Source: Spirochaetia bacterium
GTDB taxonomy: Bacteria; Spirochaetota; Spirochaetia; SZUA-6; Bin103
DNA: 64,000 bases
Assembly: GCA_965203905.1 (NCBI GenBank)
Contig: CBDBDQ010000005.1
Span: 6,336,001 to 6,400,000, forward strand
Direction of reading: 5' to 3'
This document shows, in pieces, positions 1 through 64,000 of the stretch. Each line of letters starts with the position of its first letter. Position 1 is the stretch's first letter. A program made the position numbers and the translations under genes. The notes below the pieces were generated by a model. The model saw only the letters and a list, made by a program, of their open reading frames with translations. It had not been told where the DNA came from and did not search any database.

Positions 1-45
1 AACGGGCATCGGTAGCAAGGACCGAGCGCGCTACCGATGCCCGTT
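1..45. repeat. Perfect 16-bp inverted repeat with 13-nt loop
   Basis: aacgggcatcggtagc (1-16) and its reverse complement gctaccgatgcccgtt (30-45); may extend past the window edge. Confidence 0.85.
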
Positions 46-63
46 ACGGGTACAGGTGGAACG

Positions 64-99
64 AAAAAAAGGGGCTCTACAGGTAGCTGCAGAGCCCTT
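64..99 (-). terminator. Intrinsic terminator
   Basis: Minus strand reads GGGCUCUGCAG-cuac-CUGUAGAGCCC then C and U7; 11-bp stem whose G-U pair works only on the minus strand. Confidence 0.85.
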
Positions 100-190
100 G
101 ATCGGCCCCCGGCCAGCTTGTGACGGCCGACCGAGGAACGCTATCCACCAAAAAGGGGATAGTCTTCCAAGCCCGACTTAACGGGATACA
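64..190 (-). ncRNA. Candidate structured small RNA downstream of the PemK-like toxin (possible RNA antitoxin)
   Basis: Bounded by the promoter at 197-226 and the terminator at 64-99; hairpins cccg/cggg, ctatcc/ggatag, tcggtcggcc/ggccg..gccga and the terminator stem. Confidence 0.5.
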
Positions 191-196
191 GTCGAA

Positions 197-226
197 ATTA
201 TGCCGGCTCTTTGCGGATTACGTCAA
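197..226 (-). promoter_or_regulatory. sigma70-like promoter in the toxin 3' end
   Basis: Minus strand TTGACG (226-221), N18, CATAAT (202-197), overlapping the toxin stop codon. Confidence 0.6.
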
Positions 227-560
227 GCCCCAGTGCCTTGATCACGCCGGCCCGGATGGCCTCAAGGACGTCGGGCGGTACCCGTGGCGTCCCGTACTTC
301 GGCTTACCGCCCTTCTTGACCCTTACCCGGTCAAGTCGGTCCACAGATACTGTGTACAGCATGTCGCACTTCGCCCAGGAACCTCCTCGGCGGCGAAGAG
401 TACGCGGCAAGGACTGGCGACCTATCCGACAATGAAAGGGCTGCACTGGTCGCGGAGCAGCAGAGCTCAGCGATACGACGGTGCACAGCCGAGCTCCTGA
501 CCTTCCGCTCGGGCGGTATGACCACAATGGGTCTCACCTTGACCATTTCTGGCGGATTCC
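198..560 (-). pseudogene. PemK/MazF-like (YifN-type) endoribonuclease toxin, frameshifted and 5'-truncated
   Basis: PPEMVKVRPIVVI in one frame continues as RLCTVVSLS...WAKCDMLYTVSVDRLDR...IRAGVIKALGL in another; frameshift near 495-515; usual N-terminal CDF segment absent. Confidence 0.75.
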
Positions 561-946
561 AGCTTAATCTGTGTCCGTTGTCCGAACTGCGTGTATCTCA
601 GCCTACGTGACGTTGCTCTCTGCCCGAGTCCACGCGAAAAAGGAACGGACGTTTGTGGAGTAGTTGATGCATTTCGTCCGTAACGAGGCAGCAGTGAACG
701 CCGAGAACACCCGCACGTGGCGCCTAACCGCTGACACCATGTCGTCAATCCGTGGCAGCCACGCCCTTCGCCGTATCGGTCGCGCCGGTTGACGGTGCGG
801 ACAAAGTGGGGATAGTCTCCTCGTGCGCTTCAAGCGCACTCTTGCTCGACTCCCAATCGGCGGGTGCACTTGCCCCCAACGTGTGACTTGGTTCCCAACA
901 CCAGCGTGCTTGCACGTCTTCGTCGAGTGGGTCGGCACATCACGAG

Positions 947-1618
947 ATGAGCATGGAGATGGAAGCTGACTTTCACGACGAGATGCTGAGCCTATATCGC
1001 CGTACGGGCGTGGCGACCGGGGTCTGGCACAACTACTTCCTCCGATCCGTGCACAGGGAAGGAGGACTTGTCTTTGCGAAGAAGCTTCTTGCTCCGACAA
1101 AGACGAGCACAGGTTTCGATTCGCTGGTGAAAGCACAAAGAGCGGACCTGTCCGTCGAGGCGCTCGTCGTCAAGCAGCGTTACGCCCATCTCTTCGGACC
1201 GGACGAACTTGAAGAAGCTCAACGCCGTTTGACTCAGGTTCCCGACTCCGGCTTCCCCAAGGAGTCGGATGGACCGGAGACGCTAGGTGAGATAACCGAC
1301 GGCGAAACATACCAAGAAAAGTCCGTCCAACATGTATTGGTAAACCGTCACGAACGCAATTCAAAGGCGAGAAAGAAGTGTATTGAGCACTTCGGGGCGC
1401 GTTGCAAGGTGTGCGATCTTGACTTCGAGCGGCGCTATGGCGAAGTCGGAAGAGGCTTCATTCACGTACATCATCTACGCCCTCTCGGGCGACTAAAGTC
1501 TTCGTATCGACTCGATCCACTCAAGGACCTGATTCCTGTATGTCCAAACTGTCACGCCATGCTACACCGTCGGAATCCGCCGTACGACGTTGAGCAGTTG
1601 CGCGGTCAATTGCGATAG
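947..1618 (+). CDS. HNH endonuclease, McrA-like C-terminal domain plus small helical N-terminal domain
   Basis: ERN..AR..CIEHFG..C.VC..DFE..YG..G.GFIHVHH..PL...PVCPNCHAMLH. Confidence 0.88.
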   Translation: MSMEMEADFHDEMLSLYRRTGVATGVWHNYFLRSVHREGGLVFAKKLLAPTKTSTGFDSLVKAQRADLSVEALVVKQRYAHLFGPDELEEAQRRLTQVPDSGFPKESDGPETLGEITDGETYQEKSVQHVLVNRHERNSKARKKCIEHFGARCKVCDLDFERRYGEVGRGFIHVHHLRPLGRLKSSYRLDPLKDLIPVCPNCHAMLHRRNPPYDVEQLRGQLR

Positions 1619-2137
1619 AGTCTTCTGCGGACTATCGCCTGGAAGAAACGCGGCGAAGGAGGTAGCATCCATGTTGAGAACGAGTAAGCTGATGGCACCT
1701 ATAAGTGCCGTCAGCGGTCGGACCAATGGCTGACCTTCTGACCGAACACTTGGACCCGCTTCTAACCCGAACACGTGCACTCCGCCATAGCCTCGAGCTT
1801 CGCCTGATTCTTGTGATCAACGTACCCGGCCTGACCCTACACCTATCCGCTCGTTCGGAACTGCGTACGTTCGGCGTGCCGGCCCTGTACGTGTCACAGT
1901 TCCATCTATGGGCGAAGCGTGGCACTAAAAAATCCAACCAAAACAGTAGCCCATAGACCAAGTGCAAACGACCAACCGATACGCCAACCCACCTATCGAT
2001 GCAGCAAAGGAACAAGACTAACGGACAAAGTAAAACCTGCTCCATGGCTCCGCCAAGCGCGCCACATGCACAAATCGTACAAACCGCCCTATCCGTGGCT
2101 ACGACAGGTTAATCGATGATCCTTTTACCATAGTGAT

Positions 2138-2968
2138 TCAGACTGGATGTTGTCGCGGTCTCTCCTCATAGCCGATATTCACAAAGTTAAAACACTTCCC
2201 CAGAATGTCGATCAATTCCTCGTCGTATACACGGCGCGAGTTACTATGAGCGATCTGCTGGCTTCTATTTAGGAAATACGCAACAAAGTCAGCCAGCTGA
2301 ATTAGACGACAGATCTTGGAGTCTTCAAAATGAACTCGGATAAGGTCGGACTCTTCCCATCGCAGGGGAACGAGACCTGTTCGGCCTGGTTTCTTCTTAC
2401 CGGCGTCGGAAAATATCTCCCATTTGGTGCTTGGAAATTCTTCCGTGATGTAATCTCTACATCTCCGTATACAGAGAAGAAATGCTGCATCCTTCGGTGA
2501 CTCCAAATCTATTCCGAATTTCTGACGAATGAATCCTACATTCTTCTCTGATCCCATATTAACTAACTGCTGATGACTCTCATTACCCTTCCATAGAGTC
2601 TGAACAATGATCGGAAATTTCATGATACGAAAGATCTCAGCAACACCGGCTATCACTCCCTTCAAGGCTCCTATAGGCACCTCAGCCCAGCAGTTCTGTC
2701 TCTGAAAGATTTCGTAGGCATGTAGTTCAGCAGCCCCAAACCGCGCCTTTACTTCGTCGTGTATGCCATCCATCTGTGAGATGGCGTACTGCGATAGTGA
2801 AGGGGGAACCAACACAGCAATCCATGTTTGTCTGTCCTGTGACCCATTCCGCGTTTCGATTTTCGAACCGCCATCATCCATCAGGACAAGTCCAGTTCCA
2901 TCCAGGCCAGAAGATCTCTGAAGATTTAGGAAATTGCTGGAAATCGTATTCACTTTACAGACCTCCAA
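2138..2968 (-). CDS. DUF3800-family protein (RNase H-like fold)
   Basis: N-terminal MDDGGS, ELHAYEIF, C-terminal DSK..RLIQLADFVAYFLNR; low GC; start uncertain. Confidence 0.7.
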   Translation of the reverse strand: MEVCKVNTISSNFLNLQRSSGLDGTGLVLMDDGGSKIETRNGSQDRQTWIAVLVPPSLSQYAISQMDGIHDEVKARFGAAELHAYEIFQRQNCWAEVPIGALKGVIAGVAEIFRIMKFPIIVQTLWKGNESHQQLVNMGSEKNVGFIRQKFGIDLESPKDAAFLLCIRRCRDYITEEFPSTKWEIFSDAGKKKPGRTGLVPLRWEESDLIRVHFEDSKICRLIQLADFVAYFLNRSQQIAHSNSRRVYDEELIDILGKCFNFVNIGYEERPRQHPV

Positions 2969-3556
2969 GTGAAAGCTATCTCAGTGCACTGTGAATTTGC
3001 ATACGAAGTGCGCAAGTTCATGGTGGCCAGTCAGTATCTCTCAACGAAATCGATTCATTTCCATTCCTCAAGCTGCTGATCATGTTTCAGTTGCGTCCTG
3101 TGAATGGTAAGATCAACGTCGACCACAATTCATCGAAGCCGACTCCCAACCACTCGAAATTGTCAATCCAGCCGCCGCCCGCTTCGAACAAATTGGTTTC
3201 CCGCGTCTGAAAGTCCAAGCCCTCGTCGGGGAAACAGAACATACCAAGCCCAATATACGCTGGATAGACTACGGCGTCAATGGCAATCGAGAGAGCATCC
3301 ACGCTTTCGTCGGATTGCAGTTGATCCTAACGTCCATCCGACATTCGATCTGGTTTCGGTTTGGGTTGGGAAAGTGGGTGACCGGAACCCTGCTTTAGGA
3401 CGTGCACCCCAGGTGGCTCGACGGTAGTAGCGGGTTCGTTTTGTGAGAGTAGTCGTATGTCCGCGCGCGCTCTTTAGTCGAATCTGGATTTGGTACGGCT
3501 CGCCCTGCCGGATCTACTAAGTGCGGTTCACGCAGCTTTCGCAGGTTGTGCACTTT

Positions 3557-3588
3557 CGTTTCGCGAAACGGAACGAACGCATTGTTCG
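3557..3588. promoter_or_regulatory. Palindromic operator-like sites upstream of the MDR-CapA operon
   Basis: Perfect 14-bp palindrome cgtttcgcgaaacg (3557-3570) next to CGAAC-N5-GTTCG. Confidence 0.35.
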
Positions 3589-3661
3589 AAGCGCGCATTG
3601 TCACAGCACTGGCGGGTAGCGGCTCCATCCCGTACCATGCGGGCGGGGAGGAGCGCAGGCG

Positions 3662-4651
3662 ATGGCGGAGGCGATGTGGCGGGCGGCGAAGGGAGCGGGA
3701 GTCGGCAACGTCTTCCTGGAGCGGGTGCCGGTACCCGAACCGGGGCCCGGCGAAGTACTGAGCCGTACCCGGGTGAGCCTCATCAGCCGCGGTTCGGAGC
3801 TGTGGCGCCGCTACGTGCTGGAGGAAGCCGTCAACCCGGACATCATGGGCTACTCCACCGCCGGGGTGGTGCAGCAGGCGGGTGCGGGCGTCACCGGTTT
3901 CGCCCCCGGCGACCGGGTCGCGGTCACCGCGCCGCACGCCGAGTACTCGCTGCGCGCGGTCAACGCCGAGGAGTCGGACCCGCGCGTGATTCATCTGCAC
4001 TCCGAGCTTTCCTTCGATCAGGGTACGTTTCGTCCCCTGGCGACGAGTGGCGCCTGTTGGGCACAGGCGCTCGGCATCACCGCGCAGGATCGGGTTGCGG
4101 TGCTGGGACAGGGCCTGGTGGGTAACCTCGTGATGCAGTTCGCGCGCGGCTACCGCCCTGCCCAACTGATCGCCGTTGACAGCCTCGAACTGCGCTGCCG
4201 CGTGGCCCGCGAGACGGGGGCGCCGGAGGTGGTTCACGCCGGCGAGGAGGATCCGGTTGCGGCGGTGCGGCGGCTGACCGGCGGCGCCGGCGCCAGCATC
4301 GTCGTGGACTGCGTGGGCGGGCCGCCGGGCGTAGCCTCGTTCGAGCAGGCGCAGCGGATGGTCAGCGACGGCGGCCTGATTCAGGTCAACGCCAAGTACC
4401 ACAAGCAGCCGCTGCCGCTGCACGTGGACCGCTTTCAAGGCAAACGGATACTCGTCAGCTATCCGGCAAACATCGACCGCGCCGCGCTGGGCAGGGCCGC
4501 GCTGGCGGCGCTGGCGGCGGGAGAGGTTCGGGTCGAACCGCTGGTCACCCACCGCTTCGAGGCCAAGGACCTGAAGGCGGGCTTCGACTTCCTCTACCAC
4601 CACCCGGAGCGCGCGCTGGGGATCCTGGTCGAGTGGCCGCGCGGGAGCTGA
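3662..4651 (+). CDS. Medium-chain (MDR) dehydrogenase
   Basis: SLISRGSE, GYSTAG, GDRV, VLGQGLVG Rossmann motif, LVTHRF. Confidence 0.85.
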   Translation: MAEAMWRAAKGAGVGNVFLERVPVPEPGPGEVLSRTRVSLISRGSELWRRYVLEEAVNPDIMGYSTAGVVQQAGAGVTGFAPGDRVAVTAPHAEYSLRAVNAEESDPRVIHLHSELSFDQGTFRPLATSGACWAQALGITAQDRVAVLGQGLVGNLVMQFARGYRPAQLIAVDSLELRCRVARETGAPEVVHAGEEDPVAAVRRLTGGAGASIVVDCVGGPPGVASFEQAQRMVSDGGLIQVNAKYHKQPLPLHVDRFQGKRILVSYPANIDRAALGRAALAALAAGEVRVEPLVTHRFEAKDLKAGFDFLYHHPERALGILVEWPRGS

Positions 4652-4657
4652 GAGACC

Positions 4658-5749
4658 GTGGCACGCAACTCGTACCTCCGCTTCGTCGGAGTGGGAGACG
4701 TCAATCTCCAGCACCGCGCCGACCCGGGCGGGGCCTTTGCCCGGGTGGCTGCGGAGCTTTCAGCCGCCGACGTGCTCTACGGCAACCTGGAGGGACCGCT
4801 GGCGGGCAGCGCCGACCCCAGCCCGATCCCCCACAAGCGCGGCTGGGTGCACTCCGATCCCGCCATGGTCGCCGGCCTGGAAGCCGCCGGCTTCGCCTTC
4901 GTGTCCTGCGCCAGCAACGTCACCTACCCGCCCAGCGCCGCCCTGCGTTCGCTGCAAGTGCTGGACGCCCACGCCATCCCGCACGCCGGCGCCGGCCGTA
5001 CCCTGGCCGAGGCGCGCCGTCCGGCAATCGTGGAGCGCCGCGGCCTGCGTTTCGGACTGCTCTCCTACACCTCGGTGTTCTGGCCCCATGGCCATGCCGC
5101 CGGACCCGACTCGCCCGGCGTCGCCACGGTACGCATCGACACCGCCTACGAGCCGGGACCGCGGGTGCTGGAGATGCCCGGCGCGGCCCCGGTGGTACGC
5201 ACCACGCCCGATCCTGAGGAACTGGCGGCATGCGTCGGTGACATCATGGAACTGCGGCCGAAGGTGGACCTGCTGGTGGTTGCGATGCACTGGGGCATCT
5301 CGGGGAGCACCGAGCTCGCCGAGTATCAACGCACCGTCGGCCGCGCCGCGGTGGACGCCGGGGCGGACCTGGTGCTCGGCGCCCACCCGCACGTACCGCA
5401 GGGCATCGAGATCCGCCCGCGGCCGGAGCCGGCGGCGCCCGGCATCATCTGCTACAGCCTGGGCAACTTCACGTTCGACTGGCCTGCCATGCACGGCCGC
5501 GCCGACGGCCTGCTGCTGCGCTGCCTGCTCGACCCCGAGCGGCGGTCACCGGTGCACGTCTCCTGCGTGCCGGTGGGGCGCAACGACGCCGGTCAGCCCG
5601 CGCTGCTGTCACCGCGCAGCTCACCGGGCCGGGACCTGGCGCGTTCGGTGAGCGCCCTGTCGCAGCCGTTGGGCACCGCGCTCCGCATCGACGACGCCGC
5701 CGATGACCTGGTCATCTGGTCGGCGCTGGAGGGACCTCCGGCCTCGTAA
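4658..5749 (+). CDS. CapA/PGA_cap-family metallophosphoesterase
   Basis: GDV, GNLEGP, HWG..E, GAHPHVPQG, YSLGNF motifs. Confidence 0.88.
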   Translation: MARNSYLRFVGVGDVNLQHRADPGGAFARVAAELSAADVLYGNLEGPLAGSADPSPIPHKRGWVHSDPAMVAGLEAAGFAFVSCASNVTYPPSAALRSLQVLDAHAIPHAGAGRTLAEARRPAIVERRGLRFGLLSYTSVFWPHGHAAGPDSPGVATVRIDTAYEPGPRVLEMPGAAPVVRTTPDPEELAACVGDIMELRPKVDLLVVAMHWGISGSTELAEYQRTVGRAAVDAGADLVLGAHPHVPQGIEIRPRPEPAAPGIICYSLGNFTFDWPAMHGRADGLLLRCLLDPERRSPVHVSCVPVGRNDAGQPALLSPRSSPGRDLARSVSALSQPLGTALRIDDAADDLVIWSALEGPPAS

Positions 5750-5754
5750 ACCGG

Positions 5755-6861
5755 CTACGTCGGTCCGGCACCCTGTGCGGCGCTTATCTCGGCGCACATA
5801 CGGGCCAGTTCCAGCACCCGCTCGTCGGGGGTGCCCGATTCGATGTCGGCGAACACCAGGTCGCAGGGGCCGTACCGCTCCGCGGTCTGCTCCAGGTCGG
5901 CGCGCAACTCCGCGCTCGCCTTGTCGCGCACGTCCATCGGCGTGTACATGAGGGCGCGGCGGCCGCCGGGAAACAGGGTGCGCGCCTTGTCCAGGTCGGA
6001 GTCGATGCCCATGTCGACGTAGGCTACGTCGGGGATGGAGGCGTAGTGCTCCAGGTAGGGGTTGGCGTTCCAGGCGCAGTTGTGGATGCCGATCAGCCCG
6101 AACGTCTCCGCGATGCGCAGGTCATGCGCCAGCAGGTACTCCTGGTAGTGCTGCGGCGACACCATGTTGACCAGGCAGTTGCTGACCGTGAAGTGACGGT
6201 TGTCCACTCCCGCCTCACGCTGCCGCGCATACAGCCGCTGCGCGCCGTCGATCATGGTGGTGGCGACGCAGGACAGCAGGTGGTGCACCCGGTCCGGCTC
6301 CCGCACCATCTCCAGAAACAGGTCCTCGCCGCGGATCCGATAGGCGCTGTTCAGCACCCCCTGCCAGTTGAGGTAGCCGCGCACGGTCCCGGTCTCGCGT
6401 TCGATCCAGTCGAGCTGCTCCATCAGCGCCGCGAACGCGGCACTGCGATCCAGGTCGGGCGGCTCCAGCCGGTCCACGGCCGGCCCGTCCAGGTGCTGGC
6501 GCGCGCTCCAGGGCCAGTTGTCTTCCTGATACTCGATGGGGATGCCGTACAGCAGCGCCACGAACGAGGCGCCGTGGACCCCGGTCAGCAGGTCGGTGGG
6601 CGCCTCCGGATCCTCCACCTGGCCGATCGGCAGCGCCGGGAACCGGCGCCGGACCTCGCGCGCCATGGTCACCAGCGCGTCCCGTCGGTATCCGGGATCC
6701 AGATGCCAGCGCTCGCCGAAGTCGACCCCGACCGCATCGCGGTACCACTTGGGAGTGAAGCCGAACTCGGGACGCAGAAACGGCTCCTCGCCGCTTCCCG
6801 GCCGCCGCGTCGCGGGAGCGGACAGGGCGATGTAGCTGACCAGCTCGTCGTAGGCGCGCAT
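5755..6861 (-). CDS. Uroporphyrinogen decarboxylase / methyltransferase-like TIM-barrel protein
   Basis: QGVLNSAYRIRGEDLFLEM..P..VHHLL, VSPQHYQEY, HNC. Confidence 0.65.
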   Translation of the reverse strand: MRAYDELVSYIALSAPATRRPGSGEEPFLRPEFGFTPKWYRDAVGVDFGERWHLDPGYRRDALVTMAREVRRRFPALPIGQVEDPEAPTDLLTGVHGASFVALLYGIPIEYQEDNWPWSARQHLDGPAVDRLEPPDLDRSAAFAALMEQLDWIERETGTVRGYLNWQGVLNSAYRIRGEDLFLEMVREPDRVHHLLSCVATTMIDGAQRLYARQREAGVDNRHFTVSNCLVNMVSPQHYQEYLLAHDLRIAETFGLIGIHNCAWNANPYLEHYASIPDVAYVDMGIDSDLDKARTLFPGGRRALMYTPMDVRDKASAELRADLEQTAERYGPCDLVFADIESGTPDERVLELARMCAEISAAQGAGPT

Positions 6862-6871
6862 GGCGCCGGCC

Positions 6872-7648
6872 TCAGCCGCGGCCGATGTAGGGCATCTTGT
6901 TCGCCATCACCGTGAGGAAGGGCACGTTGGCATCGAGCGGCAGGCTCGCCATGTAGAGCACCGCGTCGGCCACGTGCTGCACGTCCATGGTCGGCTCCAC
7001 CATGGTGGTGCCGTTGGCCTGCGGTACGCCCTCGGACATGCGTGCGGCCATCGGCGTGTGGGCGTTGCCGATGTCGATCTGGCCGCAGGTGATGTCGAAA
7101 GGACGCCCATCCAGGGACGTGGCCCTGGTGAGCCCGGTGACGGCGTGCTTGGTGGCGGTGTAGGCCACCGAGTCGGGCCGCGGCACGTGGGCGGAGATGG
7201 AACCGTTGTTGATGATGCGGCCCCCCGCGGGCCGTTGCGCCTTCATGATCCGGAACGCCTCCCGGGTGCAGAGAAAGGAACCGGTCAGGTTGGTGTCGAC
7301 CACCTGTTGCCAGTGCTCGAGGCTGAGGTCTTCGAGCGGCACCCGTGGGGCACCTATCCCGGCGTTGTTGAACACCAGGTCGACGCGGCCGAAGGTATCA
7401 CAGGCCGCGTCGAACAGCGCCCGTACCGACTCCTGGTCGGCGACATCCGTCGGCACCACCAGGGTCCTCGCCTCCCCCTGCGCGTCGGTCGCCTGTGCCA
7501 CCATCAGCGCGACGCTTTCCTCCAGCGCCGCCCGCCGCCGCCCGGCCAGCGCCACGGCATACCCGTTGGCGTGCAAGGTCACCGCCGTCGCGCGCCCCAC
7601 GCCGCTCCCGGCGCCGGTCACTACAGCCACTCTCATCTGATCCGCCAC
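6872..7648 (-). CDS. Short-chain dehydrogenase/reductase
   Basis: [17 protein letters not shown]. Confidence 0.92.
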
Positions 7649-7651
7649 GTT

Positions 7652-8329
7652 CTACAACGGTTCGTCGACGCGCACGTAGCGCGCCAGGTCCTGGGAGATC
7701 ACCACCGAATCCTGTGCGTCCTCGCGCTCCAGGATCAACTCTTCGTCGTTCACGCTGGTCAGCTTGATCGCCACGCCGGGCAGCAGCCGGTTCTCGTGCA
7801 GCAGGTGCATCAGGTCGGAGTTCTCCTCCGCCTCCTCGGTGATGCGTAGAATCCGGGTCTCCTCACCCTCCTCCACCTCCGTCAGGCGCCGTGCGTCCAG
7901 CAGCCGCCGCTCGTCACGGGAACCGGGAAAGGGATTGCCGTGCGGACAGGTCGTGGGCCGCCCCAGGCGTTCGAACAGGTGTTCCTCCAACCGCGACGAC
8001 AGCGAGTGCTCCAGCCGGTCGGCTTCCTCGTCCACGTCGACCCAGTCGAACCCCAACTCGTCGACCAGCAACCGCTCCAGCAGGTAGTGACGCCGGATGG
8101 TACGCTCCGCCTGCTTGCGGCCACGCGGGGTCAAGCGCAGTCCGTCGTCCGGGTCGAGCACGGCCAGACCATGTTGCGCCAGGCGCTTCATCGCCTGAGT
8201 CACCGCCGGGGGCGACACTCCCACGCGTTCCGCGATGCGGGCCCCGATCACCGGGCGTCCCTCGCGCAGCAGCAGATAGAGCTGTATGAGGTATTCGTTT
8301 TCGGTAGCGGATGAGCGTCTCGCAGTCAC
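7652..8329 (-). CDS. DtxR/MntR/IdeR metal-dependent regulator with FeoA-like C-terminus
   Basis: EYL..LY, wHTH, RRHYLLERLL, EADRLEH, TCPHGNP. Confidence 0.92.
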   Translation of the reverse strand: MTARRSSATENEYLIQLYLLLREGRPVIGARIAERVGVSPPAVTQAMKRLAQHGLAVLDPDDGLRLTPRGRKQAERTIRRHYLLERLLVDELGFDWVDVDEEADRLEHSLSSRLEEHLFERLGRPTTCPHGNPFPGSRDERRLLDARRLTEVEEGEETRILRITEEAEENSDLMHLLHENRLLPGVAIKLTSVNDEELILEREDAQDSVVISQDLARYVRVDEPL

Positions 8330-8440
8330 AACAGCAGTACCAGTCGACCCTGCAGCATGATAGCCGCCAGCCGAGCGGGGGTCAAGGAATCCAAAGCTGC
8401 CGGTAGCTGCCGGCCTGCCAGCGGCAGCCGCGGCCGCGAC

Positions 8441-10828
8441 TCAGGCCCTGGCTGCCTGGTAGCGCAGGAACGCCGGCAGCACCACCAGCGAGCCGACCGC
8501 CGCGGCCACGATGGTCACCGCCAGCAGTGCGCCCAGCCTGGCCACGGGAGCGAAGCTGGACAGCGCCAGCACCAGCAGTCCGGCCGCCAGCGACGCCGTG
8601 TTGATCAGGATGGCGCGCCCGGAGGTCGTCATGGTTGCCCGAATGGCGGCCTCTGGCCCGCCGTTGCCGCCGGAGCGCAGGCGTCGCGTGACGCCGACGA
8701 TCACGTGCACCGCATAGTCCACACCGGCGCCCACCGCCACGCTGGTGAACATCATCGTCAAGGTGTCGAGGGCGGTCCCGGTCAGCGCCAGGGAGGCGAG
8801 AATTACCACGATGCCCAGGGCCATGGGCAGCAACGCCAGGGCGCCCAGGGTCGCGGAGCGGAAGCCAAGGGCCGCGATCAGGAACACCAGCGCCACGGAC
8901 ACCGCAATCGATATCACGTGATCGCGCGCCAGCACCTCGGTGAGGCGCAACGCCGCCACGCTGCCGCTCCAGATGTGAAACGTGACGCCGGCCGGAAGCA
9001 GCTCGCGCGCAAGTCGCTCGACATGCTCCAGAAACTCCCGGAATCGGCCCTCCAGGAAGAAGGTCCCATGCTCGGCGTCGAACACCCGTGCGTTCATATG
9101 CAGCTGGGACCCGTCGAGGTCGAGCGGCGACGGCCCCTGCGCCACTCCCGCCGTCCGCCGCGCCGCCATCAGCCGTGCCAGCAGCAGCACGGCGGCGCGT
9201 CGTTCCGGAACCGCATGGCTGCCGGTCAGCGCCTGATTCATGCGCTGCAACTCGGACACGAAGGAGTAGCTCCAGCTCACGCCGGGCAGGGCCCGCACCT
9301 CCCGCTCGAACCGCTCCACCGCCTGCAGCCGCTGGGGATCGAGGAAGAAACCGGCCGGCACCGCACCCGACGCATCGCGCGGACCGGTCATGGTGACGTT
9401 GAAGTCCACGAACCCGCCGAGTCGGCGCTGCACGTGCAGGTTGCTGTCCATCACCGAGTCGGCGCCGCGGAAGAAGCGCGTGAAGTCGGTCTCGTAGCGC
9501 AGCCGGAGCGTCGCGAACCCGAGCAGGAGGAATGCCGCCGGCACCACGATGGCGATGGCGCGGCGGTGGCGCAGCACCCACGCCGCCAGCGCTGCCAGCA
9601 GCCGCGGCCGCCCGGCTGCCGCGGTCCGTGCCGCGGGCGGCCGCACCCGCAGCACCTGCAGGCAGGCGGGGAGAAACACCAGCGCCAGGATGGCGCAGTA
9701 GGCGATTCCCAGGCCGGTGATCACGCCGAATTCCCGCACCGCGGCAACGGAAGCGGTGGCCAGACCGCCGAATCCGGCCGCGGTGGTGACGGCAGCCAGA
9801 ATCACGGTCGCCGCCACTCCGGAAACGGCGGTGACCGGTGCCGCGAGCCGCCGCCCGACTGCGGCCGCGCTGGGCGGCGTGCCGGCGCGCGCCGTCGTGT
9901 CAGGCAGCAGGTATGCGGTGAGGACGTGAACGCTGTAGGCGCTGCCGAGGGTCATCACGAACGGCGGCGTGGTCACACTCACGATGGTGAAGTCGAGTCC
10001 CAGCACGCTCATGCTGCCGACCGTCCACACCGTGGCGATACCTACCACCAGCACCGGCAACATCATTGCCGCCAGCGAGCGAAAGCTCAGGTAGTAGGTG
10101 GCCATGATCACCAGCACCGACACCACCAGGAGCAGCGGCAGATCCGCGGTCAGGTGGTCGCGCGTCGCGGCGTCGATGGTCTGCATGCCGGCCAGCCACA
10201 CCTCCAGCCCCAGCTCGCGCAGCGGTCGCACCGCCTCCCGCACCGCCGCCAGCAACTCACCGTAGTCGCTGCGCAACGGCACGTTGAACAGCACCCCCAG
10301 CGAGGCCCCGTCCTCGGACACCACCAGGCCGCGGGCCAGCGGATCGGCCATCAGGCGGCGACGGAACTCCTGTGCCGCCGCCGCGTCCGCCGGCGCCCTG
10401 CCCTCCGGAGCAAGCCGCTCGACGCGCAACGGACCGTCGCGCGCGGTGAAGAAGAGGAACCGAAACGGGTCTACCGTTGCCGTGACCTCGGGCCGCGCCT
10501 CGATCCGCTCCATCGCGGCGTACAGCGCGGCCAGGCTCGCGGGCCCGTAGGTGTCCTCGCCTTCCAGCAACAGCACCAGCCAGTCGCGCTGCGCCCGGCT
10601 CTGCCCGTGGGCCTCCATCAGGCTGGTGATCTCGGAATCCTGTGGCAGCAGCTCGTCGAGGTTCGCGCGCACCCCTACCCGGGTCGCCTGCCACGCGGCC
10701 AGCAGCGTGAGCAGCGCCACCAGGGCGATGATCGGCAGCGGATAGCGGCCCGCGACATCCAGGCCCTTTTGCACCGCGCGCTCCAGCCACCCAGCGCCGC
10801 GAGAGGCGCGCGGCTCAGGACGCGGCAC
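8441..10828 (-). CDS. MMPL/RND-family lipid transporter (copy 1)
   Basis: Two repeats of TM + periplasmic loop + 5 TM; GSAYSVH and GVDYAVH motifs; GTG start after GGAG. Confidence 0.88.
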   Translation of the reverse strand: MPRPEPRASRGAGWLERAVQKGLDVAGRYPLPIIALVALLTLLAAWQATRVGVRANLDELLPQDSEITSLMEAHGQSRAQRDWLVLLLEGEDTYGPASLAALYAAMERIEARPEVTATVDPFRFLFFTARDGPLRVERLAPEGRAPADAAAAQEFRRRLMADPLARGLVVSEDGASLGVLFNVPLRSDYGELLAAVREAVRPLRELGLEVWLAGMQTIDAATRDHLTADLPLLLVVSVLVIMATYYLSFRSLAAMMLPVLVVGIATVWTVGSMSVLGLDFTIVSVTTPPFVMTLGSAYSVHVLTAYLLPDTTARAGTPPSAAAVGRRLAAPVTAVSGVAATVILAAVTTAAGFGGLATASVAAVREFGVITGLGIAYCAILALVFLPACLQVLRVRPPAARTAAAGRPRLLAALAAWVLRHRRAIAIVVPAAFLLLGFATLRLRYETDFTRFFRGADSVMDSNLHVQRRLGGFVDFNVTMTGPRDASGAVPAGFFLDPQRLQAVERFEREVRALPGVSWSYSFVSELQRMNQALTGSHAVPERRAAVLLLARLMAARRTAGVAQGPSPLDLDGSQLHMNARVFDAEHGTFFLEGRFREFLEHVERLARELLPAGVTFHIWSGSVAALRLTEVLARDHVISIAVSVALVFLIAALGFRSATLGALALLPMALGIVVILASLALTGTALDTLTMMFTSVAVGAGVDYAVHVIVGVTRRLRSGGNGGPEAAIRATMTTSGRAILINTASLAAGLLVLALSSFAPVARLGALLAVTIVAAAVGSLVVLPAFLRYQAARA

Positions 10829-11098
10829 GGGCGCTCCATGACGGCACCCGAGGCACACTCGGGAGCGGTCGATCGCCGCGGTCGGTGAAGGGCACGGTGA
10901 TGCGCGGTTCGTGTCGCTGAGCAGGTGACGGCAGGGCGGGCACAGTGTCACCCGATCACGGCCGGCGTGGCAAGGGATGGCGCCGGCCGGCCCGCCGGAG
11001 GCGCCGCCCCGCCACCCCGCCCCGCCGAACGAACGTTGCCACGGTCCCGCGGCAGGGCATATACTGCGTGCCTGCTCGCTCGGCGAGCGCTCTGTTTC

Positions 11099-12382
11099 AT
11101 GCGCATCTGCGTGGTCGCCCTCGGCACCCAAGGCGATGTCCGGCCGCTGCTAGCCCTCGCCGCCGGGTTGCGGGCCACGGGCGAGCGCGTCACGGTCGCC
11201 ACTCACCGCTACTACGAGCAGATGGTTGCCGCGCGCGGCCTCGACTTCGAGCCGATCGAGGGGAACCCGCGGGACATCATAGACAGCCGACTGGGCCGGG
11301 GCTGGGTGCAAACCGGCACCAATCCGCTGCTGTTCACCCGCTACCTGCGCGCGCTTGCCGGCTCGCTAGGGCAGGAGCTGATGGTGGATTGCTACCGGGC
11401 GTGCCGCGGCGCCCAGGCCATCGTGACCGGACTGCTCGGCTACTTCGCCGCCTGCCACGTGGCGGAGCGGCTCGAGGTACCGTTGGCCGCGGCGTTCCTG
11501 CAGCCGGTCACCCCGAGCCGGCACCTGCCGTCGGTGTTCTTCGCCGACATCCGCGCACCCGCCCCGGCCCGGCGCTGCTACAACTTCGCCAGCCACTTCC
11601 TGGTCGAGCTGATGATCTGGAGCGTGCTGCGGCGCGAGGTGAACCGCGCCCGCGCCAACGTGCTCGGGCTGCCGGAAGTACCCCGGCTGAGCACCTTTGC
11701 GCGCTACCTGCGCGACCACCTGGTGCTGTACGGGTTCAGCCCCACCGTGCTGAGCCCGCCTGCCGACTGGCCGGACGGGGTACGGGTGACCGGTTACTGG
11801 TTTCTCGATGAGACCGGCTCCGACTGGCGGCCCGACGCTGCGCTCACGGCGTTCCTGCAGCGCGGAACGCCCCCGGTCTACGTCGGTTTCGGCAGCATGA
11901 GCGGCGCCCAGGAAGACGCTCTCACGACCATTGTGCTCGCCGCGCTGCGACGCTGCGGGCTGCGCGGGGTCCTCGCCACCGGCTGGGGCGGACTCGGGGC
12001 CGCACAGCTCCCGGACGACATGCTGATGCTGGACTGGGTGCCTCACGACTGGCTGTTTCCGCGCACCGCCGCCATCATCCACCACGGCGGAGCGGGTACC
12101 ACTGCCACCGGACTCCGCTGCGGCGTGCCTCAGGTGATCGTGCCGTTCTTCGGCGACCAGCACTTCTGGGGGCAGCGCATCAGGGAACTGGGGGTGGGGC
12201 CGGCCCCGGTGACCCGGCGCCGGCTGACCGCCGACCGCCTGACCGCCGCACTGACCGAGGCCACTACCGATCCCGCGGTGCGGGAACGGGCCCGCGCCGC
12301 CCGCACCCGCATCCGCGCCGAGGACGGTGTGCGGACCGCGGTAGCGGTGTTCCGCAATTCACTGCAAGGAACAAGACGGTGA
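11099..12382 (+). CDS. GT1 sterol/lipid glycosyltransferase-like protein (copy 1)
   Basis: GTQGDVRP, VYVGFGSM, HHGGAGTT, PFFGDQ. Confidence 0.9.
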   Translation: MRICVVALGTQGDVRPLLALAAGLRATGERVTVATHRYYEQMVAARGLDFEPIEGNPRDIIDSRLGRGWVQTGTNPLLFTRYLRALAGSLGQELMVDCYRACRGAQAIVTGLLGYFAACHVAERLEVPLAAAFLQPVTPSRHLPSVFFADIRAPAPARRCYNFASHFLVELMIWSVLRREVNRARANVLGLPEVPRLSTFARYLRDHLVLYGFSPTVLSPPADWPDGVRVTGYWFLDETGSDWRPDAALTAFLQRGTPPVYVGFGSMSGAQEDALTTIVLAALRRCGLRGVLATGWGGLGAAQLPDDMLMLDWVPHDWLFPRTAAIIHHGGAGTTATGLRCGVPQVIVPFFGDQHFWGQRIRELGVGPAPVTRRRLTADRLTAALTEATTDPAVRERARAARTRIRAEDGVRTAVAVFRNSLQGTRR

Positions 12383-13389
12383 TACTGGTTACCGGCGCCT
12401 CCGGCATGATCGGCGGTGAGCTGGCGGCACAGCTCGCCGCCGCCGGCGTGCCGGTGCGCTGCCTGCTGCGCCCGTCGAGTGACAGCTCGCGGCTCGCGGA
12501 TCTTGGGGTGGAGGTGGTGCGCGCCGACCTCGACGACCCGGCCGCCATCGCCGCGGCGGTGGCCGGAGCGTCCCGCGTGTACCACGTCGCCGGTTATCTG
12601 CACGCCGGGGCGCCGTTCAGCGCCGGCGAGGACTATGCGCCCTATCGTGCGGCCAACGTCGACCTCACCGCCCGCCTGCTGGCCGCCAGCGCGGATGCCG
12701 GTGTCGAGCGGTTTCTGTTCGCCAGCACCGTCGGCGTCTACGGGTCCGCGGCCGTTTCGCCGGTCGCTGAAGACAGCCCCACCGAGCCGTTCTCCGCTTA
12801 CGGCCGCTCGAAGCTGGAGGCGGAGGGACTGGTGCGCGACTACGCACGCCGCGGCCTCGACACGACCATCGTACGTCCCAGCGCCACCTACGGGCCGGGG
12901 GACCGCCACTTTCTGCCTGCCGCGTTGGCGCTGGCACGCAAGCGCCGAATCCCGCTGGTCGACGGCGGGCGCCACCTGGTGGACTTCGGCTACGTCACCG
13001 ACGTCGTGCGCCTGATGGTGCTGGCAGGCGACTCGGCGGCGGCCAGCGGCAGGACCTACAACGCCGCCTCCGGGGCTCCTCAACCCCTGCGCGACCTGTT
13101 CGCGGCGTACGCCTCCCTGACCGGGCAGCGGCCGCCCGCCATCATTCCCGTGCCGGCCGGCGTGTGCCGCGCGTTGGGTCCGCTGCTGCATGCCGCCGTG
13201 CGCCTCGTCGCACCTGAAATGAGCGCCCTGGTGACGCGTGAGGGGCTGGGCTACCTGGCGCGGGACGTCAGCTACGACATGACACGGGCGCGCGCGGACC
13301 TCGGCTTCCACCCGCAGGTCGACTTCCGCACCGGGCTGGCCCTGACGCTGGAGTCACCAAGGACACTCCGTGACACGGAAAGACCATGA
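12379..13389 (+). CDS. Extended SDR, NAD-dependent epimerase / 3-beta-HSD-like
   Basis: TGASGMIG, YGRSK, RPSATYGPGD; GTGA overlap with GT1. Confidence 0.88.
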   Translation: MILVTGASGMIGGELAAQLAAAGVPVRCLLRPSSDSSRLADLGVEVVRADLDDPAAIAAAVAGASRVYHVAGYLHAGAPFSAGEDYAPYRAANVDLTARLLAASADAGVERFLFASTVGVYGSAAVSPVAEDSPTEPFSAYGRSKLEAEGLVRDYARRGLDTTIVRPSATYGPGDRHFLPAALALARKRRIPLVDGGRHLVDFGYVTDVVRLMVLAGDSAAASGRTYNAASGAPQPLRDLFAAYASLTGQRPPAIIPVPAGVCRALGPLLHAAVRLVAPEMSALVTREGLGYLARDVSYDMTRARADLGFHPQVDFRTGLALTLESPRTLRDTERP

Positions 13390-13471
13390 GAACGGCGCGT
13401 GGGGCAGTGCACGGTGGCCGCCACTTTCGCGTTAGGCCGCCCGCGCCTGACGCGGCGGGAACGGGGCGCCG

Positions 13472-15493
13472 TCAGAACCGGTAACTGGCGCAGGCGACCT
13501 CGATGCCCGGCCCCACCGCCAGAAACAGACCCAGAGCTCCGGCCGGCATGGCGCGCCCCCGAATTGCTTCCCAGCCGGCGGCGGCCGCCGAGGTGAACAG
13601 ATCCTCCGTCCCACAGGCCACCAGCCGGTCGCGCTCCACCTCCAGAGCGGCGGCGAGGCGGGTCAGGAACTCGGGCGAGAGTTGTGGCGGAAAGATCACC
13701 GCGAAATCGTCCAGGGTGCGCTGCTCCCGCCGCAGCATGGCGTGTACGCTCTCGACCAGCGCCTCCAGGTAGCAGTCCTGCAGCCCGGCGTCGCTGACGA
13801 TCCGCAACCGCGGCGGTCCGGAGGTATCGGTCTGCGCGGAGGAGCGAAACCGTTCCAGGTCCTCTGGACGACTGCCGAAGTAGAAGCTGCAAAACCCCGT
13901 CGCATCCCCACTACGCTCCAACACCAGGGCCGCCCCCGCGTTGGCAACAGGCAACGGAGGCTGTCCGGACACCGGCGTCTCGCCGAACTCCGAGGCAGTC
14001 ACCACGCCGACCCCATCGCGGGACAGCAGCAGGCGGCCCGCCACCTGACATGCCATCAGCACGCCGGGCGGGCCGTTCATCAGGTCGAACGCCAGCACCG
14101 GTCGCGTGCCCGCGTCGGTGCAGGAGCCCCTGAGCCCGAGTTCACGCGCCACCAGCGTCGCCAGCGCGGGCTCGGAAACGAACGCCTCGCGATAGATGCC
14201 GGAGTACAGCAGCAGGCCGAGGTGCCGGTCGCCGGCCGCCGCCGCGTCCAATGCACGTGCCACGGCGCTCGCCGCCAGCTTCACATTGCCGCGCTCCGCG
14301 GAGTCTGCACCGGTGGCCGTCGCTGCCGCCCCGATGCGTACCCGTTCCCCGACGGGTATCGCCTGGTAGTAGCCGCCGCCGGTCGTGTCACCCGCTTGTT
14401 GCGCCGTTGCGGGCGACTGCTGCGAAGATCGTCCATTGGCGCTTCCGGCGGCGAAGCTGCCCACCCGATACTGCGCCAGGCCGATGGTGATGCCGGAGGC
14501 CTGGATGCTGAACAGCACCCGCTGGCCGGGCTGTATCGCGGTGTCGTCGATCAGATCCTTGAGCGCCACCCAGTGCGATGTCGTCGCCGTGTTCCCCCGG
14601 TGCTTGAGGTTGTCCACCATGTTGCCCGTGTGACACACCGTGCGGCCGAAGCGGCGGTTGGTCATGCGCGTAGCTTCCTTGATGGAGTTGGACGAAGTCT
14701 GATGCGGTATGAAGTACCGCGGATCGTCCACCACCCGGCCGCCGGTCACCAGCGCGTGATAGTGTGCCACGATGTCGCTCAGCGCGGCCCGCGCCAGGGC
14801 CACCGAATCGGTGAACATGATGGCGCCGTGGGTCTCCGCGGAATGGGCGATGCACAGGTCGGCGTGCTCCGGCACGGTGTACAGATCGAGGAACTCGAAC
14901 CCCTCCCCCTGCTCCAGGAGCAGGCAGATGCCCGCGTCGCCCAGCGTCAGGCACGCCAGGCGCTGGTCCTGAACTCCGCTCAGCTCGCGCTGGGCGGTGT
15001 CCGTGAGATGGGTGATATACTCCCCGCTCACCACCAGGGCGCGGCGCACGTCGCCGCGACGGATCAGCTCATCCACCACCAGGATCGCCGTGAACACTCC
15101 GGCGCAGGCGTTGCTGAGGTCGAACGCCAGGGCGCCGTGCAGCCCCAAGTGCTTGCGCAACAACGTTGCCGCGGCCGGCTCGAGGTTGAAGGTATCCGGC
15201 GAGTCCTGCTTGGAGATGTTGGCTGCGACGATCAGATCGATGGTGGACGGATGATGGCGCGACTGCGCCAGGCATCTGGCGACCGCGTGCTTGGCCAGGT
15301 CGAACGAGAACTCGGTCTCCCCCGCCATGCGCCGGCTGCGGATGCCGGTCATGCGCTCCAGCGGCACCAGCACCCGGCGCCGGCAGCCTTTGACCACGGC
15401 ACGGGTAGTTACTTCCCGCTCCGGCAGATAGACGCCCAGGCTCTCGACGCTCGTATTCGCGGATACACCCCAAGTCCCAGGCTGGCCCTTCAT
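13472..15493 (-). CDS. Tandem-domain 3-oxoacyl-ACP synthase III (OleA/FabH-like): active N-domain plus degenerate C-domain
   Basis: N-domain LEPA, DLSNACAG, TLGDAG, HQTS, GNTATTS; C-domain SEPALA, FDLMNGPPG without Cys; start uncertain. Confidence 0.82.
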   Translation of the reverse strand: MKGQPGTWGVSANTSVESLGVYLPEREVTTRAVVKGCRRRVLVPLERMTGIRSRRMAGETEFSFDLAKHAVARCLAQSRHHPSTIDLIVAANISKQDSPDTFNLEPAAATLLRKHLGLHGALAFDLSNACAGVFTAILVVDELIRRGDVRRALVVSGEYITHLTDTAQRELSGVQDQRLACLTLGDAGICLLLEQGEGFEFLDLYTVPEHADLCIAHSAETHGAIMFTDSVALARAALSDIVAHYHALVTGGRVVDDPRYFIPHQTSSNSIKEATRMTNRRFGRTVCHTGNMVDNLKHRGNTATTSHWVALKDLIDDTAIQPGQRVLFSIQASGITIGLAQYRVGSFAAGSANGRSSQQSPATAQQAGDTTGGGYYQAIPVGERVRIGAAATATGADSAERGNVKLAASAVARALDAAAAGDRHLGLLLYSGIYREAFVSEPALATLVARELGLRGSCTDAGTRPVLAFDLMNGPPGVLMACQVAGRLLLSRDGVGVVTASEFGETPVSGQPPLPVANAGAALVLERSGDATGFCSFYFGSRPEDLERFRSSAQTDTSGPPRLRIVSDAGLQDCYLEALVESVHAMLRREQRTLDDFAVIFPPQLSPEFLTRLAAALEVERDRLVACGTEDLFTSAAAAGWEAIRGRAMPAGALGLFLAVGPGIEVACASYRF

Positions 15494-15681
15494 GAATGGG
15501 TCGACCATAGCATAGTCGGCGCCTGCGGGACAGTCCCGCCGGCGTGCCCGGCGTGCCATCGGGGTTGGCGATCGGGTCCCGTTGCGTGCGGTTCGGGTCC
15601 GTTCCGTTTCCGTTCCGTGCTGCCCCATTGACCGGGAGCGGCAACGAGTGTAGCGTGACGCCCGCCCCGAAACCGCGGCCG

Positions 15682-17094
15682 ATGTCTGACTATCCAGCCC
15701 GCATTCGCGCCCTCCACGACCAACTCAGCGGCATAGCCGTCGACTGGGCCCTGGGCAGACCGGTCGACGAGGCGGCCGCCCGTAGCGTGCGCGGTGCGGT
15801 GATCGCCGCCAATCACCGCCACTACTACGAGCGGATTCCCATCTACCGCAAGCTCGCCACCCAGGCCGGGATCGGCGCCGAGGCGACCATCGAGCAGATC
15901 ATCCGCGAGATGATGTCCACCGATCACATCTTCAAGTCCTATCCGCAGGCGCACCTGGACAACAACGACTACGGCGCCATGAACGAGTGGCTGCGGCAGG
16001 TGTTCGACCGGCAGGTTGCGGTGCCGGTCGCCGACGTCGATTCGGTGGACGCCTGGTTGCAGCGGCTGCAGGAGGCGGGGATCCACACGGTATTCAGCTC
16101 CGGCACCAGCGGCCACATCTCCTTCGTACCGCGCGACGCGTATACCTGGTCCCAGCTCACCGGTTTGAGTACGTGCTACATCCCGCTGTTTCAGATGCGC
16201 CAGGGCATTGCCCGCGGCTGGGAGCGCGTCGCCGCCCGTACCGCTGCCCGGGTGCTGTCGCCGGGCGGGTTCGCGCAGTTCTTCCAGCGCCACGGGCTGC
16301 GCAGCTTCGACGGGTTCTTCCTCTCCTTTTCCGGCGGCACCCAGGGGACCCAGGTGGTGGGACAGGTAATCGCCCGCATGGTCCGTCGTGCCACCTTCCT
16401 GTTCGACCTGCGACTGTCGGCCACGGCGGTGCGCGCGCTGGTGCGCGGGCCGGCCGATGAACGGGAGCAGCGCCTGGCCGATGCGTTCGTGGAAGCCACC
16501 GTGCAACGCCGGGAGGAGAATTACCGCCGGGTGCTGGCGGCAATGCGCGACTCGGTCGCCGCCCGCCGGCGGGCGCTGGTGTTCGGCGCGCCGTTCATGA
16601 TCAAGGAGTTCTGCGACTGGCTGGTCGCCGCTGGCGAGGAGCTTGCGCTGCGGCCCGGCAGCATGCTGTTTCACGGCGGCGGCTGGAAGAGCTTCGAAGG
16701 CGACCGCATCGACGAGCCGGCGTTCCTCGCATTGGTGGAGCAGGCCACCGGAATCACCGCCGGCAACGTCAGCGAAGGTTACTCCATGACCGAGGCGCAG
16801 GTGGTGTTCCCGCGTTGCCGCGAGGGACGCTTCCACGTTCCGCCGATCACCGAGACGGTGATCTTCGACGACGCGCTGGAGCTCCTGGAGGGTGACGACG
16901 TGTACGGCGCGCTCGGGTTTCTCGACCCCTTCGCCGCCTGCTATCCGGGCTTCATCATCACCGGCGACAACGTGCGGCGACGGACCGATAAGTGTCCCTG
17001 CGGCGTTGGCGGGGTCACCATCACCGACATCGGGCGCGTAGCCGGCCGCGAGGTGAAGGGGTGCGGCGGCATCATGGCCGCCATGCAGGGCTGA
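15682..17094 (+). CDS. LuxE-like acyl-protein synthetase (ANL adenylating superfamily)
   Basis: FSSGTSG, HGGGWK, GYSMTE, IITGD, C-terminal GR..GREVKGCG. Confidence 0.82.
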   Translation: MSDYPARIRALHDQLSGIAVDWALGRPVDEAAARSVRGAVIAANHRHYYERIPIYRKLATQAGIGAEATIEQIIREMMSTDHIFKSYPQAHLDNNDYGAMNEWLRQVFDRQVAVPVADVDSVDAWLQRLQEAGIHTVFSSGTSGHISFVPRDAYTWSQLTGLSTCYIPLFQMRQGIARGWERVAARTAARVLSPGGFAQFFQRHGLRSFDGFFLSFSGGTQGTQVVGQVIARMVRRATFLFDLRLSATAVRALVRGPADEREQRLADAFVEATVQRREENYRRVLAAMRDSVAARRRALVFGAPFMIKEFCDWLVAAGEELALRPGSMLFHGGGWKSFEGDRIDEPAFLALVEQATGITAGNVSEGYSMTEAQVVFPRCREGRFHVPPITETVIFDDALELLEGDDVYGALGFLDPFAACYPGFIITGDNVRRRTDKCPCGVGGVTITDIGRVAGREVKGCGGIMAAMQG

Positions 17095-18693
17095 ATGACG
17101 ATCACGGTAGACTCGGCGGGCGTGATCCGGCTGCCCGCCCTGGTGCGCGGCACGCTGACCCTGCCGCCCGCGCTGCCGAAGCAGGAGATCGAGTCCGCCT
17201 TCGCCCGCGCCGACGGCGAACGCGCCGGCTCCGATCCGGCGTCCCTGGTCAAGTTTCCCGAGGCGTGGGTGCTGCGCGAGCCGATCCTGGAGCGCGACTC
17301 GATGCGCGCCAGCGGCGAGTACCAGTACCAGGTGATGCCCGCGCCCAACCCGCTGCAGTTGATCGAGGATGATCTCGACGCCCTGGCCGGCGAGCTGTAC
17401 GACCTCTCCTTCGCCAAGGTCCTGGACTACCTCGAGGGCCTGCAGCAGGCGTATGCGGGCGACGCCGCCATGCTGCACCAGGTCAAGACACTGATGCGGC
17501 AGACCTCGGAGGCTCCCGACCCCTACGTCGACGCCGGCCTTGCGGTGTTTCCGATCATGCTCGGGCGCGACGTGGCGGAGTCGATGGTGGATACCGACCT
17601 GGCCGCCTGGCAGGTACCGGGGCGCCGCTTCCTGGATGGCTGGGTGGAAGTGCCCGGCACCCAGTACCCGGCGCCGGTGCACCTGATACATGCCCAACAC
17701 CTGCCGCCGATCGCGGACTACGACCCGACCCGGGCGACGCCACGGATCCGCGCGCTGCCTACCCGCCAGCTCCACATCACCGCCGGCAACTCGCCGCTGG
17801 TGCCCCTGGCATCGCTGCTGCGCGCCATCTGGACCAAGTCGGCGGCCACCATCAAGCTGCCCTACGGTGCCACCCTGGCAGGTGCCTACCTGGCCCAGCT
17901 GGCGGCCAACACCTTCCCCGACCATCCCCTCACCCGCCACCTGTCGGTGCTCTACTGGCCGGGCGGCGACCGGCAGTTCGAGGCGCCGCTGTTCCTGCCC
18001 GGCCGTTACGACCGCATCGTCGTGTGGGGCGCCCCCAACGCGGTGCTGTCGGTTACCGAGCGTGCCGCCTTCACCAAGACCGTGACCTTCAACCCCCGTT
18101 ACGGGGTGAGCCTGATCGGGCGCGAGGCGTTCGACCACCTGGAGCAGGTGGTGAGCCGCGCCGTGTGCGACACCCTGATCCAGAGCCAGAAGGCGTGTAT
18201 CGCGTCGCAGATCCACTACCTGGAGGCGGACCAGGCGCAGGCGGAACGGTACGCCGCCGCGCTGCGCGATGAGCTGGGACGCTGGGACGGTTTTGCGCCG
18301 GCGGCGTTGAGCCGGCCGCAGCAGGGCCAGCTCCGGCGCATGAAGCGGGGCAGCTTTCTGGGAGCCACGTGGTTCGAGAACCAGTCCGGCGGCCAGTATC
18401 GCTCCGCCGTGGCGGTGATGCCCGACGAGTTCAACATCATGGAGCACCCGCTGTGCCGGCTCATCGTGGTGCGGCCGGTGCCGAGCCTGGAGCGGGCGCT
18501 GCAGTACCTCCATCCGGGAGTGGCGACCGCCGGCGTGTTCCCCGAGGCGCGGCGCCATGCGCTGAGCGTCCGCATCGGGGCGCGCGGGGTCAGCAACGTG
18601 CCGCCGCTGGGCCAGGCCGGCTACACCTACCCCGGAATGCCGCACGACGGCATGCTGGTGCTCAGCGAGCTGGTGGACTGGAAGACCGGTTGA
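17095..18693 (+). CDS. LuxC-like acyl-CoA/acyl-protein reductase
   Basis: LHITAGNSP, VLYWPGGD, VVWG, F.PR.GVSLIG, QKACIAS, PGMPHDG; abuts the LuxE-like stop. Confidence 0.85.
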   Translation: MTITVDSAGVIRLPALVRGTLTLPPALPKQEIESAFARADGERAGSDPASLVKFPEAWVLREPILERDSMRASGEYQYQVMPAPNPLQLIEDDLDALAGELYDLSFAKVLDYLEGLQQAYAGDAAMLHQVKTLMRQTSEAPDPYVDAGLAVFPIMLGRDVAESMVDTDLAAWQVPGRRFLDGWVEVPGTQYPAPVHLIHAQHLPPIADYDPTRATPRIRALPTRQLHITAGNSPLVPLASLLRAIWTKSAATIKLPYGATLAGAYLAQLAANTFPDHPLTRHLSVLYWPGGDRQFEAPLFLPGRYDRIVVWGAPNAVLSVTERAAFTKTVTFNPRYGVSLIGREAFDHLEQVVSRAVCDTLIQSQKACIASQIHYLEADQAQAERYAAALRDELGRWDGFAPAALSRPQQGQLRRMKRGSFLGATWFENQSGGQYRSAVAVMPDEFNIMEHPLCRLIVVRPVPSLERALQYLHPGVATAGVFPEARRHALSVRIGARGVSNVPPLGQAGYTYPGMPHDGMLVLSELVDWKTG

Positions 18694-18729
18694 CGGTACT
18701 TGGGGCGTTACACGGTGGGCGCTCAGTCC

Positions 18730-18845
18730 GGCGTCGAAACGCGCTCGTTATTCTCCATGACTCCAACTATCTCGCGTGCGGTACAGTTAGTCCACCGGGC
18801 CACGCCTTCGTCGATTTCTCCTTGACGCAGCCACTTGTCGCATCG
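18730..18845 (-). mobile_element. Possible IS3-family OrfA remnant
   Basis: Minus strand reads KWLRQGEIDEG, like the KW.RQA..D.G motif of IS3-family OrfA; lower-GC spacer between convergent genes. Confidence 0.3.
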
Positions 18846-18874
18846 TTAGTGCATCAACACCGTTTGCAGGATCC

Positions 18875-19921
18875 TCAGTCAGGGCGCGGTTCGTAGGCAT
18901 CGTCCGGACTCGCGGCTACCCGGTTGGCGGGGTCGCAGCCCCACGAGTGCGCCAGACGCTGCAGGCCCTCGGCGACCGACACCGGCGGCGCGTAACCCAG
19001 GTCGCGGCGCGCGGCGCTGATGTCGAACCAGTGGGACGAGGAGATCTCGCGCACCAGGAACCGGGTCAGCGGCGGTACCGCGTCCGGACGGAACAGACTG
19101 CAGGTTCCCTCCACCACGCCGGCGGCTGCGAGCGCCAGCCAGCGCGGCACGCGGCGGCGCACCGGCGGCGCACCCGCCAGCTGCAGCAGGCGGCCCACGA
19201 ACTGCCAGAGATCCACCGGCTCGCCCTGGGAGATGAAGTAGGCGCGGCCGGCGGGCGCGGCGCCGGGCACGAGCCGCTCCACGGCCAGCGCGTGGGCCTC
19301 GGCGGCACTGTCGATGTAGGTCACGTCGATACGGAACGGCCCGCGTCCTATCCGTACCAGCCGCCCGCGACGGGCGCGCGCGAGCAGCGCCGGTACCAGG
19401 TGCGGGTCTCCCGGGCCCCAGATCAGGTGCGGGCGCAGCGCCGTCGTGGCCAGTGCGCCGTCGTTGGCCGCCAGCACCGCCTGCTCGGCCAGCGCCTTGG
19501 TGCGCGAATAGGGAGAGTCGTAGTGGTCCGGATAGGGCACCGTCTCGTCGACGCCGCACAGGTCGGTGCCGGCGAACACCACGCTCGGTGAGCTGGCATA
19601 CACCAGCCGCTCCACCCCGTGGACCCGGCAGCCGGCGATGATCGCCTCGGTCCCGGCGACGTTGACCGCGTGGAACCGCTGCCCGGAGCCCGGCATGCCC
19701 GGTATCAGCGCTGCCGCGTGCACCACCGCACCGCAACCTGCGCAGGCCGCGGCGGTGGCACGCGGATCGGTCAGGTCGCCGCGCACCGTCTCCACGCCGC
19801 GCGCCGCCAGCGCCGGGTAGTCGCCGCGTGCGTAGCTGCGCACCTGGTGGCCGCGCTGCAGCAGCCGCTCGACGATGGCGCCTCCCAGGAAGCCGCCGCC
19901 GCCGGTTACCAGGATCCTCAC
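18875..19921 (-). CDS. OleD-like / 3-beta-HSD-family reductase
   Basis: ILVTGGGGFLG..IV..L..RG..VRSYARG.YP.L, SSPSVVF, YSRTK, LRPHLIWGPGD. Confidence 0.85.
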   Translation of the reverse strand: MRILVTGGGGFLGGAIVERLLQRGHQVRSYARGDYPALAARGVETVRGDLTDPRATAAACAGCGAVVHAAALIPGMPGSGQRFHAVNVAGTEAIIAGCRVHGVERLVYASSPSVVFAGTDLCGVDETVPYPDHYDSPYSRTKALAEQAVLAANDGALATTALRPHLIWGPGDPHLVPALLARARRGRLVRIGRGPFRIDVTYIDSAAEAHALAVERLVPGAAPAGRAYFISQGEPVDLWQFVGRLLQLAGAPPVRRRVPRWLALAAAGVVEGTCSLFRPDAVPPLTRFLVREISSSHWFDISAARRDLGYAPPVSVAEGLQRLAHSWGCDPANRVAASPDDAYEPRPD

Positions 19922-20352
19922 GCGGCGCCGGGCGGGGCGGGCGACCGTACGCTGCCTGCCATCCTGCGCCAGGTGGCGAACAGGAACCAGCAGATGAGCA
20001 GGTTGGCCGGCAGGGTGACGAGCAGCGCGACGGTGCCGAATGGGGTCTTGCTGGCGGCGAACACCAGGTAGGTCCAGTCGGCGAACATCTCGCTGAGGCG
20101 GATGCCGGTGACCAGCAGCAGCCAGTGCGGGGCGCCGCGCCAGCGCGGCAGCGCCAGGATCTGCAGCACCGAGAAGGCCACCCAGATGGCGCCGGTACGG
20201 CGCAACAGCCCCTGCGGATCGAGGTAGTCGGCGTCGTGCAGGATCCGGAACCAGAGCTGTGGCAGCAGGAACGCTCCCACGGCGACAAGCAGGTCGAAGA
20301 TCACCAGCGACCACAGCACCACGTCGACCAGCCGCCCGCGCGCCGCGCTCAC
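19918..20352 (-). CDS. Small ~4-TM membrane protein
   Basis: Hydrophobic helices; GTGA overlap with the OleD-like gene. Confidence 0.65.
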   Translation of the reverse strand: MSAARGRLVDVVLWSLVIFDLLVAVGAFLLPQLWFRILHDADYLDPQGLLRRTGAIWVAFSVLQILALPRWRGAPHWLLLVTGIRLSEMFADWTYLVFAASKTPFGTVALLVTLPANLLICWFLFATWRRMAGSVRSPAPPGAA

Positions 20353-21106
20353 GGGGGTTGGGTCGGGTCGTTCGTCCGCCCTGAGCGATGTAGTTCGGTT
20401 TCCGCTACGGTCCGGCATCTGCAGCAGTATACGCCGGTTCGCGGCCTGGCAGCCCGTGGCGAAACTCCGGCTGCATTCGAGCAGCGATCCATCCCGGCTG
20501 CTTGCGTTGCTCCTCGCTCACACATGCTCTGATATGCTCGTTCGTCGCGCCTTGCCAGTCCGGGCGCCTCGCCGCTCGCTGCGACGCCGGGTTCCGCCAC
20601 AGGCTGCTGGCGGCCCCGGTACGGTGCATCTGCACCGGTCCGGCGGGAGCGTACTGCCGCACACCCAGGACTGTCCCACGCTGAACGACGTCTGCATCTC
20701 GTGTGTGAGCGAGCTGCGGTGATGGCCCCGGCGCGGCGCCTGCCAGATCGCCGCCTTCAGGGTGCGTGGCTCGTTCGCTGTACGACGTGTCCAGAAAAAG
20801 GGCGTAGCCCGCACCGGCAAACACGCCGGTCTCCGCCGATGCGTTGCTGGGCTTGTCGGCGCCGCGGTGCAGGATTCGCAGGATTCTGCGAAAGAGTGCC
20901 AAAAAAAGTACGCTGAGCACTTGACGGGTTTGGCGCTGCTCGTAACGGCCTCCTGCCGCACGTTCCAGCCCCTCCGACCCTTCGAACATCCCGCCATCCC
21001 CACCAGGCCCGTCAGCACCCCGCCTGCGCCGGCCTGCACCCTTCCCGGTGCCGGTCCGGGACTTGCCTAAACCGGATATTTATCAGCCATGTTTATATTT
21101 ACGGCC

Positions 21107-22642
21107 ATGATCACCCCCTTGACCACCGCGACCCCTACCGGCTTCGCCTCCTCGCTCTCCGGGCTCCCCGACCAGGTGCTGCTGGCGCATACCAGGTCCC
21201 TCGTCCTGCACGAGCAGGCGCTGCAGCTCGCCGTCCTCGACCACCTGCGCGAGATCCACGCCCGCCACCTCCACCTGCGCCTCGGCTTCTCCAGCCTGTT
21301 CGACTACGCCGTGCGCGAGCTGGGCTACAGCGAAGGCGCCGCCTGGCGCCGTATCAAAGCCATGCGCCTGTGCTCCGATACCGCCGGGACACGCGAGCGG
21401 CTGCAGGACGGCTCGCTCACCCTGAGCGCGGCGGCGCAGTTGCAGAACACCTTCGATCTCCTGCAGCGCACGGCGACCGCCGCCGTGGACCCCGGCTCGG
21501 CACCCGCGGCACCGGAGCTGCTCCTGCGCGGTGCAGAGACGACGCCGCAGGATGGGGCTTCGGGGACCGCGGCAGCGGCGGCAGCGCGACCGGTGCCGGC
21601 GCTGGACGCGGCGCAGCGGCAGGAGCTGGTGGCGCAGGCGAGCGGCAAGAGCACCCGCGAGGTGAAGCAGTTGTTGGCCGGGGTGGCTCCCGAGCTGGCG
21701 CGGCCGGCCGATCGCATGCGGGCGCTGGGCGAGGGCCGCTGGGAGTTGAAGGTGGTGATCGACGCCGCGTGTCAGTGCGGGATCGAGCAGCTACGGGCAC
21801 TGCTGTCGCACGTGGACCCGCACCTGACGCTGGGGCAACTGGTGGAACGGCTGGTGCAGGACGGCCTGCAGCGCTACGACCCGGGGCGGCCGCCGCGCGG
21901 GCGCAGAGGTGGTCGCCGGGAGGCAAGCACGGGCCAAGCGCCGGAGCCGAAGGCGCAGCAAGGGCCGGCGGGCGGAGGGACTTCGCCGGCGAAGCGGGAC
22001 GTGCAAGAGCAACCCGGAGGTCCGGCGCCGCCGGAGGGCACGACCGCCGGTGGCAGCACCCCGGCGCCGGCAGCGCTATCCGCGCCGCCGCCGGGGCGCG
22101 AGACTTGCCGGGGCAGCAACCCGGTGAGTGCCAAGCCGGCGGGCGCGGCGCCCGGCACCGTCGCTTCGGCGGCGAAGTCGGTGGCCGATCGTGGGTCCCG
22201 CGCCACCGTACCGACGCCACGGCCGGCGCCGCCGGCGGACCAGAGCTTGCCGACCGCGACGGCACCGGCGGATCGCGGTCGCAGCGCTCCTTCGCCAGCG
22301 AAGCAGGCAGGAGGGGCGCAACTCGATGGCCTTTCGCGGCCACAGTCAGAGGCAGCCGGCCCCTCCGGAGGCAGTGCGCAGCCGCCCCACCGGGCGCCCC
22401 GGTCCCGGTACATTCCGGTACCCGTGCGGCGCGAGGTGTGGCGCCGCGACGGCGGCTGCTGCAGTTACGTCGATCCGCACAGCGGGCGGCGCTGCGGGTC
22501 CCGCTTTCTGCTGGAGCTCGACCACGTCGTTCCCTACGCGCTCGGCGGCGGTGCGGAGCCCGCCAACTTGCGCCTCCGCTGTCGAGCCCACCACCGCTTC
22601 CGGCATCGTGAGGACGCGCCGTCGCCAGACGGGGCCACGTGA
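21107..22642 (+). CDS. HNH endonuclease with DUF222-like N-terminus and Pro/Ala-rich linker
   Basis: HL.EI..R.L.L.LG.SSLF.Y....LGYSE..A.RRI; C-terminal SRYIP..VRREVWRRDG..C....C......ELDH..P.A.GG...NLRL.C..HH. Confidence 0.85.
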   Translation: MITPLTTATPTGFASSLSGLPDQVLLAHTRSLVLHEQALQLAVLDHLREIHARHLHLRLGFSSLFDYAVRELGYSEGAAWRRIKAMRLCSDTAGTRERLQDGSLTLSAAAQLQNTFDLLQRTATAAVDPGSAPAAPELLLRGAETTPQDGASGTAAAAAARPVPALDAAQRQELVAQASGKSTREVKQLLAGVAPELARPADRMRALGEGRWELKVVIDAACQCGIEQLRALLSHVDPHLTLGQLVERLVQDGLQRYDPGRPPRGRRGGRREASTGQAPEPKAQQGPAGGGTSPAKRDVQEQPGGPAPPEGTTAGGSTPAPAALSAPPPGRETCRGSNPVSAKPAGAAPGTVASAAKSVADRGSRATVPTPRPAPPADQSLPTATAPADRGRSAPSPAKQAGGAQLDGLSRPQSEAAGPSGGSAQPPHRAPRSRYIPVPVRREVWRRDGGCCSYVDPHSGRRCGSRFLLELDHVVPYALGGGAEPANLRLRCRAHHRFRHREDAPSPDGAT

Positions 22643-22801
22643 TCGGCGCTCGCCGAGGTGCGAGTTGGGCGGTCGGGCGCGGGTCCGAGGGCAGCGGGAG
22701 CAACGACTTGCAGCCGGCGTGTCGCGTAGCGTGGGATAGTCCTGCCGCACACCGGCGCCGCGGGGGACGGTCTCGGAGCGCTGGTATAGAGTACCTGGGC
22801 T

Positions 22802-23821
22802 ATGTTCGCATGGGTATTGCACGGCCAACGTGACCTGCGCCGCGAGCGGCGCGCCGATCCGGTGCCGGCGGTGGACGAGGTACTGCTGCGGGTGGAGCGG
22901 GTCGGCATCTGCGGCAGCGACGTCCACTACTACCGCGACGGCCGGGTGGGAGCGTTCGTGCCGTCGCAGCCGTTCGTGATCGGGCACGAGGTCGCTGGCG
23001 ACGTGGTCGCAGCCGGGGCGGCCGTGGATCACCTGCGGGTCGGCGACCGGGTGGCGGTGGACCCGTCGCAGGCGTGCCGGCGCTGCACCTGGTGCCGGGA
23101 CGGGCGCAGCAACCTGTGCCCGGAGATGCGCTACTTCGGCAGTGCCGCCACCGATCCACCCACCGACGGCGCCCTGTGCGAGCTGAAGGCGGTGCCGGCC
23201 GCCAACTGCCATCGTCTCGGTGACGCGCTGAGCTATGCCAGCGGGGCATTGCTGGAGCCGCTGGCGGTGGCCTGCCACGCCGTGCTGCGCGCGGGCAGAA
23301 TGGCCGGACGCCGGGTCGCGGTGAGCGGGGGCGGCACCATCGGTCAGCTCGTGGCGACCGTGGCACGCGCCCTCGGCGCCGGCCACGTGGCCGTGGCCGA
23401 CCCGCGCCCGGCGGCGCGTGCGGCGGCGGCGGCGCGCGCGGATGAAGTGCTCGATCCGGGCGGCGGCAGCACCCGGCTGGCGGACGGGCCGGCGCAGGTT
23501 ACCTTCGAAGCTGCAGGGGCGGCCGACTCGTTGCGCTGGGCGCTGGAGCACACCACGCGCGGCGGCACCGTGGTCCAGATCGGCACCCTACAGCACCAGT
23601 TCAGCGCACCGTTGAACCTGGTCATGGCCAAGGAGCTGCAGGTGCTCGGGTCGTTCCGTTTCGCCGATGGCTTCCAGGTCGGAGCGGCACTGCTGGCGGC
23701 CGGACGGATCGAGGTCGAGTCTCTGATCACCGCGGTGCTGCCGCTGGCACAGACCCCGGCGGCGCTGGAACGCGCCGCCGCCGATCCGACCGCGCTCAAG
23801 CTGCAGGTCAGCAGGAGCTGA
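22802..23821 (+). CDS. Zn-dependent sugar/polyol dehydrogenase (L-idonate/sorbitol DH-like)
   Basis: GICGSDVHY, GHE, C..C..C...NLC, EPLAV, GSFRF. Confidence 0.88.
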   Translation: MFAWVLHGQRDLRRERRADPVPAVDEVLLRVERVGICGSDVHYYRDGRVGAFVPSQPFVIGHEVAGDVVAAGAAVDHLRVGDRVAVDPSQACRRCTWCRDGRSNLCPEMRYFGSAATDPPTDGALCELKAVPAANCHRLGDALSYASGALLEPLAVACHAVLRAGRMAGRRVAVSGGGTIGQLVATVARALGAGHVAVADPRPAARAAAAARADEVLDPGGGSTRLADGPAQVTFEAAGAADSLRWALEHTTRGGTVVQIGTLQHQFSAPLNLVMAKELQVLGSFRFADGFQVGAALLAAGRIEVESLITAVLPLAQTPAALERAAADPTALKLQVSRS

Positions 23822-23896
23822 ATCCCACGCATCGCGCCGGCCCATCCCGGCAGGATGTTGCCGGCCCCCTTGGCGGGCGGTAGATTGACGCTCGAT

Positions 23897-24607
23897 ATGC
23901 GCCGTCTGGTCTCGCTCTGCACCATCGCCCTCGGCATCACTATCGCCGCAACGGCGGTGGCGGACGGCCCCTACGTCAGCGCCGCAGGGGGCGTGGCTCT
24001 GGTCCCCGGCTTCAACGACACTCCGCACGACTTGGGCAGGGGACTTGCCGCAAGTGGTACGGCCAGCGGTACCGTCACCGACGACGGGGTAGACATCAGC
24101 TTGCGCAAGGGCGATGCCGACTGGGCGTTCGACGTCGGCTTCGTCGCCGGGGGAGGCCTTGGCTACGCGTTCGGTCCGGCACGCATCGACGTCGAGTTCT
24201 CCTACCTCAGCGCCAACTTCGAATTCGCCAGTGAAGGTGATGACGGGGCGGAGACACCGAACGACAACTTTACCGCTCTGTCGTTGCTGGCCCAGGCGTG
24301 GTACGACATCGACATCGGAAGTTTCGTTACGCCCTACCTCGGCGTGGGCGCAGGCGCCACCAACCTCGCGGTGAAGCTGATCTCCGCCGACGACACCTGG
24401 TTCGACGGCGCCGGATGGGGGTTCGCCTACCAGGCGGGCGCCGGCATCGGCTTCCGAATTCTGGCGGGCTTCTCCCTCGACATCGGCTACCGGCTCTTCG
24501 GCACGCTGCAGACCGAGGTGTTCGACGACGCCGATCCCGACCTCAGCAGCGTCAGTCCCGCGGTCATGGCCCACCGCATCCAGCTCGGCCTGCGCTTCCC
24601 CACCTGA
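23897..24607 (+). CDS. Outer-membrane 8-stranded beta-barrel protein (copy 1)
   Basis: Signal peptide, GPYVS.AGG, GLGYAFG..RIDVEFSY, PYLGVGAG, FAYQAGAG, GYRLFGT. Confidence 0.85.
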   Translation: MRRLVSLCTIALGITIAATAVADGPYVSAAGGVALVPGFNDTPHDLGRGLAASGTASGTVTDDGVDISLRKGDADWAFDVGFVAGGGLGYAFGPARIDVEFSYLSANFEFASEGDDGAETPNDNFTALSLLAQAWYDIDIGSFVTPYLGVGAGATNLAVKLISADDTWFDGAGWGFAYQAGAGIGFRILAGFSLDIGYRLFGTLQTEVFDDADPDLSSVSPAVMAHRIQLGLRFPT

Positions 24608-24744
24608 GCCGCCCGCCATTCGTGTACGCGGCGGCGCGGCCTCATCCGCTCGCTGCCGACCATTGCGTCGGCACTGCCACGGCATGGCTTGTTTCCGCCC
24701 CCCTGACGCACTATATTGCAGACTCGAATCGACCCAAGTGAGGC

Positions 24745-25482
24745 ATGTACATGCGTTCTAGCGCCGTTCTTCTTTCTCTCGTGCTGCTGGCCGCTTCCGC
24801 GGTAGCCGCCTTTTCCCAGAGCCCCATGATGATGGAGAGCTCCGGCGTCTACGTGAACCTCGGTGGCGGCCTGGCCATCCTGCCCGGCACGACGGACACT
24901 CCGCACGACAATCTCCCTGACACCCCAAAGGGCAACATGCCCATGGACTCAAATGAAGCGAGCTGGGACTTCGATCTCGGGTTCGGTATCGACGGTGCGC
25001 TGGGCTACGACTTTGGCAGCTTTCGTACCGACCTCGAGTTCACCTTTCTGTCCTCCAAGGCAGTCTTCGATGTGGACCCGGACGATCGCCGCGAAGACGA
25101 CGTGGATGCCGACGACACGCTCACCATCCTGGCGCTGACGGCCAACGCGTGGTACGACCTCTATACCGGCACCGCGTGGACGCCGTACATCGGGATCGGG
25201 ATCGGAGGCACCAATCTCTCGGTGCAGCTCTCCGAGGGTACGGATGACGACGACCTGTACTTTGACGGCACCGGCTGGGGCTTCGCCTACCAGGCCGGCG
25301 TCGGCGTCGCCTTCGAGGTGCTGAGCGGGTTTTCCCTCACGGCTGGCTATCAGTTCTTCGGAACCCTGGAAACCGAGGTAAGGGACGACGCTGGGACCTC
25401 TGACGATGAGGACGACGACTACACCGTGGCTCCGACCCTCATGGCTCACGGAATCCAACTCGGAATGCGCTTCCTGTTTTAG
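24745..25482 (+). CDS. Outer-membrane 8-stranded beta-barrel protein (copy 2)
   Basis: Same strand motifs, Asp-rich loops, C-terminal Phe. Confidence 0.85.
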   Translation: MYMRSSAVLLSLVLLAASAVAAFSQSPMMMESSGVYVNLGGGLAILPGTTDTPHDNLPDTPKGNMPMDSNEASWDFDLGFGIDGALGYDFGSFRTDLEFTFLSSKAVFDVDPDDRREDDVDADDTLTILALTANAWYDLYTGTAWTPYIGIGIGGTNLSVQLSEGTDDDDLYFDGTGWGFAYQAGVGVAFEVLSGFSLTAGYQFFGTLETEVRDDAGTSDDEDDDYTVAPTLMAHGIQLGMRFLF

Positions 25483-25508
25483 CGGGACAACGGCACCGCT
25501 ATCCACCG

Positions 25509-26510
25509 CTATCCGCGGCAGGCTACGACCGGCAGATCCTTCATCGCATAGAGACCGGGCGCCGCGGCGACCACCGCCGGGGCGCTGTTGACCACGATCG
25601 CCGCGGTGGCCACGTCCCCCGGCGTGCCCCCTGGAATGGTCACTTCCAGGTTCGGCGTACCCGTCAGCGTCACCGTATCGAATGAGCGCGGCGCGCCGAC
25701 GTAGGCCTGGAACTCCAGTTCCACCGCCACGCGGCCGGCGCAGGTGGCGACGGCGACCTGCTTCAGGCCGGCTACCGTTCCCACCGGCACCGTAGCGTAG
25801 TCGCTGCGCACCTCGTGGTCGAGCAGCACCGGATCGAGCGTCACGCTGATCTCATCCAGCTCCCAGCCGAGTCCCGCCGCCAGCAGCGCCGCCGACTCCT
25901 CCAGGCCGACGTGCCCGAAGCCGCCACCGGCCGCCGCGGCGGCGAACTCCTGCGGCGACAGCCCGGCCCCGATCTTGCGCTGAAACGGAATCCGGCGGGT
26001 GGATGCATCCTGAATCCGCGTCACCCGCACCGCGCGCAGATCGGCACACAGGGTCGACATGAACAGCGGCCAGGTATCCATCAGGAAGCCCGGATTGACC
26101 CCGGTGCCGAGTATCGAGACGCCGTGGCGACATGCCAGCTCATGCAGCCGGGCCGCCGACCCGGGGTCGCGGTACGCGGGAAAGGCCAGCTCCTCGCAGG
26201 TGGATACCACGTTCGCCCCCGCCGCCGCGATCATCGCCAACTGGTCGAATACGTCGCCAACGCGCGAGCCGGTGGTATGGAACACCACCTGCGGCTGCAG
26301 CTCACGGAGCGCGGCAGCGGCATCGGCGTGCACCACCGCTTCGAGGCGACCACCCACCTGTGCCACCTCGCCCAGGTCGCGCCCCGCGACAGCGGGGTCG
26401 ATGTCGATGCCCCCCAACACCGTCAACTCCGGCCGCTGCGTCGCCAGCCGCGCGATGCTGCAACCGATGGGGCCACAGCCGAATTGCACTACGCCAATCG
26501 TTCCACCCAT
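25509..26510 (-). CDS. Dihydrodipicolinate reductase-like / 2,4-diaminopentanoate dehydrogenase family
   Basis: QFGCGPIG, NVVSTCEEL, GTGVNPGFLMD, GHVGL.ES, PGDVATAA. Confidence 0.8.
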   Translation of the reverse strand: MGGTIGVVQFGCGPIGCSIARLATQRPELTVLGGIDIDPAVAGRDLGEVAQVGGRLEAVVHADAAAALRELQPQVVFHTTGSRVGDVFDQLAMIAAAGANVVSTCEELAFPAYRDPGSAARLHELACRHGVSILGTGVNPGFLMDTWPLFMSTLCADLRAVRVTRIQDASTRRIPFQRKIGAGLSPQEFAAAAAGGGFGHVGLEESAALLAAGLGWELDEISVTLDPVLLDHEVRSDYATVPVGTVAGLKQVAVATCAGRVAVELEFQAYVGAPRSFDTVTLTGTPNLEVTIPGGTPGDVATAAIVVNSAPAVVAAAPGLYAMKDLPVVACRG

Positions 26511-26603
26511 GGGCCGGCAGCATACCAGTCTCCGCACGCGCGTTGAACAGGCAACGACCGGCGCCGTACTATGCCGGGCACCGGTATGAGGCCGCCCGTC
26601 GCA

Positions 26604-27962
26604 ATGCGCGCACCCACCACTTCCGCGGCGGCCACCCGGCTCGCCCTCCACGGCGGTCCGAGGGCGGTCACCCTGGAGCCGGACGACCTGTTCGCCTGGC
26701 CGATCGTGGACCAGGAGATCGAGGACGCGGTGCTGGCCGTGCTGCGCCGCGGCGCCATGTCGGGCCTCGACCAGACCGTGGAATTCGAGAAAGAGTTCGC
26801 CGCCTGGCAGGGGCGCCGCTACGCGCTGGCCCATAACACCGGCACCAACGCCATTCAAGCGGCGATGTGGGCCTGCGGCGTGCGCGTCGGCGACGAAGTG
26901 ATCTGCCCCAGCATCACCTACTGGGCCTCCGCCCTGCCCGCGTTCGGGCTCGGCGCCTCCCCGGTGTTCGCGGAGATCGACCCCACTACCCTGTGCCTGG
27001 ATCCGGCCGATCTGGAGCATCGCATCACCGGTCGCACCAGGGCCCTGGTGGTGGTTCACTACTGTGGTCATCCGGCGGAGCTGGAGCCGATCATGGAGCT
27101 CGCCCGCCACCACCGCCTCAAGGTGATCGAGGACGTGTCGCACGCCCACGGCGGCCTCTACCGCGACCGCAAGGTGGGCAACTTCGGCGCCGTGGCCGCC
27201 ATGTCGCTGATGAGCGGCAAGTCGCTCGCCATCGGCGAGGGCGGCATGCTCGTTACCGACGACCGCGAGATCTACGAGCGCGCCCTCGGCTGGGGCCACT
27301 ACGCGCGTTTCCACGGCCCGGTAGCGAGTGCCGAGCTGCAGCCGCTCCTGGGGCTGCCGATCGGCGGCTACAAGAACCGCATGCACCAGCTCAGCAGCGC
27401 CGTCGGCCGCGTCCAGCTGCCGCGCTACGACACCCAGGCCGCCGAGATCCGCCGCGCCATGAACTACTTCTGGGACCTGCTGGAGGGCGTGCCCGGCATC
27501 CGCCCGCACCGCGTGGCCGAGGCCGCCGGCAACAGCATGGGCGGCTGGTACGCGGCCCACGGACGGTACGTGCCGGAGGAGCTGGGTGGTCTCTCGGTAA
27601 CCGCGTTCGCCGCGGCGTTGCGCGCCGAGGGCAGTCAGTGCGGGCCCGGCACCAACCCGCCGCTGCACCTGCATCCGTTGTTCAACGATTACGACATCTA
27701 CGGCCACGGCACCCCGACCCGCATCGCCCACAGCGAGCGCGACCTGCGCCAGCCGCGTGGCAGCCTGCCGGTCAGCGAGGGAATCGGCGCGCGTGCCTAC
27801 TCGATCCCCTGGTTCAAGCACTACCGTCCGCGGATCATCGAGCAGCACGCGGCCGCCTACCGCAAGGTCGCCGCCGCCTACCGCGACCTGTTGGCCGACG
27901 ACCCCGGCAACCCGGAGACCCTCGGAGCGTGGGGCTTCTCCAGCGACCCGACCACGCGCTAG
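26604..27962 (+). CDS. DegT/DnrJ/EryC1/StrS PLP aminotransferase
   Basis: NTGT.A, GDEVICP, VHYCG.PA, IEDVSHAHG, SLMSGKSL..GEGG. Confidence 0.9.
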   Translation: MRAPTTSAAATRLALHGGPRAVTLEPDDLFAWPIVDQEIEDAVLAVLRRGAMSGLDQTVEFEKEFAAWQGRRYALAHNTGTNAIQAAMWACGVRVGDEVICPSITYWASALPAFGLGASPVFAEIDPTTLCLDPADLEHRITGRTRALVVVHYCGHPAELEPIMELARHHRLKVIEDVSHAHGGLYRDRKVGNFGAVAAMSLMSGKSLAIGEGGMLVTDDREIYERALGWGHYARFHGPVASAELQPLLGLPIGGYKNRMHQLSSAVGRVQLPRYDTQAAEIRRAMNYFWDLLEGVPGIRPHRVAEAAGNSMGGWYAAHGRYVPEELGGLSVTAFAAALRAEGSQCGPGTNPPLHLHPLFNDYDIYGHGTPTRIAHSERDLRQPRGSLPVSEGIGARAYSIPWFKHYRPRIIEQHAAAYRKVAAAYRDLLADDPGNPETLGAWGFSSDPTTR

Positions 27963-27981
27963 CGCCGCAAGGAGGAATGGA

Positions 27982-29040
27982 ATGAGCATCGGTTTCGGCA
28001 TCGTCGGCCTGGGGATGATCGCGGACTTCCACGCCCGCGCGCTGCACGCGGCAACCGGCGCCGAGCTGGTGGCGTGCGCTTCGCGCAGCGCCGCCAAGGC
28101 GCAGGAGTTCGCCGCCGGGCACGGCTGCGCCGGCTATCACGACCTGCAGCAGTTTCTGCGGCACCCGGGGCTGGAGGTGGTGTCGATCGCCACCCCGTCA
28201 GGGGCCCACCTGGAGCCCGCCCTGGCCGCCATCGAAGCGGGCAAGCACCTGATCGTGGAGAAGCCGCTGGAGGTAACGGCCGAGCGCTGCGCCCGCCTGC
28301 TGGAGGCGGCGGCGCGCCGCGGCGTGGTGGTGGCCGGCATCTTCCCGTCGCGCTTTCTGGAGGTATCACGGCTGATCAAGCAGGCGATCGACGGCGGCCG
28401 GCTGGGACGGATCGTGCTCGGCGACGCCTACATCAAGTGGTACCGCACGCAGCAGTACTACGACGAAGGCGGCTGGCACGGCACCCGCCGGCTCGATGGC
28501 GGCGGTGCATTGATGAATCAGTCGATCCACGCCATCGACCTGCTGCAGTGGTTCATGGGGCCGGTGCAGCGGGTGCTGAGCGCCAGCGCCACCCTGGGAC
28601 ACCGCGACATCGAGGTGGAGGACACCGCCGCCGCCGTGGTGCAGTTCGCCAACGGCGCCCTGGGCACGATCGAGGGCAGCACCGCGGCCTACCCCGGGTT
28701 TCCCAAGCGGGTCGAGATCTACGGCACCGCCGGCAGCGTGGCCTCGGTGCAGGATCGGCTGGAGACCTGGACCTTCGCCGAGGAGCGGGCGGAGGACGCC
28801 GCCATCCGCGCCGAGTGGGGCCAGGTCGAAGCCAGTGGCGGCGGCGCCTCCAACCCGGCCGACATCGGCATCGAGGGCCACCAGGCGCAGTTCGAGGACC
28901 TGGTGCAGGCCCTGGACGGGGGCCGTGCACCCGCCATCGACGGTGCCGAGGCCTGCAAGGCGGTGCACCTTATCCTGGCGATCTACGAGAGCGCGGCGCG
29001 CGGCCAGCCGGTGGAACCGGCGCCGGTCGGCTCCGGCTGA
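27982..29040 (+). CDS. Gfo/Idh/MocA oxidoreductase
   Basis: GIVGLGMI, EKPL, GGGALMNQSIHAID; GGAGG RBS. Confidence 0.92.
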   Translation: MSIGFGIVGLGMIADFHARALHAATGAELVACASRSAAKAQEFAAGHGCAGYHDLQQFLRHPGLEVVSIATPSGAHLEPALAAIEAGKHLIVEKPLEVTAERCARLLEAAARRGVVVAGIFPSRFLEVSRLIKQAIDGGRLGRIVLGDAYIKWYRTQQYYDEGGWHGTRRLDGGGALMNQSIHAIDLLQWFMGPVQRVLSASATLGHRDIEVEDTAAAVVQFANGALGTIEGSTAAYPGFPKRVEIYGTAGSVASVQDRLETWTFAEERAEDAAIRAEWGQVEASGGGASNPADIGIEGHQAQFEDLVQALDGGRAPAIDGAEACKAVHLILAIYESAARGQPVEPAPVGSG

Positions 29041-29192
29041 TGCGCGCGCAACCTGCGCGAGTTCGCCGCCTTCGCACCGTTCCACGAGCGCCAGATGGCG
29101 CGGGTGCTGCGCGCCTTCCTGTGCCAGGCGGGAATCGGGGGGGTATTGACCAGCGTCTCTTGCTGGGCAACGGTGAGGGTATGGAAGGTGTG

Positions 29193-30845
29193 ATGTCACG
29201 GTCGCCGGTGCTGCTCAGCGCAGAGCAGGTTCGCCAGTTCATCGCCGACGGCTATCTGGTGTTGCAGCCGTCGCTGCCGGCCAACCTGCATCGGGCCATC
29301 TGCGGCCGGCTGGCCGCGGCGATTCCGGGGTCCGACAATCCCGGCAACAACGTCCTGCCGCTGGTACCCGAGATGCGCCACGTGCTGGAAGCGCCGGAGG
29401 TGCACGGCGCCCTGCTCAGCCTGCTCGGTCCCGGCTACCTCGAGCACCCGCATCGCTTCTGCCACATCGAGGCTCAGCAGTCCACGGAAGGGCTCGACTA
29501 CCCCGCCAAGCTGGCCGGCAACTGCCACCAGGACTCCTACACTCCCCTCGGCCGCCCGCGTCACCACCACATCCGCTACCTGCGTCTCATGTACTACCCG
29601 CAGGACACTCCGCAGGAGCTGGGGCCCACCCACGTCATTCCCGGCACCCACCTCAACGGCGGGCTGGACGACTCCGAACGGGCGCGGCCGTTGCCGGTGC
29701 GCGGCGGCGCCGGCACGGTGAGCCTGACCCACTTCGACCTGGGCCATGCCGCGGGTGTCAATTACAGCGCGCAGCGGCGCTTCATGGTGAAGTTCATCTT
29801 CATGCGCGCGACGGCGCCGCAGGCGAACGGCTGGTCCGGTCCGGACCAGGCCTGGGCCAACCCCGGGCAGATCGCCGGGCCGGATCGGCTGGAGTTGGCC
29901 TGGTCGCACCTGTGGGACTGGGTGCGAGGTGCGCAGCGCTACGCCAGCCTGGCCGCGGGGGCGCTGGCGCAAGACCCCCTTCCGGCGGCCAACGGTACGA
30001 GCGTGGCCGCGCTGCGCGAGCAACTGAACGCCGCCACGGACTCCACTGCGCGAGTTGCGGCCGCACACCTCCTGGCGGCCCGGGGCGCGGAAGCCGTAGC
30101 GGCGGTACCGGACCTGATTGCAGTCCTCAATCGCGTCCCCGATCCGGTGCGCATCGCCGCCACCTATGCCCTGGGCGCGATCGGCGCGCCGGCGGTGGAA
30201 CCGCTGGCCGCCGTACTGCGCGGCTCCCGCGATGCCCTGCCGCAGTTGCTGCGGGGTGTCGGTCGCTCCAAACGGCCGGTGTGGCGCGAGCAGGCGCTGG
30301 TGATGGACGACGCGGGGCACGCTCTGGGGGCGATGGGTGCTACGGCGCTGCCGGTCCTGATCGACCTGCTACGGGACGCCAGCGAGTGGGCCCGGGTCAA
30401 CGCCGCCTTTGCCCTGGGAGAGATGGACGCCGCCGCCCGCGACGCCGTTCCCGCGCTGGCAGCCGCGCTGGACGATCGGTCACACTTCGTGGTGCGCACC
30501 GCGGCGGACGCACTGGGTGCGATCGGAGCGGCTGAAGCCGCGGCTCCGCTGGGTGCCCTGCTGCACCAGGAACGTCCCGGCTGGGACGAACCCCAAATAC
30601 GCGGCTGGTGCCTCCGCGACCAGGTACGGGTCAATGCCGCCACGGCGCTGGCACGCCTGGGCACCGGTGCCGCCGCCGCCGAAGCCGACCTGATCGCCGC
30701 CCTTGACGACCCCTGCGGTCAGGTGACCAGCTTCGTGGTGACCGCGCTGCACCGCCTCGGCTCCCCCTCCGCCGCGGACGCCGCCCTCAGCATGCTCAGC
30801 GCCCAGCGCTGGGACCCCTCGCTCACCGGCGCCCACCGCTTCTGA
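29193..30845 (+). CDS. PhyH-like Fe(II)/2OG dioxygenase fused to PBS-lyase HEAT repeats
   Basis: QF..DGYLV, HQD, YYPQD.P.ELGPT.VIPGTH, then repeated VR..AA.ALG.IG. Confidence 0.82.
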   Translation: MSRSPVLLSAEQVRQFIADGYLVLQPSLPANLHRAICGRLAAAIPGSDNPGNNVLPLVPEMRHVLEAPEVHGALLSLLGPGYLEHPHRFCHIEAQQSTEGLDYPAKLAGNCHQDSYTPLGRPRHHHIRYLRLMYYPQDTPQELGPTHVIPGTHLNGGLDDSERARPLPVRGGAGTVSLTHFDLGHAAGVNYSAQRRFMVKFIFMRATAPQANGWSGPDQAWANPGQIAGPDRLELAWSHLWDWVRGAQRYASLAAGALAQDPLPAANGTSVAALREQLNAATDSTARVAAAHLLAARGAEAVAAVPDLIAVLNRVPDPVRIAATYALGAIGAPAVEPLAAVLRGSRDALPQLLRGVGRSKRPVWREQALVMDDAGHALGAMGATALPVLIDLLRDASEWARVNAAFALGEMDAAARDAVPALAAALDDRSHFVVRTAADALGAIGAAEAAAPLGALLHQERPGWDEPQIRGWCLRDQVRVNAATALARLGTGAAAAEADLIAALDDPCGQVTSFVVTALHRLGSPSAADAALSMLSAQRWDPSLTGAHRF

Positions 30846-31009
30846 TTCGCTCCGCCGCCCGGCGGCGGCCGGCACCCGGAGGAGCGACTCCAGGCTCGGG
30901 GCACGGCACGGGACGGTTCTGGACTTGCGATGGCCGTTGAACGCGCGGCGCGGGTGGCCCCGGATCCCGGAGCACCGCCGGCCGCACGGGTGCTCACGGT
31001 GGCGATTCG

Positions 31010-31771
31010 ATGAACGAGCTGCTCGGCCTGCTGCCGGTGCTGAGCCCGCTGCAGTGGGCCGGTTACGGCACCGGCGCGTTGCTGGTGGGAATCACCAAGA
31101 CCGGCATCCCCGGCCTCGGTCCGCTGGTCGTGCCGCTGCTGGCGAGCGTGTTCCCGGCGCGCGCCTCCACCGGCGTGCTGCTGCCGTTGCTGATCGCGGC
31201 CGACGTGTTCGCGGTGCTCCGCTACCGGCGCCACGCCGTGTGGCGCCACCTGGTGCGCATGCTGCCCTGGACCCTGGGAGGGGTGGTCGCGGGCTGGCGC
31301 GTGCTGGGCGCCGTCAACGACCGCCAGCTGGAGGTGATGATCGGCCTGATCGTGCTCGCGATCCTGGCCGTCGGGGCGGCGCGCGAGCGCTGGCCCGATG
31401 CCGGCGGCACCGTGTTCAGCTCCTGGTGGTGGGCGGCCCTGGTGGGGCTTGCGGCGGGCTTCACCACCATGGTCTCCAACGCCGCCGGGCCGATCATGGT
31501 CGTCTACCTGCTGGCGATGCGGCTGCCGAAGCGCGCGTTCGTCGGCACCGGCGCCTGGTACTACTTCCTGCTCAACCTGGTGAAGGTGCCGTTCAGCGTC
31601 AACCTGGGGCTGATCACCGGCGCCACCCTGCTCCTCAACGCGCTGGCCCTGCCGGCCATCGCGCTGGGCGCGCTGCTGGGCATGGTGGCCCTGGAACGCA
31701 TTCCCGAACGTGGCTTCACCCGCTCCATGCAGGCGCTGGCGGCGCTCGCGGCACTGAACCTGCTGCTCTGA
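31010..31771 (+). CDS. TauE/SafE-family exporter
   Basis: G.TKTGIPG, LPLLI.AD, NAAGP, FVGT.AWY.F..N..KVPF. Confidence 0.88.
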   Translation: MNELLGLLPVLSPLQWAGYGTGALLVGITKTGIPGLGPLVVPLLASVFPARASTGVLLPLLIAADVFAVLRYRRHAVWRHLVRMLPWTLGGVVAGWRVLGAVNDRQLEVMIGLIVLAILAVGAARERWPDAGGTVFSSWWWAALVGLAAGFTTMVSNAAGPIMVVYLLAMRLPKRAFVGTGAWYYFLLNLVKVPFSVNLGLITGATLLLNALALPAIALGALLGMVALERIPERGFTRSMQALAALAALNLLL

Positions 31772-31824
31772 CGCGTGCGCGCGCGGTGGGCGCATCCGCC
31801 ACCCGCAAGATATATTGCGCGCGC

Positions 31825-33447
31825 ATGCATCGAACTCGCAGCACAATCGCCGCCGCCGCACGGCGGCGGTGGCGGCGACTGCAGTCGTCCACGGCTCTGG
31901 TACTGTTGCTGGCCGGTGCGGCCGCCTCTGGGTACGCCCAATCGTTGTTCGATCCCAGCGACCGTATCTACCGCCATCTGGCGATCTGGGAACAGCGCGG
32001 CTACTTCGCGCCGCTGCCGGAGTTGAGACCCTATGCGCCGCAACTCATCGTCCAGCTTCTGCGGGAGGTGGCGACCAACGGTGACGCGCGCGACCGCGAG
32101 TTGGCGGAGTCGTATCTGGAGGCCTTGGCGCCGCGCACCTTCGGGGTCGCTTCCGAGTTGCCGCCGCTCCAGGTCGGCGTCCGCGCCAGCCTGGAGTCGT
32201 CACCGGATCCCGCCCCGCGAATCAGGATCACCGGAGAACTAGAGTCGACCTACGTACCGGATGGGCTGTTCGCCTACTCGGCCATGCTCAGCTACTGGTG
32301 GCAGAGCGGCTCCAAACGGCGACTGAGCTACACCGTCCCCCAGGTTCCCGCGCGCGGCCTGAACCTGTACGGCCGCAACGTGGGGGCCGGTGACGTGCGC
32401 GCCGCGGCGACGTTCGGCGTGCCCGGCCTGCACCTGCAAGCCGGCTTCGTCCAACACGGGTTCGGTTCGGCCCTGCATGACAGCCTGGTGTTGGCGCCGG
32501 GGGCGCCGGCCGCGGCCCAGCTCAGTGGCGTCTACCGCGGCGCGACATTCAGCTACAGCGCCTCGTTGCTGCAACTCGTGGCCGAGCGTGCGGTGACCAG
32601 GACGGGCCGCCGGTACCTTCTCAAGTCGGGCTGCCCGGAAGCGGATGAGTGCCCGCGCAGCGTCGGCTTTCCCTCCAAGTACCTGATGCTCCACGCCTTG
32701 CAATGGTATCCCCTGCCCTGGTTCAACCTGAGCCTCTTTTCGAGCTGGTTGTTCGGCGCGCGCGCCTCGCTGTATCAACTGCTGCCCACGGCTCCGGTCA
32801 CCGAACCCTTTACCGGTGACTACGACAACGGGCTGACCGGCGGCTCGCTGTGGTTGCGGTTGCCGGCCGACTTCGGCGCCGGCGCGACGCTGTTCGTGGA
32901 CGATTACCATCCCATCAACCGTGACGGTTCGGTGAGCCTTTTCACCAACAAGATGGCCGGGCAAGCGAACCTGTCCTGGGCCCCCTCCGGGCTGCCGGCA
33001 GTGGTGTCCGTCGATTACCTGTTCGTTTCTCCCTACACCTATACCCATTCCAGCCACCAGCCCATCAACTACCTGACCTACACCCACAAACGCCAGCCGC
33101 TCGGCACTGCTCTGCCGCCCGACTCCGACCGCTGGACCATCGCGGCACTGGTGACTCCGGTACCGCAACTCGATCTGGAACTGGCCGCGCGCCTCATCCG
33201 GCACGGCGCAGGTTCGATCTGGGACGACGGCTATGACGACGACGGCAAGGCGACGTTCGTGGGCGGAGCCCCCGACTTCCTCGACCCGGTGACGGAGACC
33301 GCGTACCAATTCGAGGTCGCAGCCAGCGGCCGGGTGCCGATCGCCAACCTGGAGTTGGCGGCGCGGATCAACTACGGGCTCGAATACCTCGAGTCGCGAA
33401 GCGCCACCGCTCACCTGTTCGGCGTCCAGGTCGGGATCAGCCTGTAA
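31825..33447 (+). CDS. Secreted/outer-membrane protein, capsule-assembly Wzi-like
   Basis: Signal peptide, L..W...G....LP..RPY, KYL.LH, DN...G, PYTYTH, LG..LPPDSD. Confidence 0.55.
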   Translation: MHRTRSTIAAAARRRWRRLQSSTALVLLLAGAAASGYAQSLFDPSDRIYRHLAIWEQRGYFAPLPELRPYAPQLIVQLLREVATNGDARDRELAESYLEALAPRTFGVASELPPLQVGVRASLESSPDPAPRIRITGELESTYVPDGLFAYSAMLSYWWQSGSKRRLSYTVPQVPARGLNLYGRNVGAGDVRAAATFGVPGLHLQAGFVQHGFGSALHDSLVLAPGAPAAAQLSGVYRGATFSYSASLLQLVAERAVTRTGRRYLLKSGCPEADECPRSVGFPSKYLMLHALQWYPLPWFNLSLFSSWLFGARASLYQLLPTAPVTEPFTGDYDNGLTGGSLWLRLPADFGAGATLFVDDYHPINRDGSVSLFTNKMAGQANLSWAPSGLPAVVSVDYLFVSPYTYTHSSHQPINYLTYTHKRQPLGTALPPDSDRWTIAALVTPVPQLDLELAARLIRHGAGSIWDDGYDDDGKATFVGGAPDFLDPVTETAYQFEVAASGRVPIANLELAARINYGLEYLESRSATAHLFGVQVGISL

Positions 33448-35807
33448 CCCGGGACGCCCCGCGGCCGCCGAGCAGCGCCGGCACCAGCACCAGGGTACCG
33501 AACGTGGCCCCGATCAGGGTCGTGGAAATCAGCACGGCGAGATACACCACCGGCAGGAAGCGGGAGAATGCCAGGGGCGCCATCCCGGCAACGATCGCGG
33601 CGGTGGTGATCAGTATGGCGCGGCCGGCGTGCTGCATCGCCACCGCCACCGCGACGCGGTGATCCCTGCGGCGGGCGCGGCGATAGTGCAGCAGAAAGTG
33701 GATCGAGTCATCGACGCCGACGCCAATGGCCACGCCGGCGAAGCTGACGGTAAGTGCGTCCAGGGGAATGCGGAACAGCGCCATCAGGATGAACGCAAGC
33801 ATGATGGCCGTGGTCAGCGGCAGCAATGCCAGCAACCCGAACCGCACGGAACGAAAGGCGACGCTGGTAATCAGCAGCACCAGCAGGATCGAGGCCACGG
33901 TGGAGACCAGTTGCTCGCGCGCGAGTATCTCCGCAACTCGCAGCGTGACCATGCTCCAGCCCCCACAACTCGGGTTCCCAATGCGCGGGAAAGGCGCGTT
34001 CGGCCCGGCTGCGCAGAAACTGCACCAGCTCCCGCATCTCATGTTCCAGCAGCAGCCATCCGGTAGTGTCGCTTCGAATCCAGATGCGCGTGGTTACGCG
34101 ACCGCGCGGAACGTCGACGAGTCCGCCGAAGTCGATCCCGCTGGCGGCGCCGAGCTTCAGAAAACGCTGAAACAGAGACACCACCGTGGGGTTCTGCGGA
34201 TAGCTTGCGCTACCGGCGACGGCGTGGTTGAGGGCGCGCAGATAGCCCACGATGGAGGTGACGTGACTGACGTAGCGATGGCCTTGCACCGACTCCTCGA
34301 AGTCGGCGAGCGCGCGCAGCAGGGAGGCGTCGCTGAGGCCTGCCGCGTCCCCGGTGGTGACGGTCAAGTTGAGATCCAGGTAACTGCCGAAGCGATCCAT
34401 CAGCACGCGGTTGTCCTCTACCGCGGGGACCGACCCACGGAAGAACCCGGCGACGTCGGTCTGATAGCGCACGCCGCCGAGCGCGGCCGCGAACGCCACC
34501 GCCAACAGCCCCAGCAGCCCGAACAACGGCCAGCGCCGGCGTACCGTGAGGCGCGTCAGAAACGCCGCAAGGGTCGCCAGCCGGCCGCGCGTCAACCGTT
34601 CCCGCTGGGCCCGGGTCGGCAGCGGCAACAGTGCCAGCACGGCGGGATAGAGCAGCAGGGTCACCAGCGCGCAGATCAGAATGCCGGCGGCGGCGAACAG
34701 CCCGAACTCGCGTACCCGCGGCATGCCGCTGACCAGGAGGCTGGTGAATCCGGCAGCCGTGGTAAGGGAGGCCAGCACGACGGTCTGGCTGGCGCTGCCG
34801 GTGGCCCGCGCTACCAGGTCCCTCCTGATGGCCCCGGGAGCCTCGGTCGCGACCCGCGGGCGTGACGGTCCCGGCGCAGCGCCGGCGGCCGCGCCGAAGT
34901 AGCGGTTCATGAGGTGCACGCTGTACGAGCTGCCCAGGGCGAAGATCAGCGGCGGCAACATCAGGCTGGAGAGGCTCAGCGGCACACCGGCAAGCGCCAT
35001 CAGGCCCAGCGTCCAGAGCAGCGCCATGCCGATGGCCAGCAGTGGCAGCGCAACCGCGCGCAGGGTGGCGAAACTCAGCAGACACACCAGCAGGGTGATC
35101 AGCGCAGCGAGTCCGCCCAGCAACGGCAGTTCCCTGACGATGTAGCTGCGCGTGATTTCGTACACCGGCAACCAGCCACCCACGCGAATCGACAGTGCCT
35201 CCCCATGGGCGGCGATGACCGCACGCACGCGCTGCAACAGCGAGTCGTAGTTCTCCTGCGGTACCACCGAATACACCAGGTTCAGCGCCGGCACCTCGGC
35301 ATTGAACAGCGCCGCCACCGGCGGCGGAGCGGCGGACACGCGTTCGCGCCAGCGAGCCAGCTCCGCGCCGTCGACCGGCACCGTGCCCGCGGGTGCCAGC
35401 GGGCCCAGCAGCAGCCGCCCCCGATTGCGCTGGAAGGTGCGCAGGTTGAACGGCGTAAGTCTGTCCCGTACTTCCGGCAGTTCACTCAGGCGGCTGTCGA
35501 TTGCGGCGACCTGCGCCAGCCGCTCGGGATCCAGCAGCGCGGGGTGGCTCACTCCCACCAGCAACAGCTCACTGACCGCCGCGGGGTCGGTGTACTTGTC
35601 GACCAGCCGGCGGGTCGCGGAGTCGCGCGGCAGCAGGCCGGCGATATCGGCATCCACCCGCAGCCCGAATGCCAGCCAGGCGCTCAGCACGGTAACCACA
35701 CACAACACGCTCAGCACCGCGAACGGATGGCGCGCCACGCGCCCGGCCAACTCCTGAAACAGGAGTTCCGAGGCACCCCCCAAGCGGCGTCGCGGCGTGG
35801 TCGTCAC
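33437..35807 (-). pseudogene. MMPL/RND lipid transporter (copy 2), split by one extra base
   Basis: ORFs 33708-35807 and 33437-34042 join if the C5 run at 33960-33964 is C4 (ELW-G-WSMVTLRVAE); GSSYSVH and GVDDSIH motifs. Confidence 0.8.
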
Positions 35808-35869
35808 CGGCTTCCGCGGGAGTTCGGTCCCGCACCGAGGGGCGCGCGGATGGTAAGGTGGGGGCAGCC

Positions 35870-36637
35870 ATGAGCAGGCGTTCCCCGGAGCGCGTCTGGC
35901 AGCAGGATCGGCGGGCGTTCGCCACCCGTTCCCGGCGCCGGCTGCACATCCGTCCCTACCAGCGCCGCGACCGCGCTCGAATTCGGCGCATCATCTGCGC
36001 CACGGCACTGCGCGGCCGGCCGCTTTCCGCGTTCTTCGAAGACGAGCGGGTACTGGTGAAGCTGTTCCTGGATTACTACCTGAGCTACGAGCCGGAGTCC
36101 TGCTTCGTGGCCGAGAGCGAGGGCCGCGTGGTGGGCTACATCCTGGGTTGCAAGGATTCGCGCCGCTACCTGCGGGTAGTGGTGTTCCGCTACGGGCCGC
36201 AGCTCCTGGCACGACTCCTGTTGCGGCTGCTCACCGGCCGTTACCGGCGCCTGAGCACCTACCGTACGCTGTGGTGGGCCCTGGCACGAGCCTGGCGTGA
36301 GGTCCCGGCAGCGGATCTGCGGCGCTTTCCGGCCCACGTGCATCTCGGCGTCGATCAGGAATTGCGGAGCCAGGGATTCGCCTTCTACCGGTGCATGGTA
36401 CGCCTCGGCGACGCACTGATCCGCGACCTGCGCGCCCGCGGCGTACCCGGCCTGCATGGACAGATCGCCGAACCCGGTAATCAAGACTTCCTGTCCGGTC
36501 GCATCCAGACCCTGTACGGGTGCCGGATCGCCGCCCGGCGTCGGTTCTCGCTCTGGTCCCGGATCACCCGTGAACCGTGGTACCTCAAGCTGGTGACCTT
36601 GAATCTGGAAGGTGATCGGAGCGACCGGCGCGCCTGA
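35870..36637 (+). CDS. GNAT-family acetyltransferase
   Basis: IRPYQ..D, YY..YEP..CFVAE..G.VVGYILG, PAHVHL. Confidence 0.72.
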   Translation: MSRRSPERVWQQDRRAFATRSRRRLHIRPYQRRDRARIRRIICATALRGRPLSAFFEDERVLVKLFLDYYLSYEPESCFVAESEGRVVGYILGCKDSRRYLRVVVFRYGPQLLARLLLRLLTGRYRRLSTYRTLWWALARAWREVPAADLRRFPAHVHLGVDQELRSQGFAFYRCMVRLGDALIRDLRARGVPGLHGQIAEPGNQDFLSGRIQTLYGCRIAARRRFSLWSRITREPWYLKLVTLNLEGDRSDRRA

Positions 36638-36715
36638 ACTCGGTCGCCGCCGGCAGCGACCTTCAACGCGCAGCTGGCCGGCCGGAAGTAAGGGGCCGGA
36701 TTCGGTTCAGGGGCA

Positions 36716-37991
36716 TCAGGCCGCTGCCAGATACCGTTCGATGGTAGTGACGGCGCGGTCTACGCCGTCCTCGGCGCGGATCCGCTCGCGGGCGGCGCGC
36801 GCCGCCTGCCGCAGCGAGCGTGCTGGCGGCGGCCAACTCGATGGACGAGCCGAGATTGTCCGGGCGCAGTTCGCGCCACCTGAGGGGCGGCGGCGCCACT
36901 CCCAACTCGGTCAGCCGCCGCGCCCAGAAGAACTGATCGGCGAACCCCGGCACGACCACCGACGGAACCCCGGCCCGCAGGGAGGCAGCGCTGGTGCCGG
37001 CGCCGCCCGGATGCACGATCGCCGCCACCCGCTCGAAGAGGTAGTCGTGGGGCGCCGAGTCGAGCACCAGCATATCGCTGCCGTGGCGCCCCGGCTGCAG
37101 CGCACCCCACCCCTGCAGCAGAATGCCGCGCCGGCCTGCCCGGCGCAGCGCGCTGACCACCGTGTCCGTCAGGGCGGCCGGGTCCCCTACCTTGAGGCTG
37201 CTGAACCCTACGCACACCGGCGGCGGACCGGAGGCAAGGAACTCCTCCAACTCCGGCGCAACCGGCCACAGGCGACGCGTAGCGGGAAACCAGTATCCGG
37301 TCACGTGGGCCCAGGCCGGCCAGTCATCCGGCGGCGGCACCACCGCGGGGCTGAAGCCGTACAGATGCGGCGTGCGGCGGCGCCGGAGCTCCGGTCCGAT
37401 GCCGCTCCATGGCAGCGGCGGCAAGTCGAGCAACTCCCGGCGCATCCGGTTGAACTGGCGCTTCCAGGGCTGCCAGAAGGCCTGCTCCGTGGCCAGATGG
37501 CTGATCCGGTTGTAGCCGCGGCCCAGCCGCACCCGCGCCGGCGCCAGCACGCTGGGGAACTGGGCGGTCGGCATGAGCGGCTGCAAGGAAGCGAGGAAGG
37601 TCGGAATCCCAAGCCTTTCGCCCACGTGATGGGCCATCATTCCGAGCGCCGTGAAGACCACGGCGTCGGCATCCCGGCAGGCGTCACCGGCCGCCTGCCC
37701 CAGGCGCGGAATGGCCGGGCGCGCCACCCGCACCAATCCGGCCATGAAGCGCAGCGGGTTGTTGCGCGACGCCAGCCAGGAGTGGCCGCGGGCGCCGCTG
37801 AACAGCTCCACCGGATCCAGCGGCATGGCCGCGTACTCCAGGCCGTGGCCCAGCACGAACCGGCGATAGTGAACATGGGTCGCGACACGCACGTGGTGGC
37901 CGGCGCGGGTGAGCCCCGCGCCCAGTGCGCACAAGGGCAGCACGTCGCCCAGCGTGCCCAGGGTCACGATGCTAACCCTCACGTCGCCCAC
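36716..37991 (-). CDS. GT1 sterol/lipid glycosyltransferase-like protein (copy 2), frameshift near the 3' end
   Basis: GTLGDV.P, HPGGAGTS, PGFADQ; the tail LRQAARAARERIRAEDGV...* is in another frame from ~36820. Confidence 0.85.
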
Positions 37992-38071
37992 CTTAGCCTT
38001 AACCGCCAGCCGCTGGCGAGGACGCCCGCCCCCGGTTGCCGCGCCGGACGTGCCGCGGCAACACTGGCCGA

Positions 38072-39070
38072 GTGGGTGCGACCGGGAACGGCTCTTACCA
38101 ACATGTCTACTTCTCTCCGCACCTGGATGACGTGGTCCTGTCGTGCGCCGGCCGCATCGCCCGCCAGACTGCAGCGGGCGACCGGGTCCTGGTCGTTACC
38201 GTCTTCGCAGGTTGCGGGGACGACGCGGAACCGCCAGCCAACGCCGACTCCCCGCTCTGGGCTCCGTTTCAGGACGTTGCCGCGCGCCGGCGCGAAGATC
38301 GACGCGCGCTGCAGACACTCGCCGCCGATCACCGCTGGCTCGACTACCCGGATGCGATCCAGCGTCACCGCCGCTATGCGTCGGTGACGCGCATCACGGC
38401 TCCGCTGCCACGCCGTGAAGCGCCGCTGCTGGCGCGAGTGGCGGCCTCCGTAGCGGAGGTGAGCCGGCAACACCCGGCCGCGATGCTCTACTTCCCTTTG
38501 GGAATCGGTAACCACGTGGACCATCAGATGGTGGCCGCAGTCGGCCTCGATCGGCAACGGACTGGTTCTCCCCGGTCACGCGCGACCTTATTCTACGAGG
38601 ATACGCCCTATGTGTGCATCCCCCATCTGCTGGACCAGCGCTTCCAACTGGTGGGGATCGATGCTCCGGCAGGATCGCAACGGCCGGTTTTGGCACGTGC
38701 CCGCGAAACCTGCGCCGCGCTGTGGGCGGCTCCCGAACTCGGTCGCCACCTCCGCGACCGGGGGCCGGTCGCACGGATCCTGCTGTTCGCGTATCTTGTA
38801 GCGCGGTTCGCCCGCGCCGACGCCGGGGCGCGGCGCCGCAAGTGGCTCATCCTGAGCCCCGAGCCGGTCCGGATCGCCGCCTTCTTCGAGACCAAGATCG
38901 CCGCCATCGGCTGCTATCGGTCTCAGGTGCGGGCGCTGTTCGGAAACCTGGAGGAGCTCCGGCGCGTGCTGCGTTCCTGCGCGCCCGGCGGCGGCCGGGA
39001 AGCGTTGCAGGAACGTTGCTGGCGGCCGGCGCGAGAGCCGGACGCCTTTGGTGGAGGAGTCAACCGATGA
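38072..39070 (+). CDS. PIG-L/LmbE-family deacetylase
   Basis: SPHLDDVVLSC, RR.ED, PLGIGNHVDH, FYED.PY, K..AI.CY.SQ. Confidence 0.88.
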   Translation: MGATGNGSYQHVYFSPHLDDVVLSCAGRIARQTAAGDRVLVVTVFAGCGDDAEPPANADSPLWAPFQDVAARRREDRRALQTLAADHRWLDYPDAIQRHRRYASVTRITAPLPRREAPLLARVAASVAEVSRQHPAAMLYFPLGIGNHVDHQMVAAVGLDRQRTGSPRSRATLFYEDTPYVCIPHLLDQRFQLVGIDAPAGSQRPVLARARETCAALWAAPELGRHLRDRGPVARILLFAYLVARFARADAGARRRKWLILSPEPVRIAAFFETKIAAIGCYRSQVRALFGNLEELRRVLRSCAPGGGREALQERCWRPAREPDAFGGGVNR

Positions 39071-40353
39071 ATTCAGCCAGCGCCGAGCGCCGTGCTCGCG
39101 TGACCGCAGTGGAGCGCACCCGACTCTGGGTGCCGTTCGTGGAGCGCATCGCCCGCGACATGGAGCGGGCCGGGATCCATACCTGGTCGGAGATCGAGCT
39201 GATCGAGGTGCAGACCGACGCCGGCGTGAGCGGCTGGGGTGAGACGATCGAGAACTACACCTGGGGGCGCGCGGCAGCCGACGAGCGGGTCATCGGCCGT
39301 GCGCCGCTGGAGCTGATCTGGGACGACAGCCTGGGTGCCGGCCTGCAGATGGCGTTGCTCGACGCCACCGGTAAGCTGGCGCAGGTTCCCGTGCACGCGC
39401 TCCTGGGGCAGCAAGTCCGAAACGCCTGCCCACTGTCGTTCTGGGACCACGACATGGCGCCCGACCGCTACGCCGCCGAAGCGCGCGAGGCGGTGCGCCT
39501 CGGTTACACCTGCATGAAGATCAAGACGCGCCCGTGGTGGGACGTTCGCGACACGGTGCAGCGTATCTCCGCCGCCACGCCCGACTGGTTCGCCATCGAC
39601 GCCGACTGGAACGATTTCCTGATCGACGCCTCCACCGCCCTGCCGGTGCTGCAGGAACTGGAGCAGGCGTTCCCCAAGATCAAGATCTTCGAAGGCCCGA
39701 TCCGGGCCACCGATCTGGAGGGCAATCGGCGCTTGCGGGCACAGCTCCGTACCGCCGTCGCGCACCACTACGGGGCGGTGCCGCCCCACGCCGCCATCGC
39801 CCGCGGCTACTGCGACGGGTTCGTGGTGGGCGGCGGCGTCTCCGCGACCATGGCCGCGGCCACGGTAGCCAAGACCGCCAACATGCCGGTCTTCCTGCAG
39901 ATGGTGGGAACCGGGCTTACGGCCGCCCTCAGCCTGCACCTGGGAGCGGTACTGCCGGCCGCCCGCTGGCCGGCGGTGACCTGCCACGAGCTGTACCAGC
40001 ACTGCCTGCTGACCCGACGCCTCCCCGTCACCGGAGGTTACGCCGCGGTTCCCGAGGCTCCCGGCCTCGGCGTGGAGGTGGATCGCGAGGCGCTGGAGCG
40101 CTATCGGATCGCAAGCGTCGACCTGGCGCTGCCGCGACGGCTGATCCGCTACCGCAGAGCCTCCGGCGTCAGCGTGTACTTCACCGCCCACGCCCGTCCC
40201 GGTACCCAGATGTGGCAATACTTCGCCAGCGGAAACCAGCCGCCGTACGAGGGGGAAGTCTTCACCGAGCTGCTGGATGACGACGGCAGCGAGGCGTTCG
40301 CGCGCCTCTATGCGCGCGCGGAGCAGGCCCCCGTCCTCACCTCGGAACGATAG
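39067..40353 (+). CDS. Mandelate racemase / enolase-superfamily enzyme
   Basis: TDAG..GWGE, MALLD..GK..VPVH.LLG, KIK, PGLGVEVD; ATGA overlap. Confidence 0.85.
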   Translation: MNSASAERRARVTAVERTRLWVPFVERIARDMERAGIHTWSEIELIEVQTDAGVSGWGETIENYTWGRAAADERVIGRAPLELIWDDSLGAGLQMALLDATGKLAQVPVHALLGQQVRNACPLSFWDHDMAPDRYAAEAREAVRLGYTCMKIKTRPWWDVRDTVQRISAATPDWFAIDADWNDFLIDASTALPVLQELEQAFPKIKIFEGPIRATDLEGNRRLRAQLRTAVAHHYGAVPPHAAIARGYCDGFVVGGGVSATMAAATVAKTANMPVFLQMVGTGLTAALSLHLGAVLPAARWPAVTCHELYQHCLLTRRLPVTGGYAAVPEAPGLGVEVDREALERYRIASVDLALPRRLIRYRRASGVSVYFTAHARPGTQMWQYFASGNQPPYEGEVFTELLDDDGSEAFARLYARAEQAPVLTSER

Positions 40354-40650
40354 CGATAGGTAGTGCATCGCTCCTGGGATGGGGACCGGTGCACCGGACC
40401 CTCGGCTGGTGCACTGGGAGTCCGGGCTACTGGAAGATCTCATCACATAGCTTTACGCGTTCTCTTGGCCACCGAGGCGGTAGCGACCAAGTTGTGGCAC
40501 ACCGCTTGATCGAGCGATACCTCGGTGACGTCACCATTCAGCCCAAGGGCCTGCCGGCGCACCACTTGCCAGAAACCACCTGCAAGCATGGGCGACAACC
40601 GGCCGTTGTAACGCTATAGTACCAGGAGGTGATTGGTGAGTGATCTCGTC

Positions 40651-41046
40651 ATGACGCTGAGTGACGCCGACCTGCAACACATCGGCCGCTACGTGCGGGC
40701 CGAACTGCCCGGCTGGCTCAACGAGTTGGGGCCGTGGGCGCTGGGCAGCCAGCTCATGGAACGCATGGTTCGGGTCGAGGAGGAGCTGAAGGCGCAGCGT
40801 GAGATTCTGCTGACTCACGTGGAGACCAGTGACCGCCGTTTCGACGACGTGAACCGACGCTTCGAGGATGTCAACCAGCGCTTCGAAGATGTCAACAAAC
40901 GGTTCGACGACGTCAACCAGCGGTTCGAGGATGTGAACAAACGGTTCGACGACAACAACAAGCGCCATACGACAACGCAATGGGCCGTGGGCGTCGGCTT
41001 CGTCGCGCTCACTGCGCTGGTAACGGTGTATCAGTTCCTGGGGTGA
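40651..41046 (+). CDS. Small coiled-coil heptad-repeat protein with C-terminal TM anchor
   Basis: About six RF(E/D)DVN(K/Q/R) repeats then hydrophobic WAVGVGFVALTALVTVYQF. Confidence 0.8.
   Translation: MTLSDADLQHIGRYVRAELPGWLNELGPWALGSQLMERMVRVEEELKAQREILLTHVETSDRRFDDVNRRFEDVNQRFEDVNKRFDDVNQRFEDVNKRFDDNNKRHTTTQWAVGVGFVALTALVTVYQFLG
40835..40965 (+). repeat. 21-bp coding tandem repeat
   Basis: cgNttcgaNgaNgtNaacNaN units. Confidence 0.85.
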
Positions 41047-41081
41047 CGCGAAACGGGTAGCGATCTCCGCACTGCCGCGGC

Positions 41082-41777
41082 TCAGCGATGGTGCAGGTGA
41101 TGGTGCCCCGCTACGCCCCAGGCCGGCGGGCCGTGACGCTTTCCGAGCGCGGTGCAGGCGGCACGCACCCAGGCCGCGACCCGGTCGACGCCGGCGCCGG
41201 TCTTCAGGTTGGTGGTCACGAACGGCAGGTCGCCGCGGGCGGCACGCACGTCGGCCGCCATCCGCTCCAGGTCCACCTCGACGTAGGGAGCCAGGTCCAC
41301 CTTGTTGACCACCAGCAGGTCGCTGCGGGTTATGCCGAGCCCGCCCTTGCGCGGGATGTCGCCCCCTTGCGCCACGTCGATGACGTAGATCTGATAGTCC
41401 ACCAGGTCGGGGCTGAAGCTGGCGGCCAGGTTGTCGCCGCCGCTCTCGATGAACGCCACGCGGGCATCCGCGAATCGCTGCCGCAGCCGTTCCAGGGCGT
41501 CGGCGTTGAGGGAAATGTCGTCGCGTACCGCGGCATGCGGGCACCCGCCGGTCTCCACCCCCACGATGCGTCCGTCACCCAGTGCCCCGGCCCGAATCAG
41601 GAAGTCGGCGTCCTCGCGCGAGTAGATGTCGTTGGTGATGGCGATGATGGAGTGGTCGCATCCCAGCGTCTGGCACAGGCGCAGCAGCAGGTGGCTCTTG
41701 CCGGAGCCCACCGGTCCGCCGATGCCGAAGCGCACAAGCTCAGGGTGATGATGGTGGTTGCCGTGGTTCAGGTCCAT
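41082..41777 (-). CDS. ureG: Urease accessory GTPase
   Basis: [32 protein letters not shown]; His-rich at both termini. Confidence 0.95.
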
Positions 41778-41789
41778 TCCGTTCTCTCC

Positions 41790-42548
41790 TCAACTGCGGA
41801 AATAGCGCGCCGCCAGCTCGCCGTGGCCAAGCACGGCCAGGTCCCACCCGGGAGTGATTGCGGCCAGGGGGCGACGCGTGCCGATGACCCCGTGTGCCAG
41901 CTCGGCCAGCTCGTGCAGCAGGCCGCCGACCACCGCCAGAGCCGCGGACTGGCCGATGGGAACGGTACGCATCGCCACCTGCGTCCATTGGCGTACGGTG
42001 TTCAGCAGGTATGCCTGCACCAGGGCCTCGCCCTCGAGGTCCAGCGCACCGCCCACGAAGCCCCACGCCACCGGGTGCTGCAGCCGCTGCTCGCTGTCCC
42101 GCGTGGTCTCCACCACGGCGCGGTAGGAGCTGCTCCGACGCAGGCCGGCGAACGCCGCTCCGGCGGCGGTCAGCAGCGAGCGTCCCAGTTGGCCGGCGGC
42201 CGCCCGCGCTTCCCGCGAGGGCAGGAAGCTCGCCACCTCGTCGCTCAGCCGCGCCAGGCGCCGCGCAACGCGCCGCTCCGCCGGAACGGGGTCGCGCCCG
42301 GTGTCCGGTGCGGTGCGCCCCCCTGCCTGGTGTTCGCGGGTGAGCAGCCGGGCGCGTGCCACCGCGCGGCCCTCCAGCGGCGCCACGCCGTAGCGCACGG
42401 CATCGCCGATCCAGGCGGCCAGACTGGCGCTGTCGGTTACCGAGCCGTTGCGGATCGCCCACTCCAGCCCCCAGGAGTGGGCGAAGGCGCCGGTGGGGAA
42501 GGCGCTGTCGGCCAGCACCAGGACCCGGTTGAGCTGGTGGGCGTCCAT
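41790..42548 (-). CDS. ureF: Urease accessory protein
   Basis: LADSAFPTGAFAHSWGLE, R.VPIGQ, C-terminal H.....RYFRS. Confidence 0.93.
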   Translation of the reverse strand: MDAHQLNRVLVLADSAFPTGAFAHSWGLEWAIRNGSVTDSASLAAWIGDAVRYGVAPLEGRAVARARLLTREHQAGGRTAPDTGRDPVPAERRVARRLARLSDEVASFLPSREARAAAGQLGRSLLTAAGAAFAGLRRSSSYRAVVETTRDSEQRLQHPVAWGFVGGALDLEGEALVQAYLLNTVRQWTQVAMRTVPIGQSAALAVVGGLLHELAELAHGVIGTRRPLAAITPGWDLAVLGHGELAARYFRS

Positions 42549-42564
42549 GCGATGCCGCCGACTC

Positions 42565-44304
42565 CTAAAACATGAAGTAGCGCTGCGCCAGCGGGGCCGC
42601 GGCCAGGGGCTCGCACACCAGCAGCTCGCCGTCGGCGCGCACGTTGTAGGAGTCGGCATCCACCTCCATCACCGGCAGCGCATCATTGAGTGGCAGGTCG
42701 CGCTTGCTCAGGCGGCGCGTGTCGCGCACGGGTTCCAGGCGCCGGCGCAGGGCCGGTGCGGCGGCTCCAGCCGCGCCTTCGAGGGCGGCACCACTCAGGA
42801 AGGTGACGCAGGTGGAAGCGCGGGCGGCACCGTGGGCCCCGAACATGGGCCGCCCCCACACCGGCTGCGGCGTGGGAATGGAGGCGTTGGCATCGCCCAT
42901 GGCGGCAAAGGCGATGAAGCCGCCCTTGAGCACCAGTTGCGGGTGCACCCCGAAGAACGCGGGATGCCACAGCGTCAGGTCCGCCAGCTTGCCCACCTCC
43001 ACCGACCCGATCAGGGTGCCGACCCCGTGCGCCACGGCGGGACAGATGGTGTACTTGGCGACGTAGCGCTTGATGCGTCCGTTGTCGTGTCCCGCCGGGT
43101 CCCCGGCGAGCGCGCCGCGCTGCACCTTCATCTTGTGCGCGGTCTGCCAGGTGCGGGTGATCACCTCGCCGACCCGTCCCATCGCCTGGCTGTCGCTGGC
43201 CATGATGCTGATCGCGCCCAGGTCGTGCAGGATGTCCTCGGCGGCGATCGTCTGCGGCCGGATGCGGCTGTCCGCGAACGCCACGTCCTCGGGAATCGAG
43301 GGATCGAGGTGGTGGCACACCATCAGCATGTCGCGGTGCTCCGCCACCGTGTTGACGGTGAACGGCCGCGTGGGGTTGGTGGAGCTGGGCAGCACGTTGC
43401 TCTCCCCACACACCCGCAGGATGTCGGGTGCGTGGCCGCCGCCGGCACCCTCGGAGTGAAAGGTGTGGATGGTGCGGCCCCGGAAGGCGCGAATCGTGTC
43501 TTCCACGAAGCCCGCTTCGTTGAGGGTGTCGGTGTGGATCGCCACCTGCACGTCGCTTTCGTCGGCTACTCCCAGGCAGCAGTCGATGGCGGCGGGCGTA
43601 GTCCCCCAGTCCTCGTGCAGTTTGAGTCCGCAAGCGCCCGCCGCCACCTGCTCGCGCAGCGGTTCCGGCAGTGCGCTGTTGCCCTTGCCGAAGAACCCGA
43701 GGTTCACCGGGTAGGCCTCGGCGGCTTCCAGCATGCGCGCGATGTTCCACGCCCCCGGCGTGCAGGTGGTCGCCAGCGTGCCGTGGGCCGGCCCGGTGCC
43801 GCCTCCAAGAAGGGTGGTGACGCCACTGGTGATCGCCGTGGTCACCAACTGCGGGCAGATGAAGTGGATGTGACTGTCGATGGCGCCGGCGGTGCAGATC
43901 ATCCCTTCGCCGGCGATCACCTCGGTGCCCGGCCCGATCGCCAGGGCGCGGTCGACAGCGTCCTGCAGGCCGGGGTTGCCGGCCTTGCCGATGCCACAGA
44001 TCAGGCCGTCGCGCACGCCGATGTCGGCCTTGAAGATGCCGCGGTAGTCGACGATGAGGGCGTTGGTGATCACCAGGTCGGGAGCGCCGGAAGCGCGGGT
44101 GGCACGCGGATCCTGGCCCATCCCGTCACGGATCACCTTGCCGCCACCGAACTTCACCTCGTCACCGGAGACGGTGAGATCGCGCTCCACCTCCAGCACC
44201 AGCTCGGTGTCCGCCAGCCGCATGCGGTCCCCGGTGGTGGGACCGAACATGCCGGCATGGCCGCTGCCGCTGGTGGCGAACCCGCCGCGGGAACCGTTAC
44301 CCAT
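42565..44304 (-). CDS. ureC: Urease alpha subunit
   Basis: [46 protein letters not shown]. Confidence 0.98.
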
Positions 44305-44707
44305 TGCCGAATCCCCGCTCGCGGATCGCCGCCATGGCCGTGGTCCGCACCGACTCGTCATCCAGGGCGCCGTTCACCAGCCCGTTCAGGCCGTGGCAGA
44401 CGCGCTCGCCGCCGAACGCCACCAGCGTCACCGTATGGCGCTGCCCCGGTTCGAAGCGCACCGCCGTGCCGGCGGGTATGGCGAGCTTCATGCCGTACGC
44501 CCGCGCCCGCTCGAACACCAGCGCTCGGTTTACTTCAAAAAAATGAAAGTGGCTGCCCACCTGAATCGGGCGGTCGCCGCGGTTGGCCACCTGGAGCTGG
44601 ACCGTGGACCGCTCCGGCAGGCTGCGCCAGGAGGCGCGCGCGGGCCAGATCTGGCCGGGGGCCCAGCCGTTGGCCGGTGCCTGGTCGTTGCCGTGGTGCT
44701 GTTTCAT
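44297..44707 (-). CDS. ureB: Urease beta subunit
   Basis: [27 protein letters not shown]. Confidence 0.97.
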
Positions 44708-44713
44708 GGCTCT

Positions 44714-44741
44714 CTCATTGAATCGGGCTCATTGAATCGGG
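44714..44741. repeat. 14-bp tandem duplication spanning the ureA stop
   Basis: ctcattgaatcggg twice. Confidence 0.85.
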
Positions 44742-45028
44742 TGATGCAGCGTCACCAGCTTGGTGCCGTCGGGGAACGTCGCTTCCACCTGAACGCTGGG
44801 AATCATCTCCGGCACGCCGCTCATCACCTGCTCCGCGCCCAGGATCCCCGGGCCCAGCTCGACGATGTCGGCGAGTGACCGGCCCTCCCGCGCCCACTCC
44901 ATGATCTGGGTGGCGATGATCGCGGTAGCCTCCGGATAATTCAGCCTCACGCCGCGCGCCAAGCGGTCGCGCGCCACCATCGCGGCGACCGCAAGCAGCA
45001 GCTTTTCGCGTTCGTGTGGGGTAAACAT
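44729..45028 (-). CDS. ureA: Urease gamma subunit
   Basis: [27 protein letters not shown]. Confidence 0.97.
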
Positions 45029-45043
45029 CTCCTGTGGACTCCG

Positions 45044-45742
45044 TCAGAGCATCAGGTGGCTCTCCACCACCTCGCGGCTGGCCGCTCCCGCGCGTCCCTC
45101 GTGCACGATCGTCCCCTGGTCCATGATGTACACCCGGTCGGCGAGGCGCAGCGCGAAGTCGAGCGATTGTTCCACCAGCAGGATCGAAAGATCGCCCTGC
45201 GCGCGGATTTCGCGCACCGCCTGCTCAACCTCGTGCACGATCGACGGCTGGATGCCCTCGGTCGGCTCGTCGAGCAGCAGCAGGCGCGGTTGGGTGATCA
45301 GGACCCGGGCGATGGCCAGTTGCTGCTGCTGCCCGCCGCTCAGGTCGCCGCCGCGGCGGGTGAGGATTCGCTGCAACTCGGGGAACAGTTCCCACACCCA
45401 GGCCGGCGCCCGCTCGCGCGAGCCGCCGCGCGCCTCCAGGCCCAGGAACAGGTTCTCGGCCACCGACAGGAAGGGGAAGATCTCCCGGCCCTGCGGCACG
45501 TAGCCGATCCCGGCACGGGAGCGGCGGTCTGCGGTCCACCCGGTCACGTCGGCGTCGTTGAAGGTAATGGTCCCGGCGCGCGCGGCCAGCACCCCCACCA
45601 GGGTCTTCATCAGGGTCGACTTGCCGACGCCGTTGCGACCCATCAGGGCCACCACCTCCCCGGCGGCCACGTTCACCTCGAGGTCGTGCACCACGGTAGA
45701 ACTGCCGTAGCCGGAGCGCAGGGCGCGGGTCTCAAGCAGCAT
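45044..45742 (-). CDS. urtE: Urea ABC transporter ATPase
   Basis: GRNGVGKS, PQGREIFP, LSGGQQQQLAIAR, DEPTEGIQPS. Confidence 0.93.
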   Translation of the reverse strand: MLLETRALRSGYGSSTVVHDLEVNVAAGEVVALMGRNGVGKSTLMKTLVGVLAARAGTITFNDADVTGWTADRRSRAGIGYVPQGREIFPFLSVAENLFLGLEARGGSRERAPAWVWELFPELQRILTRRGGDLSGGQQQQLAIARVLITQPRLLLLDEPTEGIQPSIVHEVEQAVREIRAQGDLSILLVEQSLDFALRLADRVYIMDQGTIVHEGRAGAASREVVESHLML

Positions 45743-46496
45743 GACTGCCGTCGGCGCCGCGTCCCAGATAGACGTCGATCACCGTGGGATCCCGCTTCAC
45801 GGTGTCGAAGTCCCCCTCGCAGATCACGCGGCCGGCGTGCAGCACCGTGACCAGGCTGGAGAAGCGCCCCACGAACTGCATGTCGTGCTCCACCACCACC
45901 ACCGAACGCTGAGCGGCGATCGCCTCCAGAATCGTCCCGGTCCGTTCCCGCTCGCCCGCGGTCATCCCGGCCACCGGCTCGTCCACCAGCAGCAACTCCG
46001 GGTCCTGGACGATCGCCATGGCCAGTTCCAGCCACTGTTTCTCGCCGTGGGCCAGGACGCCGGCAACCGCGCCGCGGCGGTCGCTCAACCCCACCATCTC
46101 CAGCACTTCCGCAACCCGGCGCCGCGCGGCGCGCCCCGCCTGCTGGAAGGTGGCGGCCAGGAACCCGCCCGGTACTTCGGCGGCGAGTTGCATGTTCTGG
46201 TCCACGGTGAGACTGTCGAACACCGACGGCGCCTGGAACTTGCGGCTGATGCCGAGGCGCGCGATGGCATCCTGGTCGTGGGCCAGCAGGTCGACCTGGT
46301 TGGCGAACTGGACCCGCCCCGAAACCGGCTTCACCTTGCCGCAGATCACGTCCAGCAGGGTGGTCTTGCCGGCGCCGTTGGGGCCGATCAGGAAGCGCAG
46401 CTCGCCCTTGCGCACGATCAGGTTGACATGCTCCAGCGCCTTGAAGCCGTCGAAATCCACGGTCACCGACTCGACGTACAGGATGTCGTTCAGCAT
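45732..46496 (-). CDS. urtD: Urea ABC transporter ATPase
   Basis: FDGFKAL, IGPNGAGKTT, RKFQ.PSVF, HGEKQWLE. Confidence 0.93.
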   Translation of the reverse strand: MLNDILYVESVTVDFDGFKALEHVNLIVRKGELRFLIGPNGAGKTTLLDVICGKVKPVSGRVQFANQVDLLAHDQDAIARLGISRKFQAPSVFDSLTVDQNMQLAAEVPGGFLAATFQQAGRAARRRVAEVLEMVGLSDRRGAVAGVLAHGEKQWLELAMAIVQDPELLLVDEPVAGMTAGERERTGTILEAIAAQRSVVVVEHDMQFVGRFSSLVTVLHAGRVICEGDFDTVKRDPTVIDVYLGRGADGSHAA

Positions 46497-47680
46497 GGTT
46501 TGTCCCTCTCGCTGCTGCCGGCCGGAGCCACCGGCAGGCCGTTCGCGGTCCGGTTCGCGGAGCCGTCGGGTGGCAGCGGTGAGCGGTGGTTGTCTCCTTC
46601 CGCTGCCGCTGTCGGCGGTCGCTGCGCTCGCGCAAGGCGCTGCCGCAGCGAACCTACCCACGGCAGCTCGCGGATCTGCCCCACGATCCCCGCGAGCCCC
46701 CTCGGGAACAGCAGCACCACGCCGATGAACAGCCCGCCGAACACGTAGAGCCACATTTCCGGCAGCGACTCGCTGAACACGGTCTTGGCCCAGTTGACCA
46801 CCACCGCCCCGGCGGCGGCCCCGACGATGGTGCCGCGACCGCCGACCGCTACCCACACCGCCATCTCCACGGAGGGTAGAATGCCCATCGAAGAGGGGCT
46901 GATGATCCCCACCTGGGGCACGAACAGCGCGCCGGCGAAGCCGGCAATGGCGGCCGACAGGGCGAACGTCACCACCTTGTAGCGCACCGGGTTGTAGCCG
47001 AGGAAGCGCAGCCGGTTCTCGCCGTCGCGAATCGCCATCAGCACCGTGCCGGTCTTGGTCCGCACCAGCCAGCGGGCCAGCACGACCACTCCGATCAGGG
47101 TGACGACCGTAAGCAGGTACAGACCGAGCCGCACGCCCGAGCTGTACAGCGAGAGGCCGGCCACCGAGCGGAAGTTGGTCATGCCGTTGGTGCCGCCGGT
47201 GAACGGCTGCTGACCGATGAACAGGATCATCATCGCCAGCGCCAGCGCCTGGGTGAGGATCGAGAAGTAGACGCCGCGGATCCCCGACCGGAACGTGGGA
47301 TAGCCGACGATGATCGCGAACAGGGCGGGAATGACCACCGCCATCGGCAGCGCCACGACGAAGTGGCGGAACGGCTCCCAGAACCAGGGCAACTGTTCCA
47401 GTCCGCTCCACACCATGAAGTCGGGCAACTCCTCCGACTGCAGCTTCATGTGCATCGCCATGCTGTAGGCGCCGAGGCTGAAGAACACGCCGTGCCCGAG
47501 GCTCAGCACGCCGGCGTAGCCCCACAGCAGGTCGAGCCCCACCGCGGCGACGGCGAACGCCAGGTACTTTCCTACCAGCGCCAGGCGGAAGTCGGACAGC
47601 AGCAGCGGCAGCACCAGCAGCACCCCCACCACCACCGCGTAGCCAAGGTAGCTCCAGCGCGGCGTCACCCGGGCGGGCAT
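46490..47680 (-). CDS. urtC: Urea ABC transporter permease
   Basis: GKYL.FA, WGY.G.LSLGHG, LPDFM.W, GVYFSI.TQAL, VPQVGIISP. Confidence 0.93.
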   Translation of the reverse strand: MPARVTPRWSYLGYAVVVGVLLVLPLLLSDFRLALVGKYLAFAVAAVGLDLLWGYAGVLSLGHGVFFSLGAYSMAMHMKLQSEELPDFMVWSGLEQLPWFWEPFRHFVVALPMAVVIPALFAIIVGYPTFRSGIRGVYFSILTQALALAMMILFIGQQPFTGGTNGMTNFRSVAGLSLYSSGVRLGLYLLTVVTLIGVVVLARWLVRTKTGTVLMAIRDGENRLRFLGYNPVRYKVVTFALSAAIAGFAGALFVPQVGIISPSSMGILPSVEMAVWVAVGGRGTIVGAAAGAVVVNWAKTVFSESLPEMWLYVFGGLFIGVVLLFPRGLAGIVGQIRELPWVGSLRQRLARAQRPPTAAAEGDNHRSPLPPDGSANRTANGLPVAPAGSSERDKPC

Positions 47681-48588
47681 CAGCGCTGCCCCTCCAGGGC
47701 CCGGGTGCGCAGCACCAGGAACCCCGCCGGCTTGTACTGCAGGAACACCACGATCAGGGCGAAGATGATCACCTTGCCCATCGACGAGGTGGTGATGAAC
47801 TCGAACAGCGGGCTGGCGGCGCCGATCAGCACCGCACCGGCCACCGAGCCGGCGATGGAACCGACACCCCCGAGCACCACCACCATGAAGGAGTCGATGA
47901 TCCAGTTCTGGCCGGTCGCGGGACCGACCGAGCCGAGCAGGCTCACCACGCAGCCTGCTACCCCCGCCAGGCCGCTGCCCAGGGCGAACGTGCGCGCGTC
48001 TACCGCCGCGGTGTTGATGCCCATGGCGGCGGCCATCGGCCGGTTCTGCATCACCGCGCGCATGCTGCACCCGGCCCGCGTCCGGTTCAGGAACAGGTAG
48101 GTGCCCACCACGCACAGCACCGCCACGCCGATGATGAACAGCCGGTTGGTGGGCAGTTGCACGCCCTCGGCGAGCGCCAGGCCGCCTTGCAGCCAGTCCG
48201 GCGTGCGCACCTCCACGTTGGAGGCGCCGAACACGTTGCGCGCGAGCTGCTGCAGGATGAGGCTCAGGCCCCAGGTTGCCAGGATGCTCTCGAACGGGCG
48301 CCCGTAGAGGAAGCGGATCAGGGAACGCTCGGTAAGGAAGCCGAGTGCGGCCGTCACCACGAAGGCCGCCACCAGCGCCACCAAGTACCAGCTGCCGCCC
48401 AGGGGGGCGTGCAGCAGCCGGTCCACCACGTAGGTGGTGTAGGCGCCGACCATCACGAACTCGCCGTGGGCGAAGTTGATCACGCCCATGATGCCGAAGG
48501 TGATGCTCAGCCCCAGCGCCACCATCAGCAGCACGCTGCTGATGCTCAGGCTGTTGAAGAGCTGCATCGCGGTAGTGGTAAGGGTCAC
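47680..48588 (-). CDS. urtB: Urea ABC transporter permease
   Basis: LGL.ITFG.MGVIN.AHGEF, LYGRP...LATWG, IDSFMVVVLGG. Confidence 0.93.
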   Translation of the reverse strand: MTLTTTAMQLFNSLSISSVLLMVALGLSITFGIMGVINFAHGEFVMVGAYTTYVVDRLLHAPLGGSWYLVALVAAFVVTAALGFLTERSLIRFLYGRPFESILATWGLSLILQQLARNVFGASNVEVRTPDWLQGGLALAEGVQLPTNRLFIIGVAVLCVVGTYLFLNRTRAGCSMRAVMQNRPMAAAMGINTAAVDARTFALGSGLAGVAGCVVSLLGSVGPATGQNWIIDSFMVVVLGGVGSIAGSVAGAVLIGAASPLFEFITTSSMGKVIIFALIVVFLQYKPAGFLVLRTRALEGQR

Positions 48589-48686
48589 CTCACTCTCTCC
48601 TGTGCACACATGGCGCGGCCGGCGCGGAGCACCGTAGGACGATGCTCCGGCGACGGCCGCGCCGGACCGTTCGAATTCTCGCAGCG

Positions 48687-49931
48687 CTAGTTGCTTGCGC
48701 TGCGGGTTGTCCGCGGGCCCATCACGCCGGGCTCGACCACGTCCTCGTCGGGAGAGATCAGCTCGGGATAGGGGTCGGGCCGCACCGGCTCGCCGGTGGA
48801 CCACAGGATGTCGAACTGCCCCTCGGAGTTGACGGCTCCGATCTGGACGATCTTCCAGGTGTGGTTGTTCACCGGGTCGATCTTGACCATGCCCTCGGGA
48901 GCCTCGAACTCGACGCCGCGCAGCGCCATGCGCACCTCGCCGGTGTCGGCGGTGCCGGCCTTCTTCACCGCTTCCGCCCACAGGTAGACACCGAAGTAGC
49001 CCGCCTCGATGGGATCGTCGGTGACGCGGTCGGCGCCGTAGGCCGCCTTGTAGCGTTCCACGAAGCCCGCGTTCTTGGGGCTGTCCATGCTCTGGAAGTA
49101 GTTCCATGCCGCCAGGTGGCCCTCGATGAACTCGGCCCCGATGCCCTTGATCTCCTCCTCGGCAACGCTTACCGACATCACCGGAATGTCCCCCGGACCG
49201 ATGCCCGCGGCCTTGAGCTGCTTGAAGAAGGCCACGTTGCTGTCGCCGTTCAGGGTGTTGAAGATCACGTCCGGGTTCGCGGCCTGGATCTTGTTGATCA
49301 CGGTGGCGTACTCGGTGTGGCCGAGCGGGGTGTACTCCTCCGCCACCGTGGTGCCGCCCTCCGCCTCGAGCTGGATCTTGATGATCTTGTTGGCGGTGCG
49401 CGGGAACACGTAGTCGGAGCCGAGCAGGAAGAACTTGGTGCCCTTCTCCTGCAGCAGCCACGACACTGCGGGCATGATCTGCTGATTGGGCGCCGCCCCG
49501 GTGTAGATGATGTTCTTGGATGCCTCCAGCCCTTCATACTGCACGGGGTAGAACAGCAGGTGGTCGAGACCTTCGAACACCGGCAGCACCGCCTTGCGGC
49601 TGGCCGAAGTCCAGCAGCCGAACACCACCTGGACCTGGTCGCGTTCGATCAGCTTGCGCGCCTTCTCGGCAAACGTAGGCCAGTCGGAGGCGCCGTCCTC
49701 GATGATCGGTACGATCTGCTTGCCGAGCAGACCGCCGGCCGCATTGATCTCGTTGATCGCCAGAATGGTGGCGTCCTTTACCGCTACCTCGCTGATCGAC
49801 ATGGTGCCGCTCAGCGAATGCAGGACGCCGACTTTGATGACGTCGCCCGCTTCATCCTCACCGCCGGCGAATGCGATGAGGGGCAGAAGCAGGGCGACAC
49901 ATACCAGGAGCAGAGCTCGTGGGATACGCAT
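48687..49931 (-). CDS. urtA: Urea ABC transporter substrate-binding protein
   Basis: [51 protein letters not shown]. Confidence 0.95.
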
Positions 49932-49985
49932 TGGTTCCTCCACAGTTTGGTGAGGTCGTTGTATGAGGGCCCTCATGCGTATATA

Positions 49986-50002
49986 AGCAAACTCCATGCC
50001 AA
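49986..50002 (-). promoter_or_regulatory. sigma54 (-24/-12) promoter of the urt-ure operon
   Basis: Minus strand TTGGCATGGAGTTTGCT, GG-N10-GC, about 55 bp before the urtA ATG. Confidence 0.8.
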
Positions 50003-50145
50003 CCCCGATCGTGCCGGATTGTGGAGCGGAATCAGGACCGTTCGAGAAGATGTCTTACATTTCCGTATGATAGGTTCCATGATTGATACCTGACTGTAGG
50101 ATTATTCTCGATACAAGCCATCACTCAGTCAAAAGTACTAGGCCG

Positions 50146-50408
50146 AGGTAAGCGGCGAGCTGCTGGACGTCGAGGCGGAGCTGGAGCTGGGCTCGGCCGA
50201 CTGCGTGGGCGTGGTGGTGCGCGGGGTGCCGGTGTTCTACGACCGGCGCCTGGGCGCGCTGTGCTGCGGCGGCTACACGGTGCCGCTGCCGGCTCCCGAG
50301 GGTCCGTTCAAGTGGCGGATCCTGGCCGACCGCGCCTCGCTTGAGCTGTACGCGGACGATGGCGCGGTGACCATTGCCGCAGGCATCATCCTGCCGGAGT
50401 GGGAGACC
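50146..50408 (+). pseudogene. GH32 C-terminal beta-sandwich fragment
   Basis: GELLDVEAEL...VRGVPV.YD...RILADRASLELYADDG; no start or stop of its own. Confidence 0.6.
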
Positions 50409-50409
50409 G

Positions 50410-50679
50410 CTGCTGCTGGTCGAGTCGCTGACTACCTACCTGCTGGGCGCAGCGGCAGCTCTCGGTCTCGGTCTGGCCGCGGGCGCCGCCATCAACGCCT
50501 TGGGTATCACCTTCGTGCCGATCGGCAGCAATCTCGCCGTGCCCTTCTACATCGACCTGGAGTTGAGGTACTTCGTGGTACCCGCCATCATCACGCTGCT
50601 GATGACCGGCGCCGCCACGCTGGTTCCCACGCTGCGTACGGCTCGCCTCAGCATCGCGTCCGTCCTGCGTCACGACTGA
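50410..50679 (+). pseudogene. 3' fragment of an FtsX/LolE-type ABC permease
   Basis: LVES....LLG...LGL...P.....P...ARL.I...LR*; fused abruptly to the GH32 fragment. Confidence 0.6.
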
Positions 50680-50813
50680 GGCGGTCCGGCGTCCTGGGGA
50701 GTGCCGGCGCACGTGAGAGGCAGCGTTATCTCCGACGGCAAGGTTCACGCCGGAGACGCATGGACGGGGCTGCCGCCTGGGCTGAACATGCCGCTTCGGT
50801 CGACTGCGTTGCG

Positions 50814-52544
50814 CTACGCCACCGCGTCGCTGAACACCATCTCCCAGCCGTGGAACACGACCGCCAGGCCCGTGAACCGCACCCCTGGGAACTGCCGTGC
50901 CAGGCGCTCGTCCGCAAGGTAGCGCCGCAACTGCGCCGTGGCGTCGCCGGCCGCCGCCGCGACGCGCGCCCCGTCCGCCTGCTCGCTGCGCGCCAGGTAC
51001 TTCAGCTCGATCAGGTAACCCACCCGCAGGTGCGGATAGCGCGCCACCAACGGCTCCAGGGAGATGTTCGAGCGGAACACGAAGTAGTCGGTAACGCTCA
51101 GATATGCGGCCAGGAAGCCCTGAATGACCTTCTCCCCGGCGATGAAGTCGCGAATCCCCGTCTGCCGCGCAATCGCCTCGCTCAGGAACTCCAGCACCGG
51201 CCGCCACTCGCCCTCGTTGGCCATCCGCATCAGCAACTTCTCGAACCGGAACAGGTTGATCCTGAACACGCCCACGTCCTTGTAGCCGTCCCGCAGGTAG
51301 CCGTACATCAGCCGCTTCACGGTCTGGTTGGGGATCGCCAGCCGCGGCATGCCGCGCGCCACCCCGCGGATGCTCAGCAGCCCGAAGTAGTGCAGCAGCG
51401 ACAGAAAGTTCTCCGGCTCGGCGAGCTCGTGCAGCGGAAAGCCCGACTGCACGCGGCGGACGTCCACCTGCTCCTCTCCGATGACGTCCTGCAGCAGGTC
51501 GAAGTTGCCGTTCAACTGCCGGCCTACCACCAGCAGGTGGCGCAGCTTCCCGTAGTCGATGCGCGCGTTGGTGTCGACCAAGTCGTCCGGGGCGGGCCGG
51601 TTAGGGATCGAGTGCTTCAGGTAGTAGAGCACCATGTCGGTGTTGTACAGATCCGCTTCGGCCGTCCGGGCGAACCGGTAGCCGTTGTACCACTCGCCCA
51701 TCAGCGCCATGGCGGCGTCCACGTCCTGGTCGAACACGCCGTGGTCCCGGTAGGTCTCGATCAGGCGCCGCACCTCCGCCTCGGTGAAGCCCACCATCTC
51801 GTTGAAGTCCGGTTCCAGACTGACGTTGGTGCCGATGTTGAAGCCGGAGGTAACGTCGTCCATGGTCACCGGCGACACCCCCGTGATGAACAGGCGGTCA
51901 ATGCCGCCTCCGCTCCGGTCCGCGCCGCCCTTGAGGGTGGCGAAGAAGCTGCGGAAGAAGCCGCCGCCGTGGGTGAACGAATGGTACGCCTCGGCGCCGT
52001 CGTGCGCCAGCACGGTGTTGGCGAAGTTGTCGTACTCGTCGATCAGCACGTACAGCGGGATGTCGTGGTCGCCCGCGTAGCGGAACAGCCGCCCGAGCTT
52101 GGCGGTGATGGACTGCGGCGTCAGGATGCGCTGGAGCGCCGCTTCGGGAAACAAGTCGGGATGGCGCTCCAGCGTCCCCTCCAGCTCCGTGTGGCAGTGG
52201 GTCTCGAACTCCCGCTCCAGCGTTTCGAGCTTGTCGTCGACCATCGAGAAGTTGAAGCGCAGCGTGACGTAACGGCTGCGTTCCTCCGTCGGGCTCTGCC
52301 CGATGTCGGTGCCGGCAAAGGTGGCGTCGAAGTCGTCGGCCCAGAAGCGGTCGTAGTAGTTCTCCAGCAGCGACACCCACAGCGTCTTGCCGAACGGCCG
52401 CGGGCGAATCAGGAAGGCGTAGTGCTCCTGCTCCAGACGCCGCAGGAAGCGAGTCTTGTCCACGTACAGCCACCGGTTCAGGCGGATGCGCCGGAAGTCG
52501 GCCTGGCCGTAGGGGATGTGCGGGTAGGCGGGAGTCTCGTCCAC
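50814..52544 (-). CDS. AAA-ATPase-like + PD-(D/E)XK nuclease (copy 1, degenerate motifs)
   Basis: YVDKT, RPRPFGKT, LIDEYD, FITGVSP, WYNGY, IPN; EAELGKGHAD segment missing before IELKY. Confidence 0.85.
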   Translation of the reverse strand: MDETPAYPHIPYGQADFRRIRLNRWLYVDKTRFLRRLEQEHYAFLIRPRPFGKTLWVSLLENYYDRFWADDFDATFAGTDIGQSPTEERSRYVTLRFNFSMVDDKLETLEREFETHCHTELEGTLERHPDLFPEAALQRILTPQSITAKLGRLFRYAGDHDIPLYVLIDEYDNFANTVLAHDGAEAYHSFTHGGGFFRSFFATLKGGADRSGGGIDRLFITGVSPVTMDDVTSGFNIGTNVSLEPDFNEMVGFTEAEVRRLIETYRDHGVFDQDVDAAMALMGEWYNGYRFARTAEADLYNTDMVLYYLKHSIPNRPAPDDLVDTNARIDYGKLRHLLVVGRQLNGNFDLLQDVIGEEQVDVRRVQSGFPLHELAEPENFLSLLHYFGLLSIRGVARGMPRLAIPNQTVKRLMYGYLRDGYKDVGVFRINLFRFEKLLMRMANEGEWRPVLEFLSEAIARQTGIRDFIAGEKVIQGFLAAYLSVTDYFVFRSNISLEPLVARYPHLRVGYLIELKYLARSEQADGARVAAAAGDATAQLRRYLADERLARQFPGVRFTGLAVVFHGWEMVFSDAVA

Positions 52545-52689
52545 TGAAGACCGTGCCGACGACACTCTATCGCCGTCCGCGCCGGCCCCTCAAGCGCCGA
52601 TCGGCTCCTCGCTGTCCCGCTGCTTGCGCACGGCACGGCTCAACAGGGAAGTCCGGTTTACCAGGTGCCGCGCAACGGCCACGCGGAGA

Positions 52690-53232
52690 CCGTCCCACCC
52701 CGCCTTCCGCGAACAGGTCGCGCGGAATGCTGTGCGCGCCGATCCAGTACGGCACCGTCTCAACCGGTGACCGTGCCCCCAGCACCCAGCCCAGCAGCAG
52801 CCGGCGCTGGGCGCCTCCCGGCCCGCGGTCGTCCACCAGGTGCGGGTTGGCGCAGTAGTACAGGCCCTGTCCACGAAGCCCGGCTCGCGCCCGTCGGGGT
52901 GGAAGCGGCGCGCCTGGCGGTCGTAGCTGCCGGTCCAGTAGGGGTTGTCGTGGGCGCCGACCATCAGCACCGCGCGCTCGCCGTCCGCTGCGCCTTCCGC
53001 ACCGAAGGGGACCAGGTAGGGCAGCTCCCAGTAGCGCCGGCCGGGGTCGTGGTCCTCGGCGATGGTGCCGCGGTGGGTCCACTCTTCCAGGTCGGGCGAG
53101 GTCCACAGGTGCGCGGCGCCGCGCTGGGCGGCACCCTCCCCCACCGCACCGCCGATGAGCTGCTGCCACAGCTCGCCCTCCTTCCACAACCTGGGCGTCC
53201 GAGTGCACGGGCGAGGCGGCATTCGGGCGCTG
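52690..53232 (-). pseudogene. GH32 internal fragment, frameshifted
   Basis: LWTSPDLEEW, YWELP, NPHLVD, GWV. Confidence 0.7.
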
Positions 53233-53380
53233 GATGCGCTGAACATTGCGATCTGGCAGCGCCGACCGCGGGGCGTGGTGCACCATAGCGAACAGGGGTC
53301 GCAGTACACCTCGATCGCGTTCGAGACGTGCTGCAAGCAGACTGGCGTGCGAGCGTCGACCGGCTGCGTGGGCGATACCT
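53227..53380 (+). mobile_element. IS3-family transposase core fragment at the duplication junction
   Basis: DALNIAIWQRRP.GVVHHSEQGSQYTS..F...C...GV..S.G.VGD. Confidence 0.8.
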
Positions 53381-53626
53381 GGAGTTGAGGTACTTCCTGG
53401 TACCGGCCATCATTACGCTGCTGATGACCGGCGCCGCCACGCTGGTTCCCACGCTGCGTACGGCTCGCCTCAGCATCGCGTCCGTCCTGCGTCACGACTG
53501 AGGCGGTCCGGCGTCCTGGGGAGTGCCGGCGCACGTGAGAGGCGGCGTCATGTCCGACGGCAAGGTTCGCGCATGGACGGGGCTGCCGCTTGGGCTGAAT
53601 ATGCCACTTCGCTCGGCTGCGTCTCG

Positions 53627-55381
53627 CTACGCCACCGCGTCGCTGAACACCATCTCCCAGCCGTGGAACACCACCGCCAAGCCTGTGAACCGGACGGCCG
53701 GGAACTGCCGTGTCAGGCGCTCGTCCGCCAGGTAGCGCCGCAACTGCGCCGTGGCTTCGCCGGCCGCCGCCCTCACGCGGGCCTCGTCCGCCGGCTCGCC
53801 GCGAGCCAGGTACTTCAACTCGATCAGGTACCCGACCCGCAGGTGCGGATAGCGCGCCAGCAACGGCTCCAGGCTGATGTCCGCGTGTCCCTTCCCCAGC
53901 TCCGCCTCCGACCGGAACACGTAGTAGCCGGCCACGCTCAGGTAGGCGGCCAGGAATCCCTGGATGACCTTCTCCCCGCCGATGTAGTCCCGGATACCCG
54001 TCTGCGCCGCGATCGCCTCGCTCAGGTACTCCAGCACCGGCCGCCACTCGCCCTCGTTGGCCATCCCCAGCATCAGTTGCTCGAACCGGTGCAGGTCGAC
54101 CCGGAACACCCCCACGTCCTTGTAGCCGTCGCGCAGGTAGCCGTACATCAGCCGCTTCACCGTCTGGTTCGGGATCGCCAGCGTCGGCGTCACCCCCTGC
54201 ACCTCGCGGATGCTCAGCAGCCCGAAGTAGTGCAGCAGCGACAGGAAGTTCTGCGGCTCGGCGAGCTCGTGCTGCGGAAAGCCGGGCTGGATGTCGCTGT
54301 CCACCTGTTCCTCACCGATGATCGTCCGCAACAGGTCGAAGTTGCCGTTGAGCTGCCGCCCCACCACCAGCAGGTGGCGCAGCTTGCCGTAGTCGATGCG
54401 CACGTTGGTGTCGATCAGGTACTTGGGCACGCGTCGGTTCGGGATCGATTGGTCCAGGTAGTAGAGCACCATGTCGGTGTTGTAGAGATCGGTCTCGGCC
54501 TCCTCCGCGAACCGGTAGCCGTTGTACCACTCGCCCATGATGCCCATCGCGGTGTCGACGCCCTGATTGAACACGCCGAGGTCCTGGTAGGTCTCCACCA
54601 GGCGCCGCACCTCCGCCTCGGTGAAACCGACCATCTCGTTGAAGTCGGGGTGCAGGCTGATGTTCTTGCCGATGTTGAAGCCGCTGGTGACGTCGTCCAT
54701 GGTCACCGGCGACACGCCGGTGATGAACAGGCGATCGATGCCGCCTCCGCTCCGGTCCGTGCCGCCCTTGAGAGTGGCGAAGAAGTTGCGGAAGAAGCCG
54801 CCGCCGTGGGTGAAGTCATGGTACGCCTCGGCGCCGCGTTGCGCCAGCACGGTGTTGGCGAAGTTGTCGTACTCGTCGATCAGCACGTACAGCGGGATGT
54901 CGTGGTCGCCCGCGTAGCGGAACAACATGCTGAGCTTGGTGGCAATGGAGGGCGGCGCGAGGATACGCTGCCGTGCCGCTTCGGGAAACAGGTCGGGATG
55001 CCGCTCCAGCGTTCCCTCCAGTTCAACCAGGCAGTAGGCTTCGAACTCCCGCTCCAGGGTTTCGAGCTTGTCGTCGACCATTGAGAAGTTGAAGCGCAGG
55101 GTGACGTAGCGGCTGCGCTCCTCCGTCGGGTCCTGCCCGATGTCAGTGCCGGCAAAGGTGGCGTCGAAGTCGCCGGCCCAGAAGCGGTCGTAGTAGTTTT
55201 CCAGCAGCGACACCCACAGTGTCTTGCCGAACCGCCGGGGGCGGATCAGGAAGACGTAGTGCTCCTGTTCCAGCCGCCGCAGGAAGCGCGTCTTGTCAAC
55301 GTACAGCCAGCGGTTCAGGCGGATGCGCCGGAAGTCGCCCTGGCCGTAGGGAATGTGGGGGTACGCGGGTGTCTCGTTCAC
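53627..55381 (-). CDS. AAA-ATPase-like + PD-(D/E)XK nuclease (copy 2, intact motifs)
   Basis: RPRRFGKT, LIDEYD, SEAELGKGHADI...IELKY. Confidence 0.9.
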   Translation of the reverse strand: MNETPAYPHIPYGQGDFRRIRLNRWLYVDKTRFLRRLEQEHYVFLIRPRRFGKTLWVSLLENYYDRFWAGDFDATFAGTDIGQDPTEERSRYVTLRFNFSMVDDKLETLEREFEAYCLVELEGTLERHPDLFPEAARQRILAPPSIATKLSMLFRYAGDHDIPLYVLIDEYDNFANTVLAQRGAEAYHDFTHGGGFFRNFFATLKGGTDRSGGGIDRLFITGVSPVTMDDVTSGFNIGKNISLHPDFNEMVGFTEAEVRRLVETYQDLGVFNQGVDTAMGIMGEWYNGYRFAEEAETDLYNTDMVLYYLDQSIPNRRVPKYLIDTNVRIDYGKLRHLLVVGRQLNGNFDLLRTIIGEEQVDSDIQPGFPQHELAEPQNFLSLLHYFGLLSIREVQGVTPTLAIPNQTVKRLMYGYLRDGYKDVGVFRVDLHRFEQLMLGMANEGEWRPVLEYLSEAIAAQTGIRDYIGGEKVIQGFLAAYLSVAGYYVFRSEAELGKGHADISLEPLLARYPHLRVGYLIELKYLARGEPADEARVRAAAGEATAQLRRYLADERLTRQFPAVRFTGLAVVFHGWEMVFSDAVA

Positions 55382-55404
55382 TGGCGAACCGTTCCGGCGA
55401 CACT

Positions 55405-56491
55405 CTATCGCCGTCCGCGCCGGCCCCTCAAGCGCCGATCGGCTCCTCGCCGTCCCGCTGCTTGCGCACGGCACGGCTCAACAGGGAAGTCCGGTTTACC
55501 AGGTGCCGCGCAACGGCCACGCGGAGACCGTCCCACCCCGTTTTCCGCGAACAGGTCGCGCGGAATGCTGTGCGTGCCGATCCAGTACGGCACCGTCTCA
55601 ACCGGTGACCGTGCCCCCAGCACCCAGCCCAGCAGCAGGCGGCGCTCGGCGCCTCCCGGCCCGCGGTCGTCCACCAGGTGCGGGTTGACGCAGTAGTACA
55701 GGCCCAGGTCGACGAAGCGCGGCTCGCGCCCGTCGGGGTGGAAGCGGCGCGCCTTCCGGTCGTAGCTGCCGGTCCAGTAGGGATTGTTGCGGGCGCCGAC
55801 CATGAGCACCGCGCGCTCGCCGTCCGCTGCACCCTCCGCACCGAAGGGGACCAGGTAGGGCAGCTCCCAGTAGCGCCGGCCGGGGTCGTGGTCCTCGGCG
55901 ATGGTGCCGCGGTGGGTCCACTCCTCCAGGTCGGGCGAGGTCCACAGGTGGGCGTCCCAGTGCACCGGCGAGGCGGCGTTGGGCCGCTGCTCGTTGTCCA
56001 TCACCTTGTGCTTGTGCCAGCTCAGCCAGCCGTCGGTGCTGCGTGCCAGCACGCCGTGGGCCTCGGCATGGCCGGCGACGTTGCCGGTGTACAGCGCACA
56101 CGGGAAGCCGTCGTCGTCGATGAAGGTGTTGCCGGAGTACACCCCCTCCACGTCGTAGCGGCGGTCGGGCCACATCGCCACCGGCCAGTCTTCCCCAATG
56201 GACCAAATCGGCAGCGGTTGCGTGGCCCCAGCACACGGGGCTCTGGCTGCCGTTGGCGAATACCGGCCGGTACTGGTAGAAGAGGTGGTAAACGCCCTGG
56301 TGGTAGATCGGACCGTTGGGGTCGTTGATCCAGCCCTCCGGCGCCGTGAAGTGGTAGCGCGGCCGGTGCGGGTCGTGGGCCAGCATCCAGCGCCGCAGTT
56401 GCCGCGCCGCGGGGCCGAACACCTCGCGCTCCCTGCTGGTCACGGCCACGCGAAAGTCGCGCACCTCGCGTGGCCAGCGGTCGCCGCTCAC
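55405..56491 (-). pseudogene. GH32 beta-fructosidase-like gene, frameshifted, internally deleted and 3'-truncated
   Basis: RPRYHF..PEGWINDPNG, YHLFYQ, WGHA..DLVHW; extra base at the C4 run ~56193-56196; GTGA overlap with the upstream fragment. Confidence 0.8.
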
Positions 56492-56812
56492 TCCCGGTAT
56501 TTCCCGATGATGTCGATGATCAGGCCGATGTCGTCGCGCGCGGACGCCAGCGGGGTGCGATTCTCGGTACCGTCCACGACGCACTCGTGGAAGTGGCGCA
56601 ACTCGGGCAGGAAGGCGCTCTCCCAGTCGACCGCGGGCTCGGTGCGGTAGGCTGTGCCGTCCGCGTCCGTGCCCTGGATCACCGGGGGAGGAGAGCAGGC
56701 CGCGCGCAAACCCGGTCGGATAGGAGAGCAGCACGCGCCGCCCGTCGCCGTAGATCTCCAGGGTCTCCTTGAAGTCCCACAGGTCGGGCAGGTCGATCCA
56801 GGTGGCGCTATC
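56488..56812 (-). pseudogene. Gfo/Idh/MocA-like C-terminal fragment
   Basis: ETLEIYG..., AFLPELRHFHECV..G...TPL..AR.D; 5' end cut by the adjacent element. Confidence 0.55.
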
Positions 56813-56849
56813 TCCGCGGTGGGCGTGGTGCGGTCGTAATGGTGTCAGA

Positions 56850-57360
56850 ATGAGACCTGCCCAGTACTCCAGCACCGCGCTCATCGACCTGTTCCATCAG
56901 CAGACCGTCACCACGCTGCCCGAGGTGATGGCGGCTCTCGGCACGCACGCCCGGCGCACCGCGTTCCGCAAGCTCAAGGAACTCCCCTACCGCACCAGCT
57001 ACTCCCATCGTGGCCGCTACTACACCCTCGACGAGTTCATCGACTTCGACCAACACGGGCTGTGGTCGTTCCACGACGTGCGCTTCTCGACCGCCGGCAC
57101 GCTGCTCGCCACCATCGAAGCGAAGGTCAACGACGCTACGGCTGGACAGTTCAGCGAGGAGTTGGACCACCTGCTGCACGTCGGCACCCACGATGCCCTG
57201 CGCAAGCTGGTCCAGGAACGCAAGCTGAGCCGCCGGAAGGTTGCCGGTCAGTTCCTGTATTGCGCCGCCGATCGGACCCGCAAAGGGCAACAACTGAGCG
57301 CTCGGCGCGCCCTGCTGGCCGCCCCCGGACTGGTCGGACCGATACCGGATGCGCGATTGG
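56850..57360 (+). mobile_element. Truncated IS-associated ORF (ISAzo13-like element, N-terminal part)
   Basis: ALGT..RRT.FRKL..L.Y.TSYSHRG.YYTL...FD..GLW....V.FS..GTL..T; recognised from memory, DDE part absent. Confidence 0.5.
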
Positions 57361-57548
57361 TACACCACCCTGGGGCGCAATCCCGGAACCATGCGGCCGA
57401 GCGTCAGCGCGGTGGGCGACAACCGCAGCGGCGCACCGCCGCTTCCGTCCCGGTCAGGTCGTCGGTAGCGAGCGGTTGATCGTACAGGGCTCGCCTGACC
57501 TGGACCTGATCAGCAAGCGGTAGTGGTTGTTTAAAAATCTCTGTGTTT

Positions 57549-57917
57549 CTACGGAGTCTCGCCGCTCACCAGCCCAAAATGATCAAGCAGCTTTCCCACG
57601 TCGGTATTGAGGGTGGCTACGGTGGTCTGGATCTTCCCCATGTCGGTCCTGAGACCGGCCACGACGGTCCTGAGACCGGCCACGTCGGTCTTGAGATCCG
57701 CCACGTCGGTCTTGAGACCCGCAACGTCGGTCTTGAGACCCGCAACGTCGGTCTGGATCTCGCCGAGCACACGCTCCATGCGTTGGTTGTCCTCATGGAG
57801 CGCACCAAGCGCCTCTACCACGTTGCTCATAGTAGGGTCAGCCTTGACGCGCTCGAGCGCAGGCGCTGCCTTACTCGTCGGCGTTTGACCGGAAGGATTC
57901 GGCTGTGCTGTACTCAT
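57549..57917 (-). CDS. Small coiled-coil heptad-repeat protein
   Basis: (L/I)(K/R/Q)TDVAG repeats from 21-bp units at about 57635-57760. Confidence 0.75.
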   Translation of the reverse strand: MSTAQPNPSGQTPTSKAAPALERVKADPTMSNVVEALGALHEDNQRMERVLGEIQTDVAGLKTDVAGLKTDVADLKTDVAGLRTVVAGLRTDMGKIQTTVATLNTDVGKLLDHFGLVSGETP

Positions 57918-57924
57918 GGGACCG

Positions 57925-58041
57925 CTACTTTGCCCCCAGAGCCGCAGCCGCCTTGCGCGCGGTCTCGCGGCGCCCCGTTGCCATGGCGACAACCAGCTTA
58001 GCGAACTCATTGCCGTCGCGCGGCTTCTTGGGTAGTGCCAT
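57925..58041 (-). CDS. 38-aa basic peptide below the ORF-track cutoff, resembling an internally deleted histone-H1-like mobile-element protein
   Basis: GGAGG RBS; MALPKKPRDGNEFAKLVVAMATGRRETARKAAAALGAK*. Confidence 0.5.
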   Translation of the reverse strand: MALPKKPRDGNEFAKLVVAMATGRRETARKAAAALGAK

Positions 58042-58247
58042 CGCTAAACCTCCAGCGTATCGTCCTCGGTATAGTTTAGTGCTTCCGCGCACCAACGATC
58101 AACGACCAGCAAGGCGGTCGCCGGTCGCGTGCCGTCGTCGGACGCCGCACCGCTGAAGGCGCACGTTTCCGCTAGCCGCAACATCGTCGGTACTTCAGCC
58201 GCTGCGTCTTCGACGAGATCCTCCCCACAACGCGGTACATTGGCGGT

Positions 58248-59063
58248 ATGAACGCCACCGGTCGCGGCGAGTTGCGGCTCACGGTGCAGGGCCGGCGCTG
58301 GCGCACGCGTTACCGGGCGCCGCTGTTCGTCAACGTGCTGCCGGCGGCCGACGGCACCCTGTTGGCGTTACCGGTGGACCAGGGCGGAGGACTGCGCAAC
58401 GGCGAGCGCCAGCTGCAGCGGGTGCTGCTGGATCACGGCGCCGAGGTGACCTGGGCGCCGCCGGCCAGCACCCTGTGTCTGCCGGCCGTGGATGCTTCCG
58501 GCGCCCATCTGCAACTGGTCGCCGACGTACGCGGCGCCAGCTACCTGCGCCTGGCGGGGCGGCCGCTGATCCCTTTCGCCGGCGCAGACGTGGTGCAGAC
58601 CACCGTGGTGAGGGTAGCTTCCGGCAGCCAGTGCCTGCTGCTGGAGAGCGGCTGCCCGGGCCGCACCCAGATGGGCGAGAGCTGGGCATTCACGCGCCTC
58701 GCCTATCACCTGACGGTGCTGCGCCAGCGCACCGTGGTGTATCGCGAGCGCTGGGAGCTGCGGCCACCCGAGGTGCCCCATGCGGCGAGCGGCTTCGACG
58801 GCAAGCTGGGGTGGGCGACCTGCGTGGCATGCGGCCCGCGGCCGATCGCCGAGCTGGAGGAGCTGCGCCGCTGGCTCAGCGCCAACGGTGCCACCGTGCG
58901 CTACGGCTGCCTCGGCGAAGACCTCGCGGTGGCGCGCATTCTGGATCCCCACGGGGCCCTGGTCACCGGGCTGGCAGAACGCACGCTGCAGGGCGCCCAG
59001 TGCCCGGCCGCCGAGCGCCAGCCGGCTCCCGAGCCGCACGCGCCCGGAATCACGGTTCGCTGA
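58248..59063 (+). CDS. ureD: Urease accessory protein UreD/UreH
   Basis: GGGL..GE, LIPFAGA...Q, PGR..MGE.WAF, ER..L.P; urease operon nearby lacks ureD. Confidence 0.8.
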   Translation: MNATGRGELRLTVQGRRWRTRYRAPLFVNVLPAADGTLLALPVDQGGGLRNGERQLQRVLLDHGAEVTWAPPASTLCLPAVDASGAHLQLVADVRGASYLRLAGRPLIPFAGADVVQTTVVRVASGSQCLLLESGCPGRTQMGESWAFTRLAYHLTVLRQRTVVYRERWELRPPEVPHAASGFDGKLGWATCVACGPRPIAELEELRRWLSANGATVRYGCLGEDLAVARILDPHGALVTGLAERTLQGAQCPAAERQPAPEPHAPGITVR

Positions 59064-60690
59064 CCGTCAGCCGCTGGTTGGTCGCCACGTCGTGCAGGGT
59101 CTGGCGGCTGCCGCTCGGCCACTCGACCTCCACTGCTGCGACGCGCTCCAGGCCGGGGCCCAGGCCAACGTGGAGCAGCGCCTCGTTCTGGCCCAGGTAG
59201 TTGTTGCCGCCGCCGAGCACCCGTACCAGGCGCCGGTCCGGCTCCGCCGCGCGTGGGGTCACGGTGATGCGGGCGCCGACGCCCTGGCGGTTGGCCTCCC
59301 TGCCCTCCAGCCGCAGCTGCAGCCAGCGATTCGGCCCCGCGCGGCCGGCGCGGTTGGTCTCGTTGCGGTACAGCACCGGGCGGCCGCTGTTGTGCACCAC
59401 CAGCAGGTCCAGGTCACCGTCCGGCTCCAGGTCGAACACCGCCAGCCCGGTGCCGACCGCGGTGGCCAGCAAGCCCTCCGGTTGCGCCACCTCGGTGAAG
59501 CGGCCGCTGCCGTCATTGCGCCACAGCTTCATCGGGTCGTCGGCGAAGCCGGTGGTGTTGGCGGTGTAGGGGACCTCGGCGGCGTAGTCCACGCCGGTGG
59601 CCAGCACCAGGTCCAGGTCACCGTCGTTGTCGTAATCCAGGAAGCTGGTGCCCCACCCCCACGACCCGTCACGCACCCCCGCCGCGTCGGTGGTGTCTTC
59701 AAAGAAACCGCGGCCCAGGTTGCGGTACAGGCGGTTGCCGTCGCGGTAGGGTACCCCCTCCTCGTAGATGGCGCTCACGAACCAGTCCAGGAGACCGTCG
59801 CCGTCGTAGTCGCCCACCGCGGACCCCATGCCGTACTCGTCGGTGCCGACGCGCGCCCCGACGGTGCCGTCGAGGAAGCGGCCGTTGCCCAGGTTCCAGT
59901 AGAGCTGGCTGGTCTGGTGGTCGCCCGCGATCACCAGCTCGGGATAGAGGTCGTCGTCCAGCAGGGCGAAGGTCGAGGTGAGACTCTGGCCCTCGGCCAG
60001 CGGGTTGACCGCGATGATGCGGTGCTGGGAGACCCCGGCATGGCGGGTCACGTCCTCGAAGTGGCCGGGGGCCTCCGCGCCGCGGTTGCGCAGCAGGCGC
60101 GCGTTGCTCTGCGCGCCGACGGTCATCTGGCGCAGGAAGCGCCACTCCGTGGTGTGCAAGTCGAGGTAGCCGTCCAGGTCGTAGTCCCCGAACGCGGCGC
60201 TGAACCCGAAGTGCAGGTCGTCGCCCTCGGTGGCGGCGCCGCGCGCCACCGCCTCCTCGGAAAACGAGCCGGAGCCGTCGTTCACGAACAGGTGAAAACG
60301 GTGCGAGAACAGGCTGGTCACGTACAGGTCCAGGTCGCCGTCGTTGTCGATGTCGCCCCAGGCGGCGCCGTTGGACTGCACGTCGGCCAGGTGTGCGGGG
60401 CCGAAGGCCTCGGCGGTAACGTCCGCGAAGGTGCCGTCGCCGCGGTTCCGGTACAGGATGTCGCTGTCGTCCAGACGGGTCACGTAGAGATCGACCAGCC
60501 CGTCGCCGTCGTAGTCCCCGGCGGCCACTCCGCCGGTCTTGTAGCTCTGCATCGCGGCTGGAGTATCCGCCGCGCGGCGAAACTGCACGTAGTCGATACC
60601 CGCGGCGTCCGTCACGTCGACGAAGGTCTGCGCCGCCGCCGGCGCCGCCAGGGCTGCAGCCAGGGCGGTGCCGAGCCACGCCCACCTCAC
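59050..60690 (-). CDS. Secreted CRTAC1-like FG-GAP repeat / ASPIC-UnbV protein
   Basis: Signal peptide, repeated GDYD.DG..DLYV and LYRN.G.G.F.D.T, C-terminal LHVGLG...V.WPSG. Confidence 0.9.
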   Translation of the reverse strand: MRWAWLGTALAAALAAPAAAQTFVDVTDAAGIDYVQFRRAADTPAAMQSYKTGGVAAGDYDGDGLVDLYVTRLDDSDILYRNRGDGTFADVTAEAFGPAHLADVQSNGAAWGDIDNDGDLDLYVTSLFSHRFHLFVNDGSGSFSEEAVARGAATEGDDLHFGFSAAFGDYDLDGYLDLHTTEWRFLRQMTVGAQSNARLLRNRGAEAPGHFEDVTRHAGVSQHRIIAVNPLAEGQSLTSTFALLDDDLYPELVIAGDHQTSQLYWNLGNGRFLDGTVGARVGTDEYGMGSAVGDYDGDGLLDWFVSAIYEEGVPYRDGNRLYRNLGRGFFEDTTDAAGVRDGSWGWGTSFLDYDNDGDLDLVLATGVDYAAEVPYTANTTGFADDPMKLWRNDGSGRFTEVAQPEGLLATAVGTGLAVFDLEPDGDLDLLVVHNSGRPVLYRNETNRAGRAGPNRWLQLRLEGREANRQGVGARITVTPRAAEPDRRLVRVLGGGNNYLGQNEALLHVGLGPGLERVAAVEVEWPSGSRQTLHDVATNQRLTVSEP

Positions 60691-61568
60691 TCCTTTACCG
60701 CTCCCACCAGGATCCCCTTGATGAAGTAGCGCTGCAGGAACGGGTAGACCAGCACGATGGGAACGATCGTCACGATCATGGTCGCGAACTGCATGCCGTC
60801 GGGATGCAGGTAGAACGAGTTGGCCTCCTCCACCATCGTCTGCGCCGCCTCGGCGGTGAAATCTCCCATGCTGCTCTGCTTGATGACGCGTACCAGCAGT
60901 GCCTGCAGCGTGTCCAGCCAGCGCGACCGCGTGAAGTACACGGTATCCAGCCACGAGTTCCACTGCGCGACCCCGGCGAACAGCGCGATGGCGGCCACCA
61001 CCGGCGCCGAAATCGGCAGGTACACGGATCCGAACACGCGCAGCCAGCCGGCGCCGTCGACGCGTGCCGATTCCTCCAGGGAAACCGGAATCTCGTTGAA
61101 CTGGGCCATGAAGATGACCACGTAGAAGAAGCTGAACAGGTTCGGCAGCAGATACACCAGGAACCGGTCCAGCAGCCCCAGCGCCCGCAGGTTGAGGTAG
61201 ACGGGAATCAGCCCCCCGGAAAAGAACAGCGGAATGGTGAACAGAACCAGGTACAGATTGCGCCCGGGAAGGTTGCGCTTGCGCAGGGCGAAGGCGCACA
61301 GGGCGCAGTTCAGCACCGTCAGCACGGTGCCCGCCACGGTACGGCTCACCGACATCAGGAACGCGTTCAACAGCAGCCCGTTGCCGAAGATGATCTCGTA
61401 GTTGCGCAGCGTCAGGCGCTCGGCCAACAGCCACACGGGACCGAAGTAGAGCCTGTCGTTGAGCGAGTTGACGGCGAAATACCAGAACGGGTAGAGAATG
61501 CCGAGCGCCAGCACCAGGATGGGCAGGTAGACGCCCAGATACACGGCCAGCGTCGGGCGCCGGAGCAT
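60687..61568 (-). CDS. Carbohydrate ABC permease (MalG/LplC type), copy B
   Basis: FSGGLIP.Y, SLEESARVDGA, QWNSW, YPFLQRYFIKG. Confidence 0.92.
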   Translation of the reverse strand: MLRRPTLAVYLGVYLPILVLALGILYPFWYFAVNSLNDRLYFGPVWLLAERLTLRNYEIIFGNGLLLNAFLMSVSRTVAGTVLTVLNCALCAFALRKRNLPGRNLYLVLFTIPLFFSGGLIPVYLNLRALGLLDRFLVYLLPNLFSFFYVVIFMAQFNEIPVSLEESARVDGAGWLRVFGSVYLPISAPVVAAIALFAGVAQWNSWLDTVYFTRSRWLDTLQALLVRVIKQSSMGDFTAEAAQTMVEEANSFYLHPDGMQFATMIVTIVPIVLVYPFLQRYFIKGILVGAVKE

Positions 61569-61576
61569 GCCGTGTG

Positions 61577-62488
61577 CTACCCCTTGATGGAGCCGATCAG
61601 GATGCCCTTGATGAAGTAGCGCTGCAGGAACGGATACACCATCACGATCGGAATGACCGTGACCAGCATGGTCGCGAACTGCACGCCCTCGGGGTTCAGG
61701 TAGTTGGCCACGGTCTCTTCCTGCAGCGCCGCCATCTCCTGCACGAAGCTGCCCAGGCTGCTCTGCTTGATGATGCGCAGCAGGACCGCCTGCAGCGTCT
61801 CCAGGCTTTCCGAGCGGGTGAAGTACAAGGTGTCGAACCAGGAGTTCCACTGCGCCACGCCGGCGAACAGGGCGATGGCGGCGATCATCGGCATCGATAT
61901 GGGGAAGTAGATCCGCACGAAGATGCGGAAGTAGCCGGCCCCGTCGATGCGCGCCGAATCTTCCAGCGACGATGGCAGGTCGTTGAAGCTGGTCATCATG
62001 ATGATGACGTAGAAGAACGAGAACAGGTTCGGCAGGATGTAGACCAGGAAGTGGTCCAGCAGTCCCAGGAAGCGGAAGTTCAGGTAGATCGGGATCAGGC
62101 CGCCCGAGAAGAACAGCGGCACGGCGAACAGCGCCAGGTACCAGTTGCGGAACGGCAGGTTGGGCTTGCGCAGCGCGAACGCGCACATGGCGCAGTTGAA
62201 CACCGTCACCACGGTGCCGATCACGGTGCGCAGCGTCGATGTCACGAAGGCGTTCAGCAGGCGGTCGTTGGCGAAGATCACCTGGTAGTTTCTGAGGGTG
62301 TAGTCCGGGGGCAGCAGGTACGCGGGCGCGGCAATGAGCTGGGTGTTCACCGAGTTGATCAGGTAGTAGTAGAACGGGTAGATGATGGACAGGCTGAGCA
62401 CCACGATCGGCACGTAGATGCCGACGTACATCAGCGGCGTGACCCGCCGGTGGTGCGCGAGGAGGCCGGGCTGAGCTCTGCCGGCCAT
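61577..62488 (-). CDS. Carbohydrate ABC permease (MalG/LplC type), copy A
   Basis: Same motifs, SLEDSARIDGA. Confidence 0.92.
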   Translation of the reverse strand: MAGRAQPGLLAHHRRVTPLMYVGIYVPIVVLSLSIIYPFYYYLINSVNTQLIAAPAYLLPPDYTLRNYQVIFANDRLLNAFVTSTLRTVIGTVVTVFNCAMCAFALRKPNLPFRNWYLALFAVPLFFSGGLIPIYLNFRFLGLLDHFLVYILPNLFSFFYVIIMMTSFNDLPSSLEDSARIDGAGYFRIFVRIYFPISMPMIAAIALFAGVAQWNSWFDTLYFTRSESLETLQAVLLRIIKQSSLGSFVQEMAALQEETVANYLNPEGVQFATMLVTVIPIVMVYPFLQRYFIKGILIGSIKG

Positions 62489-63462
62489 CAGAACAGCCCC
62501 TTGCCGGTGAGCCGCTTGCTGAGCTTGTTGACGGTGAGCAGGATCGCCAGGTTGATCACCGACTTGAACAGGCCCGCGGCGGTGGCGTAGGAGTAGCGGC
62601 CGTGCTCCAGACCAACCCGCAGGATCAGCGTGTCCAGGATGTCCGACACGCCGCGGTTGAACTGGTTGCCGAGCACGAACACCTGGTCGAAGGTGTCGCC
62701 GGTGCCCTGCATGATCTGCGAGCAGCGCAGGATCAGCAGGATCATGAAGGTGCCGAGCAGGTGCGGCCAGGTGATGTGAATCGCCTTGATCCAGCGCCCG
62801 CCGCCGTCGATCTCGCACGCCTCGTACATCTCCTGGTCGATGCCGGCGATCACCGCCAGGTAGATGATCGAGCCCCAGCCTACCTCCTTCCAGAAGTCGG
62901 ACAGGACCAGCAGCGGCCAGAAGAACGACTTGTCGGCGATCAGGTCGATCGGCTCAGCGACCAGCCCGATGCTGAGCAGCAGCGCGTTGAGCGGTGATTC
63001 CGGGGTGGGTCGCAGAAAGTTGTACATCATGCCGCCCACCACCACCCAGGAGATGAAGTGCGGGAGGTAGGAAACGGTCTGCATCGTCTTCTTGAAGCCG
63101 GGCTGGATCACCTCGTTCAGCATCAGCGCCAGCATCACCGGCGGCAGCGAGAGCAGCCCCAGCTTGAGCACCGAGATCACCAGGGTGTTGCGCAATACCA
63201 CGCTGAAGTTGGGCGCCTTGAAGAAATCGATGAAGTGCTCCAAGCCGCCGTTGAAGGCCCACGGACTGGCCCAGATGCCGGTGAACACGTCGTAGCGCTT
63301 GAAGGCGATGATGATGCCGTAGAGCGGCAGGTAGTTGAACAGAATGGTGGCCAGCAGCGACGGCAGGATCATCAGGTGCAGCATGTGGATGCCCTGGTCG
63401 GCCCACTTCCGCCGTCTGCGCGTGAGCAGTCCGGCCCGGGTCTGTTGGGTGAGTTCGCTCAT
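62488..63462 (-). CDS. Carbohydrate ABC permease (MalF/LplB type)
   Basis: YLPHFISWVVV, WKEVGWGSIIYLA, ATAAGLFKSV. Confidence 0.92.
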   Translation of the reverse strand: MSELTQQTRAGLLTRRRRKWADQGIHMLHLMILPSLLATILFNYLPLYGIIIAFKRYDVFTGIWASPWAFNGGLEHFIDFFKAPNFSVVLRNTLVISVLKLGLLSLPPVMLALMLNEVIQPGFKKTMQTVSYLPHFISWVVVGGMMYNFLRPTPESPLNALLLSIGLVAEPIDLIADKSFFWPLLVLSDFWKEVGWGSIIYLAVIAGIDQEMYEACEIDGGGRWIKAIHITWPHLLGTFMILLILRCSQIMQGTGDTFDQVFVLGNQFNRGVSDILDTLILRVGLEHGRYSYATAAGLFKSVINLAILLTVNKLSKRLTGKGLF

Positions 63463-63547
63463 CGCGCCACCAGTAGTAGCAAAGGGGCGGCGTCGCGCGT
63501 CGGCTACGCGCGCCACCACCCCTCGCGGTTGCTAAACGGGTCGACCC

Positions 63548-64000
63548 CTACAGGCCGACGCTGTACTTCTCGACGCGCGCGTCGTGTCCGTCCAGCACCT
63601 GGGTGTACCAGGCATTGAGCTTGGCCAGACCCAGATCGCGCATGGTGGAGATCATCGCGTCGTAGCCGGCCTGAACCTGGTCAGCCGGCCCTGAAATGAT
63701 CTCGAAGATCTGCGTGCTGTAGTAGTCCTTGATGGTCGCCGCGATCTTCTCCTCCTCGGAACCGGCGGTGTAGTTGTCCACGCCGCGGAACTTCGTCAGG
63801 TCGGTGTAGTTGGCGAACGCGGTCGAGTAGACCTGCTGCCCGACGTCGTCCAGGAACATGAAGCCCTGCGACTCGCCCCAGTACTTGTCGCGGAACAGGT
63901 ACATGGCGGTCAGGCCGTACTTGGCGCGCGACACCTGCGGCGGGTGCTCCGACATGTACTCGCGCACGTGGTCTCTCACCACCGGGATGTCCCAGCCTTC
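63548..64000 (-). CDS. ABC extracellular solute-binding protein, 3' part
   Basis: Open frame to the window edge, upstream of the permeases; YD.M...M...GL C-terminal helix. Confidence 0.65.
   Translation of the reverse strand, partial: EGWDIPVVRDHVREYMSEHPPQVSRAKYGLTAMYLFRDKYWGESQGFMFLDDVGQQVYSTAFANYTDLTKFRGVDNYTAGSEEEKIAATIKDYYSTQIFEIISGPADQVQAGYDAMISTMRDLGLAKLNAWYTQVLDGHDARVEKYSVGL

Follow-up and report, generated by a model that had tools for sequence, protein, structure and literature searches.

The window, that is, the whole stretch of 64,000 nucleotides analysed here, carries on its minus strand a broken gene related to PemK/MazF toxins, and a structured RNA with its own promoter and terminator is predicted downstream of it (Table 1). 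The gene, read from the letters in the sequence-only reading as PemK/MazF-like and broken, was confirmed as a pseudogene by comparison with P0001, its closest full-length relative. The N-terminal part, between 564 and 502, reads SWNPPEMVKVRPIVVIPPERK in one frame and is identical to P0001 at 15 of 21 residues (71%), and the C-terminal part, between 503 and 201, reads RSGARLCTVVSLSS...SWAKCDMLYTVSVDRLDRV... in another frame and is identical at 63 of 75 (84%). The overlap of the two alignments reveals a frameshift near 502. Moreover, the first ~20 codons of the relatives (MPxxFxPxPGxLLMCDFxxGF) had no counterpart anywhere in the window, so that the 5′ end of the gene has been lost. By this loss and the frameshift, the window gene lacks the intact ORF expected of a PemK/MazF toxin; neither fragment scored against Pfam, and the nearly invariant VPLS motif of the family is read as VSLS in the pseudogene. 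No second copy of the toxin gene was found by tblastn in the genome to which the window belongs.

Table 1. Coordinates of the toxin remnant and of the elements of the RNA gene, in window positions
Feature	Position	Strand	Details
PemK/MazF-like toxin pseudogene	198..565	(-)	stop TAA at 200-198; ~20 5′ codons including the start codon absent
Approximate frameshift site joining both pseudogene frames	500..505	(-)	P0001 alignments in two frames overlap there (~502-504)
Sigma-70-like promoter of the RNA	197..226	(-)	-35 TTGACG 226-221; -10 CATAAT 202-197; 18-nt spacer
Predicted whole sRNA transcript, about 127-129 nt	64..192	(-)	starts ~5-7 nt past the -10 box, ends with the T-run
Conserved RNA core	100..190	(-)	covariance models: R1 70.9 bits, R2 58.5 bits
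P1 hairpin	172..185	(-)	CCCG/CGGG, loop UUAAGU
Single-stranded joiner	163..171	(-)	CUUGGAAGA(C) in the window; GGGCUUGnnAGAC across the family
P2 hairpin	141..162	(-)	CUAUCC.../...GGAUAG
P3 composite helix (P3a, P3b, P3c)	101..140	(-)	from the fold and the covariance model
P3 apical loop, 8 nt	118..125	(-)	CGUCACAA in the window; GAUnACAA in the family
Intrinsic terminator	64..97	(-)	11-bp hairpin 97-72, then T-run 71-64

The TTGACG-N18-CATAAT promoter that had been proposed within the last codons of the toxin gene was recovered: it matches 10 of the 12 consensus positions and overlaps the final codons of the pseudogene, including its stop. Two promoter-like sites were counted between positions 1 and 1200 of the window, versus 0.2 ± 0.5 in shuffled sequences. 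The hairpin RNA of ~125 nt ending in a terminator, also claimed by that reading, proved to consist of P1, P2, a three-part P3 and the terminator, with the ends of the transcript placed from the promoter and the terminator. Public sequencing runs listed for this stretch included no RNA data. Its fold (192-64) had an energy of –60.2 kcal/mol (z = –4.33), a value that none of 200 shuffles matched, and the single-sequence prediction returned P3 at 136-107 alongside P1, P2 and the terminator hairpin. Since the opposite strand folds about equally well (z = –5.75), the strand of the RNA was assigned from the T-run and from the comparison across loci rather than from the z-score. Likewise, the terminator alone does not stand above chance, as one terminator-like site was seen versus 0.9 expected.

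Model searches detected the RNA once in the window, which was also its only occurrence in the genome, in agreement with the earlier view of a single-copy, independently transcribed RNA gene, and no tandem repeats were present within window positions 1-1000. A second RNA copy upstream of the pseudogene, hinted at by a 17-nt repeat (149-165 and 802-818), was discarded, as that site reached only 3.8 bits by the model. The RNA signals had been described as intact despite the broken toxin; this holds for the promoter, the helices and the terminator, but not for 3 of the 22 positions of at least 85% conservation, at which the window RNA deviates. Two of these three lie in the conserved P3 loop, whose first two positions (G in 92% and A in 97% of the family) are both altered. 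On these letters, the window holds a decayed copy, in which the toxin is dead and the RNA keeps its promoter, helices and terminator while its conserved loop has begun to drift.

The MazF-like protein and its gene neighbours

MazF and PemK are standard examples of type II toxins, which are neutralised by proteins. The relatives of the window gene form a subfamily of about 130-140 aa, with the motifs PEMxKxRPVVV and WAKCDM and an insertion relative to MazF/PemK, which comprises 406 clusters (50% identity) with E ≤ 1e-10 to the relative P0003. Intact relatives matched PF02452 (PemK_toxin) with E values of 5e-12 to 9e-14, and P0001, P0003, P0004 and P0005 scored 46-52 bits versus a cut-off of 23.1. 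In NCBIfam, only a 17-bit MazF match (cut-off 120) was obtained, in one of four relatives, and none of six toxin relatives matched the PADLOC defence-system models. The AlphaFold2 model of P0003, built from an alignment of 83 sequences, had a pLDDT of 93.8, and its top Foldseek match was 5hjz (E 6.5e-7). The best matches, whose TM-scores ranged from 0.74 to 0.84 when scaled by target length, were MazF-mt1 and the MazF proteins of S. aureus, B. subtilis and E. coli; 92 matches had E ≤ 0.001, and all those among them that were listed were of MazF type. Furthermore, the family profile aligned KxRP (KkRP) to HRP and PLST (PlSt) to PCTT of E. coli MazF (5ck9), and among 83 relatives R30 was invariant and S53 at least 90% conserved. 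The aligned Arg and Thr/Ser presumably correspond to the catalytic R29 and T52 of E. coli MazF. Profile, motifs and structural model together identify the protein, at the level of prediction, as a MazF-type RNase.

This subfamily thus resembles the type II systems MazEF, PemIK and Kis-Kid in the fold of the toxin and in the aligned active-site motifs, but it differs from them in the insertion, in its own motifs (PEMxKxRP, WAKCDM) and in that most loci have no upstream gene for an antitoxin of MazE/PemI type. In a survey of 106 loci that considered ORFs of at least 45 aa, the adjacent, usually upstream and co-transcribed antitoxin gene typical of type II systems was not found, the upstream ORFs being heterogeneous. 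No conserved protein partner emerged from the flanking genes either: real clusters of flanking ORFs reached at most 14 of the 106 loci, reflecting local synteny, and Pfam gave heterogeneous results for 140 of the 266 neighbour ORFs that had been selected. The sequence-only reading, which had noticed no adjacent protein antitoxin, is therefore upheld for the homologues as well, with the reservation that some sub-clades have a coupled upstream ORF. In eight loci (L070, L075, L083, L086, L088 and L092-L094) this is a translationally coupled RHH-like ORF ending in DDEIPF; elsewhere, coupled upstream ORFs encode Abi_C (L101) or HTH proteins (L014, L060 and L077), and the RNA is still present in all these cases. 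The coupled ORFs of such sub-clades could encode a protein antitoxin or a regulator.

The RNA family, its structure and its linkage to the toxin gene

The comparison of homologues carrying the WAKCDM motif had been suggested as a check on the RNA, and it revealed that both structure and promoter are conserved beside their toxin genes. Compensatory changes were observed in 23 of 23 core base pairs, in an alignment fitted to the model. In the same model-fitted alignment, 92.8% of cells were paired, versus 27-50% when the 3′ partners were slid, and none of 500 shuffles reached the observed values. RNAalifold predicted the same helices on an unfitted MAFFT alignment of nine sequences. Covariation is strongest in P2, and conservation within the joiner reaches 94-100% at its C, A, G, A and C. 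The joiner GGCUU was also considered as a partner of AAGCC in P3c, in a pseudoknot or an alternative pairing; this was rejected, given that a scan of all column pairs yielded no covarying helix beyond the 23 pairs.

The family is absent from Rfam 15: no Rfam family matched at or near its gathering score, either in window positions 1-3000 (E ≤ 10) or in 13 homologous loci (E ≤ 1). All weak matches to the element fell on P3 or the terminator. Those in the window were sub-threshold and at chance level, namely BjrC68 with 16.6 bits (gathering 39) and mir-1271 with 18.1 bits, the latter on the terminator hairpin. Similarly, istR reached 27.4 bits (gathering 45) on P3 and the terminator in L013, and RsmY reached 21.9 and 20.8 bits (gathering 57), on P3 and the terminator in L013 and on the terminator in L019.

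Loci were mostly gathered through the protein and model R2 was trained on them, so that independent support for the linkage of RNA and toxin gene comes from model R1, built from nine sequences, and from searches that started from the RNA. With a threshold of E ≤ 0.05, R1 gave a single match in each of 87 sources out of 100, and this match invariably adjoined the toxin gene. When an intact toxin ORF was followed by at least 250 nt of downstream sequence, a model match was present in 89 of 94 loci, and the remaining five carried a divergent RNA variant with the same architecture. Counting these variants, no intact toxin gene without the RNA was found among the 94 loci. In four of five seed genomes the toxin locus was the sole RNA match genome-wide, and the fifth genome had no match. 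The RNA-first searches returned matches only at a toxin gene or a remnant of one, except for L122, a partial RNA-like match with no detectable toxin nearby, and L108, a match so close to the end of its contig that the adjacent DNA is lacking. Two loci found in this way, L113 and L114, have the RNA next to toxin remnants, and the RNA also stands beside broken toxin genes in the window and in L010, L024, L025, L073 and L089.

The signals for independent transcription are widespread too. In 49 of 62 non-redundant loci, a promoter that matches the consensus at 9 or more of 12 positions was found at a fixed distance from the RNA, versus 2 of 61 for a control stretch and 1.4% of shuffles, and a T-run occurred no more than 80 nt behind the RNA core in 49 of 60 loci. 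All 91 loci with a match that were considered for arrangement have the RNA behind the toxin gene, on the same strand in 81 and convergent, on the opposite strand, in 10, and L102 is the single locus in which it is upstream, in the order RNA, terminator, toxin gene. The opposite-strand loci and the upstream one show the RNA to be a gene in its own right instead of a 3′ UTR. This gene is constrained in structure and has its own promoter. A quick version of the toxin tree, weakly supported (13 of 67 inner branches starred), suggests that the orientation of the RNA has changed at least three times and assigns the variant RNA to a single toxin clade.

The RNA travels with the toxin gene across phyla and in either orientation. 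It was found in Proteobacteria, Acidobacteriota and Chlorobiota, and the module moves between at least three phyla. Its carriers include the environmental Nitratireductor aestuarii (L013), small plasmids such as E. coli p5217 (L115) and Citrobacter pLHC5-1-6.9k (L116), phage-like elements of Vibrio and the chromosome of Neisseria gonorrhoeae, where it lies in a prophage-like region. The flanking genes, apart from toxin and RNA, vary between loci. They are often mobile, with integrases and phage genes, and IS1595-like genes occur in 10 of 116 loci.

Possible roles of the RNA

The RNA may be an undescribed antidote for this toxin family. In particular, it might serve as a trans-acting antitoxin of the MazF-fold RNase, single-copy and non-repeat in a type III-like arrangement, a reading in which we place about even confidence. 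We infer antitoxin function and toxin binding from the linkage, from the intact toxins never found without the RNA and from the survival of the RNA beside dead toxins; the last two together give the asymmetry to be expected between a toxin and its antidote. In this reading, the window segment 64-565 (minus strand) is a decayed copy of a mobile two-gene module, in which one gene encodes a MazF-fold endoribonuclease and the other a structured RNA of about 90 nt plus terminator, driven by a constitutive-looking sigma-70 promoter. The RNA would act in trans by binding the RNase directly, like type III antitoxins, and not by pairing with the toxin mRNA. The most likely contact would be made by its conserved unpaired nucleotides (loop GCGAUnACAAGC and joiner GGGCUUGnnAGAC) in the RNA-binding groove of the MazF-like dimer.

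Other accounts share part of this evidence. The RNA could be an obligate partner of the MazF-like protein rather than a simple inhibitor, as a preferred substrate or processing target, a decoy mimicking the cellular target, a sensor that would release the RNase when lost or cleaved during phage infection, or a ribonucleoprotein subunit that sets specificity. The linkage, the covariation and the separate promoter speak for such a role as much as for the antitoxin, and it would also be consistent with the highly conserved unpaired nucleotides of the RNA and with RNA copies that outlast dead toxin genes; in addition, the extra coupled upstream protein of some clades could be the real antitoxin. 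MazF enzymes are not known to need a cofactor or guide, which counts against this idea. In most of the 106 loci, moreover, no conserved protein is present to restrain an active MazF-type RNase, so that an RNA inhibitor is the simpler account of how intact toxin genes are tolerated. On balance, we consider an obligate partnership rather unlikely. A more specific version, which we hold to be decidedly unlikely, is an obligate ribonucleoprotein in which the invariant unpaired nucleotides of the RNA (loop GAUnACAA and joiner GGGCUUGnnAGAC) would mimic a cellular or phage target of the RNase or set its specificity, making the RNA a sensor, switch or targeting subunit; if true, the module would represent a novel type of RNA-controlled RNase system. 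A parallel for an obligate partnership is offered by the terminator-ended RNAs tied to one protein family that are described in the accessible text of Weinberg et al. 2017 (PMC5737381).

The persistence of the RNA beside dead toxins is also compatible with a function independent of the toxin. The RNA might thus be a regulatory sRNA or an island element with a cellular or mobile-element role that hitch-hikes by the toxin, as its retention next to toxin remnants and the frequently mobile flanking genes would suggest, or it might be nothing but the 3′ UTR and terminator of the toxin transcript. A plain 3′ UTR is excluded by the opposite-strand and upstream arrangements and by the conserved promoter, whereas an independent role is opposed by the RNA-first searches, which gave no RNA away from a toxin gene or remnant bar the partial match L122 and the contig-edge L108, and by the remaining flanks, which differ between loci; both variants together seem very improbable. 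A type I-like action, by which the RNA would pair with the toxin mRNA and block its translation or trigger its decay, would suit a small RNA with its own promoter that adjoins the toxin gene, and the 3′ ends of the transcripts could overlap at convergent loci. However, predicted pairing with the start of the cognate mRNA (–45.2 kcal/mol) was no better than with non-cognate ones (–44.5 ± 12.1 kcal/mol; mean rank 15.9 of 32), and the longest complementarity to the mRNA did not exceed the reversed control for the joiner (8.11 versus 8.39), the loop (7.83 versus 7.88) or the 5′ end (6.62 versus 6.87). In addition, the loop does not covary, as judged by eye, with the VVVIS codons where the best loop-mRNA matches cluster, and in most loci the RNA runs in the same direction as the gene, outside its coding part. 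The known type I toxins, moreover, are small membrane peptides and not RNases, and this mode of action is accordingly the least credible to us.

The antitoxin reading also has to be set against the known RNA-based systems. As in the type III systems toxIN, cptIN and tenpIN, an endoribonuclease toxin is accompanied by a small, structured non-coding RNA and a protein antitoxin is lacking, the systems are found on plasmids, prophages and islands, and the RNA ends in a terminator and is likely to be in excess over the toxin; the order RNA, terminator, toxin of type III operons is shared by L102 only. In contrast, the RNA described here is single-copy instead of a tandem array cut by the toxin, forms a three-helix structure of ~90 nt instead of a pseudoknot repeat of 34-50 nt, and has its own promoter, mostly downstream of the toxin gene and sometimes on the other strand, and the toxin has a PF02452/MazF fold and is not a ToxN, CptN or TenpN. 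The type III-like label of the sequence-only reading consequently stands as far as an RNA gene is paired with an RNase toxin gene, and has to be given up with regard to repeats, toxin fold and the usually downstream position of the RNA. A listing of type III systems of October 2026 includes, in its accessible part, three families and the non-canonical avcID, which is a precedent for a non-repeat type III antitoxin (PMC13682666). According to the available portions of PMC10511110 and PMC13682666, the single non-repeat sRNA AvcI is taken to inhibit the deaminase AvcD post-translationally, which is what the antitoxin reading would propose here; nevertheless, AvcD is a deoxycytidylate deaminase instead of an RNase, AvcI is unrelated to the RNA described here, and their genes are ordered differently.

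If the small RNA holds these toxins in check, it would constitute a new RNA-antitoxin family beyond toxIN, cptIN and tenpIN, would explain the genes of this subfamily that are annotated as 'type II toxin' without a partner, and would supply an RNA family that Rfam 15 does not contain. Plasmid maintenance or defence against phages are processes in which the module may play a part, and laboratory E. coli would allow a direct test of the claim, since the module occurs on plasmids of E. coli and Citrobacter, in N. gonorrhoeae and in Vibrio. The pemK RNA motif, said to belong to the 2017 set of Weinberg et al. and to be located in 5′ leaders of Firmicutes, had been invoked as a precedent and turned out to be a different RNA: the two share only the link by name to PemK genes, the Rfam check matched no family, and the RNA described here has a gene of its own, usually positioned behind that of the toxin, and was found in Proteobacteria, Acidobacteriota and Chlorobiota. 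The literature consulted contained no paper describing this RNA or any RNA partner of a MazF/PemK toxin, and the accessible part of Remmele et al. 2014 (PMC4176332) makes no mention of the locus.

For the wider class of RNAs that end in a terminator and accompany a single protein family, before or after its gene and in either orientation, to which the accessible text of Weinberg et al. 2017 (PMC5737381) ascribes no known function, an antitoxin role here would supply a functional idea. That work includes the DUF3800-I, drum and skipping-rope motifs, and DUF3800 also occurs near the RNA in the window, on the Citrobacter plasmid L116 and in L104; the present RNA matches none of those motif families in sequence or structure, and its constant neighbour is the MazF-like gene and not DUF3800. 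DUF3800 was rejected as a constant neighbour, being within about 2 kb in only these three loci among those seen, and the three DUF3800 proteins gave no cross-matches by tblastn. In the window, the DUF3800 gene lies at 2138-2968.

The toxin pseudogene and the RNA downstream of it

The PemK/MazF-like reading frame on the minus strand of the window was found to be broken, with its TAA stop codon at 200-198. Its two parts lie in different frames and share 15/21 (N-part) and 63/75 (C-part) residues with P0001, the closest full-length relative; both alignments abut at ~502-504, indicating a frameshift at that point. Moreover, no match to the N-terminus of the relatives, MPxxFxPxPGxLLMCDFxxGFKxPEM, was present upstream of 565, and therefore ~20 codons and the start codon have been lost. 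The pseudogene fragments gave no Pfam score, no toxin paralogue was detected in the same genome, and, judged from its sequence, the toxin of the window is dead.

Features of the module and of its surroundings (window coordinates unless a locus is named)
Feature	Position	Strand	Remarks
RNA promoter TTGACG-N18-CATAAT	226..197	-	10/12 consensus matches; within the last toxin codons
Folded RNA stretch	192-64	-	helices P1 and P2, long P3 with 8-nt loop, 11-bp terminator hairpin followed by T-run
Pseudogene N-part	564-502	-	one frame, encodes SWNPPEMVKVRPIVVIPPERK
Pseudogene C-part	503-201	-	second frame, encodes RSGARLCTVVSLSS...SWAKCDMLYTVSVDRLDRVRVKKGGKPKYGTPRV...LGLDVIRKEPA
HNH endonuclease gene	947-1618	+	in low-GC islet, right of module
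DUF3800 gene	2138-2968	-	in low-GC islet, right of module
hipB-hipA-like gene pair	L118:10257-11911	+	just left of the window
DUF3800 gene	L116:2655-3503		near the RNA
DUF3800 gene	L104:480-1340		near the RNA
Divergent gene pair	L122:1728-2620		beside partial RNA-like match, toxin undetectable

The sequence-only reading had described this broken toxin together with a downstream structured RNA carrying its own promoter and terminator, and this description was confirmed. The RNA stretch folded with z = -4.33, although the opposite strand folded equally well, so that fold energy alone cannot assign the strand. As had also been stated, the RNA is single-copy: no tandem repeats were found at its locus, and the rebuilt covariance model R2 matched the genome of the window once. 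Its signals had been described as looking intact. This was accurate for the promoter, the terminator and every helix; among the 22 positions conserved in at least 85% of sequences, however, three were altered, including loop G130 and A131, changes that would fit relaxed constraint after toxin loss.

In the window (221-226), as at the corresponding position of L001, L007 and L010, the conserved C-terminal LGLD of the toxin is encoded by codons that coincide with the –35 box of the RNA, and the promoter may thus account for part of the conservation of these residues. A 17-nt direct repeat, 88% identical, was observed at 149-165 and 802-818, the latter copy corresponding to the AGACUAUCCCC segment of the RNA and lying upstream of the pseudogene, after a small hairpin. 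As a second RNA copy this site was rejected, since the model gave it only 3.8 bits; it is therefore due to chance or else a minute remnant of a second module.

The module is located within a low-GC islet (window 1-3500, GC 0.47-0.60 vs ~0.70 around) that resembles a small, acquired island of toxin-antitoxin or defence genes beside hipBA. In addition, window 1-45 is occupied by a perfect inverted repeat (arms of 16 nt, spacer of 13 nt), ~86 nt past the end of the hipB-hipA-like pair; with a T-run on neither side, it may be a hairpin akin to a terminator or a REP element.

Conservation of the RNA beside toxin genes

The comparison comprised 106 loci, 26 from species genomes (Vicinamibacterales, Chromatiales and other Gammaproteobacteria, Alphaproteobacteria, Chlorobiaceae, Lysobacter, Sutterella) and the best 80 of 373 metagenome relatives. 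With blastn, the 300 nt past the stop codon of the window already matched L001 (109 nt, 71.6%, E 1e-11) as well as further loci, and the MAFFT alignment of downstream stretches revealed a common architecture. R1, a covariance model of the core trained on nine sequences with the terminator excluded, produced exactly one match (E <= 0.05) in 87 of 100 sources (the window and L001-L099), each adjoining the toxin gene, 78 of them outside the training set. R2, rebuilt from 77 matches, yielded 91 matches in 91/100 loci, partly by construction in the loci it was trained on, and also matched L101-L106.

An intact toxin ORF was present in 96 of the 106 loci, 94 of them with at least 250 nt downstream, and the RNA was matched in 89 of these 94. 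The remaining five (four Chlorobiaceae loci and L022) carried, by eye, a diverged form of the shared architecture, which scored 21.2 bits in L022 and only 10.9 bits in L015 (E 0.58, filters off) and was likewise seen on a Polaromonas plasmid, behind the toxin gene. The other loci lacking a match were L011 and L032, cut by contig ends, L026, a gene remnant, and L038, whose toxin ORF is broken (80 aa) and whose sequence stops short of the RNA site seen in its close relatives L031 and L034.

The proposed structure was likewise conserved. In a model-fitted alignment of 75 distinct sequences, a procedure that inflates pairing and covariation figures, standard pairs filled 92.8% of cells vs 27-50% with the 3′ partners slid by 1-3 columns, compensatory changes occurred in 23/23 pairs, and the covariation score was 0.580 vs 0.057-0.121 slid, the observed values being reached by 0/500 shuffles. 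RNAalifold on the unfitted nine-sequence MAFFT alignment recovered the same P1, P2, P3a-c and terminator, with compensatory changes in 9/36 pairs, and the scan of all column pairs gave no additional helix. The conserved unpaired nucleotides were the joiner GGGCUUGnnAGAC between P1 and P2, a GC after P2 and the loop GCGAUnACAAGC.

A separate RNA gene, as the sequence-only reading had envisaged, was borne out by promoter and orientation. A σ70-like promoter (at least 9/12 matches) was found at a fixed distance from the start of the model match in 49/62 non-redundant loci, vs 2/61 in a control stretch shifted upstream by 100 nt and 1.4% of shuffles, and a T-run followed within 80 nt of the RNA core in 49/60 loci. 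The RNA was downstream of the toxin gene on the opposite strand in 10/91 loci, and convergent too on the E. coli plasmid p5217 (weak match of 21.4 bits, motifs visible by eye), while in L102 the RNA and terminator preceded the toxin gene. Given this variation in position and strand, the RNA is neither a 3′ UTR nor a cis-acting element. A quick toxin tree, with weak support, implied at least three changes of RNA orientation and grouped the variant RNA with one toxin clade.

Searches were also started from the RNA. In five seed genomes, R2 found a single copy in four, always at the toxin locus, and no match in the fifth; seeds included, positive genomes amounted to 2/151 in the phylum of the window, 3/151 in the order of G151, 3/151 in the class of G152 and 2/151 in the class of G153. 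In L123 and L124, two of the six new loci obtained from these genome searches, the RNA directly follows an intact toxin gene of the same orientation. Of the other four, L113 and L114 retain only toxin residues 2-60 and 82-120, respectively, L108 is at a contig edge, and L122 has a partial RNA and no detectable toxin. The first product of the divergent gene pair in L122 resembles, by eye, SocA/Panacea-type antitoxins.

The toxin family and its neighbours

Intact relatives matched Pfam PF02452 (PemK_toxin), detected in 4/5 of those retrieved by a word-indexed search with the C-terminal part. Exhaustive phmmer with the relative P0003 gave 778 representative clusters (E <= 1e-3), of which 406 had E <= 1e-10. 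The proteins have ~128-140 aa, and in 83 relatives C15, E25, K28 and R30 were invariant and P24, P51, S53, W82, K84 and D86 at least 90% conserved. The family profile aligned to E. coli MazF (5ck9, E 0.001), with KxRP on MazF HRP and PLST on PCTT, presumably the positions of catalytic Arg29 and Thr52. Similarly, the predicted AlphaFold2 model (pLDDT 93.8) had 92 Foldseek matches at E <= 0.001, the top ones being MazF structures (5hjz, E 6.5e-7). PADLOC models matched 0/6 relatives, and NCBIfam on four relatives gave nothing beyond a 17-bit MazF match in one.

The suggested absence of an adjacent protein antitoxin held in so far as no conserved partner emerged in the 106 loci, but coupled upstream ORFs in some sub-clades qualify it. 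When flanking ORFs of at least 45 aa were clustered, no real cluster exceeded 14 loci, the largest (35 loci) consisting of antisense frames overlapping the toxin gene itself, and Pfam on 140/266 chosen neighbours showed no pattern (housekeeping, phage, restriction, integrase and other genes). Same-strand ORFs of at least 45 aa ended near the toxin start in 75/101 loci and were mutually unrelated. In L070, L075, L083, L086, L088 and L092-L094, the toxin start directly adjoins the end of an RHH-like ORF of ~190 aa with C-terminal DDEIPF, and in L101 that of an Abi_C protein with C-terminal DDIPF; HTH proteins lie upstream in L014, L060 and L077. All these loci retain the RNA; even so, such ORFs weaken an RNA-only reading. 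The RHH-like ORFs, with the RHH resemblance in their N-terminus, and the Abi_C ORF have a common acidic C-terminal tail, D(D/E)IPF; in their sub-clades they may serve as a protein antitoxin or as an additional, third component.

Possible roles of the RNA, related systems and spread

The original proposal is partly supported: an RNA gene linked to the toxin is shown, and its antitoxin function we infer. With roughly even confidence, we favour a single-copy antitoxin that would occupy the RNA groove of a MazF-like dimer. The RNA was often retained beside broken toxins (the window, L010, L024, L025, L073, L089, L113 and L114) and no intact toxin gene devoid of it was seen among the loci examined, as would be expected of a toxin dependent on the RNA. 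Retention beside broken toxins is also compatible with an RNA of value in itself; an independent function, like mere hitch-hiking, we nevertheless regard as improbable. Type I-like control of the toxin mRNA appears similarly improbable: cognate RNA/translation-start pairs paired no better than non-cognate ones (mean rank 15.9 of 32), the best complementarity of joiner, loop and 5′ end equalled that of reversed controls, and the best mRNA matches of the loop clustered at VVVIS codons with no covariation by eye. Antisense control being unsupported, direct action on the protein is the most economical reading.

Another kind of obligate RNA-protein partnership is a less probable, though appreciable, alternative to the groove-binding antitoxin. 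Weinberg et al. 2017 describe the DUF3800-I, drum and skipping-rope RNAs as terminator-ended, associated with a single protein family irrespective of orientation and of unknown function, and DUF3800 genes are linked to several unexplained RNA motifs (PMC5737381); the toxin-linked RNA behaves like the RNAs so described. As for recognized antitoxins, an October 2026 paper still lists three type III families, with tandem repeats in all but avcID (PMC13682666). No Rfam 15 family matched the RNA, the pemK-associated motif mentioned in the sequence-only reading included, and literature searches turned up no paper describing an RNA that partners a MazF/PemK toxin.

DUF3800 genes were observed near the RNA in three unrelated loci (the window, L116 and L104), and on the Citrobacter plasmid pLHC5-1-6.9k (L116) the RNA (43.4 bits) is flanked by the toxin gene and by a directly convergent DUF3800 gene. 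More widely, tblastn with P0003 detected relatives on 85 plasmid records (Escherichia 55, Klebsiella 8, others), named in RefSeq 'type II toxin-antitoxin system PemK/MazF family toxin', as well as in 11 Vibrio phage-like elements. Within a prophage-like region of the Neisseria gonorrhoeae chromosome, the RNA (53.8 bits, E 9e-10) is immediately 3′ of the toxin ORF. Finally, IS1595-like transposase genes (DDE_Tnp_IS1595 and zinc ribbon) adjoin the module in 10/116 loci (L016, L021, L049, L057, L062, L076, L079, L082, L087 and L104), and such elements may be a vehicle for it.
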